Shown: positions 1 to 64,000 of the stretch, in pieces
Position numbering within the stretch: the stretch's first letter is position 1
How the letters are laid out: every line of letters begins with the position of its first letter
NCBI GenBank assembly: GCA_963701965.1
Contig: OY969695.1
Coordinates: 2,112,001 to 2,176,000, forward strand
Length of the DNA: 64,000 nucleotides
Reading direction: 5' to 3'
Source of the DNA: an uncultured Gemmatimonadales bacterium
Lineage (GTDB): Bacteria; Gemmatimonadota; Gemmatimonadetes; Gemmatimonadales; Gemmatimonadaceae
Notes under the pieces: model-generated
What the model was told of the DNA's origin: nothing
The model's database searches: none
The model's input: the letters and a program-made list of their open reading frames with translations, nothing else
Position numbers and translations under genes: made by a program

Positions 1-37
1 GTCGGCGCGGCTCGATCGCGAAGGCGCGCCACCCCGC

Positions 38-922
38 TCAGGAGAACAATGGCGAGCCCTGTAGCTGCAACACGTCGCCGCCATCGAGATGAAGGACCAT
101 CTCGATCTGTCTCTTCTCGTTCTTCTTTTTGGGCAGCTCTTGCACGTCGATGGCCGTAATACGCTGTCCGATCGCGCGCTCGAGCTCTGCCTGGACTGAG
201 AGATCACGGTAAGCGAGCGTGCGCGCGAGCTTGTACCGGAGCACGCTCCGACTCGACTCACTCAGAGTCGCCAGATAGCGCGAGTCGGTCAGCAGCTGGC
301 GCGACACGACACCCGTCCGATTGATCGCAACCGCGCCCGCTGGCACCGCAGGGTTTCCCGCAGGCACGGGGAAATACCCGCTGCGTAAGCCTCGTTGCAC
401 GTCCAACAGTCGCTCGGGTGTGCGGAGCTCGTGTGGCCAGTCCTCCTGGATCTCGGCCGCCGTCAGCAACGGTGCAACGACAATCCATTGATCGGCATCC
501 TCTCGCATCCCAGCTTGTTCAGTCGCTTCCGATTCCGACATACCGTTGCGTGTGAGGAAGCGCACCAGTCCATTGAAATCCTTCTCCATCTCGCACTCGT
601 GGCTCAGCACCATCACCGGCCCCCAGCGAACCAAGTGAGCCGCGTGGGGGACCATGCTGGTGGTGGGCGGGGGAGACCACAACGGATACGTGGCTGCCCG
701 GCCTAGATCCGCCTGTGCATCCAGTGGCGGTGGGACCTGCGCGACCAACGCCGAGTCGGCCTGACCTGGCACGAGGGCGCTTGTCGGACACAGGAACAGG
801 TCGCCCTGGACCAGTACCTCGTGGCGAGGGCCGAAGTACTCGTTGAACTGCGGGACGTCCACGTCAGCGTCGACGGCGCCGCGAGGGACGAGGACCCTCG
901 GATTCCTCCGGCGCGTTGTCAC
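38..922 (-). CDS. Hypothetical protein, possible PemK/MazF-like fold toxin; third gene of the TIGR04255-like operon
   Basis: 294 aa ORF, GTG start preceded by AGGCGGGG. Motifs QGDLF, VMVLSHECEM, VVAPL, YFPVP and RYLATLS. Fold assignment is inference only. Confidence 0.6.
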   Translation of the reverse strand: MTTRRRNPRVLVPRGAVDADVDVPQFNEYFGPRHEVLVQGDLFLCPTSALVPGQADSALVAQVPPPLDAQADLGRAATYPLWSPPPTTSMVPHAAHLVRWGPVMVLSHECEMEKDFNGLVRFLTRNGMSESEATEQAGMREDADQWIVVAPLLTAAEIQEDWPHELRTPERLLDVQRGLRSGYFPVPAGNPAVPAGAVAINRTGVVSRQLLTDSRYLATLSESSRSVLRYKLARTLAYRDLSVQAELERAIGQRITAIDVQELPKKKNEKRQIEMVLHLDGGDVLQLQGSPLFS

Positions 923-1748
923 CCCCGCCTAACACCGCCATCCTCGACCACGTCAGGTCCCCTGGCTCCCGATCCTCCTCCGTCCCCGACGTCGTCGTCG
1001 CTCCGAGCCGCCGTCCCGTCCGACTGGCGACCGGCGATGTACTCGCACGGTCCGCGATCAACGTCCGCAGGTTGTCGAAGGGACTGGGCGAATGCCGGAC
1101 ACCACGCGACCATTCAATCGCAGTCGCTATGGCATCAATAGCCGCGCCTATCGCCCGCGTATTCCAACGCCGGGCTGACAACAAATCCAGGAGGGTCGCG
1201 CCGGCCGCAAGTGGTGTCACGAGATACACGCCCACCGGCTCTGCCGATCGGTTCGCCCATCGGGTCGCGAGGTTCGCCAAGGCTCCCAATCGCCGCTGAT
1301 ACTGCATCCTCGGCGACGCCGTATTGTCCTGCCACGCATATAGCGTCGTGCGCGCCACCCCAACGACATTCGCCAGTTGAGTCATCGTTAGTGACAAGTG
1401 CTGGCGAACGTGGTCGATGCGCGCCGATACCGACAGGTCGAACTCGACCGGCCGAGTGAGTGCCGGGAAAGTTGGGTGTGCGCTTCCGGAGTGGACAGCC
1501 GCGACGTCTAGCACAGTGATGACCGACCCGGTCGCTCCCGGTCCCCACGCCACCAATGCGTTGGGCGCATAGAGCGTCCCGCCTGTGCCAATGCTGAACA
1601 TCCCGCGAAAACTGGAACCCCACGCCAGTGCGCCTCGGATCGCCGGCGGCGTTCGAGACCCCGTCGGGACTGTCAGCGAATGTGGACCTGGGAACTCAAC
1701 GCACTCCTCAAACGCCTCACCGGTGTGGCCTACGACGATCGCGTTCAT
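864..1748 (-). CDS. XRE/Cro-like HTH protein with low-complexity C-terminal tail (putative antitoxin/regulator)
   Basis: ATG at 1748 overlaps the upstream stop (ATGA). HTH segment LSLTMTQLANVVGVARTTLYAW. The 3' end is uncertain (864 or 919). Confidence 0.7.
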   Translation of the reverse strand: MNAIVVGHTGEAFEECVEFPGPHSLTVPTGSRTPPAIRGALAWGSSFRGMFSIGTGGTLYAPNALVAWGPGATGSVITVLDVAAVHSGSAHPTFPALTRPVEFDLSVSARIDHVRQHLSLTMTQLANVVGVARTTLYAWQDNTASPRMQYQRRLGALANLATRWANRSAEPVGVYLVTPLAAGATLLDLLSARRWNTRAIGAAIDAIATAIEWSRGVRHSPSPFDNLRTLIADRASTSPVASRTGRRLGATTTSGTEEDREPGDLTWSRMAVLGGGDNAPEESEGPRPSRRRRR

Positions 1749-2539
1749 ACGCGCCCCGCTCCGACCGGCTCCCATAGCTCTCGCGCGTACGATGTCGTCG
1801 CTTGCTGGAATGCGCTGCTCAGTGCCTCGTGCAACTCGCCGGTCACATTGACGACCGCGTCGACGTCAAAATCGATCGATCGGTCGGTGAAATGATCGAA
1901 GTCGAGGGTGACGCTACGTGTTGTTCCGAGCAAGGGATCAAATGCCAACGTGCTCGGCTGAAGATCTGCCGGTAGGAATTGCGGTGACGGTAGCTGGTAA
2001 CAGCGCACCGCCAACGTGCCAACAGCCGTCTGCGCCAGCGATTCCGTGCGGAACCCACGCACTCCGTCGGATTGGATCGCCAGTCCGCTGAACGCGAACC
2101 CCAATAACTCTCGCGCGACGTATCGATCGAACGACTCGTCTGGCTTGACGCGGACAAGGTCGACATAGCGCAACCCGACGCGCTCCACGAGCGCACCTGC
2201 CGCGGGTTCAGCGATCGCCTGCAGCGCCAGGCGCAGGCCCTTGGCGAAGACGTCGTACGATTCGTACTGGCTCGTTGAAAGTGCGAGGGTGCTTTCTGTC
2301 AGCGTAATCCCGACGTTCTTGTCCCGATTCAGGAAATCCCATCGACTTTTGGTGCTGATCGATGGCGCATTCCCTCCGCCGACCCGAACAGTTGCGATCT
2401 CACCCTCCAGATAGCGCGGGAAACCATTCCCTTGGAACTCATGCTGGATCTTCGGAAGCTGTTTCTTGAGTGTCAGCACAGGCGTAAACGCAACCTGTGC
2501 AACAACATAGATAACTGGCGGGTGGCGAAGCCTGGTCAC
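1745..2539 (-). CDS. TIGR04255-like protein
   Basis: N-terminal LRHPPVIYVVAQVAF, central RVGLRYVD and C-terminal LDFDH...LHEALSSAF match my recollection of the family pattern. Confidence 0.8.
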   Translation of the reverse strand: MTRLRHPPVIYVVAQVAFTPVLTLKKQLPKIQHEFQGNGFPRYLEGEIATVRVGGGNAPSISTKSRWDFLNRDKNVGITLTESTLALSTSQYESYDVFAKGLRLALQAIAEPAAGALVERVGLRYVDLVRVKPDESFDRYVARELLGFAFSGLAIQSDGVRGFRTESLAQTAVGTLAVRCYQLPSPQFLPADLQPSTLAFDPLLGTTRSVTLDFDHFTDRSIDFDVDAVVNVTGELHEALSSAFQQATTSYARELWEPVGAGRV

Positions 2540-2644
2540 CGTATCTCTTGAAAAGTGTACGCAAAACCTAACACCAAAACCGACACTTGGACAGACGAGA
2601 AATGGGCGGCTGATGTTTCACCACGGCCTGCCCGAGCAACGTCG

Positions 2645-3910
2645 CTAGTTCTGTGCGCTGACCGCTGCGCGGACGAGCAGCAGGTCCCGCTCCCGGACGT
2701 TGCGCGTCATCGACGCCGCCCGCTCGAACTCGACGCGGGCTTCCCCGTGCCGGCCGAGCTTGGCGAGGAGATCGCCGCGGACGCTCGGCAACAGGTGGTA
2801 GCTGGCCAGCGCGGGCTCGGACGTCAGCTCATCGACGATCTCGAGACCCGCCGCGGGCCCGAACGCCATGGCGATGGCGACTGCGCGGTTGAGCGCGACG
2901 ACGGGGCTGGGAAGGAGCTGCGCGAGCGCATCGTACAGCGCCGCGATCCGCTGCCAGTCGGTCTCGTCCGCCGTGCGCGCCCGCGCGTGGCACGCCGCGA
3001 TCGCCGCTTGCAATGCGTACGGTCCCAGCGCACCGCCCAGCGCTTCGGCGCGCGCCAGCGCCGCGAGACCCCGATGGATCAGCACATGGTCCCACCGCGC
3101 GCGGTTCTGGTCGAGCAGCAAGATCGGCTCTCCCGACGGCCCCACGCGCGCCTTTGACCGCGACGCCTGGATCTCCATGAGCGCGACCAGCCCGTGGACC
3201 TCCGGCTCCCGCGGCACCAGCTCGGCCAGCACGCGACCCAATCGCAGCGCGTCTTCGCACAACCCGGGCCGCATCCAATCATTGCCCGCGGTCGCCGAGT
3301 ATCCCTCGTTGAACACGAGATAAACCACTTCGAGCACCGAGGAAAGCCGCGCCGCCAACTCGGCGCCCCGCGGCACCTCGAACGGGACGCGGGCCTCGGA
3401 GAGCGTCCGCTTCGCCCGCACGATCCGCTGGGCGATGGTCGACTCCGCCACCAGAAACGCCCGCGCGATCTCGTCGGTCGTGAGACCGCCGAGCAACCGC
3501 AGCGTAAGCGCCACGCGCGCCTCCGTCGACAAGACCGGGTGGCACGCCACGAACATCAGTCGCAGCAAGTCGTCTCCCACGTGATCATCGATCGCGGCGT
3601 CGAGTGCCGGCTCCGGCGTCTCCTGCCGCGCCTCCATCTCGTGTCCCAGCTGCTCGTGCTTCCGCTCCAGCAGCTGACGGCGGCGTACCGCGTCGATCGC
3701 CCGGTGTTTGGCCGTGGCCATGAGCCAGGCGCCCGGATTATCCGGGACGCCCGTCTCCGGCCACCGCTCCAGCGCCGCCATCAGGGCGTCCTGCGCCAGA
3801 TCCTCGGCCAGCCCGACGTCGCCCACCATCCGCGCGAGCGCGGCGATGAGCTTCGCCGATTCGATCCGCCACACCGCATCGATCGCGCGGTGGGTATCGT
3901 GAGCTCCCAC
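2645..3910 (-). CDS. ECF sigma factor with C-terminal TPR-like extension (ECF42 type)
   Basis: Region 2 (AEDLAQDA, WPETGVP) and region 4 (LTTDEIARAFLV, QRIVRAK), long C-terminal extension, next to DGPF genes. Confidence 0.92.
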   Translation of the reverse strand: MGAHDTHRAIDAVWRIESAKLIAALARMVGDVGLAEDLAQDALMAALERWPETGVPDNPGAWLMATAKHRAIDAVRRRQLLERKHEQLGHEMEARQETPEPALDAAIDDHVGDDLLRLMFVACHPVLSTEARVALTLRLLGGLTTDEIARAFLVAESTIAQRIVRAKRTLSEARVPFEVPRGAELAARLSSVLEVVYLVFNEGYSATAGNDWMRPGLCEDALRLGRVLAELVPREPEVHGLVALMEIQASRSKARVGPSGEPILLLDQNRARWDHVLIHRGLAALARAEALGGALGPYALQAAIAACHARARTADETDWQRIAALYDALAQLLPSPVVALNRAVAIAMAFGPAAGLEIVDELTSEPALASYHLLPSVRGDLLAKLGRHGEARVEFERAASMTRNVRERDLLLVRAAVSAQN

Positions 3911-4263
3911 TATCGCTCAGGCGCGTCGTGCATCTGCCGGACTTCGCTGACGCCATCCACGCCCACGATCTTGAGAAAGCGGACGGCCTGCTCGATCGCC
4001 TCCGCTTTGGACTTCACCTCGAGGATCGCGTAGCCGGCGACCAACTCCTTCGTCTCGGCGAACGGTCCGTCACGGACCACGATCTTGCCGCCCGAAGACT
4101 CGACGCGCGCGCCCTTCGCGCTCGGCGCCAAACCATCTCCGCCGAGCAGGATGCCCTCCTGCATCATCTCCTCGATCAACCGGCCCATTTTCTCCTGCTC
4201 TTCGGGGGTCGGTCCCCGACCGTCCGGCTCGACGGTCGGTTTCCACAGCGTCATGAATCGCAT
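3910..4263 (-). CDS. YciI/DGPF family protein
   Basis: VRDGPFAETKELVAGY motif. Confidence 0.92.
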   Translation of the reverse strand: MRFMTLWKPTVEPDGRGPTPEEQEKMGRLIEEMMQEGILLGGDGLAPSAKGARVESSGGKIVVRDGPFAETKELVAGYAILEVKSKAEAIEQAVRFLKIVGVDGVSEVRQMHDAPER

Positions 4264-4275
4264 CGTTGGAACTCC

Positions 4276-4713
4276 TTATTTGTCGCGCTGCGCCTCGCGC
4301 TGCGCCGCGCCCCGCGCCCGGCGCGCCAGCACCTCCGCTTGCATCTCCGGCGTGAACTCGTCCCCGAAGTCCGCGGCCTCGGCCACCTGCCGGATCTCGA
4401 CCGTTTCACCCCCGTCGAACGGGATCCGCTTCACCCACTCGACCACCTCTTCCTTGGACTTGGTCTGCAGGATCCAGAACCCCGCCACCAGTTCTTTGGT
4501 CTCCGCGAACGGCCCGTCAACCACCGTGCGTTTGCCCTTCGAGAACGTGATCCGGGTCCCCTTGGCGCTCGACAGCAAGCCCTCACCAGCCAGCATCACG
4601 CCATTCTTGACCAGTTCCTCGTTGTACTTCCCCATCGTCTCGATCGCCTTCCCGTCCGGCATCTTGCCTGACTCGCTTTCGGCCGTCGCCTTGACGATCA
4701 CCATGAATCGCAT
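4276..4713 (-). CDS. YciI/DGPF family protein
   Basis: VVDGPFAETKELVAGFW motif; AGGAG RBS. Confidence 0.93.
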   Translation of the reverse strand: MRFMVIVKATAESESGKMPDGKAIETMGKYNEELVKNGVMLAGEGLLSSAKGTRITFSKGKRTVVDGPFAETKELVAGFWILQTKSKEEVVEWVKRIPFDGGETVEIRQVAEAADFGDEFTPEMQAEVLARRARGAAQREAQRDK

Positions 4714-4747
4714 TGTCCTGTCTCCTCGTAGGGGGGTCTATACTCAC

Positions 4748-4774
4748 GTCGAACGAGAGGGAGCAAAATCGACA
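4748..4774 (-). promoter_or_regulatory. Putative ECF42-dependent promoter (-35 TGTCGA, -10 CGAC)
   Basis: Minus strand reads TGTCGA-N17-CGAC about 35 nt upstream of the DGPF-DGPF-sigma operon, matching the ECF42 consensus as I recall it. Confidence 0.7.
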
Positions 4775-4818
4775 TGACCCGCTTACCAGCCCAGTCCGCC
4801 GTCGATAGTATTACGTTT

Positions 4819-5496
4819 ATGCTGAAATCCGCCTCATACGCGGCCGTGCTCGCTTTGGTCGCGGCGGCCTGCAGCAGTGCAGGTATGCGGCCATCGACCC
4901 AACCCGGTCCGGCCGCGCCATCGCAAGCCGCGGGAAACCCCGCTGGCATCGCCCAGGCGAGGGCCGATAGCGCCCGCCTTCCATATACCAAGGCGGACAT
5001 CGACTTCATGTCGGGCATGATCCATCACCATGCCCAAGCCATCGTGATGGCCAAGTGGGCCCCGACGCACGGCGCGAGCCCGTCCGTGCAAACGCTCTGC
5101 GAGCGGATCATCAATGCGCAGACCAATGAAATCGCCACGATGCAAACCTGGCTGCGCGACCGCGGGCAGCCGGTCCCGGAGGCCACCGCCAGCGGCATGC
5201 CCATGATGATGAACGGGTCGATGCAGAACATGCTCATGCCCGGCATGCTCACGGCCGACCAGATGAAGGCGCTCGATGCGGCGCGAGGCGTGGACTTCGA
5301 CCAGCTGTTCCTCACCGACATGATTCAGCACCACAAAGGCGCCGTCTCGATGGTGCACGATCTGTTCGAGACCCAGGGCGCCGGCCAGGATGAGGCCGTG
5401 TTCAAATTCGCATCCAATGTGAACGTCGATCAGACCACCGAAATCGACCGCATGGAGCGGATGATCGTCGCGATCAAGCTCGGCATCACGCAGTGA
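4819..5496 (+). CDS. DUF305 (ferritin-like) lipoprotein
   Basis: Lipobox VAAAC; two MIxHH motifs (GMIHHHAQA, DMIQHHKGA). Confidence 0.9.
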   Translation: MLKSASYAAVLALVAAACSSAGMRPSTQPGPAAPSQAAGNPAGIAQARADSARLPYTKADIDFMSGMIHHHAQAIVMAKWAPTHGASPSVQTLCERIINAQTNEIATMQTWLRDRGQPVPEATASGMPMMMNGSMQNMLMPGMLTADQMKALDAARGVDFDQLFLTDMIQHHKGAVSMVHDLFETQGAGQDEAVFKFASNVNVDQTTEIDRMERMIVAIKLGITQ

Positions 5497-7505
5497 TCAC
5501 CCCCTCGGAGAGATCCTCAATGGTACCTCGCTCGTCTTTTACTCTCGCTGCCGCGCTGCTCGCCGTCGCGGGCTGTAGTCACTCCATGGCCTCCGCGGGT
5601 TCGGAGAGCCCCGCGCCGAGCAAGGGCGGCTACGATATGTCGACCAAGGCGCCGAGTCCCGATCCGCGCGTCGGGCTCAAGGCCGGCAAGTACGACGCCG
5701 CCGAAGCCAAGTGGAACCTGCACGTGGTGTCCGAAACCCGGCCGTCGACCAAGTTCGTCGACGTCACGAACTCCGACATGGCGTTCTCGGGACAGTACGT
5801 CATTCAGGGGAGCTACGCGGGCTATCAGGTGTGGGACATCAGCGACCCGAAGCAACCCACGCTCAAGACGGCGTACTACTGCCCGGCCTCGCAGAGCGAT
5901 GTCTCGGTCTACAAGAACTTGCTGTTCGTCTCCGCCGAAGCCCCGACGGCGCGCCTCGACTGCGGCAGCGAAGGCGTGAAGGACACGGTCAGCAAGGAGC
6001 GCATCCGCGGCATCCGGATCTTCGACATCACGGACATCACGGCGCCGAAGTACCTCACGAACGTGCAGACCTGCCGCGGCTCCCACACGCACACCGTGCT
6101 CGTGGATCCGAACGACAAGGAAAATATCTACGTCTATATCTCGGGCTCGGCGGGCGTCCGGTCGCCGAACGAGCTCGCGGGCTGCTCCGGCGCCCAGCCG
6201 GGCGAGGATCCGAACTCGGCGCACTTCCGCATCGAGGTGATCAAGGTGCCGCTCGCGCACCCCGAGCAGGCCGCGATCGTCTCGTCGCCACGCATCTTCA
6301 ATGACCTCGCCGCCGCGCCGACACACGGGATAACTAACGTAGACGCCGTCGCGCTCAGCGATGCCAAGGCCAAGGGCGCGTTCGTCGCCCACATCCGCGG
6401 ACAGGATTTTCAGCTCCCCGACCCGATGGCCGCGCAGCTCCTCGGCGATATCGTCAAGGCGCGCGGCGGCAGTGGGGCGCCGACGCACGCCGACAGCACC
6501 GAGCTGCACCAGAACCTCGATCCGATCGTCCGGAAGCGGTTCGGCTTGCCGGCCGTCGACCCGCCGCGCACCGGTCCCGACCAGTGCCACGACATCACCG
6601 TGTATCCGCAGATCGGACGCGCCGGCGGCGCCTGCGAGGGGTACGGGATGCTCCTCGACATTCGTGATCCGGTGCACCCGCGCCGCCTCGCCGCCGTGTC
6701 GGACTCGAACTTCTCCTACTGGCACTCGGCGACGTTCAACAACGACGGCACCAAAGTGCTGTTCTCCGACGAATGGGGCGGCGGCGGCCAGCCGAAGTGC
6801 CGCGCCACCGATCCGCACCAGTGGGGCGCGGACGCGCTCTTCACGATCCAGAACGACCAGATGGTGTTCCAGAGCTACTACAAGATGTCGGCGCCGCAGA
6901 CGAAGTATGAGAACTGCGTCGCGCACAACGGCTCGCTGATTCCGATCCCGGGCCGCGACGTCATGGTCCAGGCGTGGTATCAGGGCGGCATCTCGGTCTT
7001 TGATTGGACCGACGCCGCGCACCCGCGCGAGATCGCGTTCTTCGACCGGGGCCCGGTCGACTCGACCCGCATGGCGGGCGGTGGATCCTGGTCGGTGTAC
7101 TGGTACAATGGCGTCATGATCAGCTCCGAGATCTCGCGCGGACTCGACATCTTCGAGCTCCAGCCCAGCGGCTTCATTTCGCAAAACGAGCTGGATGCGG
7201 CGAAGACGGTGCATTTCGCCGAGCTCAACGTGCAGGACCAGCCCAAGTTCGTCTGGCCGACGACGTTCGTGTTGGCCCGCGCCTACACCGATCAGTTGGA
7301 GCGGTCGGGCGGTCTTTCGTCCGGTCGCGTCGCGGCCGTCCGGTCGGCCCTGGCCGGCGCCGAGAAGGCATCCGGCAGCGCGCGCAGCACCGCGTTGACG
7401 CAGTTGGCATCGCAGCTGGACGGCAATGCGGGCAGCTCGAAGGACGGAGGCAAAGTGCAGATGTTGTCGGCCACGGTGAAAGCCCTGGCGGCGTCGTCTA
7501 ACTAA
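5493..7505 (+). CDS. LVIVD-repeat secreted/lipoprotein
   Basis: Lipobox AVAGC; repeats WDISDP, FDITDI, LDIRDP and FDWTD; usual partner of DUF305. Confidence 0.85.
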   Translation: MITPSERSSMVPRSSFTLAAALLAVAGCSHSMASAGSESPAPSKGGYDMSTKAPSPDPRVGLKAGKYDAAEAKWNLHVVSETRPSTKFVDVTNSDMAFSGQYVIQGSYAGYQVWDISDPKQPTLKTAYYCPASQSDVSVYKNLLFVSAEAPTARLDCGSEGVKDTVSKERIRGIRIFDITDITAPKYLTNVQTCRGSHTHTVLVDPNDKENIYVYISGSAGVRSPNELAGCSGAQPGEDPNSAHFRIEVIKVPLAHPEQAAIVSSPRIFNDLAAAPTHGITNVDAVALSDAKAKGAFVAHIRGQDFQLPDPMAAQLLGDIVKARGGSGAPTHADSTELHQNLDPIVRKRFGLPAVDPPRTGPDQCHDITVYPQIGRAGGACEGYGMLLDIRDPVHPRRLAAVSDSNFSYWHSATFNNDGTKVLFSDEWGGGGQPKCRATDPHQWGADALFTIQNDQMVFQSYYKMSAPQTKYENCVAHNGSLIPIPGRDVMVQAWYQGGISVFDWTDAAHPREIAFFDRGPVDSTRMAGGGSWSVYWYNGVMISSEISRGLDIFELQPSGFISQNELDAAKTVHFAELNVQDQPKFVWPTTFVLARAYTDQLERSGGLSSGRVAAVRSALAGAEKASGSARSTALTQLASQLDGNAGSSKDGGKVQMLSATVKALAASSN

Positions 7506-7522
7506 GCGCCACCCAGCAGCAA

Positions 7523-7561
7523 AAAGGGCCGCCGGCTACCCTCGGGAGCCGGCGGCCCTTT
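7523..7561. terminator. Bidirectional intrinsic terminator
   Basis: 15-bp stem AAAGGGCCGCCGGCT...AGCCGGCGGCCCTTT between convergent genes; overlaps the aidB stop. Confidence 0.85.
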
Positions 7562-9129
7562 GGATTATTGCCCGGCTGTTCGCGGCCGCCGGCAGGGTCC
7601 CCAACACGTGCCCGCCCTCGCCGAGTCGGCTCGCGCAGAACGCGTCAGCGATGGCCGGCGGCGCGAACCGCACCAGCAGCGCGGCTTGCGCGGCCAGCAC
7701 GATCGCCCCCGCCAACCATCGGGCCTGGCTCTCGTCCGTCCCGGGCGCCAGCGCGCGATCGAGTTGCGCGACGAACCGGTCGAGGCGCGTATCACCGCCC
7801 CGCGCCAGCGCGAGCTCGGCGCGCAGCGCATCCGCCGTCTCTGGCGTGCGCTCGAGGGCGCGCCGGACGTCGAGGCACATGATGTTGCCCGACCCTTCCC
7901 ATATCGAGTTGACGGGCGCCTCGCGATAGAGGCGCGGCATCACGGACTCCTCGACGTAGCCGTTGCCGCCCAGCACTTCGAGCGCCTCGCCCACGACCGC
8001 GATGGCGCGCTTGGTGATCCAGTATTTCGCCGCTGGCGTAAGCAGTCGCCGGAGCGCCGTCTCGCCGGCATCGTCCGGCGCATCGAACGCCCGCGCCAGA
8101 CGCAGCGCGAGATGCGTGGCGGCCTCGGATTCGAGGGCCACATCGGCCAGCACGTTGGTCATGAGCGGCTGATCGACCAGCCGTGCGCCGAACGCCCGGC
8201 GATACCGCGCGTGGTGCAGGGCTTGGGTGACCGCTTGGCGCATGAGCGCAGTGCTGCCCAGCGCGCAGTCGAGACGCGTGTAGGTCGCCATCTCGATGAT
8301 GATCGGAATGCCGCGTCCTTCGTCGCCGACGAGCCAGGCCAGCGCGCCGTCGATCTCGACCTCGCTCGACGCATTCGACCGATTGCCGAGTTTGTCCTTG
8401 AGGCGTTGGAGGCGGAGCGCGTTGGGCGTCCCATCCGGCGTCCAGCGCGGCACGAAGAAGCACGATAGGCCTCCGGGCGCCTGCGCCAGCATCAGAAACG
8501 CATCGCACATCGGCGCCGAGAGAAACCACTTGTGCCCCGTGAGGCGATAGAGCGCGCCGTCCCGATCGGCGCGGGTCGTGTTGGCGCGCACGTCGGACCC
8601 GCCCTGCTTCTCCGTCATGCCCATGCCCATGAGAGCGCCGGTTTTTTGCGTAACGGGCGCGAACCGCGGGTCATAGCGGCGGGACAGGATGTAGGGGAGC
8701 CACTGCCCGGCGATCGCCGGGTCGTGGCGCACGGCGGGCACGGCGCCGTACGTCATGGTCAGCGGGCACTGGACGCCAGCCTCGATCTGCGACAGCAGGA
8801 CGACCGCCGCCGCGCGCGCGACGTGCGCACCGGGCCGGGGATCGCTCCACGGACTCGTGTGCAGTCCTTCGGAAACCCCCAGCGCCATCAACTGATGCCA
8901 GGCCGGGATGGAACTCCACGACTGTATCGAGGACGGGCGGGTTTCGATTGGCGAGAAATCCCCACTCGATCGTCTCAGCCGTGCCCAGCGTCCGACCCAG
9001 GTGAAAGAGACGCTCCTGGGCCCAACCGGCGCCCTCGCGCTCGACGGCTTCTTGGAGCGCGCCGTCGTCGGCGAACACGTTGTACTCGACCAGCGGTGGC
9101 GGCTGATTGAAGACCCCGTGGGTCGTCAT
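7536..9129 (-). CDS. aidB: AidB-like acyl-CoA dehydrogenase (+1 frameshift near 8905)
   Basis: N-terminus MTTHGVFNQPPPL, GMGMTEKQGGSD, KDKLGNRSNASSE and NSIWEGSGN. Removing one base at 8905-8907 restores EFHPAWHQLM. Confidence 0.85.
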
Positions 9130-9138
9130 GCCCCCAAG

Positions 9139-10137
9139 TTAGCCAGGCGGCACCGGAAGCCGGCGGAGGAGCAGAAGGCTCACGCTCAGCAGCAGCGCGA
9201 GGCTGCCGCAGGCCGCCAGAATCACCGGGCCGCCGACGCGCCGCAGAATACGCACATCGACGCCGAGCCCCAGCGCGGCCATGGAGACGATCGTCAGTGT
9301 CAGCGAGATGGTCCGGGCTGCCTCGATGGCGGGAGCGGGGATGACGCCGCCGGCGCGCAGCGCCGCGAGCGCCAGAAACCCGATGATGAACCACGGCACG
9401 AGCCGCGTGACGGGGATGCGCCGTGGCGCGGAGCGCCCGGCACCGAGCGACAACACGAACACCACGGGCCCGAGCATGAGGACGCGCACCAGTTTGACCA
9501 GAGCGCCCACTTGGCCGCTCATGGCGCTGACGGGCAACGTGGCCGCGAGCACCTGCGGCACGGAGTAGACGGTGAGTCCCGCCAGCACGCCATACTGGTA
9601 CATCGAGAGCCCAAACGGGACGATCAAGAGGGGCAGGGCCAACACGACGCCGATGCCCAGCACGGCCGTATAGGCGATCGAGGATCCGATGTCGGCCGGC
9701 TCGGCGCCGATCACCGGTGCGATCGCGGCGATGGCCGAGTTGCCGCAGATCGCGTTGCCGCAGGCGACGAGGAGGGCCAGGCGGCGATGCAAGCCGAGCG
9801 CGCGGCCCACGCCGTAGCCACCGGCCAGGGCGACGCCCACGGCGACGACGACACCGGCGAGCAGCAGCGGGCCGGCCCGGAGCAACACCGGGACATCGAG
9901 CGTGAGGCCGAGCAGGACGACCGCGATCTCCAGAATCTGCTTGGCGCTCAGGTCGATGCCGGCGCGCCAACGCTCCCCCGGCGTCCATATCGCGCGTACC
10001 GCCGTTCCCACGAGAATGGCCAGGACCAGGGTCTCGATCCACGCGTGGCCGGTGAGTGCGCGCTCCGCGCGCTCACCGAGCCACGCGAGGCCCGAGATCG
10101 CGACGCATAGGAGAACACCGGGCACATAGCGCGACAT
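9139..10137 (-). CDS. YeiH / putative sulfate exporter family membrane protein
   Basis: Multiple TM segments; GNAICGNSAIAA and YSVPQV motifs; divergent from a LysR gene. Confidence 0.9.
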   Translation of the reverse strand: MSRYVPGVLLCVAISGLAWLGERAERALTGHAWIETLVLAILVGTAVRAIWTPGERWRAGIDLSAKQILEIAVVLLGLTLDVPVLLRAGPLLLAGVVVAVGVALAGGYGVGRALGLHRRLALLVACGNAICGNSAIAAIAPVIGAEPADIGSSIAYTAVLGIGVVLALPLLIVPFGLSMYQYGVLAGLTVYSVPQVLAATLPVSAMSGQVGALVKLVRVLMLGPVVFVLSLGAGRSAPRRIPVTRLVPWFIIGFLALAALRAGGVIPAPAIEAARTISLTLTIVSMAALGLGVDVRILRRVGGPVILAACGSLALLLSVSLLLLRRLPVPPG

Positions 10138-10193
10138 GCGCTATACAATGGGGCGCTGGTGCCCCGTGTCCTATGGATAGGACGGGATCGCTC

Positions 10194-10212
10194 CCATAGA
10201 TTTTCTCTATGG
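10194..10212. promoter_or_regulatory. LysR operator (ATAG-N7-CTAT)
   Basis: Inverted repeat CCATAGA-TTTTC-TCTATGG containing T-N11-A; overlaps the LysR start codon. Confidence 0.75.
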
Positions 10213-11105
10213 CTCAGGACGCGGATCTGGACGCGCTGCTGGTGTTCGCCGTCGTCGCCCGCGAGGGGTCGTTCACGCGGGCGGCCGAAATCCTCGGTCT
10301 CACCCAGCCCTCGATCTCCGATCGCATGCGTCGCCTGGAGGCGCGCTTGCCGTCGCCGGCGTTCGAGCGCCTTGGTCGCGGCGTCCGGTTGACGCCCACC
10401 GGGGAGGCATTGCGACCGGTCGCGGAGCGGGCGCTCAATGTCGCACGCGAGTCCGGCGAGATATTGGAGGGGCTGTCCGGCTTCACCTATGGACGGATCA
10501 CGACAGCGGCCAGTACGACCATCGCGGCGCACGTGCTGCCTGACGCGCTCGCGCGCTTCGCGCGCGCGCGTCCCAAGGTCGAAGTCGAAATCCGGGTGGC
10601 GAATACGGCCGACGTCGCCAATGCGGTGGAGCGGGGGGACGTATCCTGGGGGTTGGTCGAGGGACCGGTCGAAGAAGCAAGATTGGTGGCGCGCCCCTTC
10701 CGCGACAATGCGCTCATTCTGATCGTCCCCGCCGCGCACCGCTGGGCGCGCCGGCGCCGGCCGGTGGCCCCGGCCGACCTCGCGCGCGAGGCGTTCGTGG
10801 CCCGCGAGATCGGCTCGGGTACGGGCGCCGTCGTCGAGCGGGCCCTGGCCAAGGCCGGTGTGCGTCTCAGGCCGGGCCTTCGGCTCGGCGACTCGCGCGG
10901 CATCGTGGAGGCGATCGCGGCCGGTGCCGGCGTGGGCATCGTGTCGCAGCTGGTGGCGGCGTCGCTGCTCGAGGCGGGCCGGGTAGTGCGGGTGCCGCTG
11001 GCGGGCGTGTCGCTCTACCGCGCGCTCTCGCTCATTCAGCTGCCGGGGCGGAGCGTCGGCCGCCTCGACGCCGAGCTCCTCCGGCTGGTCGGCGCATTAT
11101 ATTGA
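10209..11105 (+). CDS. LysR family regulator (YeiE/CysL-like)
   Basis: SFTRAAEILGLTQPSIS HTH; REIGSGT in the substrate-binding domain. Confidence 0.93.
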   Translation: MAQDADLDALLVFAVVAREGSFTRAAEILGLTQPSISDRMRRLEARLPSPAFERLGRGVRLTPTGEALRPVAERALNVARESGEILEGLSGFTYGRITTAASTTIAAHVLPDALARFARARPKVEVEIRVANTADVANAVERGDVSWGLVEGPVEEARLVARPFRDNALILIVPAAHRWARRRRPVAPADLAREAFVAREIGSGTGAVVERALAKAGVRLRPGLRLGDSRGIVEAIAAGAGVGIVSQLVAASLLEAGRVVRVPLAGVSLYRALSLIQLPGRSVGRLDAELLRLVGALY

Positions 11106-11129
11106 CGCCAATCGGTCCTGGGAGACGTC

Positions 11130-11459
11130 GTGGTCGAGCAGCTGGTCATGCGCGTGTACGTGTGGGAGGGGGACAAGTTCGAGAGCGCGCCGCTCTATCA
11201 GGCGGTGGCCGAGATGCTGCGCCGGCACGGGGTGGCCGGCGCCACGGTCATCCGCGGCCTGATCGGGTTCGGCCCGCGCGCGGCCCACGTCCCCGCCGGC
11301 GCGGGATACCTCCTCGGCCACGTGCCCGTCGTCATCGAGTGCGTCGATGACGAAACGCGCATCCGCGGCCTGGTGCCGGAACTGCGACGCATGCTCGTGG
11401 GCGGCCTGATTACCCTGGAGCGAGTCGAAATGATCGTGCCCGGCCCCGCGAGCGCCTAA
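11130..11459 (+). CDS. DUF190 (PII-like) protein
   Basis: PLYQAV...GVAGATVIRGLIGFG and PVVIECVD. Confidence 0.85.
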   Translation: MVEQLVMRVYVWEGDKFESAPLYQAVAEMLRRHGVAGATVIRGLIGFGPRAAHVPAGAGYLLGHVPVVIECVDDETRIRGLVPELRRMLVGGLITLERVEMIVPGPASA

Positions 11460-11517
11460 TGCACGGCCGCGAACGCTTTATCGCAGCGGGCGCCCAGAGG
11501 TCCCGCGCGTCTGCCTG

Positions 11518-14038
11518 GTGTCTGTCGAACACCTCAGGACCATCACGGGTACTGGAGTGTCTCTCCTGCTGACCGGAGCCCACGCCGTGCGCCTCGTGCT
11601 TCGTGATCTCGTCCGCCGCCCGCTGTTCGCAGCCACCGTCATTGTGACCCTCGCGCTGGGGATTGGCGCGACGACAGCCGCGTTCGCGCTCATCGACGCG
11701 GTCTTTTTGACCCGCCTGCCGATCGCCGACCAAGACCGCGTCGTCGGGATGTGGGCGACCAATCCGACGTACGGCGCCCTCGACCAATGGCCCGTGCCGT
11801 GGGGCACGCACACGCGACTCGTGGAACGCCACCGGGCGTTCTCCGCCGTCGCGGCCTATCGAGCGGGTGAACCCTACGGATTCGCGGCGCGGGCCGGCGA
11901 TCGCACGGTGCATGTCGCGGTGACGGCCGTGACCGGCAACTTCTTTGAGACGCTGGGCGTCCGTGCGCAGCTCGGGCGGCTGATCCGCCCCGACGATGAT
12001 CAGCTCGGCGGACCGGCCATCGTGGTATTGAGCGATCACGTCTGGCGGAGCGACTTTGGCGCCGACCCGGCGGTCCTCGGCAAGACGCTCTTCTTCGCCG
12101 GCGGATGGCATCGGGTCATCGGTGTCGCGCCCGCCGAGTTCTCGTATCCCGTCGGCACGACGGTGTGGACGGGGGCCACGCGCGAGATCCAGCGCATGTT
12201 CGCCGGCGGCACGCCGGATAGTGTTGGTTTTCTGCTGGTCGGTCGCATGGTACCGGGCGTGACGGCACGCCAGGCCCGAGAGGAGCTGGAGGCGGTCCTC
12301 CGCACCTATCCACCGGCGAACGCGTTGTATCCGAGGGGAGGGGAGTCCATCTACGCCATGCCGACGACGGGTGTGGCCGAGCCGTATGCCGATATCGTTC
12401 TCGGCCACGACCTGCGACCGGGCGTCATCGTCCTGTTCTGCGCCGTTGCGCTGGTATTGCTCATCGCCTGCACGAATGTCGCGAGCCTCCTCATCGCCCG
12501 TGGTCTCACGCGCCAGACCGAGTTGGCCGTGCGCTCGGCGCTCGGCGCCAGCCGGACGCGCATCGCGGGCCAGCTGCTGATGGAAGCGGTCGTACTCGGC
12601 ATCGCCGGCGGCCTCCTCAGCATCGCGCTCGCTACCGCGTTCGTTCACGTCGCTGTCGCGCTGGCCCCGGCCGATCTCCCCGTCATCCGCACGGCGCACA
12701 TTGACGTCCGCGTGCTGCTCTTCGCCATCGCGATCACAGGGGCCTCCGTGCTGGCCTTCGGCCTCGCCCCGGCATTGCAGGGCGCGCGACACGACACCAG
12801 CGACGCGCTACGCGCCGGCAGCCGGAGCGTCACGCGCGGCCCAATCGCCAAGCTGGCGCGCCACGCCCTGGTGGCGGCGCAGTTGGCGTTGGGGCTCGTC
12901 ATCCTCTCCGGCGCCGGGCTCCTGGGACGCACGCTCGTCCATCTCCAGCGTATCGATCTCGGATTCGATCCGAAGCACATCCTGTTCTTTCACATCGACC
13001 TGCTCATCCCGTCGCAAGCCATCCCCGTTGAGGCGGTCCTGCAGCGATGGAATGCCGCCCGCGATCGCATCGCCGGCCGCCTGCCGGCATCCGGGATCCT
13101 CGGTCTCACGACGACCGTGGCGCCGCCGTTGGATGGCCATCTGGAGACCGTACCGATCAGCGTCGACGACCAACCGGCATCGCGCAACAGTCCCGAAGCC
13201 CACGGGGAGCTGGCGTTCGACGACTACTTCAAGGTCATGCGCATTCCCCTGATCAGCGGGCGCGCGTTTACCCATGCCGATGACAGCGGCGCCGTCCCCG
13301 TGGCGATCGTCAACGAGTCATTCGCGCGCCGGATGTGGCCCGGACAGGACGCCATCGGCCACCGGGTGCACTGGGCCGGCGACCTCCCAAAGGACCGCAC
13401 GTACATCGTGATCGGCGTGTCCAAGGACACGCGCTATCAGGAGTTGGCGGCGCTACCACAGCCCACGGTGTTCTTCAACCCGCGCCAGAATGGGCGATCA
13501 AGATTCCTGGTATGCCGTACGCACCACGGGCGATCCGGCCCGCGCGGTTGCCCCGTTGGAGCGACTCATCGAAGCCGCCGATCCCGACATGGGGATCGCG
13601 CGCTTCGCGAGCGGCCAAGCGCTCCTCGATGCCCGCCTGGCCCGCCCGCGCGCTTTGGCGACGCTGCTGGCGGCCCTCTCCCTGGCCGCACTGCTCCTGG
13701 CCGCGATTGGCCTCTTCGGCGTGCTCTCGGCCTATCTCCGGGAACGCCGGCGGGAGATCGCCATCCGCTCCGCGCTGGGCGCGACGCCCGCCCAACTCCG
13801 GTCCCTGGTGCTGACGCAAACGCTCGCCGTTGGCGTCGCGGGGCTCGTCGCCGGCGCTCCGTTGGCGCTCGCCGGGGCCCACCTGTTGCACCTGAGCGTC
13901 CGCGACGTCGTCCCGGTCGATGGGTTCACCCTCGGGGCCGTCGGGGCGGTCCTTCTCGCCGTTGTCGCGGCCGCCGCCTACGCGCCTGTGGCCCGCGCGG
14001 CGCGGGTCGATCCCCGGACGGCACTCGCTGCCGACTAG
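11518..14038 (+). CDS. ADOP-type duplicated ABC/MacB permease (+1 frameshift near 13492)
   Basis: TLALGIGATTA, LLIACTNVASLL, ELAVRSALGA and a second EIAIRSALGA in the next frame; ends RVDPRTALAAD. Start may be GTG 11557. Confidence 0.88.
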
Positions 14039-14075
14039 CCGGCCGCCGCGCCTGAACCTTGCAGTAGACCACGGT

Positions 14076-15686
14076 ATGATGGATCGCGAAGAGATACCGA
14101 CAGGGCCCCTGACTGCCGGTACGCACGACACGAGCGACATCTATCGCCTGCTCGTCGATCGGGTATTGGACTACGCGATCTTCGTGCTGGACCCCCGGGG
14201 CTACATCCAGAGCTGGAACGGCGGGGCCCAGCGTCTCAAGGGTTACCGGGCCGACGAGATCATCGGACGGCACTTCTCGATTTTCTACCCGGAAGTCGAC
14301 CTCGACGCAGGGAAGCCGGAATACGAGCTCGAAGTCGCGGCGGCAACGGGGCGATACGAGGATTTGGGGTGGCGCGTCCGCAAGGACGGGTCCTACTTCT
14401 GGGCGAACGTGCTCATCACGGCCTTGCGGGACGAGGACGGGGTGCTGGTGGGATTTGCGAAGATCACCCGCGATCTCACCGAGCGGCGGTTGACCGAGGA
14501 AGCCCTGCGGGAGAGCGAGACGAAGTTCCGGCTCCTCGTCGAGAGCGTGAAGGATCACGCCATCTTCATGCTCGACCCCACCGGGCACATCACGACGTGG
14601 AACGAAGGCGCCCGTCGCATCACCGGTTATACCGCCGCGGAAGCTACGGGCCAGCACTTCTCGATCTCTTACCCCACGGAGGACGTGGCCGACGGGAAGC
14701 CCGCGCGGCACCTGGCTGTCGCCCTGCGCGAGGGGGAGTTCGAGGAGGAAGGCTGGCGCGTCCGGAAAAATGGCGCGCGCTTCTGGGCCAGTGTCGTCCT
14801 CACGCCTGTCTACAACGCGGACGGCACGCTGGCCGGATTCGCCAAAGTCACCCGCGAGCTGACCGAGCGCCGCGCCTCACAGGAGCGCGCGCTGGAGGAC
14901 GCCAGTCGTCTGTCGGAGCTCAAGGCCCTGGCCGACCAGCTGCGGGCCCAAGCCGTCGAACTGGAGCGGAGGAGCGCGGAAGCCGAGACCGCGAACCGCG
15001 TCAAAGGCGAGTTTCTGGCGGCGATGTCGCACGAGCTCCGGACGCCGCTCAACGCCATCGGCGGCTACGCCCAACTAATGCAGCTCGGCGTCAGCGGGCC
15101 CGTGACCGATGAGCAGCGCGCGCATCTGGAGCGCATCGAACACAGCCAGCAGCACCTGCTGAGCATCATCAACGACATCCTGAATTTCACGCGCATCGAA
15201 GCCGGATACGTCGACTTCCTCATCGGCCCCGTCCGCATCTCGGAAGTCATCGAGGGCGTCGTCGCCATGATCGCGCCCCAAGCCCGGGCCCAACGCATCC
15301 ATTTGCACGCGGGCCCTTGTCCCGCCCTCATCGCCACGGCGGACCGGGCCAAGGTCGAGCAGATCATGCTCAATCTCCTGTCCAACGCCGTCAAGTTCAC
15401 ACTCGAGGGAGGCGAGATCGAGCTGACCTGCGCCACACGCGACGCCCAGATCGCGCTCAGCGTACGCGACACGGGCATCGGGATCCCGGCGGTGGTCCTC
15501 GACACGATCTTCGCGCCGTTCGTGCAAGTGGGACGGACGCTGAGCAGCCCAAAGGAAGGCGCGGGCCTGGGGCTCTCCATCAGCCGCGAGCTGGCCCGTG
15601 CGATGCACGGCGATCTCACCGTGCGGAGCCTGGAAGGCGTGGGCTCCTGTTTCACCCTGACGCTTCCCGCCTTCTCCGCCTCTTGA
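14076..15686 (+). CDS. PAS-PAS sensor histidine kinase
   Basis: Two PAS/PAC repeats (WRVRKDG); H-box MSHELRTPL, N-box NAVKFT, G boxes DTGIG and GAGLGL. Confidence 0.93.
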   Translation: MMDREEIPTGPLTAGTHDTSDIYRLLVDRVLDYAIFVLDPRGYIQSWNGGAQRLKGYRADEIIGRHFSIFYPEVDLDAGKPEYELEVAAATGRYEDLGWRVRKDGSYFWANVLITALRDEDGVLVGFAKITRDLTERRLTEEALRESETKFRLLVESVKDHAIFMLDPTGHITTWNEGARRITGYTAAEATGQHFSISYPTEDVADGKPARHLAVALREGEFEEEGWRVRKNGARFWASVVLTPVYNADGTLAGFAKVTRELTERRASQERALEDASRLSELKALADQLRAQAVELERRSAEAETANRVKGEFLAAMSHELRTPLNAIGGYAQLMQLGVSGPVTDEQRAHLERIEHSQQHLLSIINDILNFTRIEAGYVDFLIGPVRISEVIEGVVAMIAPQARAQRIHLHAGPCPALIATADRAKVEQIMLNLLSNAVKFTLEGGEIELTCATRDAQIALSVRDTGIGIPAVVLDTIFAPFVQVGRTLSSPKEGAGLGLSISRELARAMHGDLTVRSLEGVGSCFTLTLPAFSAS

Positions 15687-15701
15687 CTGTCGCGGCGGTC
15701 T

Positions 15702-15720
15702 CCACTAACTCAGTTAGTGG
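15702..15720. promoter_or_regulatory. Palindromic operator upstream of padR
   Basis: Perfect 9-bp inverted repeat CCACTAACT-C-AGTTAGTGG ending 5 nt before the ATG. Confidence 0.75.
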
Positions 15721-15725
15721 GAAAT

Positions 15726-16058
15726 ATGCCTCCGACCGCGAACGACCTGCTCCACGGGACCCTCGACGTGCTCGTGCTCAAGGCCCTGTCCTGGGAGCCG
15801 ATGCACGGTTACGCCATCGTGCGGTGGATCGAAGAGCGCACCGGGGGCGAGCTGGAGATCGTCGATGCCGCCCTCTATAAATCGCTGCACCGCCTGGAGA
15901 GCGCCGGCGCCATCGCCGCCGACTGGGGTCTCTCCGAGAACAACCGGCGTGCCAAGTACTACTCCCTGGCCGGGCGCGGCCGGGAGATGCTGAGAGCCAA
16001 AGTCGCGACCTGGCACCGCTACGCCGCGGCCGTCGCCAATGTGCTCGGGCCAGCCTGA
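15726..16058 (+). CDS. PadR family regulator (acidobacterial type)
   Basis: LLHGTLDVLVLKAL, MHGYAI and SENNRRAKYY. Confidence 0.93.
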   Translation: MPPTANDLLHGTLDVLVLKALSWEPMHGYAIVRWIEERTGGELEIVDAALYKSLHRLESAGAIAADWGLSENNRRAKYYSLAGRGREMLRAKVATWHRYAAAVANVLGPA

Positions 16059-16063
16059 CTCCC

Positions 16064-18752
16064 GTGGTGTTTCGCGCGTTTCGCCTGCCGTGGAGCCGAC
16101 GGCGCGGGGCGCGCGCGCTCGACGCCGAGATCCAATTTCATCTGGAGATGCGCACGGCGGAGTTGGTGCGCCGGGGCCTGCCGCCGGATGACGCCGAGAG
16201 CGAAGCGCTGCGCCGTTTCGGCGATCGCGACGGTCTGCGGGATTACTGCCAAACCCTCGAGGTAGCGCACATGCGTCGCATCAACGTCCGGGAGTGGCTG
16301 GCGTCCGTGGGACAGGACGCGCGCTTCGCCTCTCGCCAGTTCCGCCGCTCGCCCGGATTCGTCGCCACCACGGTCGTGACCTTGACGCTGGGCATCGGGG
16401 CCACGACCGCGATCTTCAGCGTCGTGAACGGCGTCCTCCTCCGGCCGCTTCCCTATCCGGCAGCCGACCGGATCGTGCAGGTCTGGCAACTGGACCACGC
16501 GCACAACCGCATGCAGTTCTCGGATCCGAACTTCGACGACGTGCGCGCCGGCACGCAGAGTTTTTCGGGGTTGGCCGAGCTGACGGATGGTGGGCCGGTG
16601 TCGGTGTCCGGGGACGTCGCGCCGGCCCGCGGCTCGATGGCCCTCGTCTCGCACGACTTCTTCGACGTCCTCGGCGTGACGCCTGCGTTCGGCCGCACTT
16701 TGGCACCCGATGAAGAGCGCGTCGGGGGTGCGCCGGCCGCGGTCGTGAGCTGGGGCTTTTCTCAGCGTGTATTCGCCGGCAGCACGGACGTGCTCGGGAA
16801 GCGACTGACGGTCGGCGACCGGACGTACACCATCGTGGGCGTCATGCGGCCCACGCTCGATTTCCCTGCTGGCACCGACATTCTGGATCTCGCGGGAACT
16901 GTTTGGGCGCCTGCCGAGCCGCACCGGGCACAACTGGGAAGTCGTCGGGCGCCTGAGCCCGAACGTGACGCTCAATGCCGCCCGACGCGATGCGACCGCG
17001 CTGGCGCATGCGCTGGCGGCGCGCTACGGAACCCAGACCATGATGGCCGACGCCGAGCTCGTGCCGCTCCGCGAGCAGCTCGTCGGCTCCACGCGCCCGA
17101 CGCTCCTGACCCTCCTTGCCGCGTCGGTCGTCCTCTTGCTCATCGCGTGCGCGAATGTCGCGAACCTGCTCGTGGCCCGCCTCACGAGTCGGCGCGGCGA
17201 GCTCGCGGTACGCTTGGCGCTCGGAGCCGCGCGCTCGCGCCTCGTGCAACAGTGCCTCGTCGAGTCGGCTGCGCTCGCGTTGGCCGGTGGCGCCCTCGGC
17301 GTGCTGCTCGCCGGCGCCGGCACCAAAGCGTTGTTGGCCCTGGATCCGGGCCGCCTGCCGCGCGCCGGCGCCGTGCACCTCGATGCCGGGGTGCTGCTCT
17401 TCGCGCTCGGACTCTCGCTGGCGACGGCGGTCGGCCTGGCCCTGGTATCGGCGTGGCGCGCGACAAGAGGTGACCTGCGCGAGTCGCTCTCGGCGTCGGA
17501 CCGCACCATGTCGGGCGCCGCGTCCTCGACGCGCACGCGGCGCACGCTGGTGATTGCGCAAGTCGCCATGACCCTCGTGCTGCTCATCGCGGCGGGCCTG
17601 CTCGGTAGGAGCTTTGCGCGGCTCATGGCGGTCGATCCGGGCTTTCGCACCGCGAAGAACGTCGTGCTCGATCTGTCGATCGAGGCGAACGACTCTGTCG
17701 CCATCCAGCTGCGGGCCGCGTTCTATCACGAGTTACTGGCGCGGCTCCACGGCATCCCGGGTGTGACTACGGTCGGCGCGATCAACGTGATCCCGCTCGA
17801 CCCCTTCGGCGCATCCAGTGGCACATTTCTCGAGTTGTCGGGACCGGACGAGCGCATCACGTTCGAAAACATGGAGCGCCTCTTCCAGGACCACAGCCGG
17901 ACGGGCAACGCGGAGTTCCGCATCGCTAGCGAGGGGTATTTCTCGGCGATGCACATCCCGTTGCTCGACGGTCGCACGTTCGACGCGCGCGATGTGCCCG
18001 ACTCCCCCCACTCCGCCGTGGTCAGTGTCTCCTTGGCCCATGCCAAATGGCCCGGCCAGAGTCCAATCGGGAAATGGATCGAGTTCGGCAACATGGACGG
18101 CGACCTCCGGCCCTTCATGATCGTCGGAGTCGTCGGCGACGTCCGCGAGCGGGGATTGAACGCGCCGCCCAGACCAATGTTCTACGCCGACTACTATCAG
18201 CGCCCGGTCTCGACGACGCGCATGAACGTGGTGCTGACGGGCCCCGCGGACCCCGCCGCCATCGCGTCCAGCGCCCGCGCGATCGTGCGCGCGCTGCATC
18301 CGGATGTGCCGCCGCGCTTTCGTACGGTGGAGTCGATCGTGGCCGAATCGGTGGCCGGACCCCGGTTCGTCCTCTTGCTGGTCGGCGTGTTCGGCGGCGG
18401 CGCCCTCCTCCTCGCCGGCCTCGGCGTCTACAGCGTGATCTCGTACGTCGTGGCCCAGCGCGCCCGCGAACTCTCCATCCGCGTCGCGCTCGGGGCGGCG
18501 GCGCCCGACATCGTGCGTCTGGTCCTGCGACAGGGGCTGAGCCTGGCCCTGGCCGGTATCGCCGTCGGCGCGGTCGCGGCCCTGTTCGCGACCCGTCTCC
18601 TGGCCGGGCTCCTCTACGGCATCAGCGTCCGGGACCCGGTGGCGTTTGGCGGGGTGGTCCTCGTCGTCGCCGCCGTGGCCCTCGCCGCGTGCTGGGTGCC
18701 GGCGCGCCGCGCGGCGCGCCTCGAGGCCATGGCGATCCTCCGCGGGGGCTAG
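16064..18752 (+). CDS. ADOP-type permease with N-terminal prefix domain (+1 frameshift near 16881)
   Basis: EIQFHLEMR...ALRRFGD prefix. Deleting one T at 16881-16882 joins the 16064 and 16965 ORFs (DIWISRE...HNWEVVGRL). Confidence 0.88.
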
Positions 18753-18813
18753 CGAAACTCCCGACCCGGATTCCCCGTTACTTTCGGGGTCGACCAACGG
18801 GAGCGAAGGCCCA

Positions 18814-21264
18814 GTGCGCGATCGGCTTGCCGCCGCATGGCATGACCTGCGGTACGTGACACGAAACCTGCTCCGGGAACGCCACTTCACGGCACTCGCG
18901 ATCCTGACGCTGGCCCTCGGGATCGGCGCCACGACCGCGATCTTCACGGTGATCAATCGCGTCGTCCTCCGGCCCCTGCCGTATCCCGAGCCCGACCGCA
19001 TTGTATACCTGGGTTGGCACTGGTCGAGCGGTGCCCGCGCCGACTTTCTCTCGGCCCGCACGTTCACGTTCTGGCACGACCAGAGTCGCGATTTCGATGC
19101 CCTGGCCGCCTACCAGACATTCACGCGCGGCCTTGGCGCCGACGGAGTGGACGCCGACGTCCACGGGCTCGCCGTCACCGAAGACTTCTTCCGCGTCCTG
19201 CGTACGCGCCCGAGTGTCGGTCGGCCATTCTCGCCCGAGGAGTTCGCGCCCGGCGCAACCCGCGTCGCGATGCTGAGCAACGGGCTCTGGCAACGCCGGT
19301 TCGGCGAAGACCGCCAGGTGCTCAATCACGATATTCAGATCAACGGCCAGTCTTACACGGTCATCGGCGTCCTGTCGCCGCAGTTCACGATCGCGGGCGC
19401 CCGCCAGCAACCCGACGTCGTCCTGCCGCTCGCCATCACGACGGCGGACCTCGCCAACAATAGCTTCGAGTACTGGGTCATCGGGCGCCTGCGCCCGGGC
19501 TTGAGCCTCGCCCAGGCGAACGCCAATGGGCAAGCGACCTTCGCGCAGTATCGGACCGCCTACCCGCAATTCGTGCAACCGGAGGACCGGGGCGTCCAGT
19601 TCGAGGACTTTGGGCAGCTCTTCGTCGGCGACCTGCGGAAACCGCTCTGGATCCTGCTGGGCGCCACGGGATTCGTGTTGCTGCTGACCTGCGCGAACGT
19701 AGCGAATTTGCTCTTGGCGCGCGCCATCGGCCGCCAGCGCGAGATCGCGGTGCGCACCGCGCTCGGCGCGACGCGGAGCCGCATCGTGAGCCTCCAGATC
19801 ACCGAGGGCGTGGTCATCGGCGCTTTGGCCGCGGTGCTCGGCATTCTGATCAGCGTCGGGGTGCTGCGCGCGCTGCTGGGCCTCGCGCCGCGGCTCCTAC
19901 CCGTCAGCGAGACGCCATCGCCCGATGGGGTGGTGCTGGCCTTCGGCTGCCTCCTGGCGATCGCCAGCGGCGTCGCGCTGGGTCTCATCGACGCGCTGCC
20001 CGCGTTCCGTCTCGACGTGGCCCGGTTGCTCACCGAGGGAGGCCGCACCGGCACCCGCGGCAAGCGCCACGGCCAACTGCGGAACGCGCTCATCGCGATC
20101 GAGTCGAGCCTGGCAATTCCGCTGCTCGCCGGCGCCGCACTGCTCATCACGACGTTCGTCCGTCTCCTGACGGTCGACCCGGGATACCTGCGCGAAGGGC
20201 TCGTGACCGCCACCATGCCCCGCACGCCAGCGGGTTACGACTCGGTGGCCAAGGTCTCACAATTCGAGCAACGGGTGCTGGCCAGCGTCCGCGCCGCGCC
20301 GAACGTGATCGCGGCAGCGGGTGCCTCGGCGCTCCCGCTCCAAGGCGGCGTGAACATGCCAATGACGGTCGACGGTCAGCCGGACGCGACGGAAGGCGCC
20401 ATCCAGTGGCGCGCGATCAGCCCGGATTACTTCCGCACGCTCGGCATCACGCTGATGCGCGGCCGGGACTTCAACGAGGGAGATGCCGGCGGCGCGCCCG
20501 GTGTCGTCATCATCAGCCAGTCGACGGCCGAGCATTACTGGCCCCACCAGGATCCCATAGGGGAGCGCATCACCATCGGTCAGCTCCGGGGACGCAGCAT
20601 CGCTCCGGCCTTCGATGAGCCACCGCGCGTGATCGTGGGAGTCGCGGCCGACACGCGGCAGCTGGGCATGGCGTACGACGCGCCCCGATTCGTGTTCGTC
20701 CCTCAGGGACAGGTTCCGCCCGGTCTGGTCTTCCTGCCGTCCTTCGTCGTCCGCTCCGCGGGCGCGGTCAATGTGGCACCGCTCCGCCGGGCGATCGCTG
20801 ACGCCGATCCGCGGATGCCGCTCCCGCAAGTGGCGACGATGCGGGAACTGGTCGCGGCGTCACTCGGCGAACAACGGTTCAATGCGGTGCTCATGGGACT
20901 GTTCGCGGCGCTGGCGCTCGCGGTGACGAGCATTGGCATCTACGGCGTGGTGTCCTACTCCGTCACCAACCGCGCCCGCGAAATCGGCCTCCGCATGGCG
21001 CTCGGCGCCTCGGCGGCCGCGGTCGTCCGTCTCGTCGTCCGCCAGGGCATGCTCCCGGTAGTCATCGGACTCGGGGCCGGACTCGCGGCGTCGCTCGCGT
21101 TGACCCGCCTCCTGTCCGGGATGATCTACGGCGTTGCGCCGCGCGACCCGGCCATGTTGGCGATCGTCACCGCGGTACTTATCACGGTGGCGCTGATCGG
21201 GACCTGGCTCCCGGCCTGGCGCGCGACGCGCATCGATCCCCTTCTCGCCCTTCGGGCGGATTGA
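18814..21264 (+). CDS. ADOP-type duplicated ABC permease
   Basis: WHDLRY start, two FtsX-like halves, ends RIDPLLALRAD. GTG start after GGGAG. Confidence 0.92.
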   Translation: MRDRLAAAWHDLRYVTRNLLRERHFTALAILTLALGIGATTAIFTVINRVVLRPLPYPEPDRIVYLGWHWSSGARADFLSARTFTFWHDQSRDFDALAAYQTFTRGLGADGVDADVHGLAVTEDFFRVLRTRPSVGRPFSPEEFAPGATRVAMLSNGLWQRRFGEDRQVLNHDIQINGQSYTVIGVLSPQFTIAGARQQPDVVLPLAITTADLANNSFEYWVIGRLRPGLSLAQANANGQATFAQYRTAYPQFVQPEDRGVQFEDFGQLFVGDLRKPLWILLGATGFVLLLTCANVANLLLARAIGRQREIAVRTALGATRSRIVSLQITEGVVIGALAAVLGILISVGVLRALLGLAPRLLPVSETPSPDGVVLAFGCLLAIASGVALGLIDALPAFRLDVARLLTEGGRTGTRGKRHGQLRNALIAIESSLAIPLLAGAALLITTFVRLLTVDPGYLREGLVTATMPRTPAGYDSVAKVSQFEQRVLASVRAAPNVIAAAGASALPLQGGVNMPMTVDGQPDATEGAIQWRAISPDYFRTLGITLMRGRDFNEGDAGGAPGVVIISQSTAEHYWPHQDPIGERITIGQLRGRSIAPAFDEPPRVIVGVAADTRQLGMAYDAPRFVFVPQGQVPPGLVFLPSFVVRSAGAVNVAPLRRAIADADPRMPLPQVATMRELVAASLGEQRFNAVLMGLFAALALAVTSIGIYGVVSYSVTNRAREIGLRMALGASAAAVVRLVVRQGMLPVVIGLGAGLAASLALTRLLSGMIYGVAPRDPAMLAIVTAVLITVALIGTWLPAWRATRIDPLLALRAD

Positions 21265-22148
21265 CGGCCGTTCCGATGCTCACGCTGCAGCACCGCCTCG
21301 GCGGCTACCGCGAGTACGCGGCCCCGGCGGCACTGGCGGCGTGGTGCGAGAACGTGTGGCTCTATAAGACGGCGGAGGTCGCCACCCAAGCCGTGCACCG
21401 GGTCCTGCCCGACCCTGCGCTCAACATCCAGTTCTCCTACCGGCGCGACCGGTGGGGCGACGTGCACGACGCCCGCCTACTCGTCTCCGCCGGCAACCTG
21501 ACGCCCGTGGTCGCCGGGTTCGAGCCGGGCCGTGAGATCGTGGCGCTCAAGGTCAAGCTCGAATGGATGGAAGCCGTCGCCGGTCTGGACGCGAACGAGA
21601 TGCGCGAGCGGACGATCGACCTTGACGACATCGAGCCCGGCCTCGCGCCCGCACTCCTGGACGAGCTCTCGGAGGCACGGGCAATCGAGGCGGTGACGGC
21701 GGCCTTCATCGCCCGCGTTGGCGGACATGTCACGCGCCGGCTCCGCGCCACGCCCACCGTCGCCGGCCGCGCCATGGATCTGGTGCGCCGCGCACACGGC
21801 GCCGCCAACGTCGGCGGCATCGCCGATCGAATCGGCGTGTCGCCGCGATATCTCCGCCGCGTGGTGGACCGCGACGCGGGAATTTCGCTCAAGGCCTACG
21901 CCCGCACGGTGCGTCTCCTGCACGCTATCACGACCGCCGACGCCCAGCCCGACGACGGTGTCTCATGGGCCGCGGTGGCGGCCGGCGCGGGATACTACGA
22001 CCAGGCGCATCTCATCCGCGAATGCCAGGCGCTGTGCGGCCTCACGCCAGTCGAAGTGCTGCGCGAGCGCCGCACCGAGACGGACGGCGTGCTCGTTACC
22101 TGGGATCAAACCGGCACAGGATCCCCCACCCCGCGGTCGTCTCGGTAA
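21261..22148 (+). CDS. AraC family regulator (DUF6597-type N-terminus)
   Basis: YREYAAP...RVLPD N-terminus; C-terminal GYYDQAHLIRE. Confidence 0.88.
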   Translation: MTAVPMLTLQHRLGGYREYAAPAALAAWCENVWLYKTAEVATQAVHRVLPDPALNIQFSYRRDRWGDVHDARLLVSAGNLTPVVAGFEPGREIVALKVKLEWMEAVAGLDANEMRERTIDLDDIEPGLAPALLDELSEARAIEAVTAAFIARVGGHVTRRLRATPTVAGRAMDLVRRAHGAANVGGIADRIGVSPRYLRRVVDRDAGISLKAYARTVRLLHAITTADAQPDDGVSWAAVAAGAGYYDQAHLIRECQALCGLTPVEVLRERRTETDGVLVTWDQTGTGSPTPRSSR

Positions 22149-22560
22149 CGGAGACCACGAGCTCGTTCTTCCCTTTCACCAGCGGCAGGTACACCGCGTC
22201 GGCGTAAGGATAGGCGTACCCGAGGTCCAGCGGGTCGCGATAGTGCATGCTGTTGCGCCCCTGGTAGAGCGGGTGCCCGTTGAGATAGACCACCACGTCA
22301 TCGCTGTACCCGATCCACATCTTGCGCGGGCCCGCCTGGTCGGCCGTGATGGTGGTTCGCGCGAACACGACCTTGGTGCCCGGCGACAGGGCGGCCGGCG
22401 CATCGGGCAAGGCGTGCGGACCCTCGACACTGGGATCCGGCCGATAGCGGGCGATGAACACGAGTCCGTTCGACTCCGTAGTGACCGGCTCCCAGTTGAG
22501 CGCCGGCACGTCCGGGTACACGTCCGGTTTGGTCTGGGTGCGCGCCTCCGTGTGGTGGTG
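22096..22560 (-). pseudogene. Probable 5'-truncated gene fragment (beta-rich C-terminal domain)
   Basis: Protein-like sequence (GYSDDVVVYLNG, LPLVKGKNELVV, GWG) with no credible start or RBS; begins abruptly at a hairpin (22561-22589). Confidence 0.55.
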
Positions 22561-22637
22561 GCGCCGTGCGCGACGCACACGCACGGCGCGTGGGCCGCGC
22601 GACTCCCCGCGGCCCTCACATTTCTCTTCGGGGGAGC

Positions 22638-23489
22638 CTAGCTACCCACGCCCACGGGTACGGCCTGCCGCGCGAATGCCAGAAGGTCGTTGTTGAATTG
22701 CGTCTGGTGCGTGCTCATGAGACCGTGCGGCGCGCCCGGATACACCTTGAGCGTGGCGCCCTTGATCATCTTCGACGACCGCATGCCGCCGACATTGATG
22801 GGCACGATCTGGTCGTCTTCGCCATGGATGACCAGCGTCGGGACGTCGAACTTCGCGAGGTCCGCGGTGAAGTCCGTCTCCGAGAAGGCTTTGATGCACT
22901 GGTACGCCGCCGCCAAGCCACACTGTCCGCTCATGTGCCAGAATGCCTCGCGGATGCCTTGGGAGACTTTGGACCCGGGACGGTTCGCGCCGTAGAACGG
23001 GAGGCTGAATTCCATCCAGTACTGCGACCGGTCCTGGTTGGCGACGCCGGCGCGAATTTGGTCGAAGACTTCGATGGGGACGCCGTCCGGATTCTTGGGG
23101 CCTTTGAGCAGGAGCGGCGGGACCGCACTGACGAGCACGGCTTTGGCCACGCGATCCGAGCCGTGACGGCCAATGTAACGCGCTACTTCGCCGCCGCCGG
23201 TCGAGTGTCCGACGTGGATGACGTTCGAGAGCTCGAGCTCATGGACGAGCGTCGCCAGGTCGTCGGCGTACGTGTCCATGTCGTTGCCATCCCAGGTCTG
23301 GGTCGATCGGCCGTGCCCGCGACGGTCGTGGGCGATGGCCCGGAAGCCGTTCTGTGCGAAGAAGAACAGCTGGTCATCCCACGCGTCCGCGTTGAGAGGC
23401 CAGCCGTGGCTGAACACGACCGGTTGACCGCTGCCCCAGTCTTTGAAGTAGATCCTTGCGCCGTCCTTGGCCTTGATCTGATGCATCAT
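22638..23489 (-). CDS. Non-heme chloroperoxidase-like alpha/beta hydrolase
   Basis: IYFKDWG, FSHGWPL, nucleophile [16 protein letters not shown] and APHG. Confidence 0.93.
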
Positions 23490-23588
23490 CGCGCTCCGCT
23501 TCGAGGGAGCCCGCAAGCAATCCATTCCCACCGGCGGGCGCCACTTCCGGTATGTTGGACTTTGGTCCCATGCCCTACTTTTCCCCGC

Positions 23589-24083
23589 ATGGCCGACGAA
23601 ACGCCGGATCTGCGGGGGCTGCCCAAGAGCGAGGCGTATGCGTTGTTGATCCAGCACGTCTCCGCAGTGCTCGATGGCGTGCGCGACCCGATCGCCGGGA
23701 TGGCGACTATGAGCGCGCTCATCCACCACGGGTTCGGACATTTGTGGACCGGATTCTATCGGGTCGTCGAACCCGGCCGCGCCCTCCGTGTCGGGCCGTA
23801 CCAAGGCACCCTCGGCTGCCTGGACATCGCGTTCGGCCGCGGCGTGTGCGGCACCGCGGCCGCCGAGCGGCGCACGGTTGTCGTCTCGGATGTGCACGCC
23901 TTTCCCGGACATATCACCTGCGACGCGCGGTCGCGGTCGGAGATCGTGGTGCCCGTCTTCGACGGGGCCCATGATCTCATCGCCGTGCTCGACATCGACA
24001 GCGAGCGGCCCGCGACGTTCGACGATGAGGATCGTATGGGACTCGAGCGCCTGATGACATGGTTCGCATCGTCATCGCGTTGA
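23589..24083 (+). CDS. msrC: GAF protein, free methionine-R-sulfoxide reductase-like
   Basis: [23 protein letters not shown] and SEIVVP. Confidence 0.8.
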
Positions 24084-25198
24084 CGCTCGCGCTCGTGACC
24101 GACGCGGCGAGCGCACAGGCACCGGGGCGACCACGCGCCCGCGAAGCGGGCGTCGTGATCGGCGTCTTTCAGCCGGGCCCTCTCAATGCCATCACCGACG
24201 TCGCGGGCGTGCGCGTAGGCCACAGCACCGTGATCCAGGGTGACACCATACACACCGGCGTCACGGCGATTCTGCCGCATGGCGGGAACGTGTTTCGCGA
24301 CCGCGTGCCCGCGGCGATCTACGTGCTGAACGGCTTTGGCAAATTGATTGGGTCGACGCAGGTCGCGGAGCATGGAGAACTGGAGACGCCGATCCTGCTC
24401 ACCTGCACGCTGTGCGTGTGGAAGGCGGCGGATGCGATGGTCGCGTATCTGCTGGAGCAACCCGACATGCAGCAGGTGCGCTCCATCAATCCGGTCGTCG
24501 GCGAGACGAACGACGGGGAATTGAGCGACATCCGCGCCCGTCCGATCACGGAGGCGACGGTCCGCGCGGCTCTGCAAAGCGCGCGCGAGGGCCCGGTCGC
24601 CGAGGGCAGCGTCGGCGCTGGCGCCGGCACGCAGGCCCTTGGCTGGAAGGGAGGGATCGGCACCAGCTCCCGGAAGTTGCCGGACAAGTACAGTGGATAT
24701 ACCGTCGGCGTGCTCGTGCAGTCGAATTACGGCGGCATTCTCACGATCAACGGCGCGCCCGTGGGCCGCGAGCTCCACCGTTACGATTTCGCCAAAGGCA
24801 ACGGATCGTGCATGATGGTCGTCGCCACCGACGCCCCGCTCACATCGCGCGACCTCGAGCGCGTGGCCAAACGCGCCACACTGGGGCTCGCGCGCACGGG
24901 CTCCTACGCCGGGCCCGGCTCCGGCGATTACGTCATCGCCTTCTCGACCGCGGCCGGCGCGCGCCGCCACGCCGGCACCGGCCCGTATCAGACCGAGCAG
25001 CTCCGGCACGACGACCTCGGGCCGCTTTTCGAGGCGACGGTCGAAGCGACAGAAGAGGCGCTCGTGAACTCGCTGTTCCAGGCGACGGACGTGACGTATC
25101 GCGGTCGCACGACCCAGGCTTTGCCGATCGACCGCACGCTGGCCATTCTCGCCAAGTACCACGCCCTGCACTGGGACCGCGACCTGCCGGTTGACTAA
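24059..25198 (+). CDS. DmpA/P1 family aminopeptidase with signal peptide
   Basis: [35 protein letters not shown] and autoprocessing site G-S in [10 protein letters not shown]. Confidence 0.92.
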
Positions 25199-25199
25199 T

Positions 25200-25219
25200 T
25201 CATAACCTGCCGGTTATGA
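25200..25219. promoter_or_regulatory. ArsR operator overlapping the -10 element
   Basis: TCATAACC-TGCC-GGTTATGA palindrome; TATGAT lies 6 nt before the GTG. Confidence 0.8.
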
Positions 25220-25226
25220 TTCGGAC

Positions 25227-25550
25227 GTGCAGACCGCGCCCGATCTCGTCTTTTTCACCCTGGCCGATCCGACTCGACGGGCGATCTTCGAACGGCTGAG
25301 CCGGCACGGCGAACTGACCGTCCGGACGTTGACGGACCACTCCGGCGTGTCACAGCCAGCGGTGTCCAAGCACCTCGGAGTCCTCAAGAACGCCGGACTC
25401 GTCCATGACCGGCGCGACGGACGCCAGACCCACTACCGCGTGGAGCCCCAAGGCTTGGCGCCACTGATCGACTGGATGAGCCACTACGGGGCATTCTGGC
25501 GCGATCGCTTCGATCGGCTGGAGAATCTGCTCGACCGGATGGACTCATGA
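25227..25550 (+). CDS. ArsR/SmtB family regulator
   Basis: LADPTRRAI and SQPAVSKHLGVL. Confidence 0.93.
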   Translation: MQTAPDLVFFTLADPTRRAIFERLSRHGELTVRTLTDHSGVSQPAVSKHLGVLKNAGLVHDRRDGRQTHYRVEPQGLAPLIDWMSHYGAFWRDRFDRLENLLDRMDS

Positions 25551-25987
25551 GCCAAACCGCCGACACCACACGGTCGATCGTGATGGAGCGGGACATCCCG
25601 CATCCGGCTGAAAAAGTCTGGCGGGCCCTCACGGATGCCTCGCTGATGGAACAGTGGCTCATGGCGAACGACTTCCAGCCGATCGTGGGACACACCGCCA
25701 CGTTCCGCATGGACCGCGCGCCGCAGTGGAACGGGGTCGCCGAGTCTACGGTCCTCGTGGTCGAGCCGTATCGCCGGCTCTCCTACACGTGGAACGCGAC
25801 CGGGGCGGACGCGGCGACCGGCCCCAGGACGGTCGTCACATGGACGTTGACGCCGACGACGAATGGGGTGCGGCTGCGCATGGAGCACTCGGGCTTCCGG
25901 GCCCATCAGGAGCACAGCTACAAAGGCGCCAGTGGAGCGTGGCCGCGGTTCCTGGCGGCGCTCGAGCAACTGGTCGCCACTATCTGA
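25547..25987 (+). CDS. SRPBCC/AHSA1 domain protein
   Basis: KVWRALT, WLM, LSYTW and EHSGF; ATGA coupling. Confidence 0.92.
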   Translation: MSQTADTTRSIVMERDIPHPAEKVWRALTDASLMEQWLMANDFQPIVGHTATFRMDRAPQWNGVAESTVLVVEPYRRLSYTWNATGADAATGPRTVVTWTLTPTTNGVRLRMEHSGFRAHQEHSYKGASGAWPRFLAALEQLVATI

Positions 25988-25999
25988 GGAGGAATACCG

Positions 26000-26479
26000 A
26001 TGTCAGCACGCATTCGACACCCCGCCATGATCATCCCCGGCGCGATGCAGGCCTTGCAGGGTTTGAGTCGCTCGGCCGACAAAGGAGGCGTCCCCAGCAC
26101 GACGCTCCGTCTGGTGCAGGTCCGGGCCAGCCAGATCAACGGTTGCAGCGTGTGCCTGGACATGCACTGGCGGGAGCTCAAGCAGGCGGGAGAGTCCGAC
26201 GAGCGCATCGTCATGATCTCCGCGTGGCGCGACGCCCCGTACTATACGGATGCCGAGCGCGCGGCACTGGCGTTGACGGAGGCGGTCACGCGCCTCAGTG
26301 ACCGCGAGGACCCGGTCCCCGACGCGGTGTGGCAGGAAGCCGAGCGACATTACGACGAAGACGCGTTGGCCGCGCTCGTGCTCTCGATCGCGGCGATCAA
26401 TGTGTGGAATCGCCTGAGTGTCGCGACCAGGCAGTTGGCGTTCGGCGCCGTGCCCACCGCCCGCGCCGACGCCGCCTGA
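26000..26479 (+). CDS. Carboxymuconolactone decarboxylase/AhpD-like protein
   Basis: RASQINGCSVC and INVWNR; GGAGG RBS. Confidence 0.92.
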   Translation: MSARIRHPAMIIPGAMQALQGLSRSADKGGVPSTTLRLVQVRASQINGCSVCLDMHWRELKQAGESDERIVMISAWRDAPYYTDAERAALALTEAVTRLSDREDPVPDAVWQEAERHYDEDALAALVLSIAAINVWNRLSVATRQLAFGAVPTARADAA

Positions 26480-26551
26480 CCCGCAACAGGGGGCTGGACG
26501 AACACGACTCGGCGGTGCAATCTGCTAGCGTCCCTAACCGAGAGAGAATCT

Positions 26552-27082
26552 GTGCGCGTTCCCTTCGGCGCTGCCGCGCTCGCGTTCGTCTGTATGCCCG
26601 CCTTTGCCATCGCGCAGGGCGCTCCCGTCGCCGATGCCTTTCGCGAGAACGCGAAACACGTCGGCACCAACCTCATGGCCGCCGCGGATGAGATGCCGGC
26701 CGAGAAGTACGCCTTCAAGCCGACCCCGGCCCAGATGTCGTTCGGCCAGATCGTCGTCCACCTCGCCGAAGGCAATGACTATCTCTGCGGCGCGATCGGC
26801 GGCATGAAGGCGCCGACGCGCGACAAGGTCGCGCCGACGGATCCGAAAGACCATCTCGTCGCCCGGCTCAAGGAGACGTTCGCGTTCTGCGATCAGGCGT
26901 TGGCATCGGTCGATGACTCGAAGCTCAGCGAGCAGATACCCCTCTTTGGCGGCAAGCCCCGCTCGCGTGCCTCGATCATGACGATCACGACCGGTGACTG
27001 GGCGGATCACTACTCCCAGTCGGCCATCTACCTGCGACTCAACGGCCTCCTGCCGCCCTCGGCGAAGAAGCCCGCCGCGTAA
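26552..27082 (+). CDS. Secreted DinB family protein
   Basis: Signal peptide, MPAEKYAFKPT and YLRLNGLLPPS. Confidence 0.85.
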   Translation: MRVPFGAAALAFVCMPAFAIAQGAPVADAFRENAKHVGTNLMAAADEMPAEKYAFKPTPAQMSFGQIVVHLAEGNDYLCGAIGGMKAPTRDKVAPTDPKDHLVARLKETFAFCDQALASVDDSKLSEQIPLFGGKPRSRASIMTITTGDWADHYSQSAIYLRLNGLLPPSAKKPAA

Positions 27083-27090
27083 CACGTCAG

Positions 27091-27130
27091 ACGTTCGGTT
27101 GAGCGCCGGGCTCGGCGCTCAGCCGAACGT
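27091..27130. terminator. 18-bp hairpin between convergent genes
   Basis: ACGTTCGGTTGAGCGCCG-GGCT-CGGCGCTCAGCCGAACGT; overlaps the dipZ stop; no U-tract. Confidence 0.65.
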
Positions 27131-28840
27131 GAAGGCGTATACGGCAACGCCGGGGTCCAGAAACTCGATCTCGAATGTGTGATCGACGATCGTGCCGTGC
27201 TGTCGGATGAGTTGGTAGAGTCGCTGCGTTGTGACCGTGCCATTGCCATCGGCATCCGTATCGGTCCCGTGGTCTTCCATGGGCGCCTGTCCGTCGATCC
27301 GGACCCGGAACCGCACCGGACGACCGGTCGCCGTCGGACCGAGCACCAAATGCAGATCGCGCGCGCGGAATCGATATGCGATCCGCCCGGTGCCGCCCGT
27401 CAGCGCGGCGGACTCCGGCCCTATCGTCCAATCGCCGGCGAGCGCCCACGCATTGCGATCGAGAGGCGAGGGTACCGAGTAGGTTGCCGCGCTGTCCCGT
27501 TGCACCGTCTCCGGCGACGCCAACCGCTCGGCACGCCGATACCCGATGTACGTCTCGGGGGACCCGACGCCCTGCTGCGCCGCCGCGGCCTCGGCGCCCG
27601 CCGCGTCGACGGTCGCGGGCGCGGCGCCCGGCGCATGACCGGCCTCCGTCAGCAACGCGCGGATCTCCCGCTCGGTCGCGGCGTCATGCCCCTCGCCCGC
27701 GGCGCGATAGCGAATGCGCCCCGCCGTGTCGACGAGATACTCGGCCGGCCAGTAGTGATTGTCGAGGGCGCGCCAGATCGCGTACGTGTTGTCGAGCGCG
27801 ACCGGATAGGTAACGCCGAGGTCGCGCACGGCGTGCGCGACATTGGTCGGATCGCGCTCGAACGCGAACTCCGGCGAGTGGACCCCGATGATCACGAGCC
27901 CGTCGGCGCCATACCGCGACGCCCACGCTTTGACGTAGGGCAGCGTACGCAGGCAGTTGATGCACGAGTACGTCCACACATCGAGCAGGACGACGTGTCC
28001 GCGCAGACTGGCGGGCGTGAGCGGCGCCGTGTTGATCCAACCCGTCGCGCCGGCGAGATCGGGTAGTGCACCGGCGCCGGCCGCGCCGGCGACGTTCGGC
28101 ACGGGAGGAGTCGCCACTGACGGCCCACCCGCGAGTCCGTCGACCAAGCGTTGCTCCGCGGGAGTCGTACTCGCCAACGACAGCCGCGCGAGAATGCCCG
28201 TGTCCCATCCCATGGCAACGGTCACGACGCCGATCAGCACCGCGACGCCTAGCCCACGCCGGATCCACTCCTCGGCGCCGAGGCTGCGCTTCATGGCGGC
28301 GAACACGCGCGACCCCGCGGCCGTGGCCAACCCGAGCGAGACCGCCGCGCCCGCGGCGAACGCCAGCAGGAGCCCGGTCGTGCGCACGCTCGCGCCGCCG
28401 AGCGCGGCGCTCGTCAGGATGAGACCGAGCACGGGACCGGCGCAGGGCGCCCACAGAAATCCCACCGCGACGCCCAAGAGCAGCGCGCCGCCGATGCCGG
28501 CGCGCGCGTCGGCCCGCTGCTGGAGCCGGCCCCCGAGCGCGACCAAGGGGCGTGTCAGTCGATCGCCGACCGCGGGCAGAATCAGCGCAACGCCAAACAC
28601 CGCCAGCAGGACGAGCGCCGCGCCGCGTCCGACTTGATTGGCGCGCACGACCCACCCGCCACCGATCGCGGCCGTCGACGCCACGGCGGCGAACGTCACC
28701 GCCATACCGATCAACGTCGGCAGCCCGTTGGTGCGGAAGGGACGGTTTGACTGGGCGAACACGAATGGAATGACCGGCAGCACGCAGGGGCTCAGGATCG
28801 TGAGCATGCCGCCGAGGAACGCCAGGACGAAGAGGAGCAC
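27119..28840 (-). CDS. dipZ: DipZ (CcdA domain + thioredoxin + C-terminal domain)
   Basis: SPCVLP, WAPCAGP, WTYSCINC and terminal AFTFG. Confidence 0.92.
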   Translation of the reverse strand: MLLFVLAFLGGMLTILSPCVLPVIPFVFAQSNRPFRTNGLPTLIGMAVTFAAVASTAAIGGGWVVRANQVGRGAALVLLAVFGVALILPAVGDRLTRPLVALGGRLQQRADARAGIGGALLLGVAVGFLWAPCAGPVLGLILTSAALGGASVRTTGLLLAFAAGAAVSLGLATAAGSRVFAAMKRSLGAEEWIRRGLGVAVLIGVVTVAMGWDTGILARLSLASTTPAEQRLVDGLAGGPSVATPPVPNVAGAAGAGALPDLAGATGWINTAPLTPASLRGHVVLLDVWTYSCINCLRTLPYVKAWASRYGADGLVIIGVHSPEFAFERDPTNVAHAVRDLGVTYPVALDNTYAIWRALDNHYWPAEYLVDTAGRIRYRAAGEGHDAATEREIRALLTEAGHAPGAAPATVDAAGAEAAAAQQGVGSPETYIGYRRAERLASPETVQRDSAATYSVPSPLDRNAWALAGDWTIGPESAALTGGTGRIAYRFRARDLHLVLGPTATGRPVRFRVRIDGQAPMEDHGTDTDADGNGTVTTQRLYQLIRQHGTIVDHTFEIEFLDPGVAVYAFTFG

Positions 28841-28869
28841 GGGGGAGGTGGTCGGGTTTGCCCCGAAAT

Positions 28870-29577
28870 TTACTCCAAGCGCGCGCCGAGGCGGTCCCGA
28901 TACGTGCGGCTGACGCGCAGCTCCTGGCCGTCCGCCAGTTGGATCACGCCATCGCGGTTGGGCAGCGGCCGGAAAGCGCGGATGCGATCGACGCGCACGA
29001 TGGTCGACCGGTGGATCCGCACGAAGACTCCCGGATCGAGCCGCCCTTCGAGGCGATGGAGCGGCTCACGGAGCAAATGCGTCCGCTCGGCCGTGTGAAG
29101 CCCCGCGTAGTCGCCAACGCCCTCGATCCAGTCGACCGCCGCGGCCGGGACGAAGATCACCGTGTTGCCGCGCTTGATGGCGAAGCGCTGGGCGAACGGC
29201 GACGCCCCCGTGGCCTGATGCATCTGCCGGGCCCGCTGCACGGCCTCGGCGAAGCGCTGGTCATCGATGGGCTTGAGGAGATAGTCCACGGCGTGGACGT
29301 CGAACGCGCGAAGCGCATGCTGGCCATACGCGGTGATGAAGATAATGAGCGGCAGCTCGGTCTTGGCCAGCGCGCCCAGCGTCTGGAATCCGGAGATCCC
29401 TGGCATCTCGATGTCGAGAAAGACGAGATCGGGCCGGTGGCGCCGGATCGCGGTCAGCGCCGCGTCGCCGTCGGCGCACTCTTCGATGACCACGACATCG
29501 GGATGCGCCGCCAGGCGCGCCACAATCCCGCTGCGCGCCAGCGGTTCGTCGTCGGCGACGATGACGCGGAGCGTCAC
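28870..29577 (-). CDS. LytTR response regulator
   Basis: ADDEPLAR, FLDIEMP, FVRIHRS and VSRTY. Confidence 0.94.
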   Translation of the reverse strand: MTLRVIVADDEPLARSGIVARLAAHPDVVVIEECADGDAALTAIRRHRPDLVFLDIEMPGISGFQTLGALAKTELPLIIFITAYGQHALRAFDVHAVDYLLKPIDDQRFAEAVQRARQMHQATGASPFAQRFAIKRGNTVIFVPAAAVDWIEGVGDYAGLHTAERTHLLREPLHRLEGRLDPGVFVRIHRSTIVRVDRIRAFRPLPNRDGVIQLADGQELRVSRTYRDRLGARLE

Positions 29578-30635
29578 TGGAACGGGAACCGGATGCGGAC
29601 CTCGAAGGTGCCAGCCGCCGCCTGCACAGCGAACGCATGGTTGTCACCATACTGTTGCCGCAATCGCGCGGCGGTGTTCTCGAGGCCAATGCCCGTGGGC
29701 ACCGGCCCGGCGCCCGCCTCGGTGCCGCAATCGTTCGTCACCGCAATGGTCACGTGTCCGTCCCGGCGGTCGGCGTGAATGGCGAGACGCCCGCCGCCGC
29801 GGAGCGGCGCGATGCCGTGACGAATCGCGTTCTCGACAAGCGGTTGCAGCAGCAGGTGCGGCACGCGGGCGGGCAACGCAGCGGCGCTGATGTTCAGCGC
29901 CACGATGAGGCGGTCGCCCAAGCGGATCTTCTCGATCTCCAGATACTGCTCGGTCAGGGCCAGTTCGTCGGCCAATAGCACCAGCGGCTCGGCATCGCCG
30001 GTGAGGGTCGCGCGAAAATAGTCGCCCAGCCGCGCCAACATCATGCGGGCGGGCGCAGACCGACCTTCGACGATGAGCGAGGAGATGGCGTTGAGCGTGT
30101 TGAACAGGAAATGCGGATTGATCTGATACCGCAACGCGCGCAACTCGGCGTCGCGCGCCAAGGCCTCGGCCGCCAGGGCGCGACGGCGCGCCGATTCCAT
30201 CGCCCGATGGTGCCGGATGCCGAGCAACGCCGCGCACCACGCCACGAGGACGAACCACGCGCCCGTGGCGCCGTTGATCGCTTCGCTCCAGTGGAACACC
30301 ACGGGCGGGATATGGCCGTAACGGGCCTCGCCGACGGACGCCGCCGCGGCACACAGCACACCGAGGCCGAGCGATGCGGTGCCGGCCACCGTCATCGCTC
30401 GGCCCCATGACGTGCGCACCCAAGGCATGCGACAGATGAAGGTGAGGATCACGCCGGCGACGCCGCAGGCCACGACGAAGACGACCCGATAGACGACGAG
30501 ATCCAAAACGCTCAGAAATGGGAGCGTGCCGATCGTGAGCGCGAGGATCAGCACGCACCAGGCTATCGCCAGGGCGCGCCAATCGGCTGCGATGGGGTCG
30601 TCTTCGTTGAGATGCGGCACCGGTTCGTCGCTCAC
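29574..30635 (-). CDS. LytS-type membrane histidine kinase
   Basis: QINPHFLFNTLN, LQPLVENAIRHG and GIGLEN. Confidence 0.93.
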   Translation of the reverse strand: MSDEPVPHLNEDDPIAADWRALAIAWCVLILALTIGTLPFLSVLDLVVYRVVFVVACGVAGVILTFICRMPWVRTSWGRAMTVAGTASLGLGVLCAAAASVGEARYGHIPPVVFHWSEAINGATGAWFVLVAWCAALLGIRHHRAMESARRRALAAEALARDAELRALRYQINPHFLFNTLNAISSLIVEGRSAPARMMLARLGDYFRATLTGDAEPLVLLADELALTEQYLEIEKIRLGDRLIVALNISAAALPARVPHLLLQPLVENAIRHGIAPLRGGGRLAIHADRRDGHVTIAVTNDCGTEAGAGPVPTGIGLENTAARLRQQYGDNHAFAVQAAAGTFEVRIRFPFQ

Positions 30636-30665
30636 AATGCACGGGTCGTCGCATCGCCCGCACGG
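30625..30665 (+). promoter_or_regulatory. Putative LytTR direct-repeat binding sites
   Basis: TCGTCGC at 30625 and 30646, and GCACGG at 30639 and 30660 (21-bp period), upstream of TGnTACACT (30702-30710). Confidence 0.55.
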
Positions 30666-30716
30666 TGAGCAGATTGCACGGCGCGGCGGCGCGAGCGGCC
30701 ATGTTACACTGGCGTC

Positions 30717-31484
30717 ATGATCAAACGCAACCCATCACATCGAGTGGCGTGGGCCGCCCTGACCTTCGGGCTCCTCTACGCGTCGCGCGCCACGGCGCAA
30801 GCGACACTCCTCCCGGGATCGTCGACGCTCGTCACCGCGTCGCTCGCCGGAACCAGCGGCGGTATGCGCGTGCTGCAAACGCCGCGGGACAGCACCACCG
30901 CGCACGAACTCGCCTCGGTCCAGTTCGAGCGGCGCCTCGTGCCGCACGTCGCCGATCGCGGTAATGCACCAGGCATTCTCATGCTGTATCACGGGCAAGC
31001 TGGCGGCACGTCGTATGTCGACTCCTCGATGTTCATGTTGCACGGCCTGGCGCCGGTCTGGGAGGTCTGGCACTTCCAGGGGAAGACGAGCCGTTACACC
31101 TACGACGGCGGCCACGTCTCGGTGGTGAGCACATCACCGGACTCGGGAGAGCGTCGCCTGGAGCACACGTATCCCGTTCCGGTCTTCATGTGGCAACAGC
31201 GAAGCGAATTGATGTCGGCCTTGCCGCTGGAGACCGGCTACCGGGCGATTGTGCCGCTCTACTCAGAGGGGGACTTGGCGCTGGAAATGGACACGGTGCA
31301 AGTCGTCGGCGTGAACAGCGCCCAGCGCTGGACGGTGCGATTCGCCGACCCGGTGATCGTGGCGACGTTCGAGATTGACGGCCGCACCCGCGCCATCACC
31401 GCGTACTCCCACACATTCCGCAAGAGCGGGGACGTCATGCGCTGGGTCGTGGCGCCGCAAACACTGTCTTCCAATCGTTCTTGA
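30717..31484 (+). CDS. Secreted hypothetical protein (likely LytTR target)
   Basis: 255 aa with signal peptide (ATA-Q); divergent from the LytS/LytTR pair. Confidence 0.75.
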   Translation: MIKRNPSHRVAWAALTFGLLYASRATAQATLLPGSSTLVTASLAGTSGGMRVLQTPRDSTTAHELASVQFERRLVPHVADRGNAPGILMLYHGQAGGTSYVDSSMFMLHGLAPVWEVWHFQGKTSRYTYDGGHVSVVSTSPDSGERRLEHTYPVPVFMWQQRSELMSALPLETGYRAIVPLYSEGDLALEMDTVQVVGVNSAQRWTVRFADPVIVATFEIDGRTRAITAYSHTFRKSGDVMRWVVAPQTLSSNRS

Positions 31485-32379
31485 TGCTGACGACCGGCCA
31501 TCCTTGCGTGCGCGCCAGTTCCAGCGAACGCTCGGCGCCCGCGGTATAGTCGAACTCGCGCGCATGATCATCGTGCAATAACAGGAGGCGGAGGGCCGGG
31601 AGCGTCGGCCCTCCGGCAAACCGGAGCATCTGGATGTCGCCGTTCGAGTTGCCGCAAGCGACGATGGGTCGCCGGCCAATGCGGCTCCAGATGCGCACCG
31701 GCTTGGCAGGCCCGTCGTCGAACACATCGGGCTTGGCCAGATAGGCGACGCTGCCGAACTGCTCGCCATCGGTGTAACACAGCGCATTGGAGCTGCCCAC
31801 GACCCGCTCGGCGGGGATGCCGTACATCTCGTCGGTCACCGTCCGCATGAAATCGCGGTCCCCGCCGGACGCGATGTAGTTCACAAATCCGTTGGCCTCG
31901 AGATAGCGCAGCAGCTCGATCATCGGCGCGTAGCCGCACTGGCGAATCGGCCAATGCAGCGCCGGATTCTGCGCCTGGCCGAGGAAGAGCGCCGCCGCGG
32001 ACTGGTAGGTCTCGACGGATTCGCCTTCGAATGCCCGCAAAATGCCGCCGATGAGCACCTTCACGTCGCTCTCGTCGCCCCGGTAGTGCTTGGTGACGGC
32101 GTCGCTCAACCAATGGTAGTCCTTGGTGTACGCGGCTTTCCACGGCTGGCGCTCGCGCAGCGAGGGGTCGCCTTCGGCCATGTTGGCCAACCGTTGCAGG
32201 ATGAACCCGAGCTCCACCGGCAGCGGCTTCTCCGACCAGAGGGTGCCGTCGTTGTCGAACACGGCGACCCGCGCGTCGGCCGGCACATAGTCCGGTGAAC
32301 CGGCGGTCGTGACGCGCGCGACGAACTCTTCAATCGCGCGCTTCGGTCCTCCATCGTTCCAGGACTCGAGGGCGGGCAT
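31435..32379 (-). CDS. HAD-like hydrolase
   Basis: FDNDGTLW, ASGG and GNSNGD; start MPALESWNDG. Confidence 0.9.
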   Translation of the reverse strand: MPALESWNDGGPKRAIEEFVARVTTAGSPDYVPADARVAVFDNDGTLWSEKPLPVELGFILQRLANMAEGDPSLRERQPWKAAYTKDYHWLSDAVTKHYRGDESDVKVLIGGILRAFEGESVETYQSAAALFLGQAQNPALHWPIRQCGYAPMIELLRYLEANGFVNYIASGGDRDFMRTVTDEMYGIPAERVVGSSNALCYTDGEQFGSVAYLAKPDVFDDGPAKPVRIWSRIGRRPIVACGNSNGDIQMLRFAGGPTLPALRLLLLHDDHAREFDYTAGAERSLELARTQGWPVVSIKNDWKTVFAAPRPSA

Positions 32380-32414
32380 TCGCCATCGTACCCGCCGGTG
32401 CCCCGGCCCCTCTA

Positions 32415-34805
32415 TTAGCCATTGGTCGACAATGCGGCGACCGGGTTGATCTGAGTGGTCCGCAACGCGGGAATGAGGGCGGCGACCAGGGCGACCACGG
32501 CAAACACGACGGCGGCGCCGGCGAAGATAGCCGGATCGTGGGCATCGACGCCGACGAAAAGCCCGGAGAGACCGCGCGTGACAAACCATGCCGCGACCGA
32601 GCCCACAGCGATCCCGGTCCCGGTGAGAGCCAAGGCGCGCCGCACCACGTCGCGCATGACGTGCGCGTGGCTGGCGCCGAGCGCGAGCCGCACACCGATC
32701 TCGCGACGGCGCTGACTCACGATGTAGGAAAGCACGCTGTAGATCCCGATCATGCCCAGGACCAACGCGACGGCGGCAAAGAGTGACGCCAGAAACGTCG
32801 AGAATCGCGTCGTGCCCATGGTGTCGGCCACCCGCTCATCCATGGTCTTGACGTCGGAAACCGCGAGGCTCGGATCCAGACCGGCGATCACGCGCCGCAG
32901 GCCGGCGGCCGATGCCGTCGGATCGTCAGACGTCCGGAGCGACAGATACACGGACGGCACGGGATTCTGGGCGATGGAGAAGTACAACGTCGCCGCGTCC
33001 TCCACGGCCCATCCGTACAGTCGTATCGCCGGCGCGACGCCGACAATCTCCATCGTGTCCGTGTCGAAGACGAGCCGTTGGCCCAACGGCTGGCGGTCCC
33101 CGAGGTAGCGATGCACGAGCGTTTCATCCACGACGACGATTTTGGGCGCGCGCGAATCATCGGTCGCCTGTATGGTCCGACCGCGACGCAGGGCAATGCC
33201 CATGGTCTTGAAGTACTCGGGGCTTACGGACGCGAAATGGGCGCTCGGCATGTCGATCAATTTGCGAGTCGGCTGGCCGGGGATGGCGAAGACCGAGATC
33301 CCATTGCTGAAGCTCGGGAGCGCGGACGACGCGCTTGCGCTCCGGACGCCGGGCAGCGCGGCGAGGCGTTCGAGCGCACTGCTGACGAATGCGTTCTGCG
33401 ATTCCGGCGTCGGATAGCGCGTAGGGGACAGGTCGATCTGTGCCGTGAGGACGCCACGGGGCCGGAATCCGGGGTCCATCCGCTGGAAGTGCGCGAAGCT
33501 CGAGGCCAAGAGGCCGGCTCCCGTCAACAACACGAGCGCGACGGCGACTTGCAGCACCACGAGGGAGTCCTGCACGCGATGATGTTGCGCCGACCCCGTA
33601 CCGCGCCCGCCTTCCTTGAGCATCGCGGCCAGGCTGCCGCGCGACACGTGCCACGCCGGCAGCAGGCCGAAGACGAGGACCGTCGCCACCGAGATCAGCG
33701 CGCAGAACGCGACGACCCGCCCGTCGACACCGATCTCGCTCAGCCGCGGAAGCGTGGGCGGCGCCAGCGAACGCAGAATGCGGACGCCCATGATCGCCAC
33801 CCCGACGCCGAGCGCCCCCGCGGCGACGCCGAGCGTCGCTGCTTCCGCCACCAGCTCGCGCAAGAGCCGCCCGCGCGTGGCGCCAAGCGCGCTCCGGACC
33901 GCCAGCTCCCGCTGCCGCGCCAGGCAGCGCACGAGGAACAGGTTGGCGAGATTCGCCGAACCGATCAAGAGGACACACGCCGCGGCGGCAAGCAGCGCGA
34001 CGAGCGCGGGCCGGGCGTCGCCGATCAATTCGTCCAGGAGCGGGACGGTGATCACCGACCAGCTTTCGTTCGTCGCGAGATATTCCCGCGCCAGTCGATT
34101 GGCGATCGCCTCCATCTCGCGCTGGGCGCCGGCCTGGGTCGCGCCCGCCTTGAGGCGGCCAAAGACCCCGAGGATATGGTAGTCGCGGCTGTTGGCTGCT
34201 ACATCCTGCGCTCGGAAGCTGAGACGCGTCCACACCTCAGTGGTGCCCGGAAGACCCGAGGGCAGGACGCCGACGATGGCGTAGGGGCGGTTATCGAGCA
34301 TTAGCGTTTGGCCGAGCGCCGACGACGCCCCGCCGAACCGGCGCTGCGACAACCCGTTTCCGATCACGACCTCGGCCGGACCACCGGAGTCCGGCGAGAG
34401 CCCACGACCCACGATCGGCGTGAGACCCATGACCGGGAAATAGTTCGGCGTGACCGCCAGCCCCGGCACATGCTCGGGCTCCTGCTTTCCGGTCACAGTG
34501 CCCGCGGCATACATCGCGGCCGCCAGGCCGCTAAAGGTCGTGTTCTGCGCCCGCCAATCGAGATAATCCGGCGCCGACACGGTGAACTTCGGCAGGTTGA
34601 CGCGTGGGTTGCTCGACCACAGCGTGAACACCCGGTCGGGGTCGCGATACGGGAATGCCTTGAGCAGGACGCCGTCGACGAGCCCGAACACGGACGCCGT
34701 GGCGCCGATCGCAACGGCCATGGTGATCGTAGCGGCGATCGTGAACCCTGGGCTTCCGCGTAGCCGGCGCAGGGCGTAGCGCAGCTCCCGCACTGCCGTT
34801 CTCAT
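32415..34805 (-). CDS. ADOP-type duplicated ABC permease
   Basis: ELRYALRRLRGSPGF, ELAVRSALGA and EIGVRLALGA. Confidence 0.92.
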   Translation of the reverse strand: MRTAVRELRYALRRLRGSPGFTIAATITMAVAIGATASVFGLVDGVLLKAFPYRDPDRVFTLWSSNPRVNLPKFTVSAPDYLDWRAQNTTFSGLAAAMYAAGTVTGKQEPEHVPGLAVTPNYFPVMGLTPIVGRGLSPDSGGPAEVVIGNGLSQRRFGGASSALGQTLMLDNRPYAIVGVLPSGLPGTTEVWTRLSFRAQDVAANSRDYHILGVFGRLKAGATQAGAQREMEAIANRLAREYLATNESWSVITVPLLDELIGDARPALVALLAAAACVLLIGSANLANLFLVRCLARQRELAVRSALGATRGRLLRELVAEAATLGVAAGALGVGVAIMGVRILRSLAPPTLPRLSEIGVDGRVVAFCALISVATVLVFGLLPAWHVSRGSLAAMLKEGGRGTGSAQHHRVQDSLVVLQVAVALVLLTGAGLLASSFAHFQRMDPGFRPRGVLTAQIDLSPTRYPTPESQNAFVSSALERLAALPGVRSASASSALPSFSNGISVFAIPGQPTRKLIDMPSAHFASVSPEYFKTMGIALRRGRTIQATDDSRAPKIVVVDETLVHRYLGDRQPLGQRLVFDTDTMEIVGVAPAIRLYGWAVEDAATLYFSIAQNPVPSVYLSLRTSDDPTASAAGLRRVIAGLDPSLAVSDVKTMDERVADTMGTTRFSTFLASLFAAVALVLGMIGIYSVLSYIVSQRRREIGVRLALGASHAHVMRDVVRRALALTGTGIAVGSVAAWFVTRGLSGLFVGVDAHDPAIFAGAAVVFAVVALVAALIPALRTTQINPVAALSTNG

Positions 34806-37348
34806 GGGCGTATTTGGGCGCGAATGCGCACGGTTCGGGTGAGCTCATCCTCCGACTGCAGCACCTTTTGACGGAGGTCGAGCGGCAGATCCGGGTGCGT
34901 CGCCAGAAATTGGTGCACCGCGCGCAGGGCCTCGGCGCTGGTCTGGCCTTCGACGAACGCGCTCAACCAGAGTCCAAGGAAGAAAATGCGCCGATTGCGC
35001 TGGATCCAGGGCAGCGAGTCCAGCGCCGGCACCAGGTAGCGCCGCGTCAGCGCGCTCTGCTCCGGCGCGTTGAACTCGCGGAGACTGGCCGTCACCCATT
35101 CTTCGTTGAGCGTCGAGTCGGCCAGGTAGCGGCTCCAGTAGCCCTCCTTTGCTGCGGCCGCCGGCCGCGCCGCGCCGGCGACGAAAGCCCGCCGTTGTCC
35201 CTCGGTCCCGCGATCGCGCTGCATCTCCGCCGCGTAGCGCGCCGACGCGGTCGGCGCCTGATGCGCGATCAACGCCGTCACGATGGCCCAACGCGTCGGC
35301 GCCTTGAGCGGCGCCCCGGCCAACGAATCGCGATCGAGCCACGCATCGAGCCGCCGCCCGGCGTCGCCCGTGCCCGCGATGGCGATGTAGGCGTCGAGTC
35401 CCGCTTTGCGCATGCCGAACCCACGCGCCGTATCCGCCGCGATGCCGCTCAAGAGACTCTCCAACCGGGGACGGACGGCATCCCGCTGGGCATCCGACAG
35501 ATACGCTTCGACCGCCCGCACCGTGCGCGCCAGTACAAACGTGGCGATCTGCTCGTCGGGCTCGCGCCCGATGCCACGCTCGACCATCGCGATGAACCGT
35601 TGCGGGGACAGCTCGGCATCGCGCACGCGATCCCAGATCGATCCCCACAGCATGGCCCGCAAGAGCGGGTCCCGCACTTCCCCGATGTGCTGCTCCAGCC
35701 ACGCCACGCTCAATGCATCGAGACCGATGACCGCATACCCGTAGTCGCCTGCGTTCGCATACACGAACGCATCGCCGGAGCACCCCGTGAGCGGCACCAC
35801 CGTCCGCCGGTCGCGGAGCTCCACCGCGACCCGGCACGTGCCGGCCGCCACGTCGAGCTTGAGCGGCCAGGGATCTGGCCCCGAGATCGGCCGCGCCGGA
35901 TGCTCCACCAGCGTGAGGCTGGCGATGCGCCCGCTCTGCACGCGCACCTCTTGCTCGACGATCGGCACGCCGGGGCGCAGAATGTAGGCGCGGCCCCACG
36001 CGTCCAGCGATCGGTGCGACGCCGCGCCCACGCTCGACAGCAAGTCGCGCCACGTCGCGTTGCCGTACGCATGGTCGCGGAGAAACGCGCGCAACCCGTC
36101 GCGGAACGCCGTATCGCCCACGAGAAACGCGAGTTGTTTGAGAATCGCGGGTGCCTTGTCGTAGACGATGGGACCGTAGGCGCTCTTCGCCTGGTCGAGA
36201 TTCCCCAGGGCCTGCCACACGGGCGTCGTCCCGTCGGTCACATCGACTGCGTAGGCGGGCGGCCGGTTCCGCAGGTAGAACATCTTCCAAGCACCCGACG
36301 CCGGGTCGAGCGCATGTTGCATCACGGCCGCCATGTAGCTGGCGAACCCTTCTTTGAGCCAGAGATCGTCGAACCACTCCATGGTCACGAGATCGCCGAA
36401 CCACTGGTGCGCGACCTCGTGGAAGATCGTCGCTTCGCGCCCCAATCGCTGGTTCAGCGTCGGACGCTCGCGAAAGATGAAACTCTCCTCGTTGTAAAAG
36501 ACCGCGCCCGGATGCTCCATGCCGCCGAAGGGAAACAATGGCGCGAGCACGACGTCGAATTTCGGGAACGGAAACGGCCGGTCGAAGTAGCGCTCGAGCC
36601 AGTCGAGCGCGCGCCCATTGAGCGCGAGGATCGTATCGCCCTCGACCTCGGCCTTGCGGGACGCCCGCACGTACAGCGTGATCGGCCGCCCGGCCGAAGT
36701 GGTGATGCGCGCCCACGGCCCTGCCGCGAACGCGATGAGATAGGTGCTGATCGGCTCCGTCGCCCCGAAGTGGACCGTCATGGCACTGTCCGTGGAGTCA
36801 GCACCCGCCGCCGCGCCATTCGCCACCGCGCTCCAGCCCCGCGGTATCGTGAGCGCCAGCGTCACCCGCGCCTTCAAGTCCGGTTGGTCGAAGCAGGGAA
36901 ACAAGGCGTTGGCGTCCGCCGGCACCAGCAACGTGTACAGATAGTCCGCGCCATCACTGGTGTCGTGAAAGCGAATGATGCTCGCGCCCGCCGGCGCTAT
37001 CGCCGCCGAAAAGTCGAAATCGACGGCGTTCTCGCCGCGGACGAGGAGCGCGGCGGGAATCCGCACGTGGGCGCCATTGGCCACCACGCCGGCGGGGTCG
37101 TGTCCATTGACTGCGGTGGCCCGCAACTCGGGCCCGCGAAAATCCAACAGGATATCGCCCGTATCGACCCGGTCGAATCGCACGCGGACGTGCCCCGTCG
37201 CCCGATCGTGCTGCCGGACATCGAGCGCCAGATCGTATCGGACGTGCGCGACCTCGGCGGCGCGCCTCTCGGCCAGAGCCCGCGAGATTCCCGGGCCATC
37301 AATGCTGTCGGCAACGGGCAGCGCCAACCCCAACAATACGCTGAGCAT
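34802..37348 (-). CDS. M1 family aminopeptidase
   Basis: FPCFDQPDLKA, GGMEH and HEVAH...LKEG zinc motif. Confidence 0.94.
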   Translation of the reverse strand: MLSVLLGLALPVADSIDGPGISRALAERRAAEVAHVRYDLALDVRQHDRATGHVRVRFDRVDTGDILLDFRGPELRATAVNGHDPAGVVANGAHVRIPAALLVRGENAVDFDFSAAIAPAGASIIRFHDTSDGADYLYTLLVPADANALFPCFDQPDLKARVTLALTIPRGWSAVANGAAAGADSTDSAMTVHFGATEPISTYLIAFAAGPWARITTSAGRPITLYVRASRKAEVEGDTILALNGRALDWLERYFDRPFPFPKFDVVLAPLFPFGGMEHPGAVFYNEESFIFRERPTLNQRLGREATIFHEVAHQWFGDLVTMEWFDDLWLKEGFASYMAAVMQHALDPASGAWKMFYLRNRPPAYAVDVTDGTTPVWQALGNLDQAKSAYGPIVYDKAPAILKQLAFLVGDTAFRDGLRAFLRDHAYGNATWRDLLSSVGAASHRSLDAWGRAYILRPGVPIVEQEVRVQSGRIASLTLVEHPARPISGPDPWPLKLDVAAGTCRVAVELRDRRTVVPLTGCSGDAFVYANAGDYGYAVIGLDALSVAWLEQHIGEVRDPLLRAMLWGSIWDRVRDAELSPQRFIAMVERGIGREPDEQIATFVLARTVRAVEAYLSDAQRDAVRPRLESLLSGIAADTARGFGMRKAGLDAYIAIAGTGDAGRRLDAWLDRDSLAGAPLKAPTRWAIVTALIAHQAPTASARYAAEMQRDRGTEGQRRAFVAGAARPAAAAKEGYWSRYLADSTLNEEWVTASLREFNAPEQSALTRRYLVPALDSLPWIQRNRRIFFLGLWLSAFVEGQTSAEALRAVHQFLATHPDLPLDLRQKVLQSEDELTRTVRIRAQIRP

Positions 37349-37391
37349 GGGGAGACAGTAGTCTCCCGACGCTCCGCGGGGAAGGCACCGG

Positions 37392-37757
37392 CTAATTCAC
37401 CGTGGCCAAGGCCCGGCGGAGCTGGTCCAGTTCAATGGGCATCCCAAACCACGGCAGCGTGCTCTGCTCGGCGATGATGCGCACGTCGTCCGCGAACCGG
37501 CCGGGACTGAACACGACCACTTGAGTCCCGCGCACCCGCTGTTCCCGAACGAACGCCTGCGAGAACCCATCGGGATGATCGACATCGACGATGATGAGCT
37601 CAGGCTGATGCCGTTCGACCGCGTCGCTCGCCGACCCGCGCCGCCGGTCGTATACGACGGCGCGAAACCCCTCCCGTTCCACGTACGCGCTCACCAGTGC
37701 GCCAATCATCCAGTCGGTCGACACGATGAGCACGGTCGCCGGTTCCGTCATTGTCAT
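37392..37757 (-). CDS. Atypical single-domain response regulator
   Basis: Receiver-like pattern (VLIV, PELIIVD); the conserved Lys is replaced (FGMP). Confidence 0.7.
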   Translation of the reverse strand: MTMTEPATVLIVSTDWMIGALVSAYVEREGFRAVVYDRRRGSASDAVERHQPELIIVDVDHPDGFSQAFVREQRVRGTQVVVFSPGRFADDVRIIAEQSTLPWFGMPIELDQLRRALATVN

Positions 37758-37852
37758 AGCCGCGAATCTATCGCGCGAATGTCCGATCACCGCATAAGCA
37801 AACCGAGAAGATTTGGGACGAACGTTAAGACAGATGGCGGCAATCTCGGCCA

Positions 37853-39385
37853 CTACGTCGTCGCGGCCGGCATCATCTTCTCCACCACCTCGTCGATCGA
37901 GAAACTCGCCGGCCGCTGGCGGATCGGGAATTCCTTGAGGGACTCGAGCCATTTGGCCACGAGGACCTGCGCGGGCACCATCATGAACGAGCGATCGACC
38001 ATCCATTTGTCGTAGAAGAGTGAGCTCTCTTCCCCCTGCTCAAATGGGTCCGACCGGAGATTGTACATCTTGGGGACGCGGAACTTCGCGAAGGGCTCAC
38101 GCCAGACAGAGACTCCGTGGGCGCGCTGTTCCTCGAACACGACCTTCCAGTTCCCCACGCGGATGGCCAGCAAGTCGCCGTCGTCACTCCAGTAGAGGAA
38201 TCCTTCGCGGGGAGACTTGTCGACGTCGCCCTTGAGGAACGGCAGCAGATTCATGCCATCCAAATGCACTTTGAATTTCTTGCCATCGGCGGTATAGCCC
38301 TTCTTGACCTTCTCGACGAGATCGGGCTCGCCGGCTGCCGCGGCGAAGGTCGGGACCATGTCCTGCAGCGAGCAGATGTCGTTGATGACGCGTCCCGGCT
38401 TGATGACCCCCGGCCAGCGCATCAGGAACGGTACCCGCCAGCCGCCTTCGCCCTGGGTGTCCTTCTCGGCGCGGAACGGAGAGGCCCCGCCATCCGGCCA
38501 GGACATCTTTTCGGCGCCGTTATCCGTCGTGAACACCACGATCGTGTTGTCGACAACGCCCAGGTCCTCGAGCTTCTTGAGCAACTGGCCCACGTAGCCG
38601 TCCAGCTCCACCATGCCGTCGGGATAGAGGCCCAGTCCGGTCTTGCCAACGGACGCTGGCTTGAGATGCGTGAAGACGTGCATGCGCGTGGTGTTGAAAT
38701 AACAGAACCATGGCACGCCTTCCTTGTTCTTGCGGTCCATGAAGTCGAGCGCCCCGGAGAGGAACTCTTCGTCCACGGTCTCCATGCGCTTGATGTTGAG
38801 CGGCCCCGTGTTCTCGATCGTCTGCTTGCCGATCTTGCCGAACTGAGGGTCGACCGTCGTGTCGTCCTTGTCCGTGGCCTTGCAGCGCAGCACGCCGCGC
38901 GGGCCGAATTTCTTGCGGAACTCGGGATCCTTGGGGTAATCCGGGTTCTCCGGTTCCTGCTCGGCATTCAAGTGATACAGGTTGCCGAAGAACTCGTCGA
39001 AGCCATGCACGGTGGGGAGGAACTCGTTGCGATCGCCAACGTGGTTCTTGCCAAACTGTCCCGTAGCGTAGCCGAGTTGCTTGAGAAACTGCCCGATGGT
39101 CGGATCCTCGGCGCTCAAGCCGATAGTGGACGCCGGGAGGCCGACCTTGGTCAGCCCGGTTCGTATGGGCTGTTGGCCCGTGAGGAACGCGGCACGGCCT
39201 GCCGTACAGCTTTGCTGTCCGTAGAAATCCGTGAAGACCGCACCCTCCTGGCCAATGCGATCGATGTTGGGCGTGCGGTACCCCATGATCCCCATGTTGT
39301 ACGCGCTGACGTTGAACCAACCAATGTCATCGGCCATGATGAACAGGATATTCGGCTTGCTGGGCTGCGTCTTTTGCGTCGGCAT
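37853..39385 (-). CDS. Arylsulfatase (Cys-type)
   Basis: PNILFIMADD, SCTAGRAA, GKNH and TDNG. Confidence 0.95.
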   Translation of the reverse strand: MPTQKTQPSKPNILFIMADDIGWFNVSAYNMGIMGYRTPNIDRIGQEGAVFTDFYGQQSCTAGRAAFLTGQQPIRTGLTKVGLPASTIGLSAEDPTIGQFLKQLGYATGQFGKNHVGDRNEFLPTVHGFDEFFGNLYHLNAEQEPENPDYPKDPEFRKKFGPRGVLRCKATDKDDTTVDPQFGKIGKQTIENTGPLNIKRMETVDEEFLSGALDFMDRKNKEGVPWFCYFNTTRMHVFTHLKPASVGKTGLGLYPDGMVELDGYVGQLLKKLEDLGVVDNTIVVFTTDNGAEKMSWPDGGASPFRAEKDTQGEGGWRVPFLMRWPGVIKPGRVINDICSLQDMVPTFAAAAGEPDLVEKVKKGYTADGKKFKVHLDGMNLLPFLKGDVDKSPREGFLYWSDDGDLLAIRVGNWKVVFEEQRAHGVSVWREPFAKFRVPKMYNLRSDPFEQGEESSLFYDKWMVDRSFMMVPAQVLVAKWLESLKEFPIRQRPASFSIDEVVEKMMPAATT

Positions 39386-39509
39386 CGTGAGTCTCCCCTG
39401 GTAGACAGGCGTGGCAACAGGGCACGATGCCGGGGCTCGGGTCGCTGGGGAAGTAGACCTATGGCTACAGCATGGGTGGAATGAGCGGTCATTGCTATGT
39501 TACCCCTCG

Positions 39510-40085
39510 ATGAGCTCGCGTCGTGGGTGTATCGGCCCGTTCGCCGGATGCCTGATGGTCGTGATCGCCGTGCTGGGTCTCATGTACGGCATGGACACGT
39601 ACGTCATTGCGCCGTGGGCCCATGGCGATGGTCCGAAACTCACGGGCACGTGGGTTGGTGCGTTCGTGACGCCGACCGGCCGGCATGGGGTGTTGGAGCT
39701 GGCGCTGCGCCACGAGCCCGCCATGCGGCGAGGCGACATGGGGAGTAAAGGACGGGGTCGACTCACGGGGACGGCGCGATCGTGTGGCCTCGTGGACTGG
39801 CCCGCCTATGACCTCGCCGGCAGCGCGAACCGATCGGCGACCGACGTGTCGATCGTCATCACCGTGCCGCATCCCGCGCCATCCGGTTATTACGTGCACG
39901 AGTTGCGCGGACGATGGGCCGGCGACTCGCTCCTCCTGGCCGGGGTGTTGAGCTCATACGCCGGCCTGACACACACGTACCACGGCGGCGCCGCCGACGA
40001 GAATCAGGCGACGCACATCACCCTCCGGCCGGGTGCCGATACGGATTTCGACAAGGCCTGCGCGGCGAAGCAACGACGCACGTAA
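39510..40085 (+). CDS. Hypothetical protein with N-terminal membrane anchor
   Basis: Hydrophobic N-terminus followed by a beta-rich domain. Confidence 0.65.
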   Translation: MSSRRGCIGPFAGCLMVVIAVLGLMYGMDTYVIAPWAHGDGPKLTGTWVGAFVTPTGRHGVLELALRHEPAMRRGDMGSKGRGRLTGTARSCGLVDWPAYDLAGSANRSATDVSIVITVPHPAPSGYYVHELRGRWAGDSLLLAGVLSSYAGLTHTYHGGAADENQATHITLRPGADTDFDKACAAKQRRT

Positions 40086-40158
40086 GTCCAAGCCGCGATC
40101 GCGAGTCGCGGCACCAAGGTCCAATTGCCGCCAACGGGCGGTCGCGGCAGCGTGTCGA

Positions 40159-41277
40159 ATGGTGCCGCGACTGGGCGTCGGCGTCGGACTCACGGCCATG
40201 TGCGTGGCATGCTTCAAGGTGCCGACGCAATCGGCCCAGCTGGCCTTGGTCGACGACGCAGCCGTCACCGCGATCCAGCTCCAAATGCAGGTCTACGAGA
40301 TGGGACGTTGGGCGACCGACGTCATCCAACTCGCGGCCGACAGCGTCCGTTCACGCGATTCGTCATCGACCGTCCGACGGCGCGCCCTGCTGTGGAAGAT
40401 CGCGGCCATTCCACTCGTGGAGGAAGCTTCACTCCGGAGTGAACCCACCATCGGCGCCGTGGACTTGTGGGCGTTCGCGGTCCAGCAGCGCAACTACTTC
40501 CAAACCGGCGACGGCAAGGATGCCTTCGGCGCCGAACAATGGATCGCGCGCGCGGCCGCGGATACCATTGAGCACGGGGTGCGTGTGCTCGTGGGTCAGG
40601 TCCGTGCCAGCAAACAGATCTCGGATACGGCGACGGCCGCCGTCGAACGGTGGGCCGGCCGGCATCCCCTGTACGGCCCGGACATGCGCCGGTCCTCCGT
40701 GGTCGCATCCGAATGGAAGGCACTGGGCATCGAGGAGACGAGCCTCGCCGGCACGGCGGCCCGCATGGAGCGCGGGCTCAACGCCATCAGCTCACGCTTG
40801 GGTTACCTCAACGAAAACATGCTGAATCGCGTCGTCTGGCAGATGCAGCTCGCCGCGACCAGCGTGCCCTGGACGGGGCGCCCCGACACGATGCTGAGTG
40901 GCCTGACGCTAGCCGCGCGCCAGATCGGTGGGCTGGCGGCCACTGGACCCGCGGTCGTCGAAAGCGAACGACGCGCGGTGTTTCGCGATCTGGCCGGGGA
41001 GCGCGCGCACGTGTTCGGTGCGATCGACACGCAGCGCGTGGCGACGCTGGACGCGTTGGACGCCGAACGAAAGGCCGCGTTCGACGACCTGCGCGTCGAA
41101 CGCACCGCCGCGTTGGCGTCCACGGACAGCATCGCGCAACGCTCCATCGACCACGCGGGCCGTGTGGCCTCGCGACTGGCCCGGGAGGTGGCGGCGCTGA
41201 CCGCGCTCCTCGTGCTCGTCGCCACCATTGGCGCGTCTATCGTCGTGAGCCTCTGGCGCCGGCGCGCACCCACCTAG
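40159..41277 (+). CDS. Hypothetical helical lipoprotein with C-terminal TM segment
   Basis: Lipobox CVAC, repeated ERxA helices and C-terminal hydrophobic stretch. Start uncertain. Confidence 0.7.
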   Translation: MVPRLGVGVGLTAMCVACFKVPTQSAQLALVDDAAVTAIQLQMQVYEMGRWATDVIQLAADSVRSRDSSSTVRRRALLWKIAAIPLVEEASLRSEPTIGAVDLWAFAVQQRNYFQTGDGKDAFGAEQWIARAAADTIEHGVRVLVGQVRASKQISDTATAAVERWAGRHPLYGPDMRRSSVVASEWKALGIEETSLAGTAARMERGLNAISSRLGYLNENMLNRVVWQMQLAATSVPWTGRPDTMLSGLTLAARQIGGLAATGPAVVESERRAVFRDLAGERAHVFGAIDTQRVATLDALDAERKAAFDDLRVERTAALASTDSIAQRSIDHAGRVASRLAREVAALTALLVLVATIGASIVVSLWRRRAPT

Positions 41278-41309
41278 CGCGTGGGCACGGGCGCAGTATC
41301 TTCGCGTCT

Positions 41310-41975
41310 GTGTGGTTGATCCTGCTGTCTCTCCTCCTTCCGGCACCGCCGCGCGCCAGGGTGCAGACCGCGCTCGATGCCATGGGCGGCGTGGCGGCCG
41401 TGCGCGCGATCACGACCGTCCAGATCGCCGGCGCGGGGTATGCGACGGGCGACACAGCGGAGGGTGCGCCGCCGGCGCTCTCGGTCTTCGCGTTCATCGA
41501 AACGCGCGACGACCGGCGGCCGCGCCTGGTCCAGGATGTCGCCATGCTCCAACGTCCGGACTCGTCCCTCCGCACGGTCACGACGCTGACCCTGACAGGC
41601 GACAGCGTGATCGTGGAGCGCGCCGGCACCCGTCGGATGCGGGGCCCGCGGGCCATGGATGCGTGGCTGACCGAGGCGCCGGAGAACGTGCTGTTGGCCG
41701 CGCTCGAGGCCAAAGACCTCGTGAGCGACGGCGACTCCGCCGTGCGGTTTTCCTGGCGCGGGCGCACCGTGCAGGTGCGGTTCGGGCCGAAGTCGCCGCT
41801 GCCGGCCGCCGTCACGCTCAACGACGCCAACGGGCCGCTCACCACCGTCTACTCCCGCTGGAAGCGCGTGGCGCACGGGATCACGTATCCCAGCCAGTGG
41901 GATGTCCGGCAGAACGACACGCCGGCGGAATCCTTCACGGCCGACCGCGTCATGATCGCCATAGGCGCGACTTAG
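41310..41975 (+). CDS. Secreted hypothetical protein
   Basis: GTG 7 nt after TATCTT; hydrophobic N-terminus; ALDAMGG motif. Confidence 0.6.
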   Translation: MWLILLSLLLPAPPRARVQTALDAMGGVAAVRAITTVQIAGAGYATGDTAEGAPPALSVFAFIETRDDRRPRLVQDVAMLQRPDSSLRTVTTLTLTGDSVIVERAGTRRMRGPRAMDAWLTEAPENVLLAALEAKDLVSDGDSAVRFSWRGRTVQVRFGPKSPLPAAVTLNDANGPLTTVYSRWKRVAHGITYPSQWDVRQNDTPAESFTADRVMIAIGAT

Positions 41976-41978
41976 GCT

Positions 41979-42773
41979 ATGCGACCCACGCCCTATGAGC
42001 TGGCGGTCGGTTTCGGCACAAACTTCTTCGATGCCCTCGGCATCGGATCGTTCGCCACCACGACCGCGGCGTTCAAGGCCCGCAACGTGGTCCCGGACGA
42101 GCGGATCCCCGGCACGCTCAACGTCGGGCACCTGCCGCCGACGATCGCCGAGGCGTTCATCTACATCAGCGCGATCAACGTCGAGACGGTGACTTTGGTG
42201 GCGCTCATCGCCGGCGCGACGGCCGGCGCCTGGATGGGCGCCGGTGTCGTGAGCCGGTGGCCGCGCCCCGTCGTCCAGCGGGGCATGGCGATCGCGCTCC
42301 TGCTGACGGCGTCGTTCATGATCCTCCGACAGGTGGGACTCTTTCCGCCGGGCGGCGACGCGATCGGTCTGGCGCCGAAGTGGCTCGCGGTCGGAGTCCT
42401 GGGCAACGCGCTCTTCGGCGCGCTCATGACCCTCGGCGTGGGCATGTACGCGCCGTGCATGGGGATGGTCAGTCTCCTCGGCATGAGCCCGGCCACGGCC
42501 TTTCCCATCATGATGGGATCGTGCGCATTCCTGATGCCGGTGGCCAGTATCCGCTTCATGCGCGCCGGGGCCTACGCGCCGCGCGCCGCGCTGGGGTTGG
42601 CGCTCGGCGGCATTCCCGGTGTCCTGGTCGCCGCGTTCCTGGTAAAGTCGATCCCGTTGGGCGCCCTGCGCTGGCTGGTGGTCGGCGTCATCCTGTACAC
42701 CGCGGCCATCATGTGGCGATCGAGTCGCCTAGAGGCGAATGACCGCCTTGCCGCGGATGGCGCCCTGCCGTAG
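41979..42773 (+). CDS. TauE/SafE family sulfite exporter-like permease
   Basis: TNFFDALGIGSFA, GTLNVG and FPIMMGSCAFL; multiple TM segments. Confidence 0.85.
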   Translation: MRPTPYELAVGFGTNFFDALGIGSFATTTAAFKARNVVPDERIPGTLNVGHLPPTIAEAFIYISAINVETVTLVALIAGATAGAWMGAGVVSRWPRPVVQRGMAIALLLTASFMILRQVGLFPPGGDAIGLAPKWLAVGVLGNALFGALMTLGVGMYAPCMGMVSLLGMSPATAFPIMMGSCAFLMPVASIRFMRAGAYAPRAALGLALGGIPGVLVAAFLVKSIPLGALRWLVVGVILYTAAIMWRSSRLEANDRLAADGALP

Positions 42774-42911
42774 GCGTTCGAGCAACTGTCCCACGCCGTC
42801 CAACGGTACCGTGGCGGCGATCCGCGCCGAGATTGCGCCGTCCGCCAAATCGTCGCCGCCGGGTCAGCGGCGATCGGGCGCCCTGTTCCTGCGCGACACC
42901 GACCATCGCGC

Positions 42912-43466
42912 TTACGGCAAAAGCTCGCGGGGAATCGGGGCGTCTTTGCGCTCGTCATCCCAGGACGCCGCCGTGATCCACCACCGCGTGCCGTCCCAGT
43001 AGAGATCGAGGCTATTCACGCCGCGGCCGGTCACCGGCCCAGTGCCGACGGCACGCGTCTCGTAGGTGCTCATGACGTGCGCGACGTTCCCCATCCGTTG
43101 CGTGGTCCGGTGGATCTCACGCTCGGCAAAGCCGCTCCGCACCAGCGAAGCATTCGTCGCATCCACGTATTCCTGATGGGTGTAGACGTTGACCGTGGGC
43201 GTCCCATCCTTCTTGACGCCCGCCGCGAAGAAGCGAATGCCCGGCCAGTACAGCGTGCGATCCCGACTCCACTGCCTCGGCTGCCCCGACCGGCCCGTAA
43301 TGACGTCGTAGTACGCGGCGACAATGCCGTCCATCGTCGCCACATCGGCCGGCCGCGCCGCGATCGTCGGCACGACGATCTTGGCTGGAGGCGGGCTCGA
43401 CTGACCGGAGACGCGTGCAAGCGGAGCCGACAGTAGTATCGCGACGACAGGGAAGAAACGACGCAT
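42912..43466 (-). CDS. Secreted NTF2-like hypothetical protein
   Basis: Signal peptide, YDVITG, FAEREI, GVNS and WWI. Confidence 0.75.
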   Translation of the reverse strand: MRRFFPVVAILLSAPLARVSGQSSPPPAKIVVPTIAARPADVATMDGIVAAYYDVITGRSGQPRQWSRDRTLYWPGIRFFAAGVKKDGTPTVNVYTHQEYVDATNASLVRSGFAEREIHRTTQRMGNVAHVMSTYETRAVGTGPVTGRGVNSLDLYWDGTRWWITAASWDDERKDAPIPRELLP

Positions 43467-43490
43467 ATATGGGTGTTGGGGAGAGGGTCC

Positions 43491-43519
43491 TTGCCAAACC
43501 TACCGGAATAGGCTATCTT
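43491..43519 (+). promoter_or_regulatory. Sigma70 promoter of the csp gene
   Basis: TTGCCA-N17-TATCTT. Confidence 0.7.
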
Positions 43520-43565
43520 CGTAGTTCGTCGAGTGAATACTACGCCTCCCACGACCATCAAAGAC

Positions 43566-43603
43566 ATCGGGATTCGGCCTCCGAGCCGATCCCGATTTGT
43601 TTT
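43566..43603 (+). terminator. Terminator-like hairpin inside the csp leader
   Basis: ATCGGGAT...ATCCCGAT stem followed by TTGTTTT. Confidence 0.55.
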
Positions 43604-43671
43604 ATATGGTAGTGTTGCCGGTGCTGATTTTCGCTCATATCCGACAACACTACAGTACAGGTACTAGGACA

Positions 43672-43884
43672 ATGCGTACGACAGGAACGGTCAAGTGGTT
43701 CAACGATGCCAAGGGGTTCGGTTTCATCACCCCCGAGGGTGGACAGAAGGATTGCTTCGTCCATCACTCGGCCATCCAAGGCTCCGGCTTCAAGTCGTTG
43801 GCCGAGGGTGAGCACGTCGAGTTCGAGATCGTGCAGGGCCAGAAGGGCCCGGCCGCCGAGAACGTGACGAAGCTGGCTCGCTAA
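43672..43884 (+). CDS. Cold-shock protein (CspA family)
   Basis: [15 protein letters not shown] and CFVHHSAI; 70 aa. Confidence 0.97.
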
Positions 43885-43887
43885 GGC

Positions 43888-44367
43888 TCAGTCAGTGACC
43901 GTAGGTGGCGGCGGGTCGGGCTCACGCTCGATCCGCCGACACGTTTCCAGGTACAGTTTGTAGACTCCGGCCGCGACGCCCGGCCGTGACACCGTCCGTT
44001 GCAGCGTGCGCAGTTCGTCCGCGCAGGCGCCCAGCTCCTCCGTACCCAGTGCTCCACTGGTTAGCAGCAGTTCCAGGGTCGGGACCGGGTCGTTCAGCTG
44101 CAGGGCAGCACGCCAGGGATCCGCGGCTTGGGACTGCTCGCGCACCCCGCCGCCGAGTCGCACCAACCAACGCACCGCGCTGAGTTTCCGCGCCACCACG
44201 GCATCGTAGAGATGCGTGTGTCCCGTGATCGGCGAGACCGAGCCGATGGCCTCACGCAGCCGCACGCGATCTCGCCACATGACTTCCCCGAAGTCGGCCT
44301 TGATGAGGGCGGCGAGCTCGGAGTGCGGATCGCTGAACATTGCGAAGTGGTTGGTGCCAGGCGTCAT
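43888..44367 (-). CDS. Hypothetical protein with degenerate ankyrin-like repeats
   Basis: GHTHLYDAVVARKLSAVRWLVRLGG and DPWRAALQLNDPVPTLELLLTSGA. Confidence 0.55.
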   Translation of the reverse strand: MTPGTNHFAMFSDPHSELAALIKADFGEVMWRDRVRLREAIGSVSPITGHTHLYDAVVARKLSAVRWLVRLGGGVREQSQAADPWRAALQLNDPVPTLELLLTSGALGTEELGACADELRTLQRTVSRPGVAAGVYKLYLETCRRIEREPDPPPPTVTD

Positions 44368-44471
44368 GAGGAAATATAGCCTCGGGGACGCTCATCGCGC
44401 TCCCATTGCTCGACCGCCAGGGCGAGGAGTCGCGCGATCAGTTCGGGATACGAGAGCCCGCTGCAAGACAT
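44364..44471 (-). pseudogene. 35-codon remnant resembling the D-Ala-D-Ala ligase C-terminus
   Basis: Encodes MSCSGLSYPELIARLLALAVEQWERDERPRGYISS. Confidence 0.6.
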
Positions 44472-46846
44472 TACTGGCGCGCCATGGCGATACCGATAGC
44501 CTCCTCCGGCGAGACCAGGTGATCGACGCTCACCGCGTCCTTGTCGATGGCGAGTTGCACGCCCTTGATGCGGCCCGAGAACCCGTTGCCCCGTGAGCCA
44601 TAGTCGGGCGACACCGGCGACCCGCTGTCTTCTCCGACGTCGCACCCATCGTCCGCGGAGAACACGATCGCCTCGGTGGCGTCGACTTTCCCCTGGCCGA
44701 CCTTCTGGCCATCGACATACAATGACGCCGTACCGCCCTTGCCCAGTCCGCCGCCGGCGTAGGCGAATTCCATCCGCACCTGGTGCTCACCGGGCGTCAA
44801 CGTGGCTTTCGATTCGACGCAAAAGAGCTGGATGCCGAACAGGTTGTAGCAGTATTTGAGTTTGCCCTCGTTGGCGTAGAGACTCCAGCCACCGATGTTG
44901 CCGCCTTGGGCGACGATCACGCCCTTGGCTCCCGTCGAGGGAACGACAATGTCGGCCGTCACCGAGTGCGACTTGTTCTTGAGATTGACGACCGAGTTCT
45001 CGGACAGTCGGCCCATGCCGCCAAAGAGCACTTGGGAATGGCCTTTGATCAATATCGGCCGGCCTGCCGTATCCGGGTTCATGCGCTCCGCGGTCCGGTC
45101 GTCTAGCGGCAGGACGTTATACCGTGTGGCCTCGATCAACCACAGCCGCTGCAGTTCGTGCAGCTTGTCGGGCATCTCCGGCGCCAGGTTGTGCGCCTGG
45201 CTCCAATCGGTGTTGGTGTCGTACAGCTCCCAGTTGTCGTCGTCGAACGCCGGTGTCTTCTCGCCGATGAGGAGCCACGGCGTCTTGTGTCGGGTCACGG
45301 CCGTCCACCCCTTGTGGTAGATGCCGCGGTTTCCGAACATTTCGAAGTACTGTGTCTCGTGGCGCTCGGCGGCCTTGGCGTCGTTGAACGTGTAGGCCAT
45401 GCTGACGCCTTCGATCGGATGCTGCTGGACGCCGTTGACGGAGAGCGGTTCCGGTAAGCCGGCCGCTTCCAGCAGGGTCGGGGCCACGTCGATCACGTGA
45501 TGGAACTGCGTGCGCATTTCGCCTTTCCCCGCGATGCCCTTGGGCCAGTGCACGATCGCCCCGTTGCGCGTGCCACCCCAATGCGAGGCCACCTGCTTGG
45601 TCCACTGATACGGCGTGTCCAAGGCGTGCGCCCAGCCCACCGCGTAGTGATTGTACGACTCCGGGCCACCGAGCTTGTCGAGCCGCTCAATGAGAAACTC
45701 GGGCGTCTCCAGCGCGGCGGCGCCATTGAAGTTGATCATCTCATTGTAGGTGCCATTGAGCGTCCCCTCGGCCGACGCGCCATTGTCGCCGATGACGTAG
45801 TAGATGAGCGTGTCGTCGAGCAGATTGATCCGTTCCAGCCCATCCACGAGTCGGCCGACATGGTAGTCGGCGTATTCCAAGTATCCGGCGTACACCTCCA
45901 TCTGCCGAATCAGGACCGGCTTGAGTGCCGCCGGCATCGCATCCCACGCCGGGATTTCCTTGGGCCGTGCCGTGAGCTGGCAATCCTGGGGAATGACGCC
46001 CAGCTTCTTTTGCCGGGCAAAAGTCTGCTCGCGAAGCGCGTCCCACCCCTGGTCGAACTTCCCCTTGTACTTGTCGGCCCATTCTTTGGGGACGTGGTGC
46101 GGCGCGTGGGTCGCACCGGGCGCGAAGTAGACGAAGAACGGCTTGTCGGGAATGAGCGCCTTCTGCTGCCCAATCCAGCCGATGGCCTTGTCCGTCATGT
46201 CCTCCATGAAGTGGTAGCCCTCTTCGGGCGTCCGCTTCGGATCGACGGGCGTGGTGCCTTCGTACAGCGTCGGATACCACTGGTTCGCCTCCCCGCCGAT
46301 GAACCCGTAGAAATACTCAAATCCGCCTCCGCCGGTCGGCCACGCGTCGAACGGGCCGGCGGGGCTGGTCTCCCACACGGGCACCTCATGGCATTTGCCG
46401 AACTGGGCCGTCCCATACCCGTTGAGCTTGAGCGTCCGGGCAATCGGTGAGCACGTGTTGGGCAGCACCGAGCTATAGCCAGGGGCTCCGCTGGCGATTT
46501 CGGTGATGCTGCCCATACCGACCGTGTGGTGATTCCGTCCGGTCAGCATAGCCTGGCGCGTGGGCGAGCACAGCGCCGTGGTGTGAAAGCGGGTGTACTT
46601 GAGGCCACCGCTCGCGAGACGCTCCGCGTTCGGCGTGTTGCAGGGACCACCGAACGCGCTCGACGACCCGAAGCCCGCGTCATTGATCAGGACGATCAGG
46701 ACGTTCGGTGCGCCCTTGGGCGGCCGCAGCTGGGGAATCGGCGGATAGTGGGTTTCCGGGTCCTTCGCATCATACGTGATGAGCCCCGTGCGCGGTCGAT
46801 CGGGGATAGGCAGAACGGTTCGCTGGATGTCGTCGAGCGAAGGCAT
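44471..46846 (-). CDS. Large arylsulfatase with C-terminal lectin/LamG-like domain
   Basis: GAPNVLIVL, LCSPTRQAMLTGRNHH and GDNGAS; start MPSLDD. Confidence 0.93.
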   Translation of the reverse strand: MPSLDDIQRTVLPIPDRPRTGLITYDAKDPETHYPPIPQLRPPKGAPNVLIVLINDAGFGSSSAFGGPCNTPNAERLASGGLKYTRFHTTALCSPTRQAMLTGRNHHTVGMGSITEIASGAPGYSSVLPNTCSPIARTLKLNGYGTAQFGKCHEVPVWETSPAGPFDAWPTGGGGFEYFYGFIGGEANQWYPTLYEGTTPVDPKRTPEEGYHFMEDMTDKAIGWIGQQKALIPDKPFFVYFAPGATHAPHHVPKEWADKYKGKFDQGWDALREQTFARQKKLGVIPQDCQLTARPKEIPAWDAMPAALKPVLIRQMEVYAGYLEYADYHVGRLVDGLERINLLDDTLIYYVIGDNGASAEGTLNGTYNEMINFNGAAALETPEFLIERLDKLGGPESYNHYAVGWAHALDTPYQWTKQVASHWGGTRNGAIVHWPKGIAGKGEMRTQFHHVIDVAPTLLEAAGLPEPLSVNGVQQHPIEGVSMAYTFNDAKAAERHETQYFEMFGNRGIYHKGWTAVTRHKTPWLLIGEKTPAFDDDNWELYDTNTDWSQAHNLAPEMPDKLHELQRLWLIEATRYNVLPLDDRTAERMNPDTAGRPILIKGHSQVLFGGMGRLSENSVVNLKNKSHSVTADIVVPSTGAKGVIVAQGGNIGGWSLYANEGKLKYCYNLFGIQLFCVESKATLTPGEHQVRMEFAYAGGGLGKGGTASLYVDGQKVGQGKVDATEAIVFSADDGCDVGEDSGSPVSPDYGSRGNGFSGRIKGVQLAIDKDAVSVDHLVSPEEAIGIAMARQ

Positions 46847-46942
46847 GAATGCTTCTCCAACGTGGGATCCCGAACAGAGTAGCGCGCGCGGGTGCCGACG
46901 ATCAGTGAACTCTAGGTCTAACATCACAGCGGACTGAGCGTC

Positions 46943-46971
46943 ACGGCTCTGGTCTCGTTGACCAGGGCCGT
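46943..46971. terminator. Hairpin downstream of the PQQ dehydrogenase
   Basis: ACGGCTCTGGTC-TCGTT-GACCAGGGCCGT. Confidence 0.5.
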
Positions 46972-46986
46972 TTGTACTAACAATCG

Positions 46987-49224
46987 CTAGCGCCGCCGGA
47001 GGACGAACGCCGCGTCCTGATGCTGGTGGTCGGCACAGGGTCCGTCGAGCGTCCCGCTCCCCTCCAGCACTGTGCCGCCGTTCCACAGCGCGAGCGCTGC
47101 CGTCACCGTCGCGGTGCAATTGTCCTTCGCGGGATACCGAAATGGGAACGCGATCGTCACCGTCCGTCCATTCTGGTGGGCCGTCACCGGACTGGTGATC
47201 TCGACCGAGTCGAGCTGGGCGCTCGCCGACACGGAGTCGCCCGGTGTCCGAAGCGTGACCGACATCCCGAAGTGGGCGGCACCAATGTGCATCGCCCCGG
47301 CCCAGTCGCCCGACAACGCACCGGACGTCGTATCCGGCACGGGCGCCCCGGGCCCAGGAAGCGTGAACGCCATCACATAGTCTCCCATCGCCGTGTGCAG
47401 CCGGTCGTGTCCACCGGCGGCGATCACGATGTACTGGCGACCGCCGGCCCGGTAGCTCATGGGGAGCGCGTGCGCGGCCGCCGGGAGCGCGGCGCTCCAC
47501 CGCTCCGTGCCGGTCTCGATGTCGAGCGCGCGGAGGTGCTGATCGTACGTGCCGGCAATGAACACGAGTCCGGACTTGGTGAGCAACGCGCCGCCGAGGT
47601 TGAACGATCCCCATTGGCGCGCGCCCGGTACGTGCTCGAGCGATGGGAACCATCCCAGCGGCACCTGCCACTTAATGACCCCGCGCGTGAGATCGAACCC
47701 GGTCAGCGTGCCCCACGGCGGCGGTGTGCACGTTCGTAGATCGGTGCGGCTCATCGCGTACGGCGTCCCGATCTGCCGGCCGTACTCGATATCGGGATGC
47801 GCCAGGTACGCAGCGTGCAGGCTGTCACGCGGGATCAGCCGAACGACCATGGCGAGTCGATTGACCGGGGCCACGAGAATGCCGCGACCCTCATCGACGG
47901 ACACACCCGACCAGTTCATCCCGCCCACGTTGCCGGGCCAGATGATCGTGCCCTCGAGGGACGGAGGCGTAAAGACGCCGTGAAAGCGCAGAGCCGCGAT
48001 CCGCGCGCGGCACGCCGCGCGGGCGGAATCGGACACGCCGAAGGCCTGGTCGGCCGAGAGGCTCTCGGGCGCGAAGCGGAACGCCGGGGGTGGGAACGGC
48101 TGCGTGGGAGCGGCGTGTTCGCCGGGCACGTCACTCGCAGGGACGGGGCGCTCTTCCACGGGCACGAGCGGGACGCCGGTGCGGCGATCGAGAAGGAAGA
48201 GATGCCCCATCTTCGTCGCGACCGCCACCGCCGGAACGACGTGGCCGGCGTGCCGCCACGTGAACAACACCGGCTGCGCCGGCACATCGTAGTCCCACAG
48301 ATCGTGATGCACGACCTGGAACGCCCACACCACGGCACCCGTGGACGCGCGCAGCGCGACCACGGAGTTCGCGTACCGGTTGTCGCCCGGGCGCTCGCCA
48401 CCATAGAAGTCGGGGCTGGCGCTCCCCACGGGAACAAGGAGGAGATCGCGCGCGGGATCCGCCGAAAAGATGCTCCACGCGTTGGCGGCGCCCGTATTGT
48501 GTACCGTGGGGAGGGGATCGAATCTCCAGCGGAGCGCGCCGGTGCGCGCGTCGAACGCCCGGATCACCCCATCGGGCGCGTCGGTGCGCCGATTGTCCGG
48601 GACCGCCGAGCCGACGATGACGAGCGCGCCGACGACGATCGGCGGGGACGTCACGCCATACTCCCAATGGTACTGGGGTTGGTGGCGCAGACCGACCGTG
48701 AGGTCGATCGTGCCGTGCTGGCCGAAGTCGTCACAGGGGCGACCGGTCCGTCCGTCCAACGCTATGAGCTGGGCGTTGATGGTGGCGACGTAGACGCGCA
48801 ACGCGCACGCGTCGCCAGGACGACCGGCCGACCACACGGCGACGCCGCGATTGGCGAAGTCGCCATAGTCGTCGCCGAAAGAGACAGGTCCGTCGTACTT
48901 CCACCGCTGTGCGCCGGTCGCGGGGTCGAGCGCCAGGACGCTGCCGAGCGGGGTGGAGACGTACAACGTGCCACCAGCCAGGATGGGAGTCGCCTCGAAC
49001 CGGCCACGGTCGGCCAGGAAGTCGCCCGTGCGTGCGATCCATGCCAAACGGAGCTGACCAACGTTCGTGCGGTCGATCCCGGCGAGCGGCGTGTAGCGCG
49101 TGCCGCCCGGATCCCGGCCGTACGCCGGCCACCCGCCCGAGTCGGACGGCGTTTGCGCCGCCGCGACGCTGGCGACGAGCAGGGCGAGTCCGCAGGCGGT
49201 GCGGTTCAGGCGGTTGGCGGGCAT
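46987..49224 (-). CDS. PQQ-dependent glucose/quinate-type dehydrogenase with C-terminal extension
   Basis: WPAYGRDPGG, FEATP, NRGVA, HHDLWDYD and PPWG; signal peptide. Confidence 0.92.
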   Translation of the reverse strand: MPANRLNRTACGLALLVASVAAAQTPSDSGGWPAYGRDPGGTRYTPLAGIDRTNVGQLRLAWIARTGDFLADRGRFEATPILAGGTLYVSTPLGSVLALDPATGAQRWKYDGPVSFGDDYGDFANRGVAVWSAGRPGDACALRVYVATINAQLIALDGRTGRPCDDFGQHGTIDLTVGLRHQPQYHWEYGVTSPPIVVGALVIVGSAVPDNRRTDAPDGVIRAFDARTGALRWRFDPLPTVHNTGAANAWSIFSADPARDLLLVPVGSASPDFYGGERPGDNRYANSVVALRASTGAVVWAFQVVHHDLWDYDVPAQPVLFTWRHAGHVVPAVAVATKMGHLFLLDRRTGVPLVPVEERPVPASDVPGEHAAPTQPFPPPAFRFAPESLSADQAFGVSDSARAACRARIAALRFHGVFTPPSLEGTIIWPGNVGGMNWSGVSVDEGRGILVAPVNRLAMVVRLIPRDSLHAAYLAHPDIEYGRQIGTPYAMSRTDLRTCTPPPWGTLTGFDLTRGVIKWQVPLGWFPSLEHVPGARQWGSFNLGGALLTKSGLVFIAGTYDQHLRALDIETGTERWSAALPAAAHALPMSYRAGGRQYIVIAAGGHDRLHTAMGDYVMAFTLPGPGAPVPDTTSGALSGDWAGAMHIGAAHFGMSVTLRTPGDSVSASAQLDSVEITSPVTAHQNGRTVTIAFPFRYPAKDNCTATVTAALALWNGGTVLEGSGTLDGPCADHQHQDAAFVLRRR

Positions 49225-49334
49225 CCGGAGAAGATGCGCCGAATGCCGCGGAGGGGAAGGATGTCGATGCATGCCTTAGTCCAATGGCCGATGGGCCCGG
49301 CACATTGGCATCGTGTGATCAAATGGAGGATCGC

Positions 49335-50714
49335 ATGCAGACGTTGGAAACGCGCATCGGCCCGATCGAGATCGAGAACGGATACCCGAGTCGGCAGACT
49401 GTGACCAAACTGTACGACGAGCTCGATTTCGAGCGCGCCGTGCAGGCGTATATCTGGGCCATGCCCATCGTCGCCATCGATGCGCTTCGTTTTGGGCTCG
49501 AACGGGACAGCGGGGTCAAGGCCAATGATGTCGCCGTGTTCAGCACGTACGTCACGCCCGACCAGATCGGACTCACCGCCAACAATACCACGATCTACGC
49601 GATCGCCGCGGTCGACCTGACGCGCGGACCGATGGTGATCGACTCGCCGCCGGAGGCGTACGGCGTGATCGACGACTATTGGCAACGTCCGCTGGTCGAG
49701 ATCGGGCCCTTTGGCCCCGACAAGGGTCGCGGCGGCCGGTTTGTCATCCTACCGCCCGACTCCAGCGATCAGGCGCCAGCGGGCAGCATCGCCGTCCGGT
49801 CCACGACACGGCGCGTAGTATATGTGGCGCGCGCCCTGGTGCGCGGCGGCGATGTCCAGAGCGCCGCCAACACCCTGCGCACGATCAGGATTTATCCGCT
49901 GGCGCTCGCCGCGAATCCCCCCGCCACACGGCTCGTCGATACATCCAACAATAAGAATGACACGATCGCGCCCGCGGGGTACGAGTATTGGTCCCGGCTG
50001 GCGGGGATCCTGGACATCGAGCCCGTGGAGGAACGGGACCGCTTCTTTCACGCCATGCTCAAACCGCTCGGCATCGAGAAGGGCAAGCCGTTCAAACCCG
50101 ACGAGCGTCAGCAGTCGCTCCTGACCGAGGCCGCCGTTATCGGCTTTCGCATGGCTCAGACCATCAGCATGGCACCGCGTTTCGAGAACGCGATGGCCTA
50201 TCCGGGCACGCATTGGGAATGGGTGCTGACGTTGAACCCGAATCAGGAAGCGGAAAACTACAGCCAGCTCGATGAGCGCACGGACTACACGTTCGAGGCG
50301 ATCACCGTGGCCGAGGGGATGGTCAAACCGCTCGTGGGTACTGGTTCGCAGTATATGAGCGCGGCCAAGGACGAAAAAGGCGACTGGCTCGATGGCGCCA
50401 AGAGCTACCGCCTACGCATCCCGACGGACGTTCCCGTCAAAGACTTCTGGGCCGTCACGGTCTACGACAATCTTACGAGATCCATGATCAAGACGGATAC
50501 CGGCAAATCCGGCGTGTCGAGTCAGGACAATCTGCAGAGCAATCCCGACGGCTCGATCGATGTGTTCTTCGGCCCGAATGGTCCGGCCAGTGGAACGTCC
50601 AACTGGATCAAGACGACCCCGGGCAACGGTTGGTTCACGTATTTTCGGTGGTACGGCCCGACCCAGGCGTTCTTCGACAAATCCTGGACGCTGCCGGACA
50701 TCCAACTCAGCTGA
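49335..50714 (+). CDS. DUF1254/DUF1214 protein
   Basis: RAVQAYIWAMP, TANNTTIY, GPDKGRGG, FWAVTVYD and RWYGP; GGAGG RBS. Confidence 0.92.
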   Translation: MQTLETRIGPIEIENGYPSRQTVTKLYDELDFERAVQAYIWAMPIVAIDALRFGLERDSGVKANDVAVFSTYVTPDQIGLTANNTTIYAIAAVDLTRGPMVIDSPPEAYGVIDDYWQRPLVEIGPFGPDKGRGGRFVILPPDSSDQAPAGSIAVRSTTRRVVYVARALVRGGDVQSAANTLRTIRIYPLALAANPPATRLVDTSNNKNDTIAPAGYEYWSRLAGILDIEPVEERDRFFHAMLKPLGIEKGKPFKPDERQQSLLTEAAVIGFRMAQTISMAPRFENAMAYPGTHWEWVLTLNPNQEAENYSQLDERTDYTFEAITVAEGMVKPLVGTGSQYMSAAKDEKGDWLDGAKSYRLRIPTDVPVKDFWAVTVYDNLTRSMIKTDTGKSGVSSQDNLQSNPDGSIDVFFGPNGPASGTSNWIKTTPGNGWFTYFRWYGPTQAFFDKSWTLPDIQLS

Positions 50715-50943
50715 GACCCACCGCCGCGCGAGCGTCCTCCAGCGCGGCGGTCGGGACCCGCACTGTCACCCCACGCGCCGTCGCTCCCTGGAACCCGGGG
50801 CCGAAGATGCCAACCGTGTCGTTGTTGTCACGAACCGCCGGAATCTCCGCCGCTTCCAGCAAGCCCATCGCGAAGTCGGCCTCGAACCCCGAGGCGTACG
50901 TAGCGAGCACGGCCCATCCGCTGTCGCTCGGCGTTTTGTGCAT
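50707..50943 (-). CDS. DUF2007-like small protein
   Basis: EADFAMGLLEAAEIP...VRVP pattern. Confidence 0.7.
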   Translation of the reverse strand: MHKTPSDSGWAVLATYASGFEADFAMGLLEAAEIPAVRDNNDTVGIFGPGFQGATARGVTVRVPTAALEDARAAVGLS

Positions 50944-50961
50944 CACCTTAACTTATCGCAC

Positions 50962-51396
50962 ATGACCCCAACGGGGATATCGCCGACGACGTTCGGCGCG
51001 ATCTTGCCGGAGGATGTCGAGTGGCTGGCGTTCGCGGCATTCCCTCCGTCCGTTCGGTTGGCCGTCCTCGTCGGCGATCCAACGCAGCCCGGCCCCTTCG
51101 TCATCAGAGTGAAAGTGCCGCGCGGCGTCAAACTGATGCCCCACCGGCATCCCGAAGATCGCATCTATACCGTGATCTCAGGAGTGTTCTACATCGGCCG
51201 CGGCACCGCGTTCGATGCGGAGAAACTGACGGCGTACGCCCCGGGCAGTGTCGTCGTCCTCCCCGGGAATACGCCGCACTTTCACTGGGCCCGATCCGGC
51301 GAGTACGTGAGCCAGGTCAACGCCATCGGTCCGCTAGGCCTCGACTATGTAGACGCGGCCGATGATCCGCGACAACGTCCGGCCCGCGGGAGCTAA
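50962..51396 (+). CDS. Cupin domain protein
   Basis: PHRHPEDR and PHFHW. Confidence 0.88.
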   Translation: MTPTGISPTTFGAILPEDVEWLAFAAFPPSVRLAVLVGDPTQPGPFVIRVKVPRGVKLMPHRHPEDRIYTVISGVFYIGRGTAFDAEKLTAYAPGSVVVLPGNTPHFHWARSGEYVSQVNAIGPLGLDYVDAADDPRQRPARGS

Positions 51397-51499
51397 CGCT
51401 CGCATCGCCCTTCCGAAAAGACGACGGGCAGACGCGTGAGAGACGCGGGCCTCCGTACGATGGCACTCCAGTTGACCCATTCATACCGGAGAACGCTCC

Positions 51500-51889
51500 A
51501 TGCCATCGTGCCACCGCCTTGCTCTCATCACCCTCGCCGCGTGCGTCGCCTGGTGTGCGGGAGCGACGACGCTTGCCGCCCAGACGATCGACCCCAATGA
51601 GACGGGGCTGCCCATGTATCCGCACTTCACACAGGGGAGACAGTACCAACCGCCGCAGCACGACAGTGGCCGCGCCTACCACGTCTACACGGCAGGAACG
51701 AATGACTCCCTGCCGAGCGTGGAGGCGTGGTACCGGCACGCGATGCCGGGCGCAAAAGAGTCGCCCATCAAGAATGGGTTCATGACCGGCATTGCCTTGA
51801 CCGCGGGCGGCAACAAGGTCCAGGTCTACCAGCTCGGCAGCGCGAGGGGTGCCGTCGTGGAGCTGTGGAAGCTTCTGCCAGCGCAGTGA
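51500..51889 (+). CDS. Secreted hypothetical protein
   Basis: Signal peptide, GLPMYP motif and GGAG RBS. Confidence 0.7.
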   Translation: MPSCHRLALITLAACVAWCAGATTLAAQTIDPNETGLPMYPHFTQGRQYQPPQHDSGRAYHVYTAGTNDSLPSVEAWYRHAMPGAKESPIKNGFMTGIALTAGGNKVQVYQLGSARGAVVELWKLLPAQ

Positions 51890-51898
51890 CCAAACCCG

Positions 51899-52915
<1,017 letters not shown>

Positions 52916-53320
52916 CTAGTGGGAAGTTCCCAGGTATTGCTCTTCGCTCACCTTCTCCAGCCAGTCGACCGCTTTGCCATCGAGCGCCTCTTGGATGGCG
53001 AAGTGGGTCATGGCGGTGGTCGGCGATGCTCCGTGCCAGTGGCGCTCACCGGGCGCGAACCAGACCACATCGCCGGGCCGGATCTCCTCGATCCGGCCGC
53101 CGTCGCGCTGGGCCAGGCCACTGCCCGCGGTGACGATGAGCACTTGGCCGAGCGGGTGCGTGTGCCACGCCGTGCGCGCGCCGGGCTCGAACGTGACGGC
53201 ATTGCCAGCGGCGCGCGCGGGAGCCTGGGCTCCGAATAACGGATCGATCCGCACCGTGCCGGTGAACCACTCGGCAGGACCTTTGCCTGATGGCTGCGAA
53301 CCGGACCGTTTGATCTCCAT
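52916..53320 (-). CDS. Cupin domain protein
   Basis: [11 protein letters not shown] and HWHGA. Confidence 0.92.
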
Positions 53321-53332
53321 CAGAGAACTATA

Positions 53333-54097
53333 TCAGTACTCGTCGTGTCGGCGGAACCAGGGCCCGGTCTCGTTGCGTCCGAGCGGGGCACGGTCGAGCC
53401 ACTGGTACATACCCCAGAGCCCGTCGATCCCGCGCGCGTAGGCCGAATAGGTGTGATAGACGACGCCATCCTCGAGCGCGAACACGCTCACGCCGGGGGA
53501 TTCCCGCCGATACGTCGCCCAGTCGGTTCCCAGGTCCGCCGCGACTTTGGCCCAGGGGTTGTCTTTGGCCATCGCCAGGGATGGTCGCATGTCGATCGTC
53601 CGGAAGTTGTACTCGAGCGCGCCCGACTGCTGCTGCGCCTTGGTGTGCGCCGCCTGGAAGTCGAAGTTGAAGTCGCTGTCGCCCGAAGACGCCCAGGGGA
53701 AATGCCATCCCATCCGCTGTTTGTACGCCCGCAGCTTGGCGAGCGGAGCCCGCGACACCGCGCCGAGTGTGACGTCGTGGTGCGCGAGGTGGACGACAAA
53801 GCCGTCGAATCCGTCCGCGATCGATGAGCAGGATGGACATCCGGCGGTGTAGTCCCGACCGAACATGAAGTGGTAGATGAGAAGTTGCGACCGTCCCCGG
53901 AACAGGTCGGCGAGCGACGCCGGACCTTCGTCGGTGTCGAACCGATAGTCCTTCTCGACGCGCACCCAGGGCAGCTCCCGCCGCCGCTCGGCCAGGTCGT
54001 CACTGCGCCGTGTCAGATCCTTCTCGGCCTCGAGTAGCTCCAACCGGGCTGTCAGCCACTCTTCCCGGGTTCCCGTCCTATGGGTCATCTGGGTCAT
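53333..54097 (-). CDS. DUF899 thioredoxin-like protein
   Basis: RRELPW, YHFMFG, GCPSCS and YHTYS. Confidence 0.93.
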   Translation of the reverse strand: MTQMTHRTGTREEWLTARLELLEAEKDLTRRSDDLAERRRELPWVRVEKDYRFDTDEGPASLADLFRGRSQLLIYHFMFGRDYTAGCPSCSSIADGFDGFVVHLAHHDVTLGAVSRAPLAKLRAYKQRMGWHFPWASSGDSDFNFDFQAAHTKAQQQSGALEYNFRTIDMRPSLAMAKDNPWAKVAADLGTDWATYRRESPGVSVFALEDGVVYHTYSAYARGIDGLWGMYQWLDRAPLGRNETGPWFRRHDEY

Positions 54098-54119
54098 CGC
54101 TTTCTCCTCGTAGGGGTCG

Positions 54120-54145
54120 TATATTCAACCCATCGGTTGAATATA
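54120..54145. promoter_or_regulatory. ArsR-type operator in the DUF899/beta-lactamase divergon
   Basis: Perfect 11-bp inverted repeat TATATTCAACC-CATC-GGTTGAATATA. Confidence 0.8.
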
Positions 54146-54178
54146 TAGTTCCCACGGGGCGCGCTAGATTCGAGCGCC

Positions 54179-55105
54179 ATGCGCCAGCTTATTCTTCCGT
54201 TCGCTCTGTGCGGTGCCCCCGCGCTCGCGCAACCCGCGCTGCAAGCGCGCGTCGCGAGCATCGCGGCGGACGCCCACGGCACCGTCTCTGTCGCGTGCCT
54301 GCTCCCAGGTACCGCGCTCAATTGCGATCTGCATCCGCACAACCATTCGCCGATGCAGTCGGTCTTCAAGTACCCGCTCGCGCTCACCGTTCTGCATCGC
54401 GCGGAAGCCGGCACGCTGCTGCCGGGTCAGCGTCCGGGCGAGGCGATCGCCGTCACCCTCGACCGGACCGTCCGCTTCTTGCCGGAAGACCGTCTTCCCG
54501 GCGCGTTCAGCCCGCTGCAGGATCGCTACCCAGACGCGAACGTCGACGTCCCGCTGCGCGAGCTCGTTCAACTCGCCGCCGGCGTCAGCGACAACGGGGC
54601 CACCGGGACGCTCCTGCGCGTGGTCGGCGGCCCAGCCGTTGTCGAGGCCTATATCCGCTCGCTGGGCGTCACGGAGTTCCAACTACAGGACGGCGAGCAC
54701 GTCCTCCAAAGCGATCCGACGGCGCAATACCGTAACTGGCTCGAGCCCGCCGCCGCTGTGCGTCTCCTCCAGCGCCTGGTCACGAATCCCCCGCTGTCGC
54801 CCGAGGCCAACGCCTTTCTCGTCGAGACGCTCACCGCTTCGGTCTCCGGTCCCCACCGTTTGCGGGCCGGACTGCCCGCGGGTACGGTGCTCGCCCACAA
54901 GACGGGGACGTCAGGGGAGCATCAGGGCAAGGCCGAAGCCACCAACGATATGGGCCTCATCACTCTGCCCGATGGTCGCCATCTCGCCGTCGCCGTCTTC
55001 GTGACCGACGCGCACGCCGACGAAGCCACGCGCGACCGTGTCATCGCCGAGATCGGCCGCGCGGTGTACGACGAGGCGCTACACACGCACGGATCTACGG
55101 AGTAG
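54179..55105 (+). CDS. bla: Class A beta-lactamase, subclass A2-like
   Basis: PMQSVFK (SxxK), SDN, omega-loop Glu (QDGE), KTGTSG and ATND. Confidence 0.9.
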   Translation: MRQLILPFALCGAPALAQPALQARVASIAADAHGTVSVACLLPGTALNCDLHPHNHSPMQSVFKYPLALTVLHRAEAGTLLPGQRPGEAIAVTLDRTVRFLPEDRLPGAFSPLQDRYPDANVDVPLRELVQLAAGVSDNGATGTLLRVVGGPAVVEAYIRSLGVTEFQLQDGEHVLQSDPTAQYRNWLEPAAAVRLLQRLVTNPPLSPEANAFLVETLTASVSGPHRLRAGLPAGTVLAHKTGTSGEHQGKAEATNDMGLITLPDGRHLAVAVFVTDAHADEATRDRVIAEIGRAVYDEALHTHGSTE

Positions 55106-55487
55106 CTGTGGCAAACGCGGTGTCGAAGATGACGTCATTCGTGGCGCCTTGAGCCACGGTCACTATTAGCCCCTGGCGACCGGGCGTGGCGCCGAGCGTC
55201 CACACCGTGCTGGCTTTGCCCGAGCTGTCAATGGTGACCGTTCCTGCGCTCACACTGCCGTCGGTCACCGGATTGAAAAGTGCAAAGAGGCCAACGGCCG
55301 GGTGACCGTTGGAGTCGACGGCTTGGATGACGATCGGTAACGCAAGCGCGGTACCGACTGTGCCCTGCTGCGAGTTGCCAGAGATGATAGTGACCTTGGC
55401 GAGTTGGCTCGGCTTCGCGGGCGCGCTGGAGTCGCTACACGCGAGTGCCACGGCCAACGCGACGATGAGGAGGAATGGGATGCGCAT
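55095..55487 (-). CDS. Ig-like domain lipoprotein
   Basis: Lipobox ALAC; SGNSQQGTVGTAL and WTLG. Confidence 0.75.
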   Translation of the reverse strand: MRIPFLLIVALAVALACSDSSAPAKPSQLAKVTIISGNSQQGTVGTALALPIVIQAVDSNGHPAVGLFALFNPVTDGSVSAGTVTIDSSGKASTVWTLGATPGRQGLIVTVAQGATNDVIFDTAFATATP

Positions 55488-55613
55488 GTTGCCAATGATG
55501 CGCAGTGCGATACGAACCGCAAGAGCGCCGCTGGTTCGCCGTCGTAATTGGTATCGTCGAAACATCAGCGTTTGGATCTCCCGTTGGGAGTGTCCGGTCC
55601 TACTCTCATACTC

Positions 55614-56339
55614 ATGAGGTACGGCCGTATCGCGTTCGCGCTTGGTATTATCGCCTCGGGCGTCCTGAACATCGTCAACGGGGACTTCTCCGGCGCGTGG
55701 CTGCCCTCCTGGCTGCCGACGCACGGCGTGCTCGCCTATCTCTGTGGCGCGCTGATGGTGCTGGCCGGCCTCGGCCTGCTCGTCGAGCGCGCCGCCGCGG
55801 TGTCGGCGCGGGTCCTCTTCGTGTTCACGCTGCTCTGGCTGGTAGTGATCAACACGCCGAGGCTCTTCTCGATGGAGAACGTCTCGCTCAACTGGTTGGA
55901 CTGGGGTGAGATCGCCGTGATCGTCGCCGGCACGTTGGCCCTGGCGGCCACGAACGAGATGTCCGTTCGGGTCGCGCGGTATCTCTTCGGGATCGCCGTG
56001 ATCCCGATCGGGATCTCCCACTTCACCTTTCTGAGCTTCGCGACGCACATGGTCCCGGCCGCGCTGCCGTACCACGCGGGATGGGTGATCTTCACCGGCA
56101 TTGCGCACATCGCGGCCGCCGTCGCGATCGTCATCGGTGTCTATGCCCCTCTGGCGGCACTCCTTGAAGCGAGTATGATCACATCGTTCGCCCTGCTGGT
56201 GTGGGTGATGCCCATCATCGCTCAGCCAACCAAGGTGTCGCTGTGGTTTCCCGAAGTGCTAACTTTGGCCGTGGCTGGTGGCGCATGGGCGATCGCCAGC
56301 ACAATGCCTGTCAAATCCAAAACCCTGACGGTCCTATGA
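55614..56339 (+). CDS. DoxX-like membrane protein
   Basis: About 8 TM segments; GISHF and FTGIAHIAA. Confidence 0.75.
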   Translation: MRYGRIAFALGIIASGVLNIVNGDFSGAWLPSWLPTHGVLAYLCGALMVLAGLGLLVERAAAVSARVLFVFTLLWLVVINTPRLFSMENVSLNWLDWGEIAVIVAGTLALAATNEMSVRVARYLFGIAVIPIGISHFTFLSFATHMVPAALPYHAGWVIFTGIAHIAAAVAIVIGVYAPLAALLEASMITSFALLVWVMPIIAQPTKVSLWFPEVLTLAVAGGAWAIASTMPVKSKTLTVL

Positions 56340-57682
56340 GACGCTTTGCTTCCGCATCCCTCGCATGCCTGATATCGGTGGCGATGTCGACTGCGCACGC
56401 CAATGGGGTCCAGAATTGCCACATCGGCGCCTATCGGCTGACCAACGGCACGCTGATCGACATCGATCCGGAGATGGGGATGGAGATGAGCGATACGCTG
56501 CGATGGATTCAGCTCAATGGGAAGACCGGCCAGATCCACGAGGGCGCGAACGGGAAATGGTCAGGGACCATCGGCTGGACGCATCACGACGACGGCACGG
56601 TCGTTTCGTTTTCCGCTTGTCCGGAGAGCCGCATTCAGTTCAATGGCATCTCGGGACAACGCATACCGTTCGCTGTCCAGAACACGACGTTCGAGAGTCG
56701 CGGCGTCAAGCTGGCCGGCCGCCTCGTCATGCCAACCGGCACGGACAAGGTGCCGGTGGTCGTTCTGCTCCACGGCTCGGACCCCGGCTCGGGTCTCGAT
56801 GGCTTCTTCCTGCAGCGCATGTTGCCCGCCCAGGGCGTGGGCGCGTTCGTATTCGACAAGCGCGGCACCGGAAAGTCCGGCGGCAAGTACACGCAGGATT
56901 ACGACGTATTGGCTGACGACGGCGTCGCCGCAATGCGCGAAGCGCGGCGTTTGGCCGGTGCGCGCGCGGGACGCGTCGGGTATCAAGGGGGCAGTCAGGC
57001 CGGATGGGTCGCCCCGCTCGCGGCGAGTCGCGCCCCGGTCGACTTTGTCGTCGCTGCCTACGGATTGGCCATCAACGTGATCGAAGAAGATCAACAATCG
57101 GTCGAGCTCCAATTGCGCGAAAAGGGATACTCCCCCTCCGATATTGCTGTCGCGCTCTCGGTCGCCAGTGCGGCGGAAGCGGTCTTCGAAAGCAATTTCG
57201 CGCAAGAGAAAATCGATCAGTTCAATGCGATACGGACCAAGTACCGCGGAGCGCGCTGGTATAAGGACCTGGAAGGCGACTATACCTGGATATTCTTACC
57301 CAAGTCGAAGGCCGAGCTCCGGGCGATGGCCCCCCAGTTCGATTGGCACGTTCCCTTTCGCTACGATCCCATGCCGGTCCTCCGGAACGCCACGGTGCCG
57401 GAGTTGTGGGTCCTCGGCGGGGAGGACTACGAAGCACCCAGCGCCGAGACGCGCCGGCGCTTGGAGTCCCTGATCGCTAATGGGCGGCCGTTCACCGTAG
57501 CCTACTATCCGCACGCCGACCACGTGATGATATCGTTCGAGAACGGCAAGGATGGGTCGCGCATCGGGACCGGGTTCGTGCCCGGTTTCTTCCAGATGAT
57601 CCGGGACTTTGCGGTCGACGGGCAGCTCCATGGAACGTATGGGGACGCCGAGCTCACCGCGCCGCACACGCGTCATTCGTAA
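56336..57682 (+). CDS. Secreted alpha/beta hydrolase (S9/S15-like)
   Basis: LHGS, DKRGTGKS, GGSQAG and ADH; ATGA coupling. Confidence 0.85.
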   Translation: MRRFASASLACLISVAMSTAHANGVQNCHIGAYRLTNGTLIDIDPEMGMEMSDTLRWIQLNGKTGQIHEGANGKWSGTIGWTHHDDGTVVSFSACPESRIQFNGISGQRIPFAVQNTTFESRGVKLAGRLVMPTGTDKVPVVVLLHGSDPGSGLDGFFLQRMLPAQGVGAFVFDKRGTGKSGGKYTQDYDVLADDGVAAMREARRLAGARAGRVGYQGGSQAGWVAPLAASRAPVDFVVAAYGLAINVIEEDQQSVELQLREKGYSPSDIAVALSVASAAEAVFESNFAQEKIDQFNAIRTKYRGARWYKDLEGDYTWIFLPKSKAELRAMAPQFDWHVPFRYDPMPVLRNATVPELWVLGGEDYEAPSAETRRRLESLIANGRPFTVAYYPHADHVMISFENGKDGSRIGTGFVPGFFQMIRDFAVDGQLHGTYGDAELTAPHTRHS

Positions 57683-57742
57683 TGGAGGGCGACGCGGGGG
57701 GCTAGCCGAGTCGGGTGCTTTGCTGTATGTACTCGCTCTACC

Positions 57743-59407
57743 ATGCGCAAATTTCTGCTGTGCGCGCTCCTCGCGACCCAGACTGTGAGCGCGCAGTCGA
57801 CGACCGCCGCCATCACCACGGCGGACCTTCAGCACCGTCTCGAGATCATCGCCGACGACTCGATGATGGGTCGGGAGTCGGGTAGCAAAGGCGATTTCCT
57901 GACCGCCGCGTACGTCGCCGCGGAGTTCCGGCGACTGGGACTGCGACCGGCCGGCGAAAATGGCACCTACTTCCAGACGGTGCCATTCTGGATCGCGGCG
58001 GTGGACACCACATCCCGACTCGCCGTCCAAGGCACGACGCTCCAGGTGGTGCGGGATTTCCTGCCATCGAACGTCCGGTCGCCCGCTCGCGCGCTCGACG
58101 GCGTGACGGTCATCTATGGGGGCAGTGTCACGGACAGCGCCGGGTGGATTCCGGCGGAACAGGCGGCGGGGAAAATCGTGCTGCTCGATGTCCCGCGCAC
58201 CGCCGTGCTGACCGGACGGACGCGGACACTTGCATTTTTCGGCCTGGGCGCCCTGCACCGCTGGCGGCCGGCTGCCGCCGTCGCCATCGCGTCGCTCGAC
58301 AAGCTGACCAGCGAGTCGTTCGCCCGGTTGCGCTGGGGCATACCGATCACCGACACGACGCGCGACACGTCGATCGCGCCATTGGTCCTGGTGACCCGAC
58401 ACGCCGCCGCGCTCCTCGCGGGCGCCGAGCCGTCGACGCTCAAACCGGGCGCCGTGGGGGCCCAGGTCAGCGGTCGATTCGACATCGCGCGGACACCGGT
58501 GCCGTTCCCCGCGCGCAACGTGGTCGCCGTGCTGGCCGGGAGCGATCCCAAGCTCCGCGGCGAGTACGTCTCGCTCACGGCACACAACGACCACGTGGGG
58601 TTCGACCACAGTCCCGTGGATCACGACTCGCTCCGCGCCTTCAATCGCGTGATCCGGCCGATGGGCGCCGACTCGCCGATGCGCGACCCGACCTCAGAGG
58701 AGTGGACGCGCATTCGGGCGATCATCGATAGTGCGCGACACCAGCATCCGCCGCGACCGGACTCGATCCGGAACGGCGCGGACAATGACGGCACCGGGAC
58801 GGTCGCGATCCTCGAGATCGCCGAAGCAATGGCGCGCGGCGGCCCGCACCCCAAGCGCTCGATACTGTTCGTCAGTCACACGGGCGAGGAAGCCGGCCTG
58901 CTCGGCTCCCGCTGGTTTACCGATCATCCGACGGTGCCGCTCGACTCCATCGTCGGGGAGATCGATCAGGACATGGTCGGCCGCGGCAAGACCACAGACT
59001 TTCCGCGGGGCGGCACGGGGGCGGGCGATCCGACGTATCTGGAAGTGGTCGGCGCCAAGCGACTCTCCCACCAGTTCGGCGACCTCTTGGAAGCCGCGAA
59101 TGCCCGCCAACCCGTCCCGTTCGTGTTCGACTACGAGTACGACGTGCCCGGGCATCCGCTACAGTACTACTGCCGGGCCGACCACTATAGTTACGCGCGA
59201 TACGGGATTCCGTCGGTGGCGCTCTCCCGCGGCGAGCACTTGGACTATCACCAGGTGACCGACGAAGAGCAGTACATCGACTACCCGGACCTGGCACGCG
59301 TGACGCGCATGGTGTACGACGCGGCAATGGCGCTAGCGAACGCGCCGACGCGACCGGCGCTCGATGCGCCAAAGCAAAAGGATCCGCACGCGCAGTGCGT
59401 TCAATGA
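57743..59407 (+). CDS. M28 family peptidase
   Basis: AHNDH, GADNDGTG, GEEAGLLGS, DMVGR and DYHQVTD. Confidence 0.92.
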   Translation: MRKFLLCALLATQTVSAQSTTAAITTADLQHRLEIIADDSMMGRESGSKGDFLTAAYVAAEFRRLGLRPAGENGTYFQTVPFWIAAVDTTSRLAVQGTTLQVVRDFLPSNVRSPARALDGVTVIYGGSVTDSAGWIPAEQAAGKIVLLDVPRTAVLTGRTRTLAFFGLGALHRWRPAAAVAIASLDKLTSESFARLRWGIPITDTTRDTSIAPLVLVTRHAAALLAGAEPSTLKPGAVGAQVSGRFDIARTPVPFPARNVVAVLAGSDPKLRGEYVSLTAHNDHVGFDHSPVDHDSLRAFNRVIRPMGADSPMRDPTSEEWTRIRAIIDSARHQHPPRPDSIRNGADNDGTGTVAILEIAEAMARGGPHPKRSILFVSHTGEEAGLLGSRWFTDHPTVPLDSIVGEIDQDMVGRGKTTDFPRGGTGAGDPTYLEVVGAKRLSHQFGDLLEAANARQPVPFVFDYEYDVPGHPLQYYCRADHYSYARYGIPSVALSRGEHLDYHQVTDEEQYIDYPDLARVTRMVYDAAMALANAPTRPALDAPKQKDPHAQCVQ

Positions 59408-59409
59408 TC

Positions 59410-59898
59410 CTACGTGGTCCCGTCACCCGCTGTGAGCTCAATGACATTCCCATTCAACCGCACGACTGCTGTGAACCAATAGTGCCCCGGCGATACGCCC
59501 GCGTTCTGCAGTTCCGCGGCCGAGATCTGGCCGGCAAAACGTGCGGTGGCGCCGGGGTCCAGACGAACGACGACGTCGGCCAATGGACATGTCTTGCTCC
59601 CCACGTGGTCGTAGACGGGTGATCCGGCGCGGTCCGGGGACTGATACGCGCGCATGAGCACGGCACAGCCGCCGACCAGTATGCTATCAGGCGCCGATGT
59701 GATGTTGAGCAGGGATACCGAGTCGGCCAAGACCAACGGTGATGGTGCCACGGTGATGGCGATTGACGAGTAGCGGATACCGTTCACCGTCACGGTGTTC
59801 TGGTCGCGATTGCCGGGCGCGGTCGTATCACCACACGCCGCGACCAGACTGGCAATGACCATCGTGGTGGTGCTACTGACGATTCGGAGTGGCCTCAT
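59410..59898 (-). CDS. Hypothetical lipoprotein
   Basis: Lipobox VAAC; beta-rich domain with two Cys. Confidence 0.7.
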   Translation of the reverse strand: MRPLRIVSSTTTMVIASLVAACGDTTAPGNRDQNTVTVNGIRYSSIAITVAPSPLVLADSVSLLNITSAPDSILVGGCAVLMRAYQSPDRAGSPVYDHVGSKTCPLADVVVRLDPGATARFAGQISAAELQNAGVSPGHYWFTAVVRLNGNVIELTAGDGTT

Positions 59899-60123
59899 GG
59901 CGGCAGTCCTATTTGGTATTACGGAGAACGTCGTCCCTGGTGATTCTGACAGACCTTACCTACATGACCCGAGGGCTCGTGCCCGGGTCCCGCGATCATG
60001 GTGGTCGACCCCAAAACTTTCCAGAAGTGGCGTATCGCGGCCGGGTGGTGAACGGCGGCCGGCCGATCGCGTAACTTTCGTCCCGGCTCCGATGCGGTTC
60101 GGACCTTAACGAGGGAGAACCTG

Positions 60124-60732
60124 ATGCAGTTGGATCTTCGCGGGGTGGGAGCATTTCTCGCCGCGGCTTGCGTATTGGCGCCGGGGGCGCGCGCGCAGGC
60201 ACCGGCAGCAGAACCAGCGTCCGGTCCGGACGTTGGCGCCATGGCACCCGATTTTACGCTGCCGGGCGCGACGCGGTACGGTCTGCTCAAGGGGCAGGTG
60301 CACTTGAGCGACTATCGCGGGCAGACGGTCGTGTTGGCCTTCTTCTACAAGGCGCGGACCAAAGGCTGAACGATCCAAATGGAGGCGTACCGTGATCAGT
60401 ACGCCACGCTCTTTCACAACGGCCGCAAGGTTACCGTCATCGGCATCAGTGTCGATCCGGATACCACCCTGGCCGCCTGGGCACACGAATCGGATTTTCC
60501 GATCGTCTTCGCCAGCGACAGTGGCAGCGTCATCGGCAAGCAGTATGGCGCCTACGATGCCCAGTACAAAGTCGACAACCGATCGCTGTTCGTCGTAGGG
60601 CCGGACGGGAAGGTCACGTACGTGACGAAACCGTTCAAAGTGTTGGCACCCGCCGCGTACTCCGATTTGGCGAAGGCCATCGATAAAGTCACGCCGGCAC
60701 CACCCGCTTCGGCGAGCGCGTCGGGCGGGTAG
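60124..60732 (+). CDS. Exported peroxiredoxin (BCP/AhpE-like), putative selenoprotein with UGA = Sec at codon 82
   Basis: Two track ORFs are in the same frame and separated only by TGA 60367-60369. Joined protein: APDFTLP, LAFFYKARTKG-U-TIQM, VIGISVD, FASD, NRSLFVVGPDG. Confidence 0.85.
60384..60405 (+). promoter_or_regulatory. Candidate bacterial SECIS element
   Basis: Hairpin GGCGTAC-CGTGATCA-GTACGCC, 14 nt after the UGA; GU at loop positions 2-3. Confidence 0.65.
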
Positions 60733-60737
60733 TTCGA

Positions 60738-61226
60738 CTACAACGCTTTCTTGATCGCGGCGTCAAGGTCCTGCGTGCCGCCGACTCCGGTATAGACCAC
60801 CTTACCGGCGCGATCAATGACGACGACGTACGACGTCGCGGGAGCATCATAGGCTCCCGCGGCGTTGCCGTCGGCGTCATACACGACCGGTTCCGGCATG
60901 TGATGCGCGGCGGCGTGCTTCTGCACCCTTTCGAAAGACTCGTTGATCGCTACCGCGACGGTGACAAAACGCACGCGTCCCGCGTATTTGGCCTGCGCGG
61001 CGGTCAGGGCGGGCTCGAGCTCCTTGCAGTTCGGGCACCAGGTCGCCCAGAACTCGACGAGCGTCGGTTCGGGGCCAACGAGGTGGGACAGGTCGACCGA
61101 TTTCCCATCCAACGATCGCACGAGGGCCGCCGGGGCCTTGGTCCCGAGCGCGATGCCGCCATCCTGCGCGTATACCGGCGCCGCCAGGAGAATGACGCCG
61201 GCCGTCATGAAGGTCGCAATGGACAT
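60738..61226 (-). CDS. TlpA-family thiol-disulfide oxidoreductase
   Basis: Signal peptide; EFWATWCPNC. Confidence 0.92.
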   Translation of the reverse strand: MSIATFMTAGVILLAAPVYAQDGGIALGTKAPAALVRSLDGKSVDLSHLVGPEPTLVEFWATWCPNCKELEPALTAAQAKYAGRVRFVTVAVAINESFERVQKHAAAHHMPEPVVYDADGNAAGAYDAPATSYVVVIDRAGKVVYTGVGGTQDLDAAIKKAL

Positions 61227-61234
61227 GGCAATCC

Positions 61235-61954
61235 TTAAATCAGTTGTTGGCCCGTCAGGATGAGATAGTACTCCGCGGCGCCGAGCATGATCAACGCGAA
61301 CGCGCGTTTGACCCACAGCATCCACGCGCCCGCGCGCGGGAGACGGGCCAGCGCGCCCGTCGAGAGACCGGCGACCACGAGGAACGTGCACATCCCGAGC
61401 GAGAAGACGAACAAGTAGATGAACCCCAGCACCGCGCTGTGCGTGGTACCGACCCACGTCAGGATGGCGGCCATGACCGGCGCCGAGCACGGCGCGGCCA
61501 CCAACCCCGACGCCGCGCCCATGACCAGCGCGCCAACCGCGCCGCCACCCCGTCCCGCGCCCACGGCGCGGGCCATCAGCGCTGACGGGATGGGGACAGG
61601 CATGACGTCCAGCATGACCAGGGCGAACACGATGAGGAGATTCGCCATCGCGAAGTACGCCCATGGATTCGAGCTGACGGATCCGAACAGCGTGCCCGTG
61701 AGGCCGGCCAGGAGGCCCAACGTCGCGTACACGAGCGCGAGCCCGAGGACGTAGCTCAACGTGAGCGCGAGGGGCCGCACCCGCGACCCGCCGGAGTCGC
61801 GCCCGACACTCTCGCCACCGACGATGGCCGCCGTGATGGGAATCATCGGGTAAATGCACGGCGTGAAGCTCGTGAGCACCCCGGCCCCGAAGACGAATGG
61901 CACCGCGGTCCAGGGGTGGGACGACAGCTGTGCCGCGAGTTGGGCGTGGTCCAT
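61235..61954 (-). CDS. ccdA: CcdA/DsbD-beta membrane electron transporter
   Basis: SFTPCIYPMIP and AAPCSAP. Confidence 0.9.
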   Translation of the reverse strand: MDHAQLAAQLSSHPWTAVPFVFGAGVLTSFTPCIYPMIPITAAIVGGESVGRDSGGSRVRPLALTLSYVLGLALVYATLGLLAGLTGTLFGSVSSNPWAYFAMANLLIVFALVMLDVMPVPIPSALMARAVGAGRGGGAVGALVMGAASGLVAAPCSAPVMAAILTWVGTTHSAVLGFIYLFVFSLGMCTFLVVAGLSTGALARLPRAGAWMLWVKRAFALIMLGAAEYYLILTGQQLI

Positions 61955-62069
61955 GGCAATGTAACATAAGGCATGGCCACGAGCGCATGTTTCGCTCACG
62001 GATCTCAACACCAGATCTGTGTTTCAGGGGTCGGCCGGCGATCCCCGAAATGCGCCGTGGCTGTTTGAG

Positions 62070-62110
62070 TAGCCAATGGGCTATTATAATCGTCAATTGG
62101 CTATTATAAT
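62070..62110 (+). promoter_or_regulatory. Repeat-rich promoter/operator of the wHTH-DUF6036 operon
   Basis: CAAT(G/T)GGCTATTATAAT twice at a 20-bp period, plus inverted TAGCCAAT/ATTGGCTA; TATAAT 7 nt before the ATG. Confidence 0.75.
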
Positions 62111-62117
62111 ACCATCA

Positions 62118-63101
62118 ATGCGCCCGACCGCCCATCCCCAGAGTGCTCTCCGCGCACCCCTGAACACGATTCTCGGCACTGAGGCTCGGGTGCGCATCAT
62201 GCGCGTCCTCGCCACGACCGATTCCCCAATGGGGCCCGGCGAGGTAGCCCGGCGCGCGGCGCTCAACCGATCTGGCGTGCGGCTCTCGCTCGCGGAGCTC
62301 GTCGCGGCGGGCCTGATTGAAACTGTCGGCAGTGGTCGCGCACTCGTTCAGCTCCGTCGTGTCCACCCGTTGACCCCGGCAATCGTCGCCCTCTTCGCCG
62401 CGGAGGCGGCACGTACCGACTCGGTGTTCGAGCAGATTCGCCGCATAGTCCATGCGAATATCCCGATGACAGACGTCCGCGCCGCATGGTTGCAAGGGCC
62501 GCTCGTCACGGGTGACGATCGGTTGGGTGACACGCTCACCGTCGGTTTGTTGGGCACCGCGGCGACCGTCGACAACGCGGCGGTGACGCTCCGCTCGGCG
62601 CTCGCTCCGCTCGCGCACTCACACGACCTGATGATCGAGGTACGGGCGTTGACCAATGCGGACCTGATGACATTGTCGGCAGCAGATCGCAGGGCCCTGG
62701 CTGACACGCTTCCGCTCCTGGGCCCACCGCCATCTGCACTCGCGGAGCCGGGCGCGCCACGAGGTCGGACGCGACCCAAACGCACGCACGCCGATCTTGA
62801 TGCCCAGGCGCTGGCGATGAGCCGTGCGGTTGCCAAGAAACTGTCCACGCACCCCGAATTGGCGTCACGTGCCCGGCGCTACATACTTGGGCGCACCCGC
62901 AAGGCGTCGGCAAGCGAACGCGCGACGCTCGAGGAGTGGGACGAGATCCTCACGACCATGTCGATCCCGCGACTCCGCCGGTTCCTCACGGATCCCGGCC
63001 CGCGCGCCACGCGACTTCGCCAGTCCCTCCCGTTCGTCGACGCGCTCTCGCAACAGGAGCGCGAAGCATTACGTAAGGCCTTGCGACCCTCGACGAGATG
63101 A
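62118..63101 (+). CDS. wHTH + degenerate nucleotidyltransferase-like + helical C-terminal domain (putative antitoxin)
   Basis: N-terminal ARVRIMRVL...GEVARRAAL; middle AAWLQGPLVTGDD; C-terminal EWDEIL...RLRQSLPF. Confidence 0.7.
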   Translation: MRPTAHPQSALRAPLNTILGTEARVRIMRVLATTDSPMGPGEVARRAALNRSGVRLSLAELVAAGLIETVGSGRALVQLRRVHPLTPAIVALFAAEAARTDSVFEQIRRIVHANIPMTDVRAAWLQGPLVTGDDRLGDTLTVGLLGTAATVDNAAVTLRSALAPLAHSHDLMIEVRALTNADLMTLSAADRRALADTLPLLGPPPSALAEPGAPRGRTRPKRTHADLDAQALAMSRAVAKKLSTHPELASRARRYILGRTRKASASERATLEEWDEILTTMSIPRLRRFLTDPGPRATRLRQSLPFVDALSQQEREALRKALRPSTR

Positions 63102-63634
63102 CTCGAGAGGAGCTCGAACACGCCATTCGGGCCGCATGTGACGTCAGCGACGACACCGAAGTTCACGTGTTCGGCTCGCAGGCGATCCTCGGACCGTTCC
63201 CTGATGCGCCGGCGAGCCTCCGTCAGTCGGTGGAGGTCGACATGGCGCCGGTGCATCGCCTCGACCAAATCGACGCGATCGACGGCGCTCTTGGCGAATT
63301 GTCGCCGTTTCACGCCACCCATGGTTTCTACGTACATGGGATTCCCGTGGAAGCGGCCACCCTCCCCGACGGCTGGCGCGGTCGGTTGGTGAAGGTGCAA
63401 AACGCCAACACGCGCCAGCGAATCGGATGGTGTTTGGCCGCGGCGGATCTCGCGGCTAGCAAGCTCGTTGCGTTCCGCGACAAAGACCGTGCATTCGTGC
63501 GCGCGTTGCTCGGCGCAAAGCTGATAGCGGCCCGCGAACTGATTGACGCACTGCTTCTGCTGCCGATTCAACCGACCGAACGCGACCGGCTCATCGTCTG
63601 GATCCGGAGCACGGCAGGCGATTTTGCGCGATGA
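63098..63634 (+). CDS. DUF6036-like nucleotidyltransferase
   Basis: LEHAIRAA, VFGSQAILG, SVEVD, LPDGWRGRL and KLVAFRDKD; ATGA coupling. Confidence 0.8.
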   Translation: MTREELEHAIRAACDVSDDTEVHVFGSQAILGPFPDAPASLRQSVEVDMAPVHRLDQIDAIDGALGELSPFHATHGFYVHGIPVEAATLPDGWRGRLVKVQNANTRQRIGWCLAAADLAASKLVAFRDKDRAFVRALLGAKLIAARELIDALLLLPIQPTERDRLIVWIRSTAGDFAR

Positions 63635-63672
63635 CGCTGGGCCTCGGTATCGCGTCAGTGCGTCCGGCTCGG

Positions 63673-63999
63673 CTAGGGCTCGCGCAAAATATCGGGTCCT
63701 GGGGACAAATCAATTGCCGAGCCGGCGGACGGTGACGGTGCTGGAGTCGGTTGCCGCCAACGTTTCAAAAGCCAAATCAACATGAGGATCGCGAAGAGGT
63801 TGATTGCGATCCCTCTCTTGTCCAACTGACTGGTGTTCCAGTACACGTCGGCGGCTGCGTTCGCGCCGATCACCAAATCGGGCGTGCCGTTGATCCACAC
63901 CGCGGTCACACTGGGACCGATCACGAAACCCAGCGCGAACCACCCGGTGTACAAGCGCACCACCTGCAGCGCCTGAATCCCCCGCGACAGCAGGACGCC
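63673..63999 (-). CDS. Partial membrane protein (runs off the window edge)
   Basis: Frame is open to the window end; hydrophobic segments. Confidence 0.55.
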   Translation of the reverse strand, partial: GVLLSRGIQALQVVRLYTGWFALGFVIGPSVTAVWINGTPDLVIGANAAADVYWNTSQLDKRGIAINLFAILMLIWLLKRWRQPTPAPSPSAGSAIDLSPGPDILREP

Positions 64000-64000
64000 C

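Follow-up and report, generated by a model that had tools for sequence, protein, structure and literature searches.

Positions 60124 to 60732 of the window, by which we mean the whole stretch of 64,000 nucleotides that was analyzed, hold two open reading frames (ORFs) separated by a TGA at the place where a peroxiredoxin (Prx) has its catalytic cysteine. Does this TGA encode selenocysteine (Sec) and, if so, what kind of peroxidase would result and which partner would reduce it?

One reading frame with a peroxiredoxin active site

The original prediction joined both ORFs into a single gene that standard gene callers would split, placed the TGA at the catalytic Cys of the Prx motif PxxxTxxC, recognized a catalytic Arg downstream, and described a mature protein devoid of Cys. 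The ORFs of 81 aa (60124-60369) and 117 aa (60379-60732) indeed share a common frame, which is open on both sides of a single internal TGA (Table 1), and only the 117-aa fragment is found for this genome in the protein collection. Among the best 120 matches in this collection, 111 were full-length Cys forms, 6 were fragments starting from Met86, and 3 had Trp at the column of the TGA. A profile search of 50% representatives yielded 73 proteins with E values of 1e-30 or lower, and many of these begin right after Sec. When 86,633 in-frame TGAs were passed through a motif and coding-score filter, 25 were retained and the Prx TGA ranked first. The location of this stop codon, right at the catalytic residue of a Prx, makes it very likely that the codon specifies selenocysteine. 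At the Prx locus, no promoter-like site was found and terminators showed no excess. Our search of sequencing runs found no reads of this strain and listed no RNA run; one soil DNA run (0.05 share) contained fragments of relatives only and none of this strain.

Table 1. Features of the Prx gene and of its convergent neighbors, in window positions
Feature	Position	Strand	Basis
Shine-Dalgarno-like GAGGGAG, 6 nt before ATG	60111..60117	+	seen in sequence; function inferred
Peroxiredoxin gene, 202 aa with Sec82, AhpC/TSA fold	60124..60732	+	frame, domain, structure matches, model
Predicted Sec-pathway signal peptide, 24 aa, basic n-region, hydrophobic core, ARA/Q cut site	60124..60195	+	heuristic only
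Tyr75 at the place of the usually invariant Pro of PxxxTxxC	60346..60348	+	alignment with structures, orthologs, Cys homologs
Thr79 of TxxU motif	60358..60360	+	Thr in 39 and Ser in 3 of 42 TGA orthologs
In-frame TGA, predicted selenocysteine at peroxidatic position	60367..60369	+	TGA in 42/49 orthologs, TGC/TGT in 7/49
SECIS-like hairpin, 7-bp stem and 8-nt loop, CGUGAUCA	60384..60405	+	fold and conservation
Arg153, catalytic Arg of peroxiredoxins	60580..60582	+	aligned with solved structures; Arg in 40/40 aligned TGA orthologs
TlpA/ResA-like thioredoxin, CPNC, signal-like N-terminus, candidate reductant, convergent with Prx	60738..61226	-	Pfam Redoxin, synteny
CcdA-type membrane electron transporter (DsbD_TM only), 8 nt upstream of tlpA	61235..61954	-	PF02683 E 7.6e-49, synteny

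The read-through product matched PF00578 (AhpC-TSA) over positions 1-123 of 124 (E 1.4e-28, 99.7 bits, cut-off 26), and the separate halves matched positions 1-39 and 46-123. In alignments with solved peroxiredoxins, the TGA occupied the column of the peroxidatic Cys and Arg153 that of the catalytic Arg, both as foreseen, and the sole Cys (C16) lies within the predicted signal peptide, which leaves the mature chain free of Cys. The motif was predicted correctly only in part: its TxxU portion is present (T79-K-G-U82) but its Pro is not, the actual residues being Y-K-A-R-T-K-G-U. The best matches among solved structures were an archaeal Prx-like protein and AhpE (E 3e-13 to 2e-9). An AlphaFold2 model of residues 32-193, built with Cys in place of Sec from a 53-row alignment, reached a pLDDT of 95 and had a Prx fold, with a TM of ∼0.8 to AhpE, Bcp, and Prx1. 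No Prx model of NCBIfam reached its cut-off: the best, NF040737 (PrxU), gave 66.2 bits versus 270, and the BCP/PrxQ equivalogs NF006960 and NF053650 gave 61.6 versus 140 and 44.9 versus 260, respectively. A resolving Cys was found neither in the mature chain nor in the domain of any of 80 loci retrieved by their TGA-plus-hairpin pattern (see below); one downstream Cys occurs in 2 of 42 TGA orthologs, and most Cys homologs likewise have a single Cys. Several homologs of 185-210 aa have Ser, Ala, Asn, or Thr at the peroxidatic column (P0150, P0161, P0163, P0166, P0167, P0183, P0198, and others), and these are possibly catalytically dead paralogs with a Prx fold.

Other genes of the window and of the genome were also inspected. 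An aldo-keto reductase gene (window 51903-52906, minus strand) lies in several frames, with Pfam matches on two pieces, and is either a real pseudogene or the result of assembly indels. The frame of a molybdopterin oxidoreductase gene (G000:C1:104427 onward, plus strand) is apparently lost after ∼130 codons, possibly by an assembly indel. A gene of the class A-type beta-lactamase family (window 54179-55105, plus strand; PF13354, E 9.5e-33) encodes a signal-like N-terminus. At window 62076-63634 (plus strand), a gene for a helix-turn-helix (HTH) protein overlaps by ATGA with a DUF6036 nucleotidyltransferase gene, a pair that we take to resemble the toxin-antitoxin layout of an HTH protein plus a nucleotidyltransferase. 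Divergent from the Prx gene, a 162-aa lipoprotein-like ORF (window 59410-59898, minus strand) had no Pfam or NCBIfam match and was not seen beside the Prx orthologs of other genomes.

Selenocysteine machinery and hairpin in TGA-bearing genomes

The predicted recoding, with a SECIS directly 3' of the UGA, called for the Sec machinery in this genome and for relatives with Cys or a conserved TGA and hairpin. The genome carries selA, selB (over the curated cut-off), selD, and a tRNA-Sec gene that adjoins selD. The selD gene (G000:C1:354852-355975, minus strand), directly upstream of tRNA-Sec, likewise has an in-frame TGA where the catalytic Cys would be, and the loop of its hairpin also starts with C-G, 16 nt after the SelD UGA. 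The 30 SelD loci that we read comprised 25 with TGA and 5 with Cys, in genomes with selA and selB. SelD was the only other selenoprotein found in the genome: no TGA lies within the other PF00578, PF00085, PF02627, and PF04879 matches, and PF10262 and PF00255 had no match. Two in-frame-TGA scans of the genome missed SelD, and thus these scans were not exhaustive.

We then compared 61 loci from 61 genomes of the same genus, family, and order (30 returned and 31 further top matches, G012 being left out). One locus ends before the Sec column, and 60 were scored. With a threshold of at least 48% identity, set after seeing the data, 49 of the 60 loci were orthologs, 42 with TGA and 7 with TGC or TGT at the column; these genomes are kin, so the ortholog counts do not represent independent events. 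The remaining 11 loci encode Cys proteins, 10 in one clade and one distant Prx. Matches to selA, selB, and selD were found in 49, 45, and 48 of the 61 relatives, whereas the type strain Gemmatimonas aurantiaca T-27 was scored negative for the Sec trait in the accessible portion of a 2016 table. Ten genomes had no match to any of the three sel genes; none of them had the TGA form, and all 7 Cys orthologs sit within these 10 genomes (81-100% complete). Among the 42 TGA genomes, 36 matched selA, selB, and selD (two selB matches being partial), five missed one gene, and one, 85% complete, had a partial selD only. Five near-complete genomes (G008, G035, G040, G043, and G053; 95-99%) had selB and selD and no TGA ortholog with this query, which weakens the idea that the Prx is the sole reason why the lineage keeps Sec. 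Scanning one genome per species for the TGA-plus-hairpin pattern gave at least 120 stretches, a set that may overlap the 61 genomes, and 76 of the 80 titles listed for these matches name Gemmatimonadota groups. The Sec-Prx gene has been called as fragments although its motif matches at least 120 places, and our results correct this systematic annotation gap.

The hairpin had been described as a 7-bp stem with its loop 21 nt after the UGA and GU near the 5' side of the loop. Indeed, 60384-60390 pairs with 60399-60405 around an 8-nt loop, in which GU occupies positions 2-3. The stability of the hairpin was not above that of shuffles (z = -0.1 to -1.8 in this 67% GC genome), and a loose SECIS filter was passed by 72 of the 741 coding-like in-frame TGAs of the genome. 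Thus, we rejected stability as evidence and relied on conservation instead. A 20-nt hairpin core was identical in 40 of the 42 TGA genes, the other two having one loop base changed, and in none of the 7 Cys genes. The folding energy ranged from -8.4 to -10.3 kcal/mol in TGA genes versus -0.8 to -4.5 kcal/mol in Cys genes. The eight hairpin residues are conserved in one of the Cys genes, with other codons. Two TGA genes were too short for this alignment; in the other 40, the hairpin codons of A88, Y89, Q92, and Y93 never changed, R90 was CGT in 39 and D91 was GAT in 39; other conserved residues used their commonest codon in 40-92% of the same genes, and CGT and GAT account for 6.5% of Arg and 32% of Asp codons in the genome. 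Gln85 was CAA in 36 of the 40 genes (genome usage, 21%) and CAG in Cys genes, and the signal may therefore reach beyond the 5' side of the stem. The outer pair covaries: 41 of 42 TGA genes have a Watson-Crick pair there (22 G-C, 16 C-G, 3 U-A), compared with 43% predicted by the margins. Such a pair was present in 2 of 7 Cys genes and, against an expectation of 24%, in only 54 of the 80 pattern loci, 18 of which have A-A. A 13-row subset gave the same picture of hairpin conservation. The hairpin is under selection at the RNA level and is frozen at synonymous sites only in TGA-bearing orthologs. An Rfam search returned only a chance miRNA match (E 0.19). Passages of an earlier survey define bacterial candidates by a conserved stem-loop just 3' of the UGA with a G in a small apical loop (PMC1088965), and such a stem-loop is present in the Prx gene.

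Together, the sel genes and the shared conservation of TGA and hairpin support the recoding that was originally proposed. The UGA is almost certainly decoded as selenocysteine: we would expect, with nearly full confidence, that SelB recognizes the hairpin that follows the UGA and brings in Sec-tRNA, yielding Sec82. We consider it very improbable that translation truly ends at the TGA, that the TGA arose from a sequencing error or a pseudogene lesion, or that it is read as Trp or Cys, as the same TGA and hairpin recur in 42 genomes and in at least 120 pattern matches, the frames are open on both sides, the TGA tracks the Sec genes, and neither half has a redox residue. Such readings could draw on the lone 117-aa fragment, on the Trp of the three database homologs, and on the nearby aldo-keto reductase gene, whose split over several frames means that the assembly may contain errors. 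The Trp, though, would most simply reflect translation of TGA under another code, and against reassignment in this genome, TGA ends ordinary genes here too and a tRNA-Sec with a UCA anticodon exists.

Loss of the active-site proline

The Pro of PxxxTxxC, described as absolutely conserved in passages of PMC3322552, is absent from 35 of the 42 TGA orthologs, which have Phe (20), Tyr (13), Val (1), or Ile (1) in its place; the other 7 keep it. Pro was likewise absent from 71 of 79 Sec pattern loci. It was kept in all Cys orthologs (7 of 7), in the 11 further Cys loci without exception, and in 110 of the 111 Cys homologs. Among the 50% representatives, 112 proteins have Cys at the peroxidatic column and 106 of these have Pro; some of the exceptions are non-Prx proteins or doubtful alignments. 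A literature search on Pro substitution in Prx listed nothing relevant. We built a quick tree of 59 rows, in which the 10 Cys paralogs formed one clade (SH-aLRT 99); 27 of its 56 inner branches are open, and we do not give the direction and number of Sec/Cys and Pro changes.

It is tempting to speculate that Sec, being more reactive, depends less on the Pro by which a Cys active site is shaped. More broadly, this could be a phylum-wide periplasmic one-Sec peroxidase with neither resolving residue nor Pro, in which selenium makes the Pro dispensable and a TlpA fed by CcdA acts as direct reductant, a tentative reading to which we give somewhat less than an even chance. If true, lineages without Sec machinery use a Cys form of the enzyme that invariably has Pro, and the family would represent a natural experiment (Sec/Cys by Pro/aromatic) on why enzymes use selenium. 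Because Pro loss is almost confined to Sec forms, comparing four variants could directly test what a peroxiredoxin gains from selenium.

Predicted export, candidate reductants, and relation to known systems

A hydrophobic core and an AxA-Q-like site were recognized in 45 of the 47 orthologs with a full N-terminus by a heuristic other than SignalP, and the predicted signal peptide very probably takes the Prx to the periplasm. We disfavored a lipoprotein reading of C16, since Cys occurs there in three close genus members and is not conserved across orthologs.

Downstream of the Prx gene lie tlpA and ccdA (Table 1), a pair that the original prediction overlooked. The best NCBIfam match of the TlpA-like protein was ResA, under the cut-off. 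A tlpA gene, mostly with ccdA, convergently adjoins 19 of the 42 Sec genes, across all three families sampled. It was seen beside none of the 7 Cys orthologs and not seen beside 23 of the 42 Sec genes; as the flanks covered only 0.15-1.5 kb, 19 of 42 is a lower bound. In many family-1 genomes, tlpA is far away or on another contig. Among the 10 Cys paralogs, 5 are immediately preceded by ccdA and/or tlpA in the same orientation. A tlpA ortholog is present in 54 of the 61 genomes, including those without the Sec trait. Other arrangements were also observed. In three family-3 genomes (L029, L038, and L041), a gene for a WCGD monothiol thioredoxin-like protein, with no obvious signal peptide, lies directly upstream on the same strand, ∼300-930 nt before the Sec codon; its product is another candidate redox partner of the Sec-Prx. 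In several family-1 genomes (L019, L023, L030, L042, and L044), the Sec or Cys Prx gene lies upstream of what we presume, from its sequence, to be a glycerate kinase-like gene, which takes the place of ccdA-tlpA and is usually accompanied by a divergent gene for a glycine-zipper lipoprotein.

By analogy, the ccdA-tlpA neighborhood suggests recycling as for the Caulobacter protein PprX. From Prx chemistry, the Sec82 selenolate, assisted by Thr79 and Arg153, would probably attack the hydroperoxide and be converted to a selenenic acid. In the absence of a resolving Cys, the CPNC motif of TlpA would attack the selenenic acid directly, form a mixed selenenylsulfide and then resolve it, and CcdA would re-reduce TlpA from cytoplasmic thioredoxin. 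Sec resists overoxidation, which would be useful for a one-residue enzyme in the envelope. Taken as a whole, the chain in which TlpA, fed by CcdA, reduces the selenenic acid directly is moderately favored by the gene neighborhood and the likeness to PprX. Likewise, we lean toward a predicted periplasmic single-Sec peroxidase recycled by the neighboring CcdA-TlpA as the best overall description of the locus.

Two other readings keep Sec and export. The exported Sec peroxidase might instead depend for its recycling on a small thiol or on some other reductant of the envelope, with ccdA-tlpA serving cytochrome c maturation, as CcdA/TlpA pairs commonly do. We regard this as unlikely, while giving it real weight: tlpA was not seen in the flanks of many Sec genes or of any Cys ortholog, is convergent to the Prx gene rather than cotranscribed with it, and is widespread regardless of the Prx; the genome encodes several other AhpC-TSA/TlpA-like proteins; and the closest solved sequences include the 1-Cys enzyme AhpE, which is recycled through mycothiol. 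The title of PDB entry 5id2 mentions mycothiol. What speaks against another reductant is that an exported Prx fills the tlpA-adjacent slot in two separate arrangements, that of the Sec gene and that of the Cys paralog. Less probable still is an exported selenoprotein that is no longer a general peroxidase, its site being reshaped by the aromatic residue in place of Pro and by a basic loop for a specific substrate or a redox relay. Thr or Ser and the Arg are retained, the close Cys orthologs have the full PxxxTxxC and are labeled peroxiredoxin Q/BCP by one source, and 7 of the 42 Sec forms keep Pro, all of which argue against this reading, even though most Sec forms have Phe or Tyr at this position, no NCBIfam Prx model reached its cut-off, and PrxL is a Prx-like envelope protein without peroxidase activity according to passages of PMC3322552.

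The TxxU peroxiredoxins are listed as an experimentally verified selenoprotein family, whose motif is given as PxxxTxxU in the sections consulted of PMC13188914 and PMC9312934. Excerpts of surveys report 43 Sec-Prx genes (PF00578/COG1225, TxxU) from the Sargasso Sea in 2005 (PMC1088965), 253 in GOS in 2008 (PMC2398784), and 91 in 78 organisms in 2016 (PMC5029168). In the passages searched, Sec-Prx reviews and surveys do not mention export, the missing resolving Cys, or Gemmatimonadota. The portion examined of GOS Dataset S1 (PMC2398784) contains three reads of the present clade written with U, two of them without Pro, and both Pro-less entries start after the signal peptide. A neighboring entry of the same portion, from another Sec-Prx clade, also looks signal-peptide-bearing. 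The gene family may be listed in BSepDB 2026, whose screened genomes include Gemmatimonadota according to parts of PMC13326102; a term search of the accessible deep-Sep supplements (PMC12013277) gave no match. We found no paper on this clade, its export, or its Pro loss in a literature search that left subscription journals largely outside its coverage. The clade is already present in published selenoprotein catalogues and represents neither a new recoding mechanism nor a new selenoprotein family.

PrxU of Eubacterium acidaminophilum (NF040737; Sohling 2001) shares a Sec, shown there by experiment, at the peroxidatic position and gave the best NCBIfam match; the present protein differs by its predicted signal peptide and by the lack of a second redox residue and, with 66 bits versus a cut-off of 270, is therefore not a PrxU. 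The 1-Cys enzyme AhpE (PDB 1xxu and 5id2) resembles it by ∼31% identity, a TM of ∼0.8, and a single redox residue, but AhpE and archaeal Bcp (2ywn and 3hjp) are distant Cys enzymes with Pro and without signal peptide. A functional parallel is the ScsB-TlpA-PprX envelope peroxide pathway of Caulobacter crescentus, as presented in passages of PMC3322552, in which an exported BCP/PrxQ-like Prx probably receives its electrons from a TlpA-like thioredoxin and a DsbD-family transporter. PprX itself is a Cys protein with full PXXXTXXC, a resolving Cys, and the transporter ScsB, whereas the Prx described here combines a predicted Sec with no resolving residue, no Pro, and CcdA. With the TxxU Sec-Prx family it shares PF00578, TxxU, a hairpin directly 3' of the UGA, and Cys homologs, and it departs from the PxxxTxxU given in the consulted sections of the 2026 review (PMC13188914) by Tyr75. 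Family membership is assigned by domain and TxxU; the Pro of the strict motif is absent, and the assignments to PrxU, BCP, and PprX failed. Altogether, we would classify the protein as a Pro-less, single-Sec, and presumably exported variant of the known Sec-Prx family.

Follow-up and report, generated by a model that had tools for sequence, protein, structure and literature searches.

A predicted exported selenocysteine peroxiredoxin-fold protein encoded beside a CcdA/DsbD-beta-TlpA pair: a candidate envelope redox relay in Gemmatimonadota

Toward the end of the window, the whole 64,000-nucleotide stretch of an uncultured Gemmatimonadales genome that was analysed, a membrane electron transporter gene (ccdA) and a thioredoxin gene (tlpA) face the gene of a peroxiredoxin (Prx)-fold protein (prx). 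The features are as follows:

60124..60732, + strand: gene of a Prx-fold protein, very probably a selenoprotein, 202 codons (amino acids) with one in-frame TGA; AhpC-TSA (Pfam)
60367..60369, + strand: in-frame UGA, the inferred selenocysteine (Sec) codon, at the peroxidatic Cys position (codon 82, FFYKARTKG-U-T)
60385..60404, + strand: SECIS-like hairpin, 6-bp stem and 8-nt loop, starting 15 nt past the UGA
60733..60737, no strand: gap of 5 nt between the convergent prx and tlpA stop codons, without a terminator-like site
60738..61226, - strand: TlpA/ResA-like thioredoxin gene, 162 aa, WATWCPNC, predicted cleavable signal peptide; Redoxin (Pfam)
61235..61954, - strand: gene of a stand-alone CcdA/DsbD-beta-like membrane electron transporter, 239 aa; DsbD_TM PF02683, 166 bits

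This arrangement of ccdA and a WCPNC thioredoxin gene opposite the Prx gene had been described in the original prediction, and all of its coordinates were confirmed. The spacing between ccdA and tlpA is 8 nt. A promoter scan of the locus gave 0 sites, and a terminator scan gave 2 sites against 1.5 expected, none of them inside the gap between prx and tlpA. The pattern at the locus goes beyond chance, because the UGA and the 20-nt hairpin are kept in orthologues and the trio recurs through the class. Behind an AT-rich spacer, at window positions 62118-63634 (+), follow the genes of an HTH protein and of a DUF6036 nucleotidyltransferase, which look like an unrelated inserted pair and are possibly toxin-antitoxin-like.

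The UGA at codon 82 aligns with the catalytic Cys of orthologues. The 6-bp stem is perfect in all 42 UGA forms counted, 40 of which share the same 20 nt, and in none of the 15 Cys forms, where the hairpin decays; two further Cys forms and three rows that were partial or distant stayed outside this count. The Prx alignment also found a set of 80 loci, which may overlap the other Prx sets counted here; the TGA was present in all 80 and the identical 20-nt hairpin in 78, and 77 of the 80 loci carry Gemmatimonadota rank names. Of 101 genomes of the window's family, 61 contain the exact hairpin pattern, a count that takes in the unpublished G012, on which nothing claimed here depends, with 0 matches for the reversed control. 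The genome encodes tRNA-Sec (selC), and selA, selB and selD score above cut-off. The selD gene (G000:C1:354852-355975) has an in-frame TGA itself and adjoins tRNA-Sec. From the hairpin, the machinery and the Cys orthologues, we infer that the window's Prx is very probably a selenoprotein in which UGA82 is read as Sec. We give almost no credence to the reading that the UGA is a true stop, with the Prx gene broken or split and no selenium step. It is true that open reading frame calling under code 11 splits prx into pieces of 81 and 117 aa, and that the 74-nt region 3' of the UGA is no more stable than its shuffles (z -0.8), but the UGA and the hairpin are kept class-wide, the hairpin decays in the Cys forms, and the Sec machinery of the genome is complete.

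The deduced protein has a predicted signal peptide (aa 1-24), Thr79, Sec82 and Arg153, and its mature part contains no Cys. Without a resolving Cys, the mature protein would need an outside thiol; 1-Cys Prx are described as resolved in this way in a review (PMC4749874), and direct reduction of 1-Cys BCP by Trx is given as possible in another (PMC8945050). Structure prediction gave a Prx fold with high confidence (pLDDT 90.8), nearest to AhpE, Prx1 and Bcp4, and the protein has the Thr/Ser, the peroxidatic Cys/Sec and the Arg of a Prx. Tyr75, though, replaces the motif Pro of PxxxT/SxxC. When residues were counted over 187 distinct cores (139 Sec, 45 Cys and 3 without a catalytic residue), Thr/Ser stood at position -3 in 139/139 Sec forms, and Arg153 was nearly invariant among the orthologues. 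A second Cys was present in 2 of the 139 Sec forms and 1 of the 45 Cys forms (absent in 137 and 44, respectively), and the motif Pro was retained in 9/139 Sec forms versus 44/45 Cys forms; close orthologues of the window's Prx have the full PxxxTxxC motif. Because the Pro has been lost in the Sec forms, peroxidase activity cannot be assumed, and the window's protein is filed as Prx-derived and working like a Prx rather than as a canonical member. All Prx NCBIfam models score far below cut-off on it (66.2 versus 270 for PrxU NF040737 and 61.6 versus 140 for BCP NF006960). In a crude signal-peptide check, a hydrophobic leader was found in 88 of 92 Prx sequences, and a hydrophobic region with an AxA-Q-type site in 39 of 40 full-length TlpA members, 10 short calls having been set aside. 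Export, stated earlier of the thioredoxin, is thus a prediction for both TlpA and Prx.

If the Sec form is recharged by its neighbours, as proposed below, it may still not be mainly an H2O2 peroxidase, and its role could lie with other substrates, be they bulky lipid or organic hydroperoxides, oxidised thiols of proteins, or reactive species of sulfur or halogens, or else in redox sensing. The uneven retention of the Pro is consistent with such a role, since the motif has been called essential or absolutely conserved (PMC3322552, PMC13188914, PMC4749874), as are the low NCBIfam scores, the lack of a catalytic residue in some operon paralogues, and the case of Caulobacter PrxL, an ScsB-dependent Prx-like protein without peroxidase activity (PMC3322552). 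In contrast, the invariant Thr/Ser, the nearly invariant Arg153, the complete motif of close orthologues and the Prx fold itself argue for peroxide chemistry, and we regard a mainly different role as rather unlikely.

The second protein, TlpA, has a redoxin fold with WxxWCxxC and is TlpA/ResA/DsbE-like on this basis, with scores below the curated cut-offs (ResA, 58.9 of 170; rhizobial TlpA, 39.6 of 230; DsbE, 31.4 of 123). No plasmid match for TlpA was obtained at E 1e-20. An orphan paralogue, 54% identical, is located at G000:C1:3038957-3039406 (-) and adjoins genes for an ABC-F ATPase and a 2'-5' ligase-like protein; this site is the seat of ccdA-tlpA in many members of the family, and ccdA is gone from it in G000.

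The transporter consists of a DsbD_TM domain with two Pro-Cys motifs (Cys33 in TPCIYP and Cys156 in AAPCSAP) and no periplasmic domains, which places it with CcdA/DsbD-beta, although it falls below every curated NCBIfam cut-off. It scored 150 bits on the DsbD model, compared with 55 and 37 bits for two canonical CcdA proteins of relatives. Of 20 second DsbD-family loci that were read in relatives, 17 hold a canonical stand-alone CcdA (SPCVLP, WxPCxGP), most of them lying in a priA housekeeping region. Given the distinct Cys motifs and the higher score on the DsbD model, bare DsbD-beta is the best name for the window's transporter. The earlier designation as CcdA was right as to a DsbD_TM transporter and needs to be narrowed to a stand-alone DsbD-beta-like protein, as opposed to the canonical CcdA of cytochrome c maturation.

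In total, 121 genomes of the phylum were searched with the Prx alignment, TlpA and CcdA, and positions were tabulated for 101; the other 20, from five distant families, had no Prx family or TlpA at the thresholds used. Both the Prx family and TlpA were found in 94 of the 101 tabulated genomes, and every TlpA-positive genome has the Prx family. The ccdA gene lies at most 2 kb from tlpA in 85 of 86 genomes. In 61 of the 94 genomes, 53 of them with ccdA too, a prx gene and tlpA are no more than 500 bp apart, and in 33 they are unlinked; breaks between draft contigs can hide such links and never create them. The 61 links comprise 41 convergent pairs, all with the TGA form, and 20 co-directional pairs, all with a Cys paralogue. 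By family, the window's own has the link in 6 of its 27 genomes, a sister family in 44 of 52 and a third in 0 of 1 (G038, at 714 bp just past the limit); outside the window's order it was found in 11 of 14 genomes from three families. Within the window's genus, the trio is present in G001, G003 and G005, and the link is absent in G002. The low figure for the window's own family and the case of G002 speak against a functional tie.

Since related genomes are not independent, the flanking genes were examined. In 26 convergent loci, chosen by hand across families, no other gene family occurred in more than 4, and the trio thus persists while its neighbours turn over. At 37 loci, the prx and tlpA stops were between -61 and 435 nt apart, with a median of 37 nt; as judged by eye, a GC hairpin lies in many of the longer gaps. 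In favour of a tie, G040, G130 and G127 gave no match for any of the three genes. There are also exceptions, which count against it: Prx was present, and TlpA and CcdA orthologues were not found, in G017, G109, G156 and G157 (at least 95% complete); and G008, as well as G019 (79% complete), has the ccdA-tlpA pair without the Prx family. Conservation of the trio, on which the original prediction had been staked beforehand, is therefore seen as linkage in 61 of 94 genomes, in three gene orders and with changing flanks.

In a quick tree of 97 Prx rows (all Prx trees used here are quick trees), a subfamily A of 73 mostly Sec rows was separated from a Cys-only subfamily B by a branch with SH-aLRT of 100. 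The three gene orders are ccdA-tlpA facing prxA, ccdA-tlpA-prxB, and tlpA-prxB-ccdA, the last in G114 and G116. The prxB gene occurs in ispG-ccdA-tlpA-prxB operons, some of which have lost ccdA and retain tlpA-prxB, and in genomes with both subfamilies it is often B that occupies the operon position, with the Sec gene at another site. By an AU test from which two long rows were excluded (p 0.0007), the linked Prx genes are not a single clade, a result that says nothing on the number of origins. Three PrxB paralogues in operon position have no catalytic Cys or Sec; those at L152:5188-5766 and L257:2979-3554 still stand behind ccdA-tlpA and are possible pseudoenzymes. Cys and Sec forms of Prx occur in tandem at L241:1487-2613 (G126).

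The two families also occur joined in one protein: a profile search of 1.84 billion representatives returned P0010, a protein of 340 aa in which TlpA (E 8e-64) is joined to PrxB (E 1e-64). A search with P0010 at E 1e-60 gave 12 proteins: three fusions, one frameshift artefact and eight single Prx. The fusions (P0010, P0156 and P0157) have a 21-aa polar linker, one signal peptide and no second one; they are 61-73% identical to P0010, each is on a single metagenome contig, and they form one clade inside B (SH-aLRT 92). That a single fusion event has lasted through about 30-40% divergence gives good evidence of cooperation between the TlpA and Prx families, for B and not for A. No TlpA-Prx fusion was found among 401 genomes of the window's order, no full-length fusion among the 43 loci of a metagenome scan with the fusion query, and no TlpA-Prx fusion in the 2 matches from a search for longer TlpA forms. 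Two candidates were rejected as fusions: P0158, a frameshift artefact, and the case of G385, two in-frame genes with a stop between them and a second signal peptide. At this locus (L305, G385:C267), tlpA and prxB are in the same frame with a TGA and one codon between them, a plausible precursor state of a fusion. The fold predicted for the fusion from a 4-row alignment had two domains and a low-confidence linker (pLDDT 67.8, pTM 0.44) and is uninformative on docking. Other Prx fusions in the representative library (P0025, P0145 and two-domain rows) join Prx to a C-terminal CxxC domain, or BCP to an MsrB-like domain, as judged by eye, or to a second redoxin domain.

From these gene and protein sequences, we propose, with a probability of roughly three in four, that CcdA/DsbD-beta, TlpA and the Sec-Prx form one envelope relay that would recharge the predicted exported Prx. 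UGA82 would be read as Sec, for which the evidence is strong, and Prx and TlpA are predicted to be exported by Sec/SPase I. As suggested by the fold, Thr79 and Arg153, Sec82 would then attack a hydroperoxide and become a selenenic acid. Given that a resolving Cys is absent, Cys64 of TlpA would attack the selenenic acid directly, and Cys67 would resolve the Se-S bond. Finally, the membrane protein, through Cys33 and Cys156, would re-reduce TlpA from cytoplasmic thioredoxin, a step suggested by what is known of the DsbD/CcdA family and by the near-invariant pairing of ccdA and tlpA. The Sec form A is linked only convergently, and it is therefore not co-transcribed with the ccdA-tlpA pair. Flow in the reverse direction, in which Prx would use peroxide to oxidise TlpA and thereby introduce disulfides into envelope proteins, is chemically possible for any Prx-thioredoxin pair. 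In 85 of 86 genomes, however, TlpA goes together with a reductant transporter of the DsbD family, and for oxidation this genome has a gene pair of its own, DsbA-like and VKOR, so that we consider reverse flow highly improbable.

It had also been pointed out that no cytochrome c or cytochrome c maturation genes are nearby. No called gene with CxxCH was indeed found among 82 genes (the window and 20 kb beyond), and PF01578 matches lie at 1.48, 3.94 and 4.56 Mb, with the trio at 2.17 Mb. The statement on ccm is likewise true, ccmABC and ccmEFH being far from the trio, but as an argument it is weak, because the ccm clusters of this genome are themselves without an adjacent CcdA or CcmG, and it was dropped as evidence of dedication. 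The genome further encodes a DsbD in split form, a ResA-like protein anchored in the membrane, and a fusion of CcdA with thioredoxin, and cytochrome c maturation therefore has other possible donors. The split DsbD consists of a DsbD_N gene and a beta-gamma gene (L054:5552-7140; G000:C1, about 2829.5-2831.1 kb). The fusion of CcdA with a C-terminal thioredoxin domain, encoded at window positions 27119-28840 (-), has 573 aa and a CINC motif; it is a third DsbD-family transporter, which we take to be DipZ-like. Far from the trio, a second exported Prx of 179 aa (G000:C1:260625-261164, +) has a signal peptide, the full motif with its Pro and two Cys, and is PprX-like by description. MsrA and MsrB with signal-peptide-like leaders are encoded at L258:1363-2052 and L261:1375-1905 of the same genome and are possible clients of an envelope thioredoxin; shorter, cytoplasmic-looking copies of both are also present.

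TlpA may thus serve further clients, and with an exported MsrA, MsrB and PprX-like Prx in the genome it may be a hub. Taken further, this would mean that the CcdA-TlpA pair is a reductant for such other clients, whether MsrA/MsrB, cytochrome c maturation or the PprX-like 2-Cys Prx, and that the Sec-Prx is a co-located antioxidant recycled otherwise. Pathways from CcdA through a thioredoxin to MsrAB are known (PMC7034828), the ccm clusters have neither CcmG nor CcdA beside them, and 33 of 94 genomes show no link between the pair and prx. Against this, no msr, ccm or sco family recurs beside the ccdA-tlpA pair in the loci read, and no SCO family was found in the genome. Cytochrome c has other routes, both in relatives, with canonical CcdA in 17/20 loci, and here, through the split DsbD, the ResA-like protein and the CcdA-thioredoxin fusion, and TlpA-Prx fusions exist. 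We therefore think it quite unlikely that the Sec-Prx stands outside the relay, and retain the relay with the Sec-Prx as a client of TlpA.

The relay had been put forward as a selenium-based analogue of an envelope peroxide reduction pathway of Caulobacter crescentus, in which ScsB reduces TlpA (CC2210) and TlpA reduces PprX (CC1673) (Cho et al. 2012, PMC3322552), and the paper bears out this precedent. In that system, ScsB reduces PprX only by way of TlpA, and DsbD's thioredoxin-like gamma domain is also capable of reducing PprX (PMC3322552). The analogy is supported by the linkage in 61 of 94 genomes, the three gene orders, the changing flanks and the natural TlpA-Prx fusions, with the qualifications that the fusion and the operon form concern the Cys paralogue and that the Sec-Prx has neither a resolving Cys nor the motif Pro. 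Both systems combine a DsbD-superfamily transporter, an exported TlpA-type thioredoxin and an exported BCP/PrxQ-like Prx with the same proposed flow, export being predicted in ours. Unlike ScsB, with its alpha, beta and gamma domains, the transporter of the trio is a 239-aa beta-only protein; unlike PprX, which has two Cys including a resolving one and PxxxTxxC, the window's Prx would use Sec. Furthermore, the genes of the trio are clustered or fused, whereas PprX and TlpA of Caulobacter were found by STRING analysis and a genome screen (PMC3322552). The trio therefore likely works like ScsB-TlpA-PprX without being a member of that pathway.

Among bacterial Sec-Prx such as PrxU of Eubacterium acidaminophilum (PMC13188914), the window's protein shares the PF00578 fold, TxxU and the UGA with a hairpin; it differs from the catalogued members in its predicted signal peptide, single redox residue, lost Pro and low score on NF040737 (66 versus 270), and in its proposed partnership with a CcdA-TlpA pair of the envelope. 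The main text of the Sec-Prx review (PMC13188914) was not found to use the words secreted, exported or periplasm. The CcdA/thioredoxin-like lipoprotein/MsrAB pathways of Streptococcus (PMC7034828, PMC3914529) likewise have a stand-alone CcdA, a neighbouring exported thioredoxin and an antioxidant enzyme close by, but the client here is a Prx and not an Msr, and the proteins look like SPase I substrates and not like lipoproteins. The best structural and profile matches of the window's Prx are 1-Cys AhpE of M. tuberculosis and archaeal and bacterial Bcp, whose 1-Cys forms also have no resolving Cys; identity is about 30%, and AhpE and Bcp are cytoplasmic Cys enzymes, whose recycling goes through Trx, Grx/GSH or mycothiol systems (for Bcp, PMC8945050).

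The TxxU Sec-Prx as a catalogued family (PMC13188914) and an envelope relay with Cys are already known. As the original prediction had supposed, no published account was found, in literature of which the subscription part was thinly covered, of an exported Sec-Prx with a CcdA-TlpA donor or of these Gemmatimonadota genes; BSepDB (PMC13326102) may list the proteins, and its text as seen does not contain the phylum name. The one well-tested envelope Prx found in the literature is Caulobacter PprX, whose deletion gave no peroxide phenotype (PMC3322552). Here, a class that is abundant and little studied widely carries a selenium version together with its probable donor chain, and gene callers split the gene in two. 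Sec and Cys forms that occur naturally, some retaining the motif Pro and others not, are, with the natural fusions, a ready set for studying the effect of selenium on the Prx active site. The same set suits the question of how a single-residue Prx is recycled where no glutathione-glutaredoxin system is known. It is possible, as a tentative and bolder proposal that we think has a smaller chance of being right than of being wrong, that most Gemmatimonadetes defend their envelope with a single-Sec Prx subfamily in which selenium freed the otherwise invariant Pro and opened the site to different oxidants, in which a free thioredoxin, fed by a bare DsbD-beta, resolves the enzyme directly, and whose three genes move as a compact cassette, with a sulfur twin that became fused to its thioredoxin. 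If this is true, the selenoenzyme of these bacteria would act in the periplasm and be recycled by a trans-membrane line dedicated to it.
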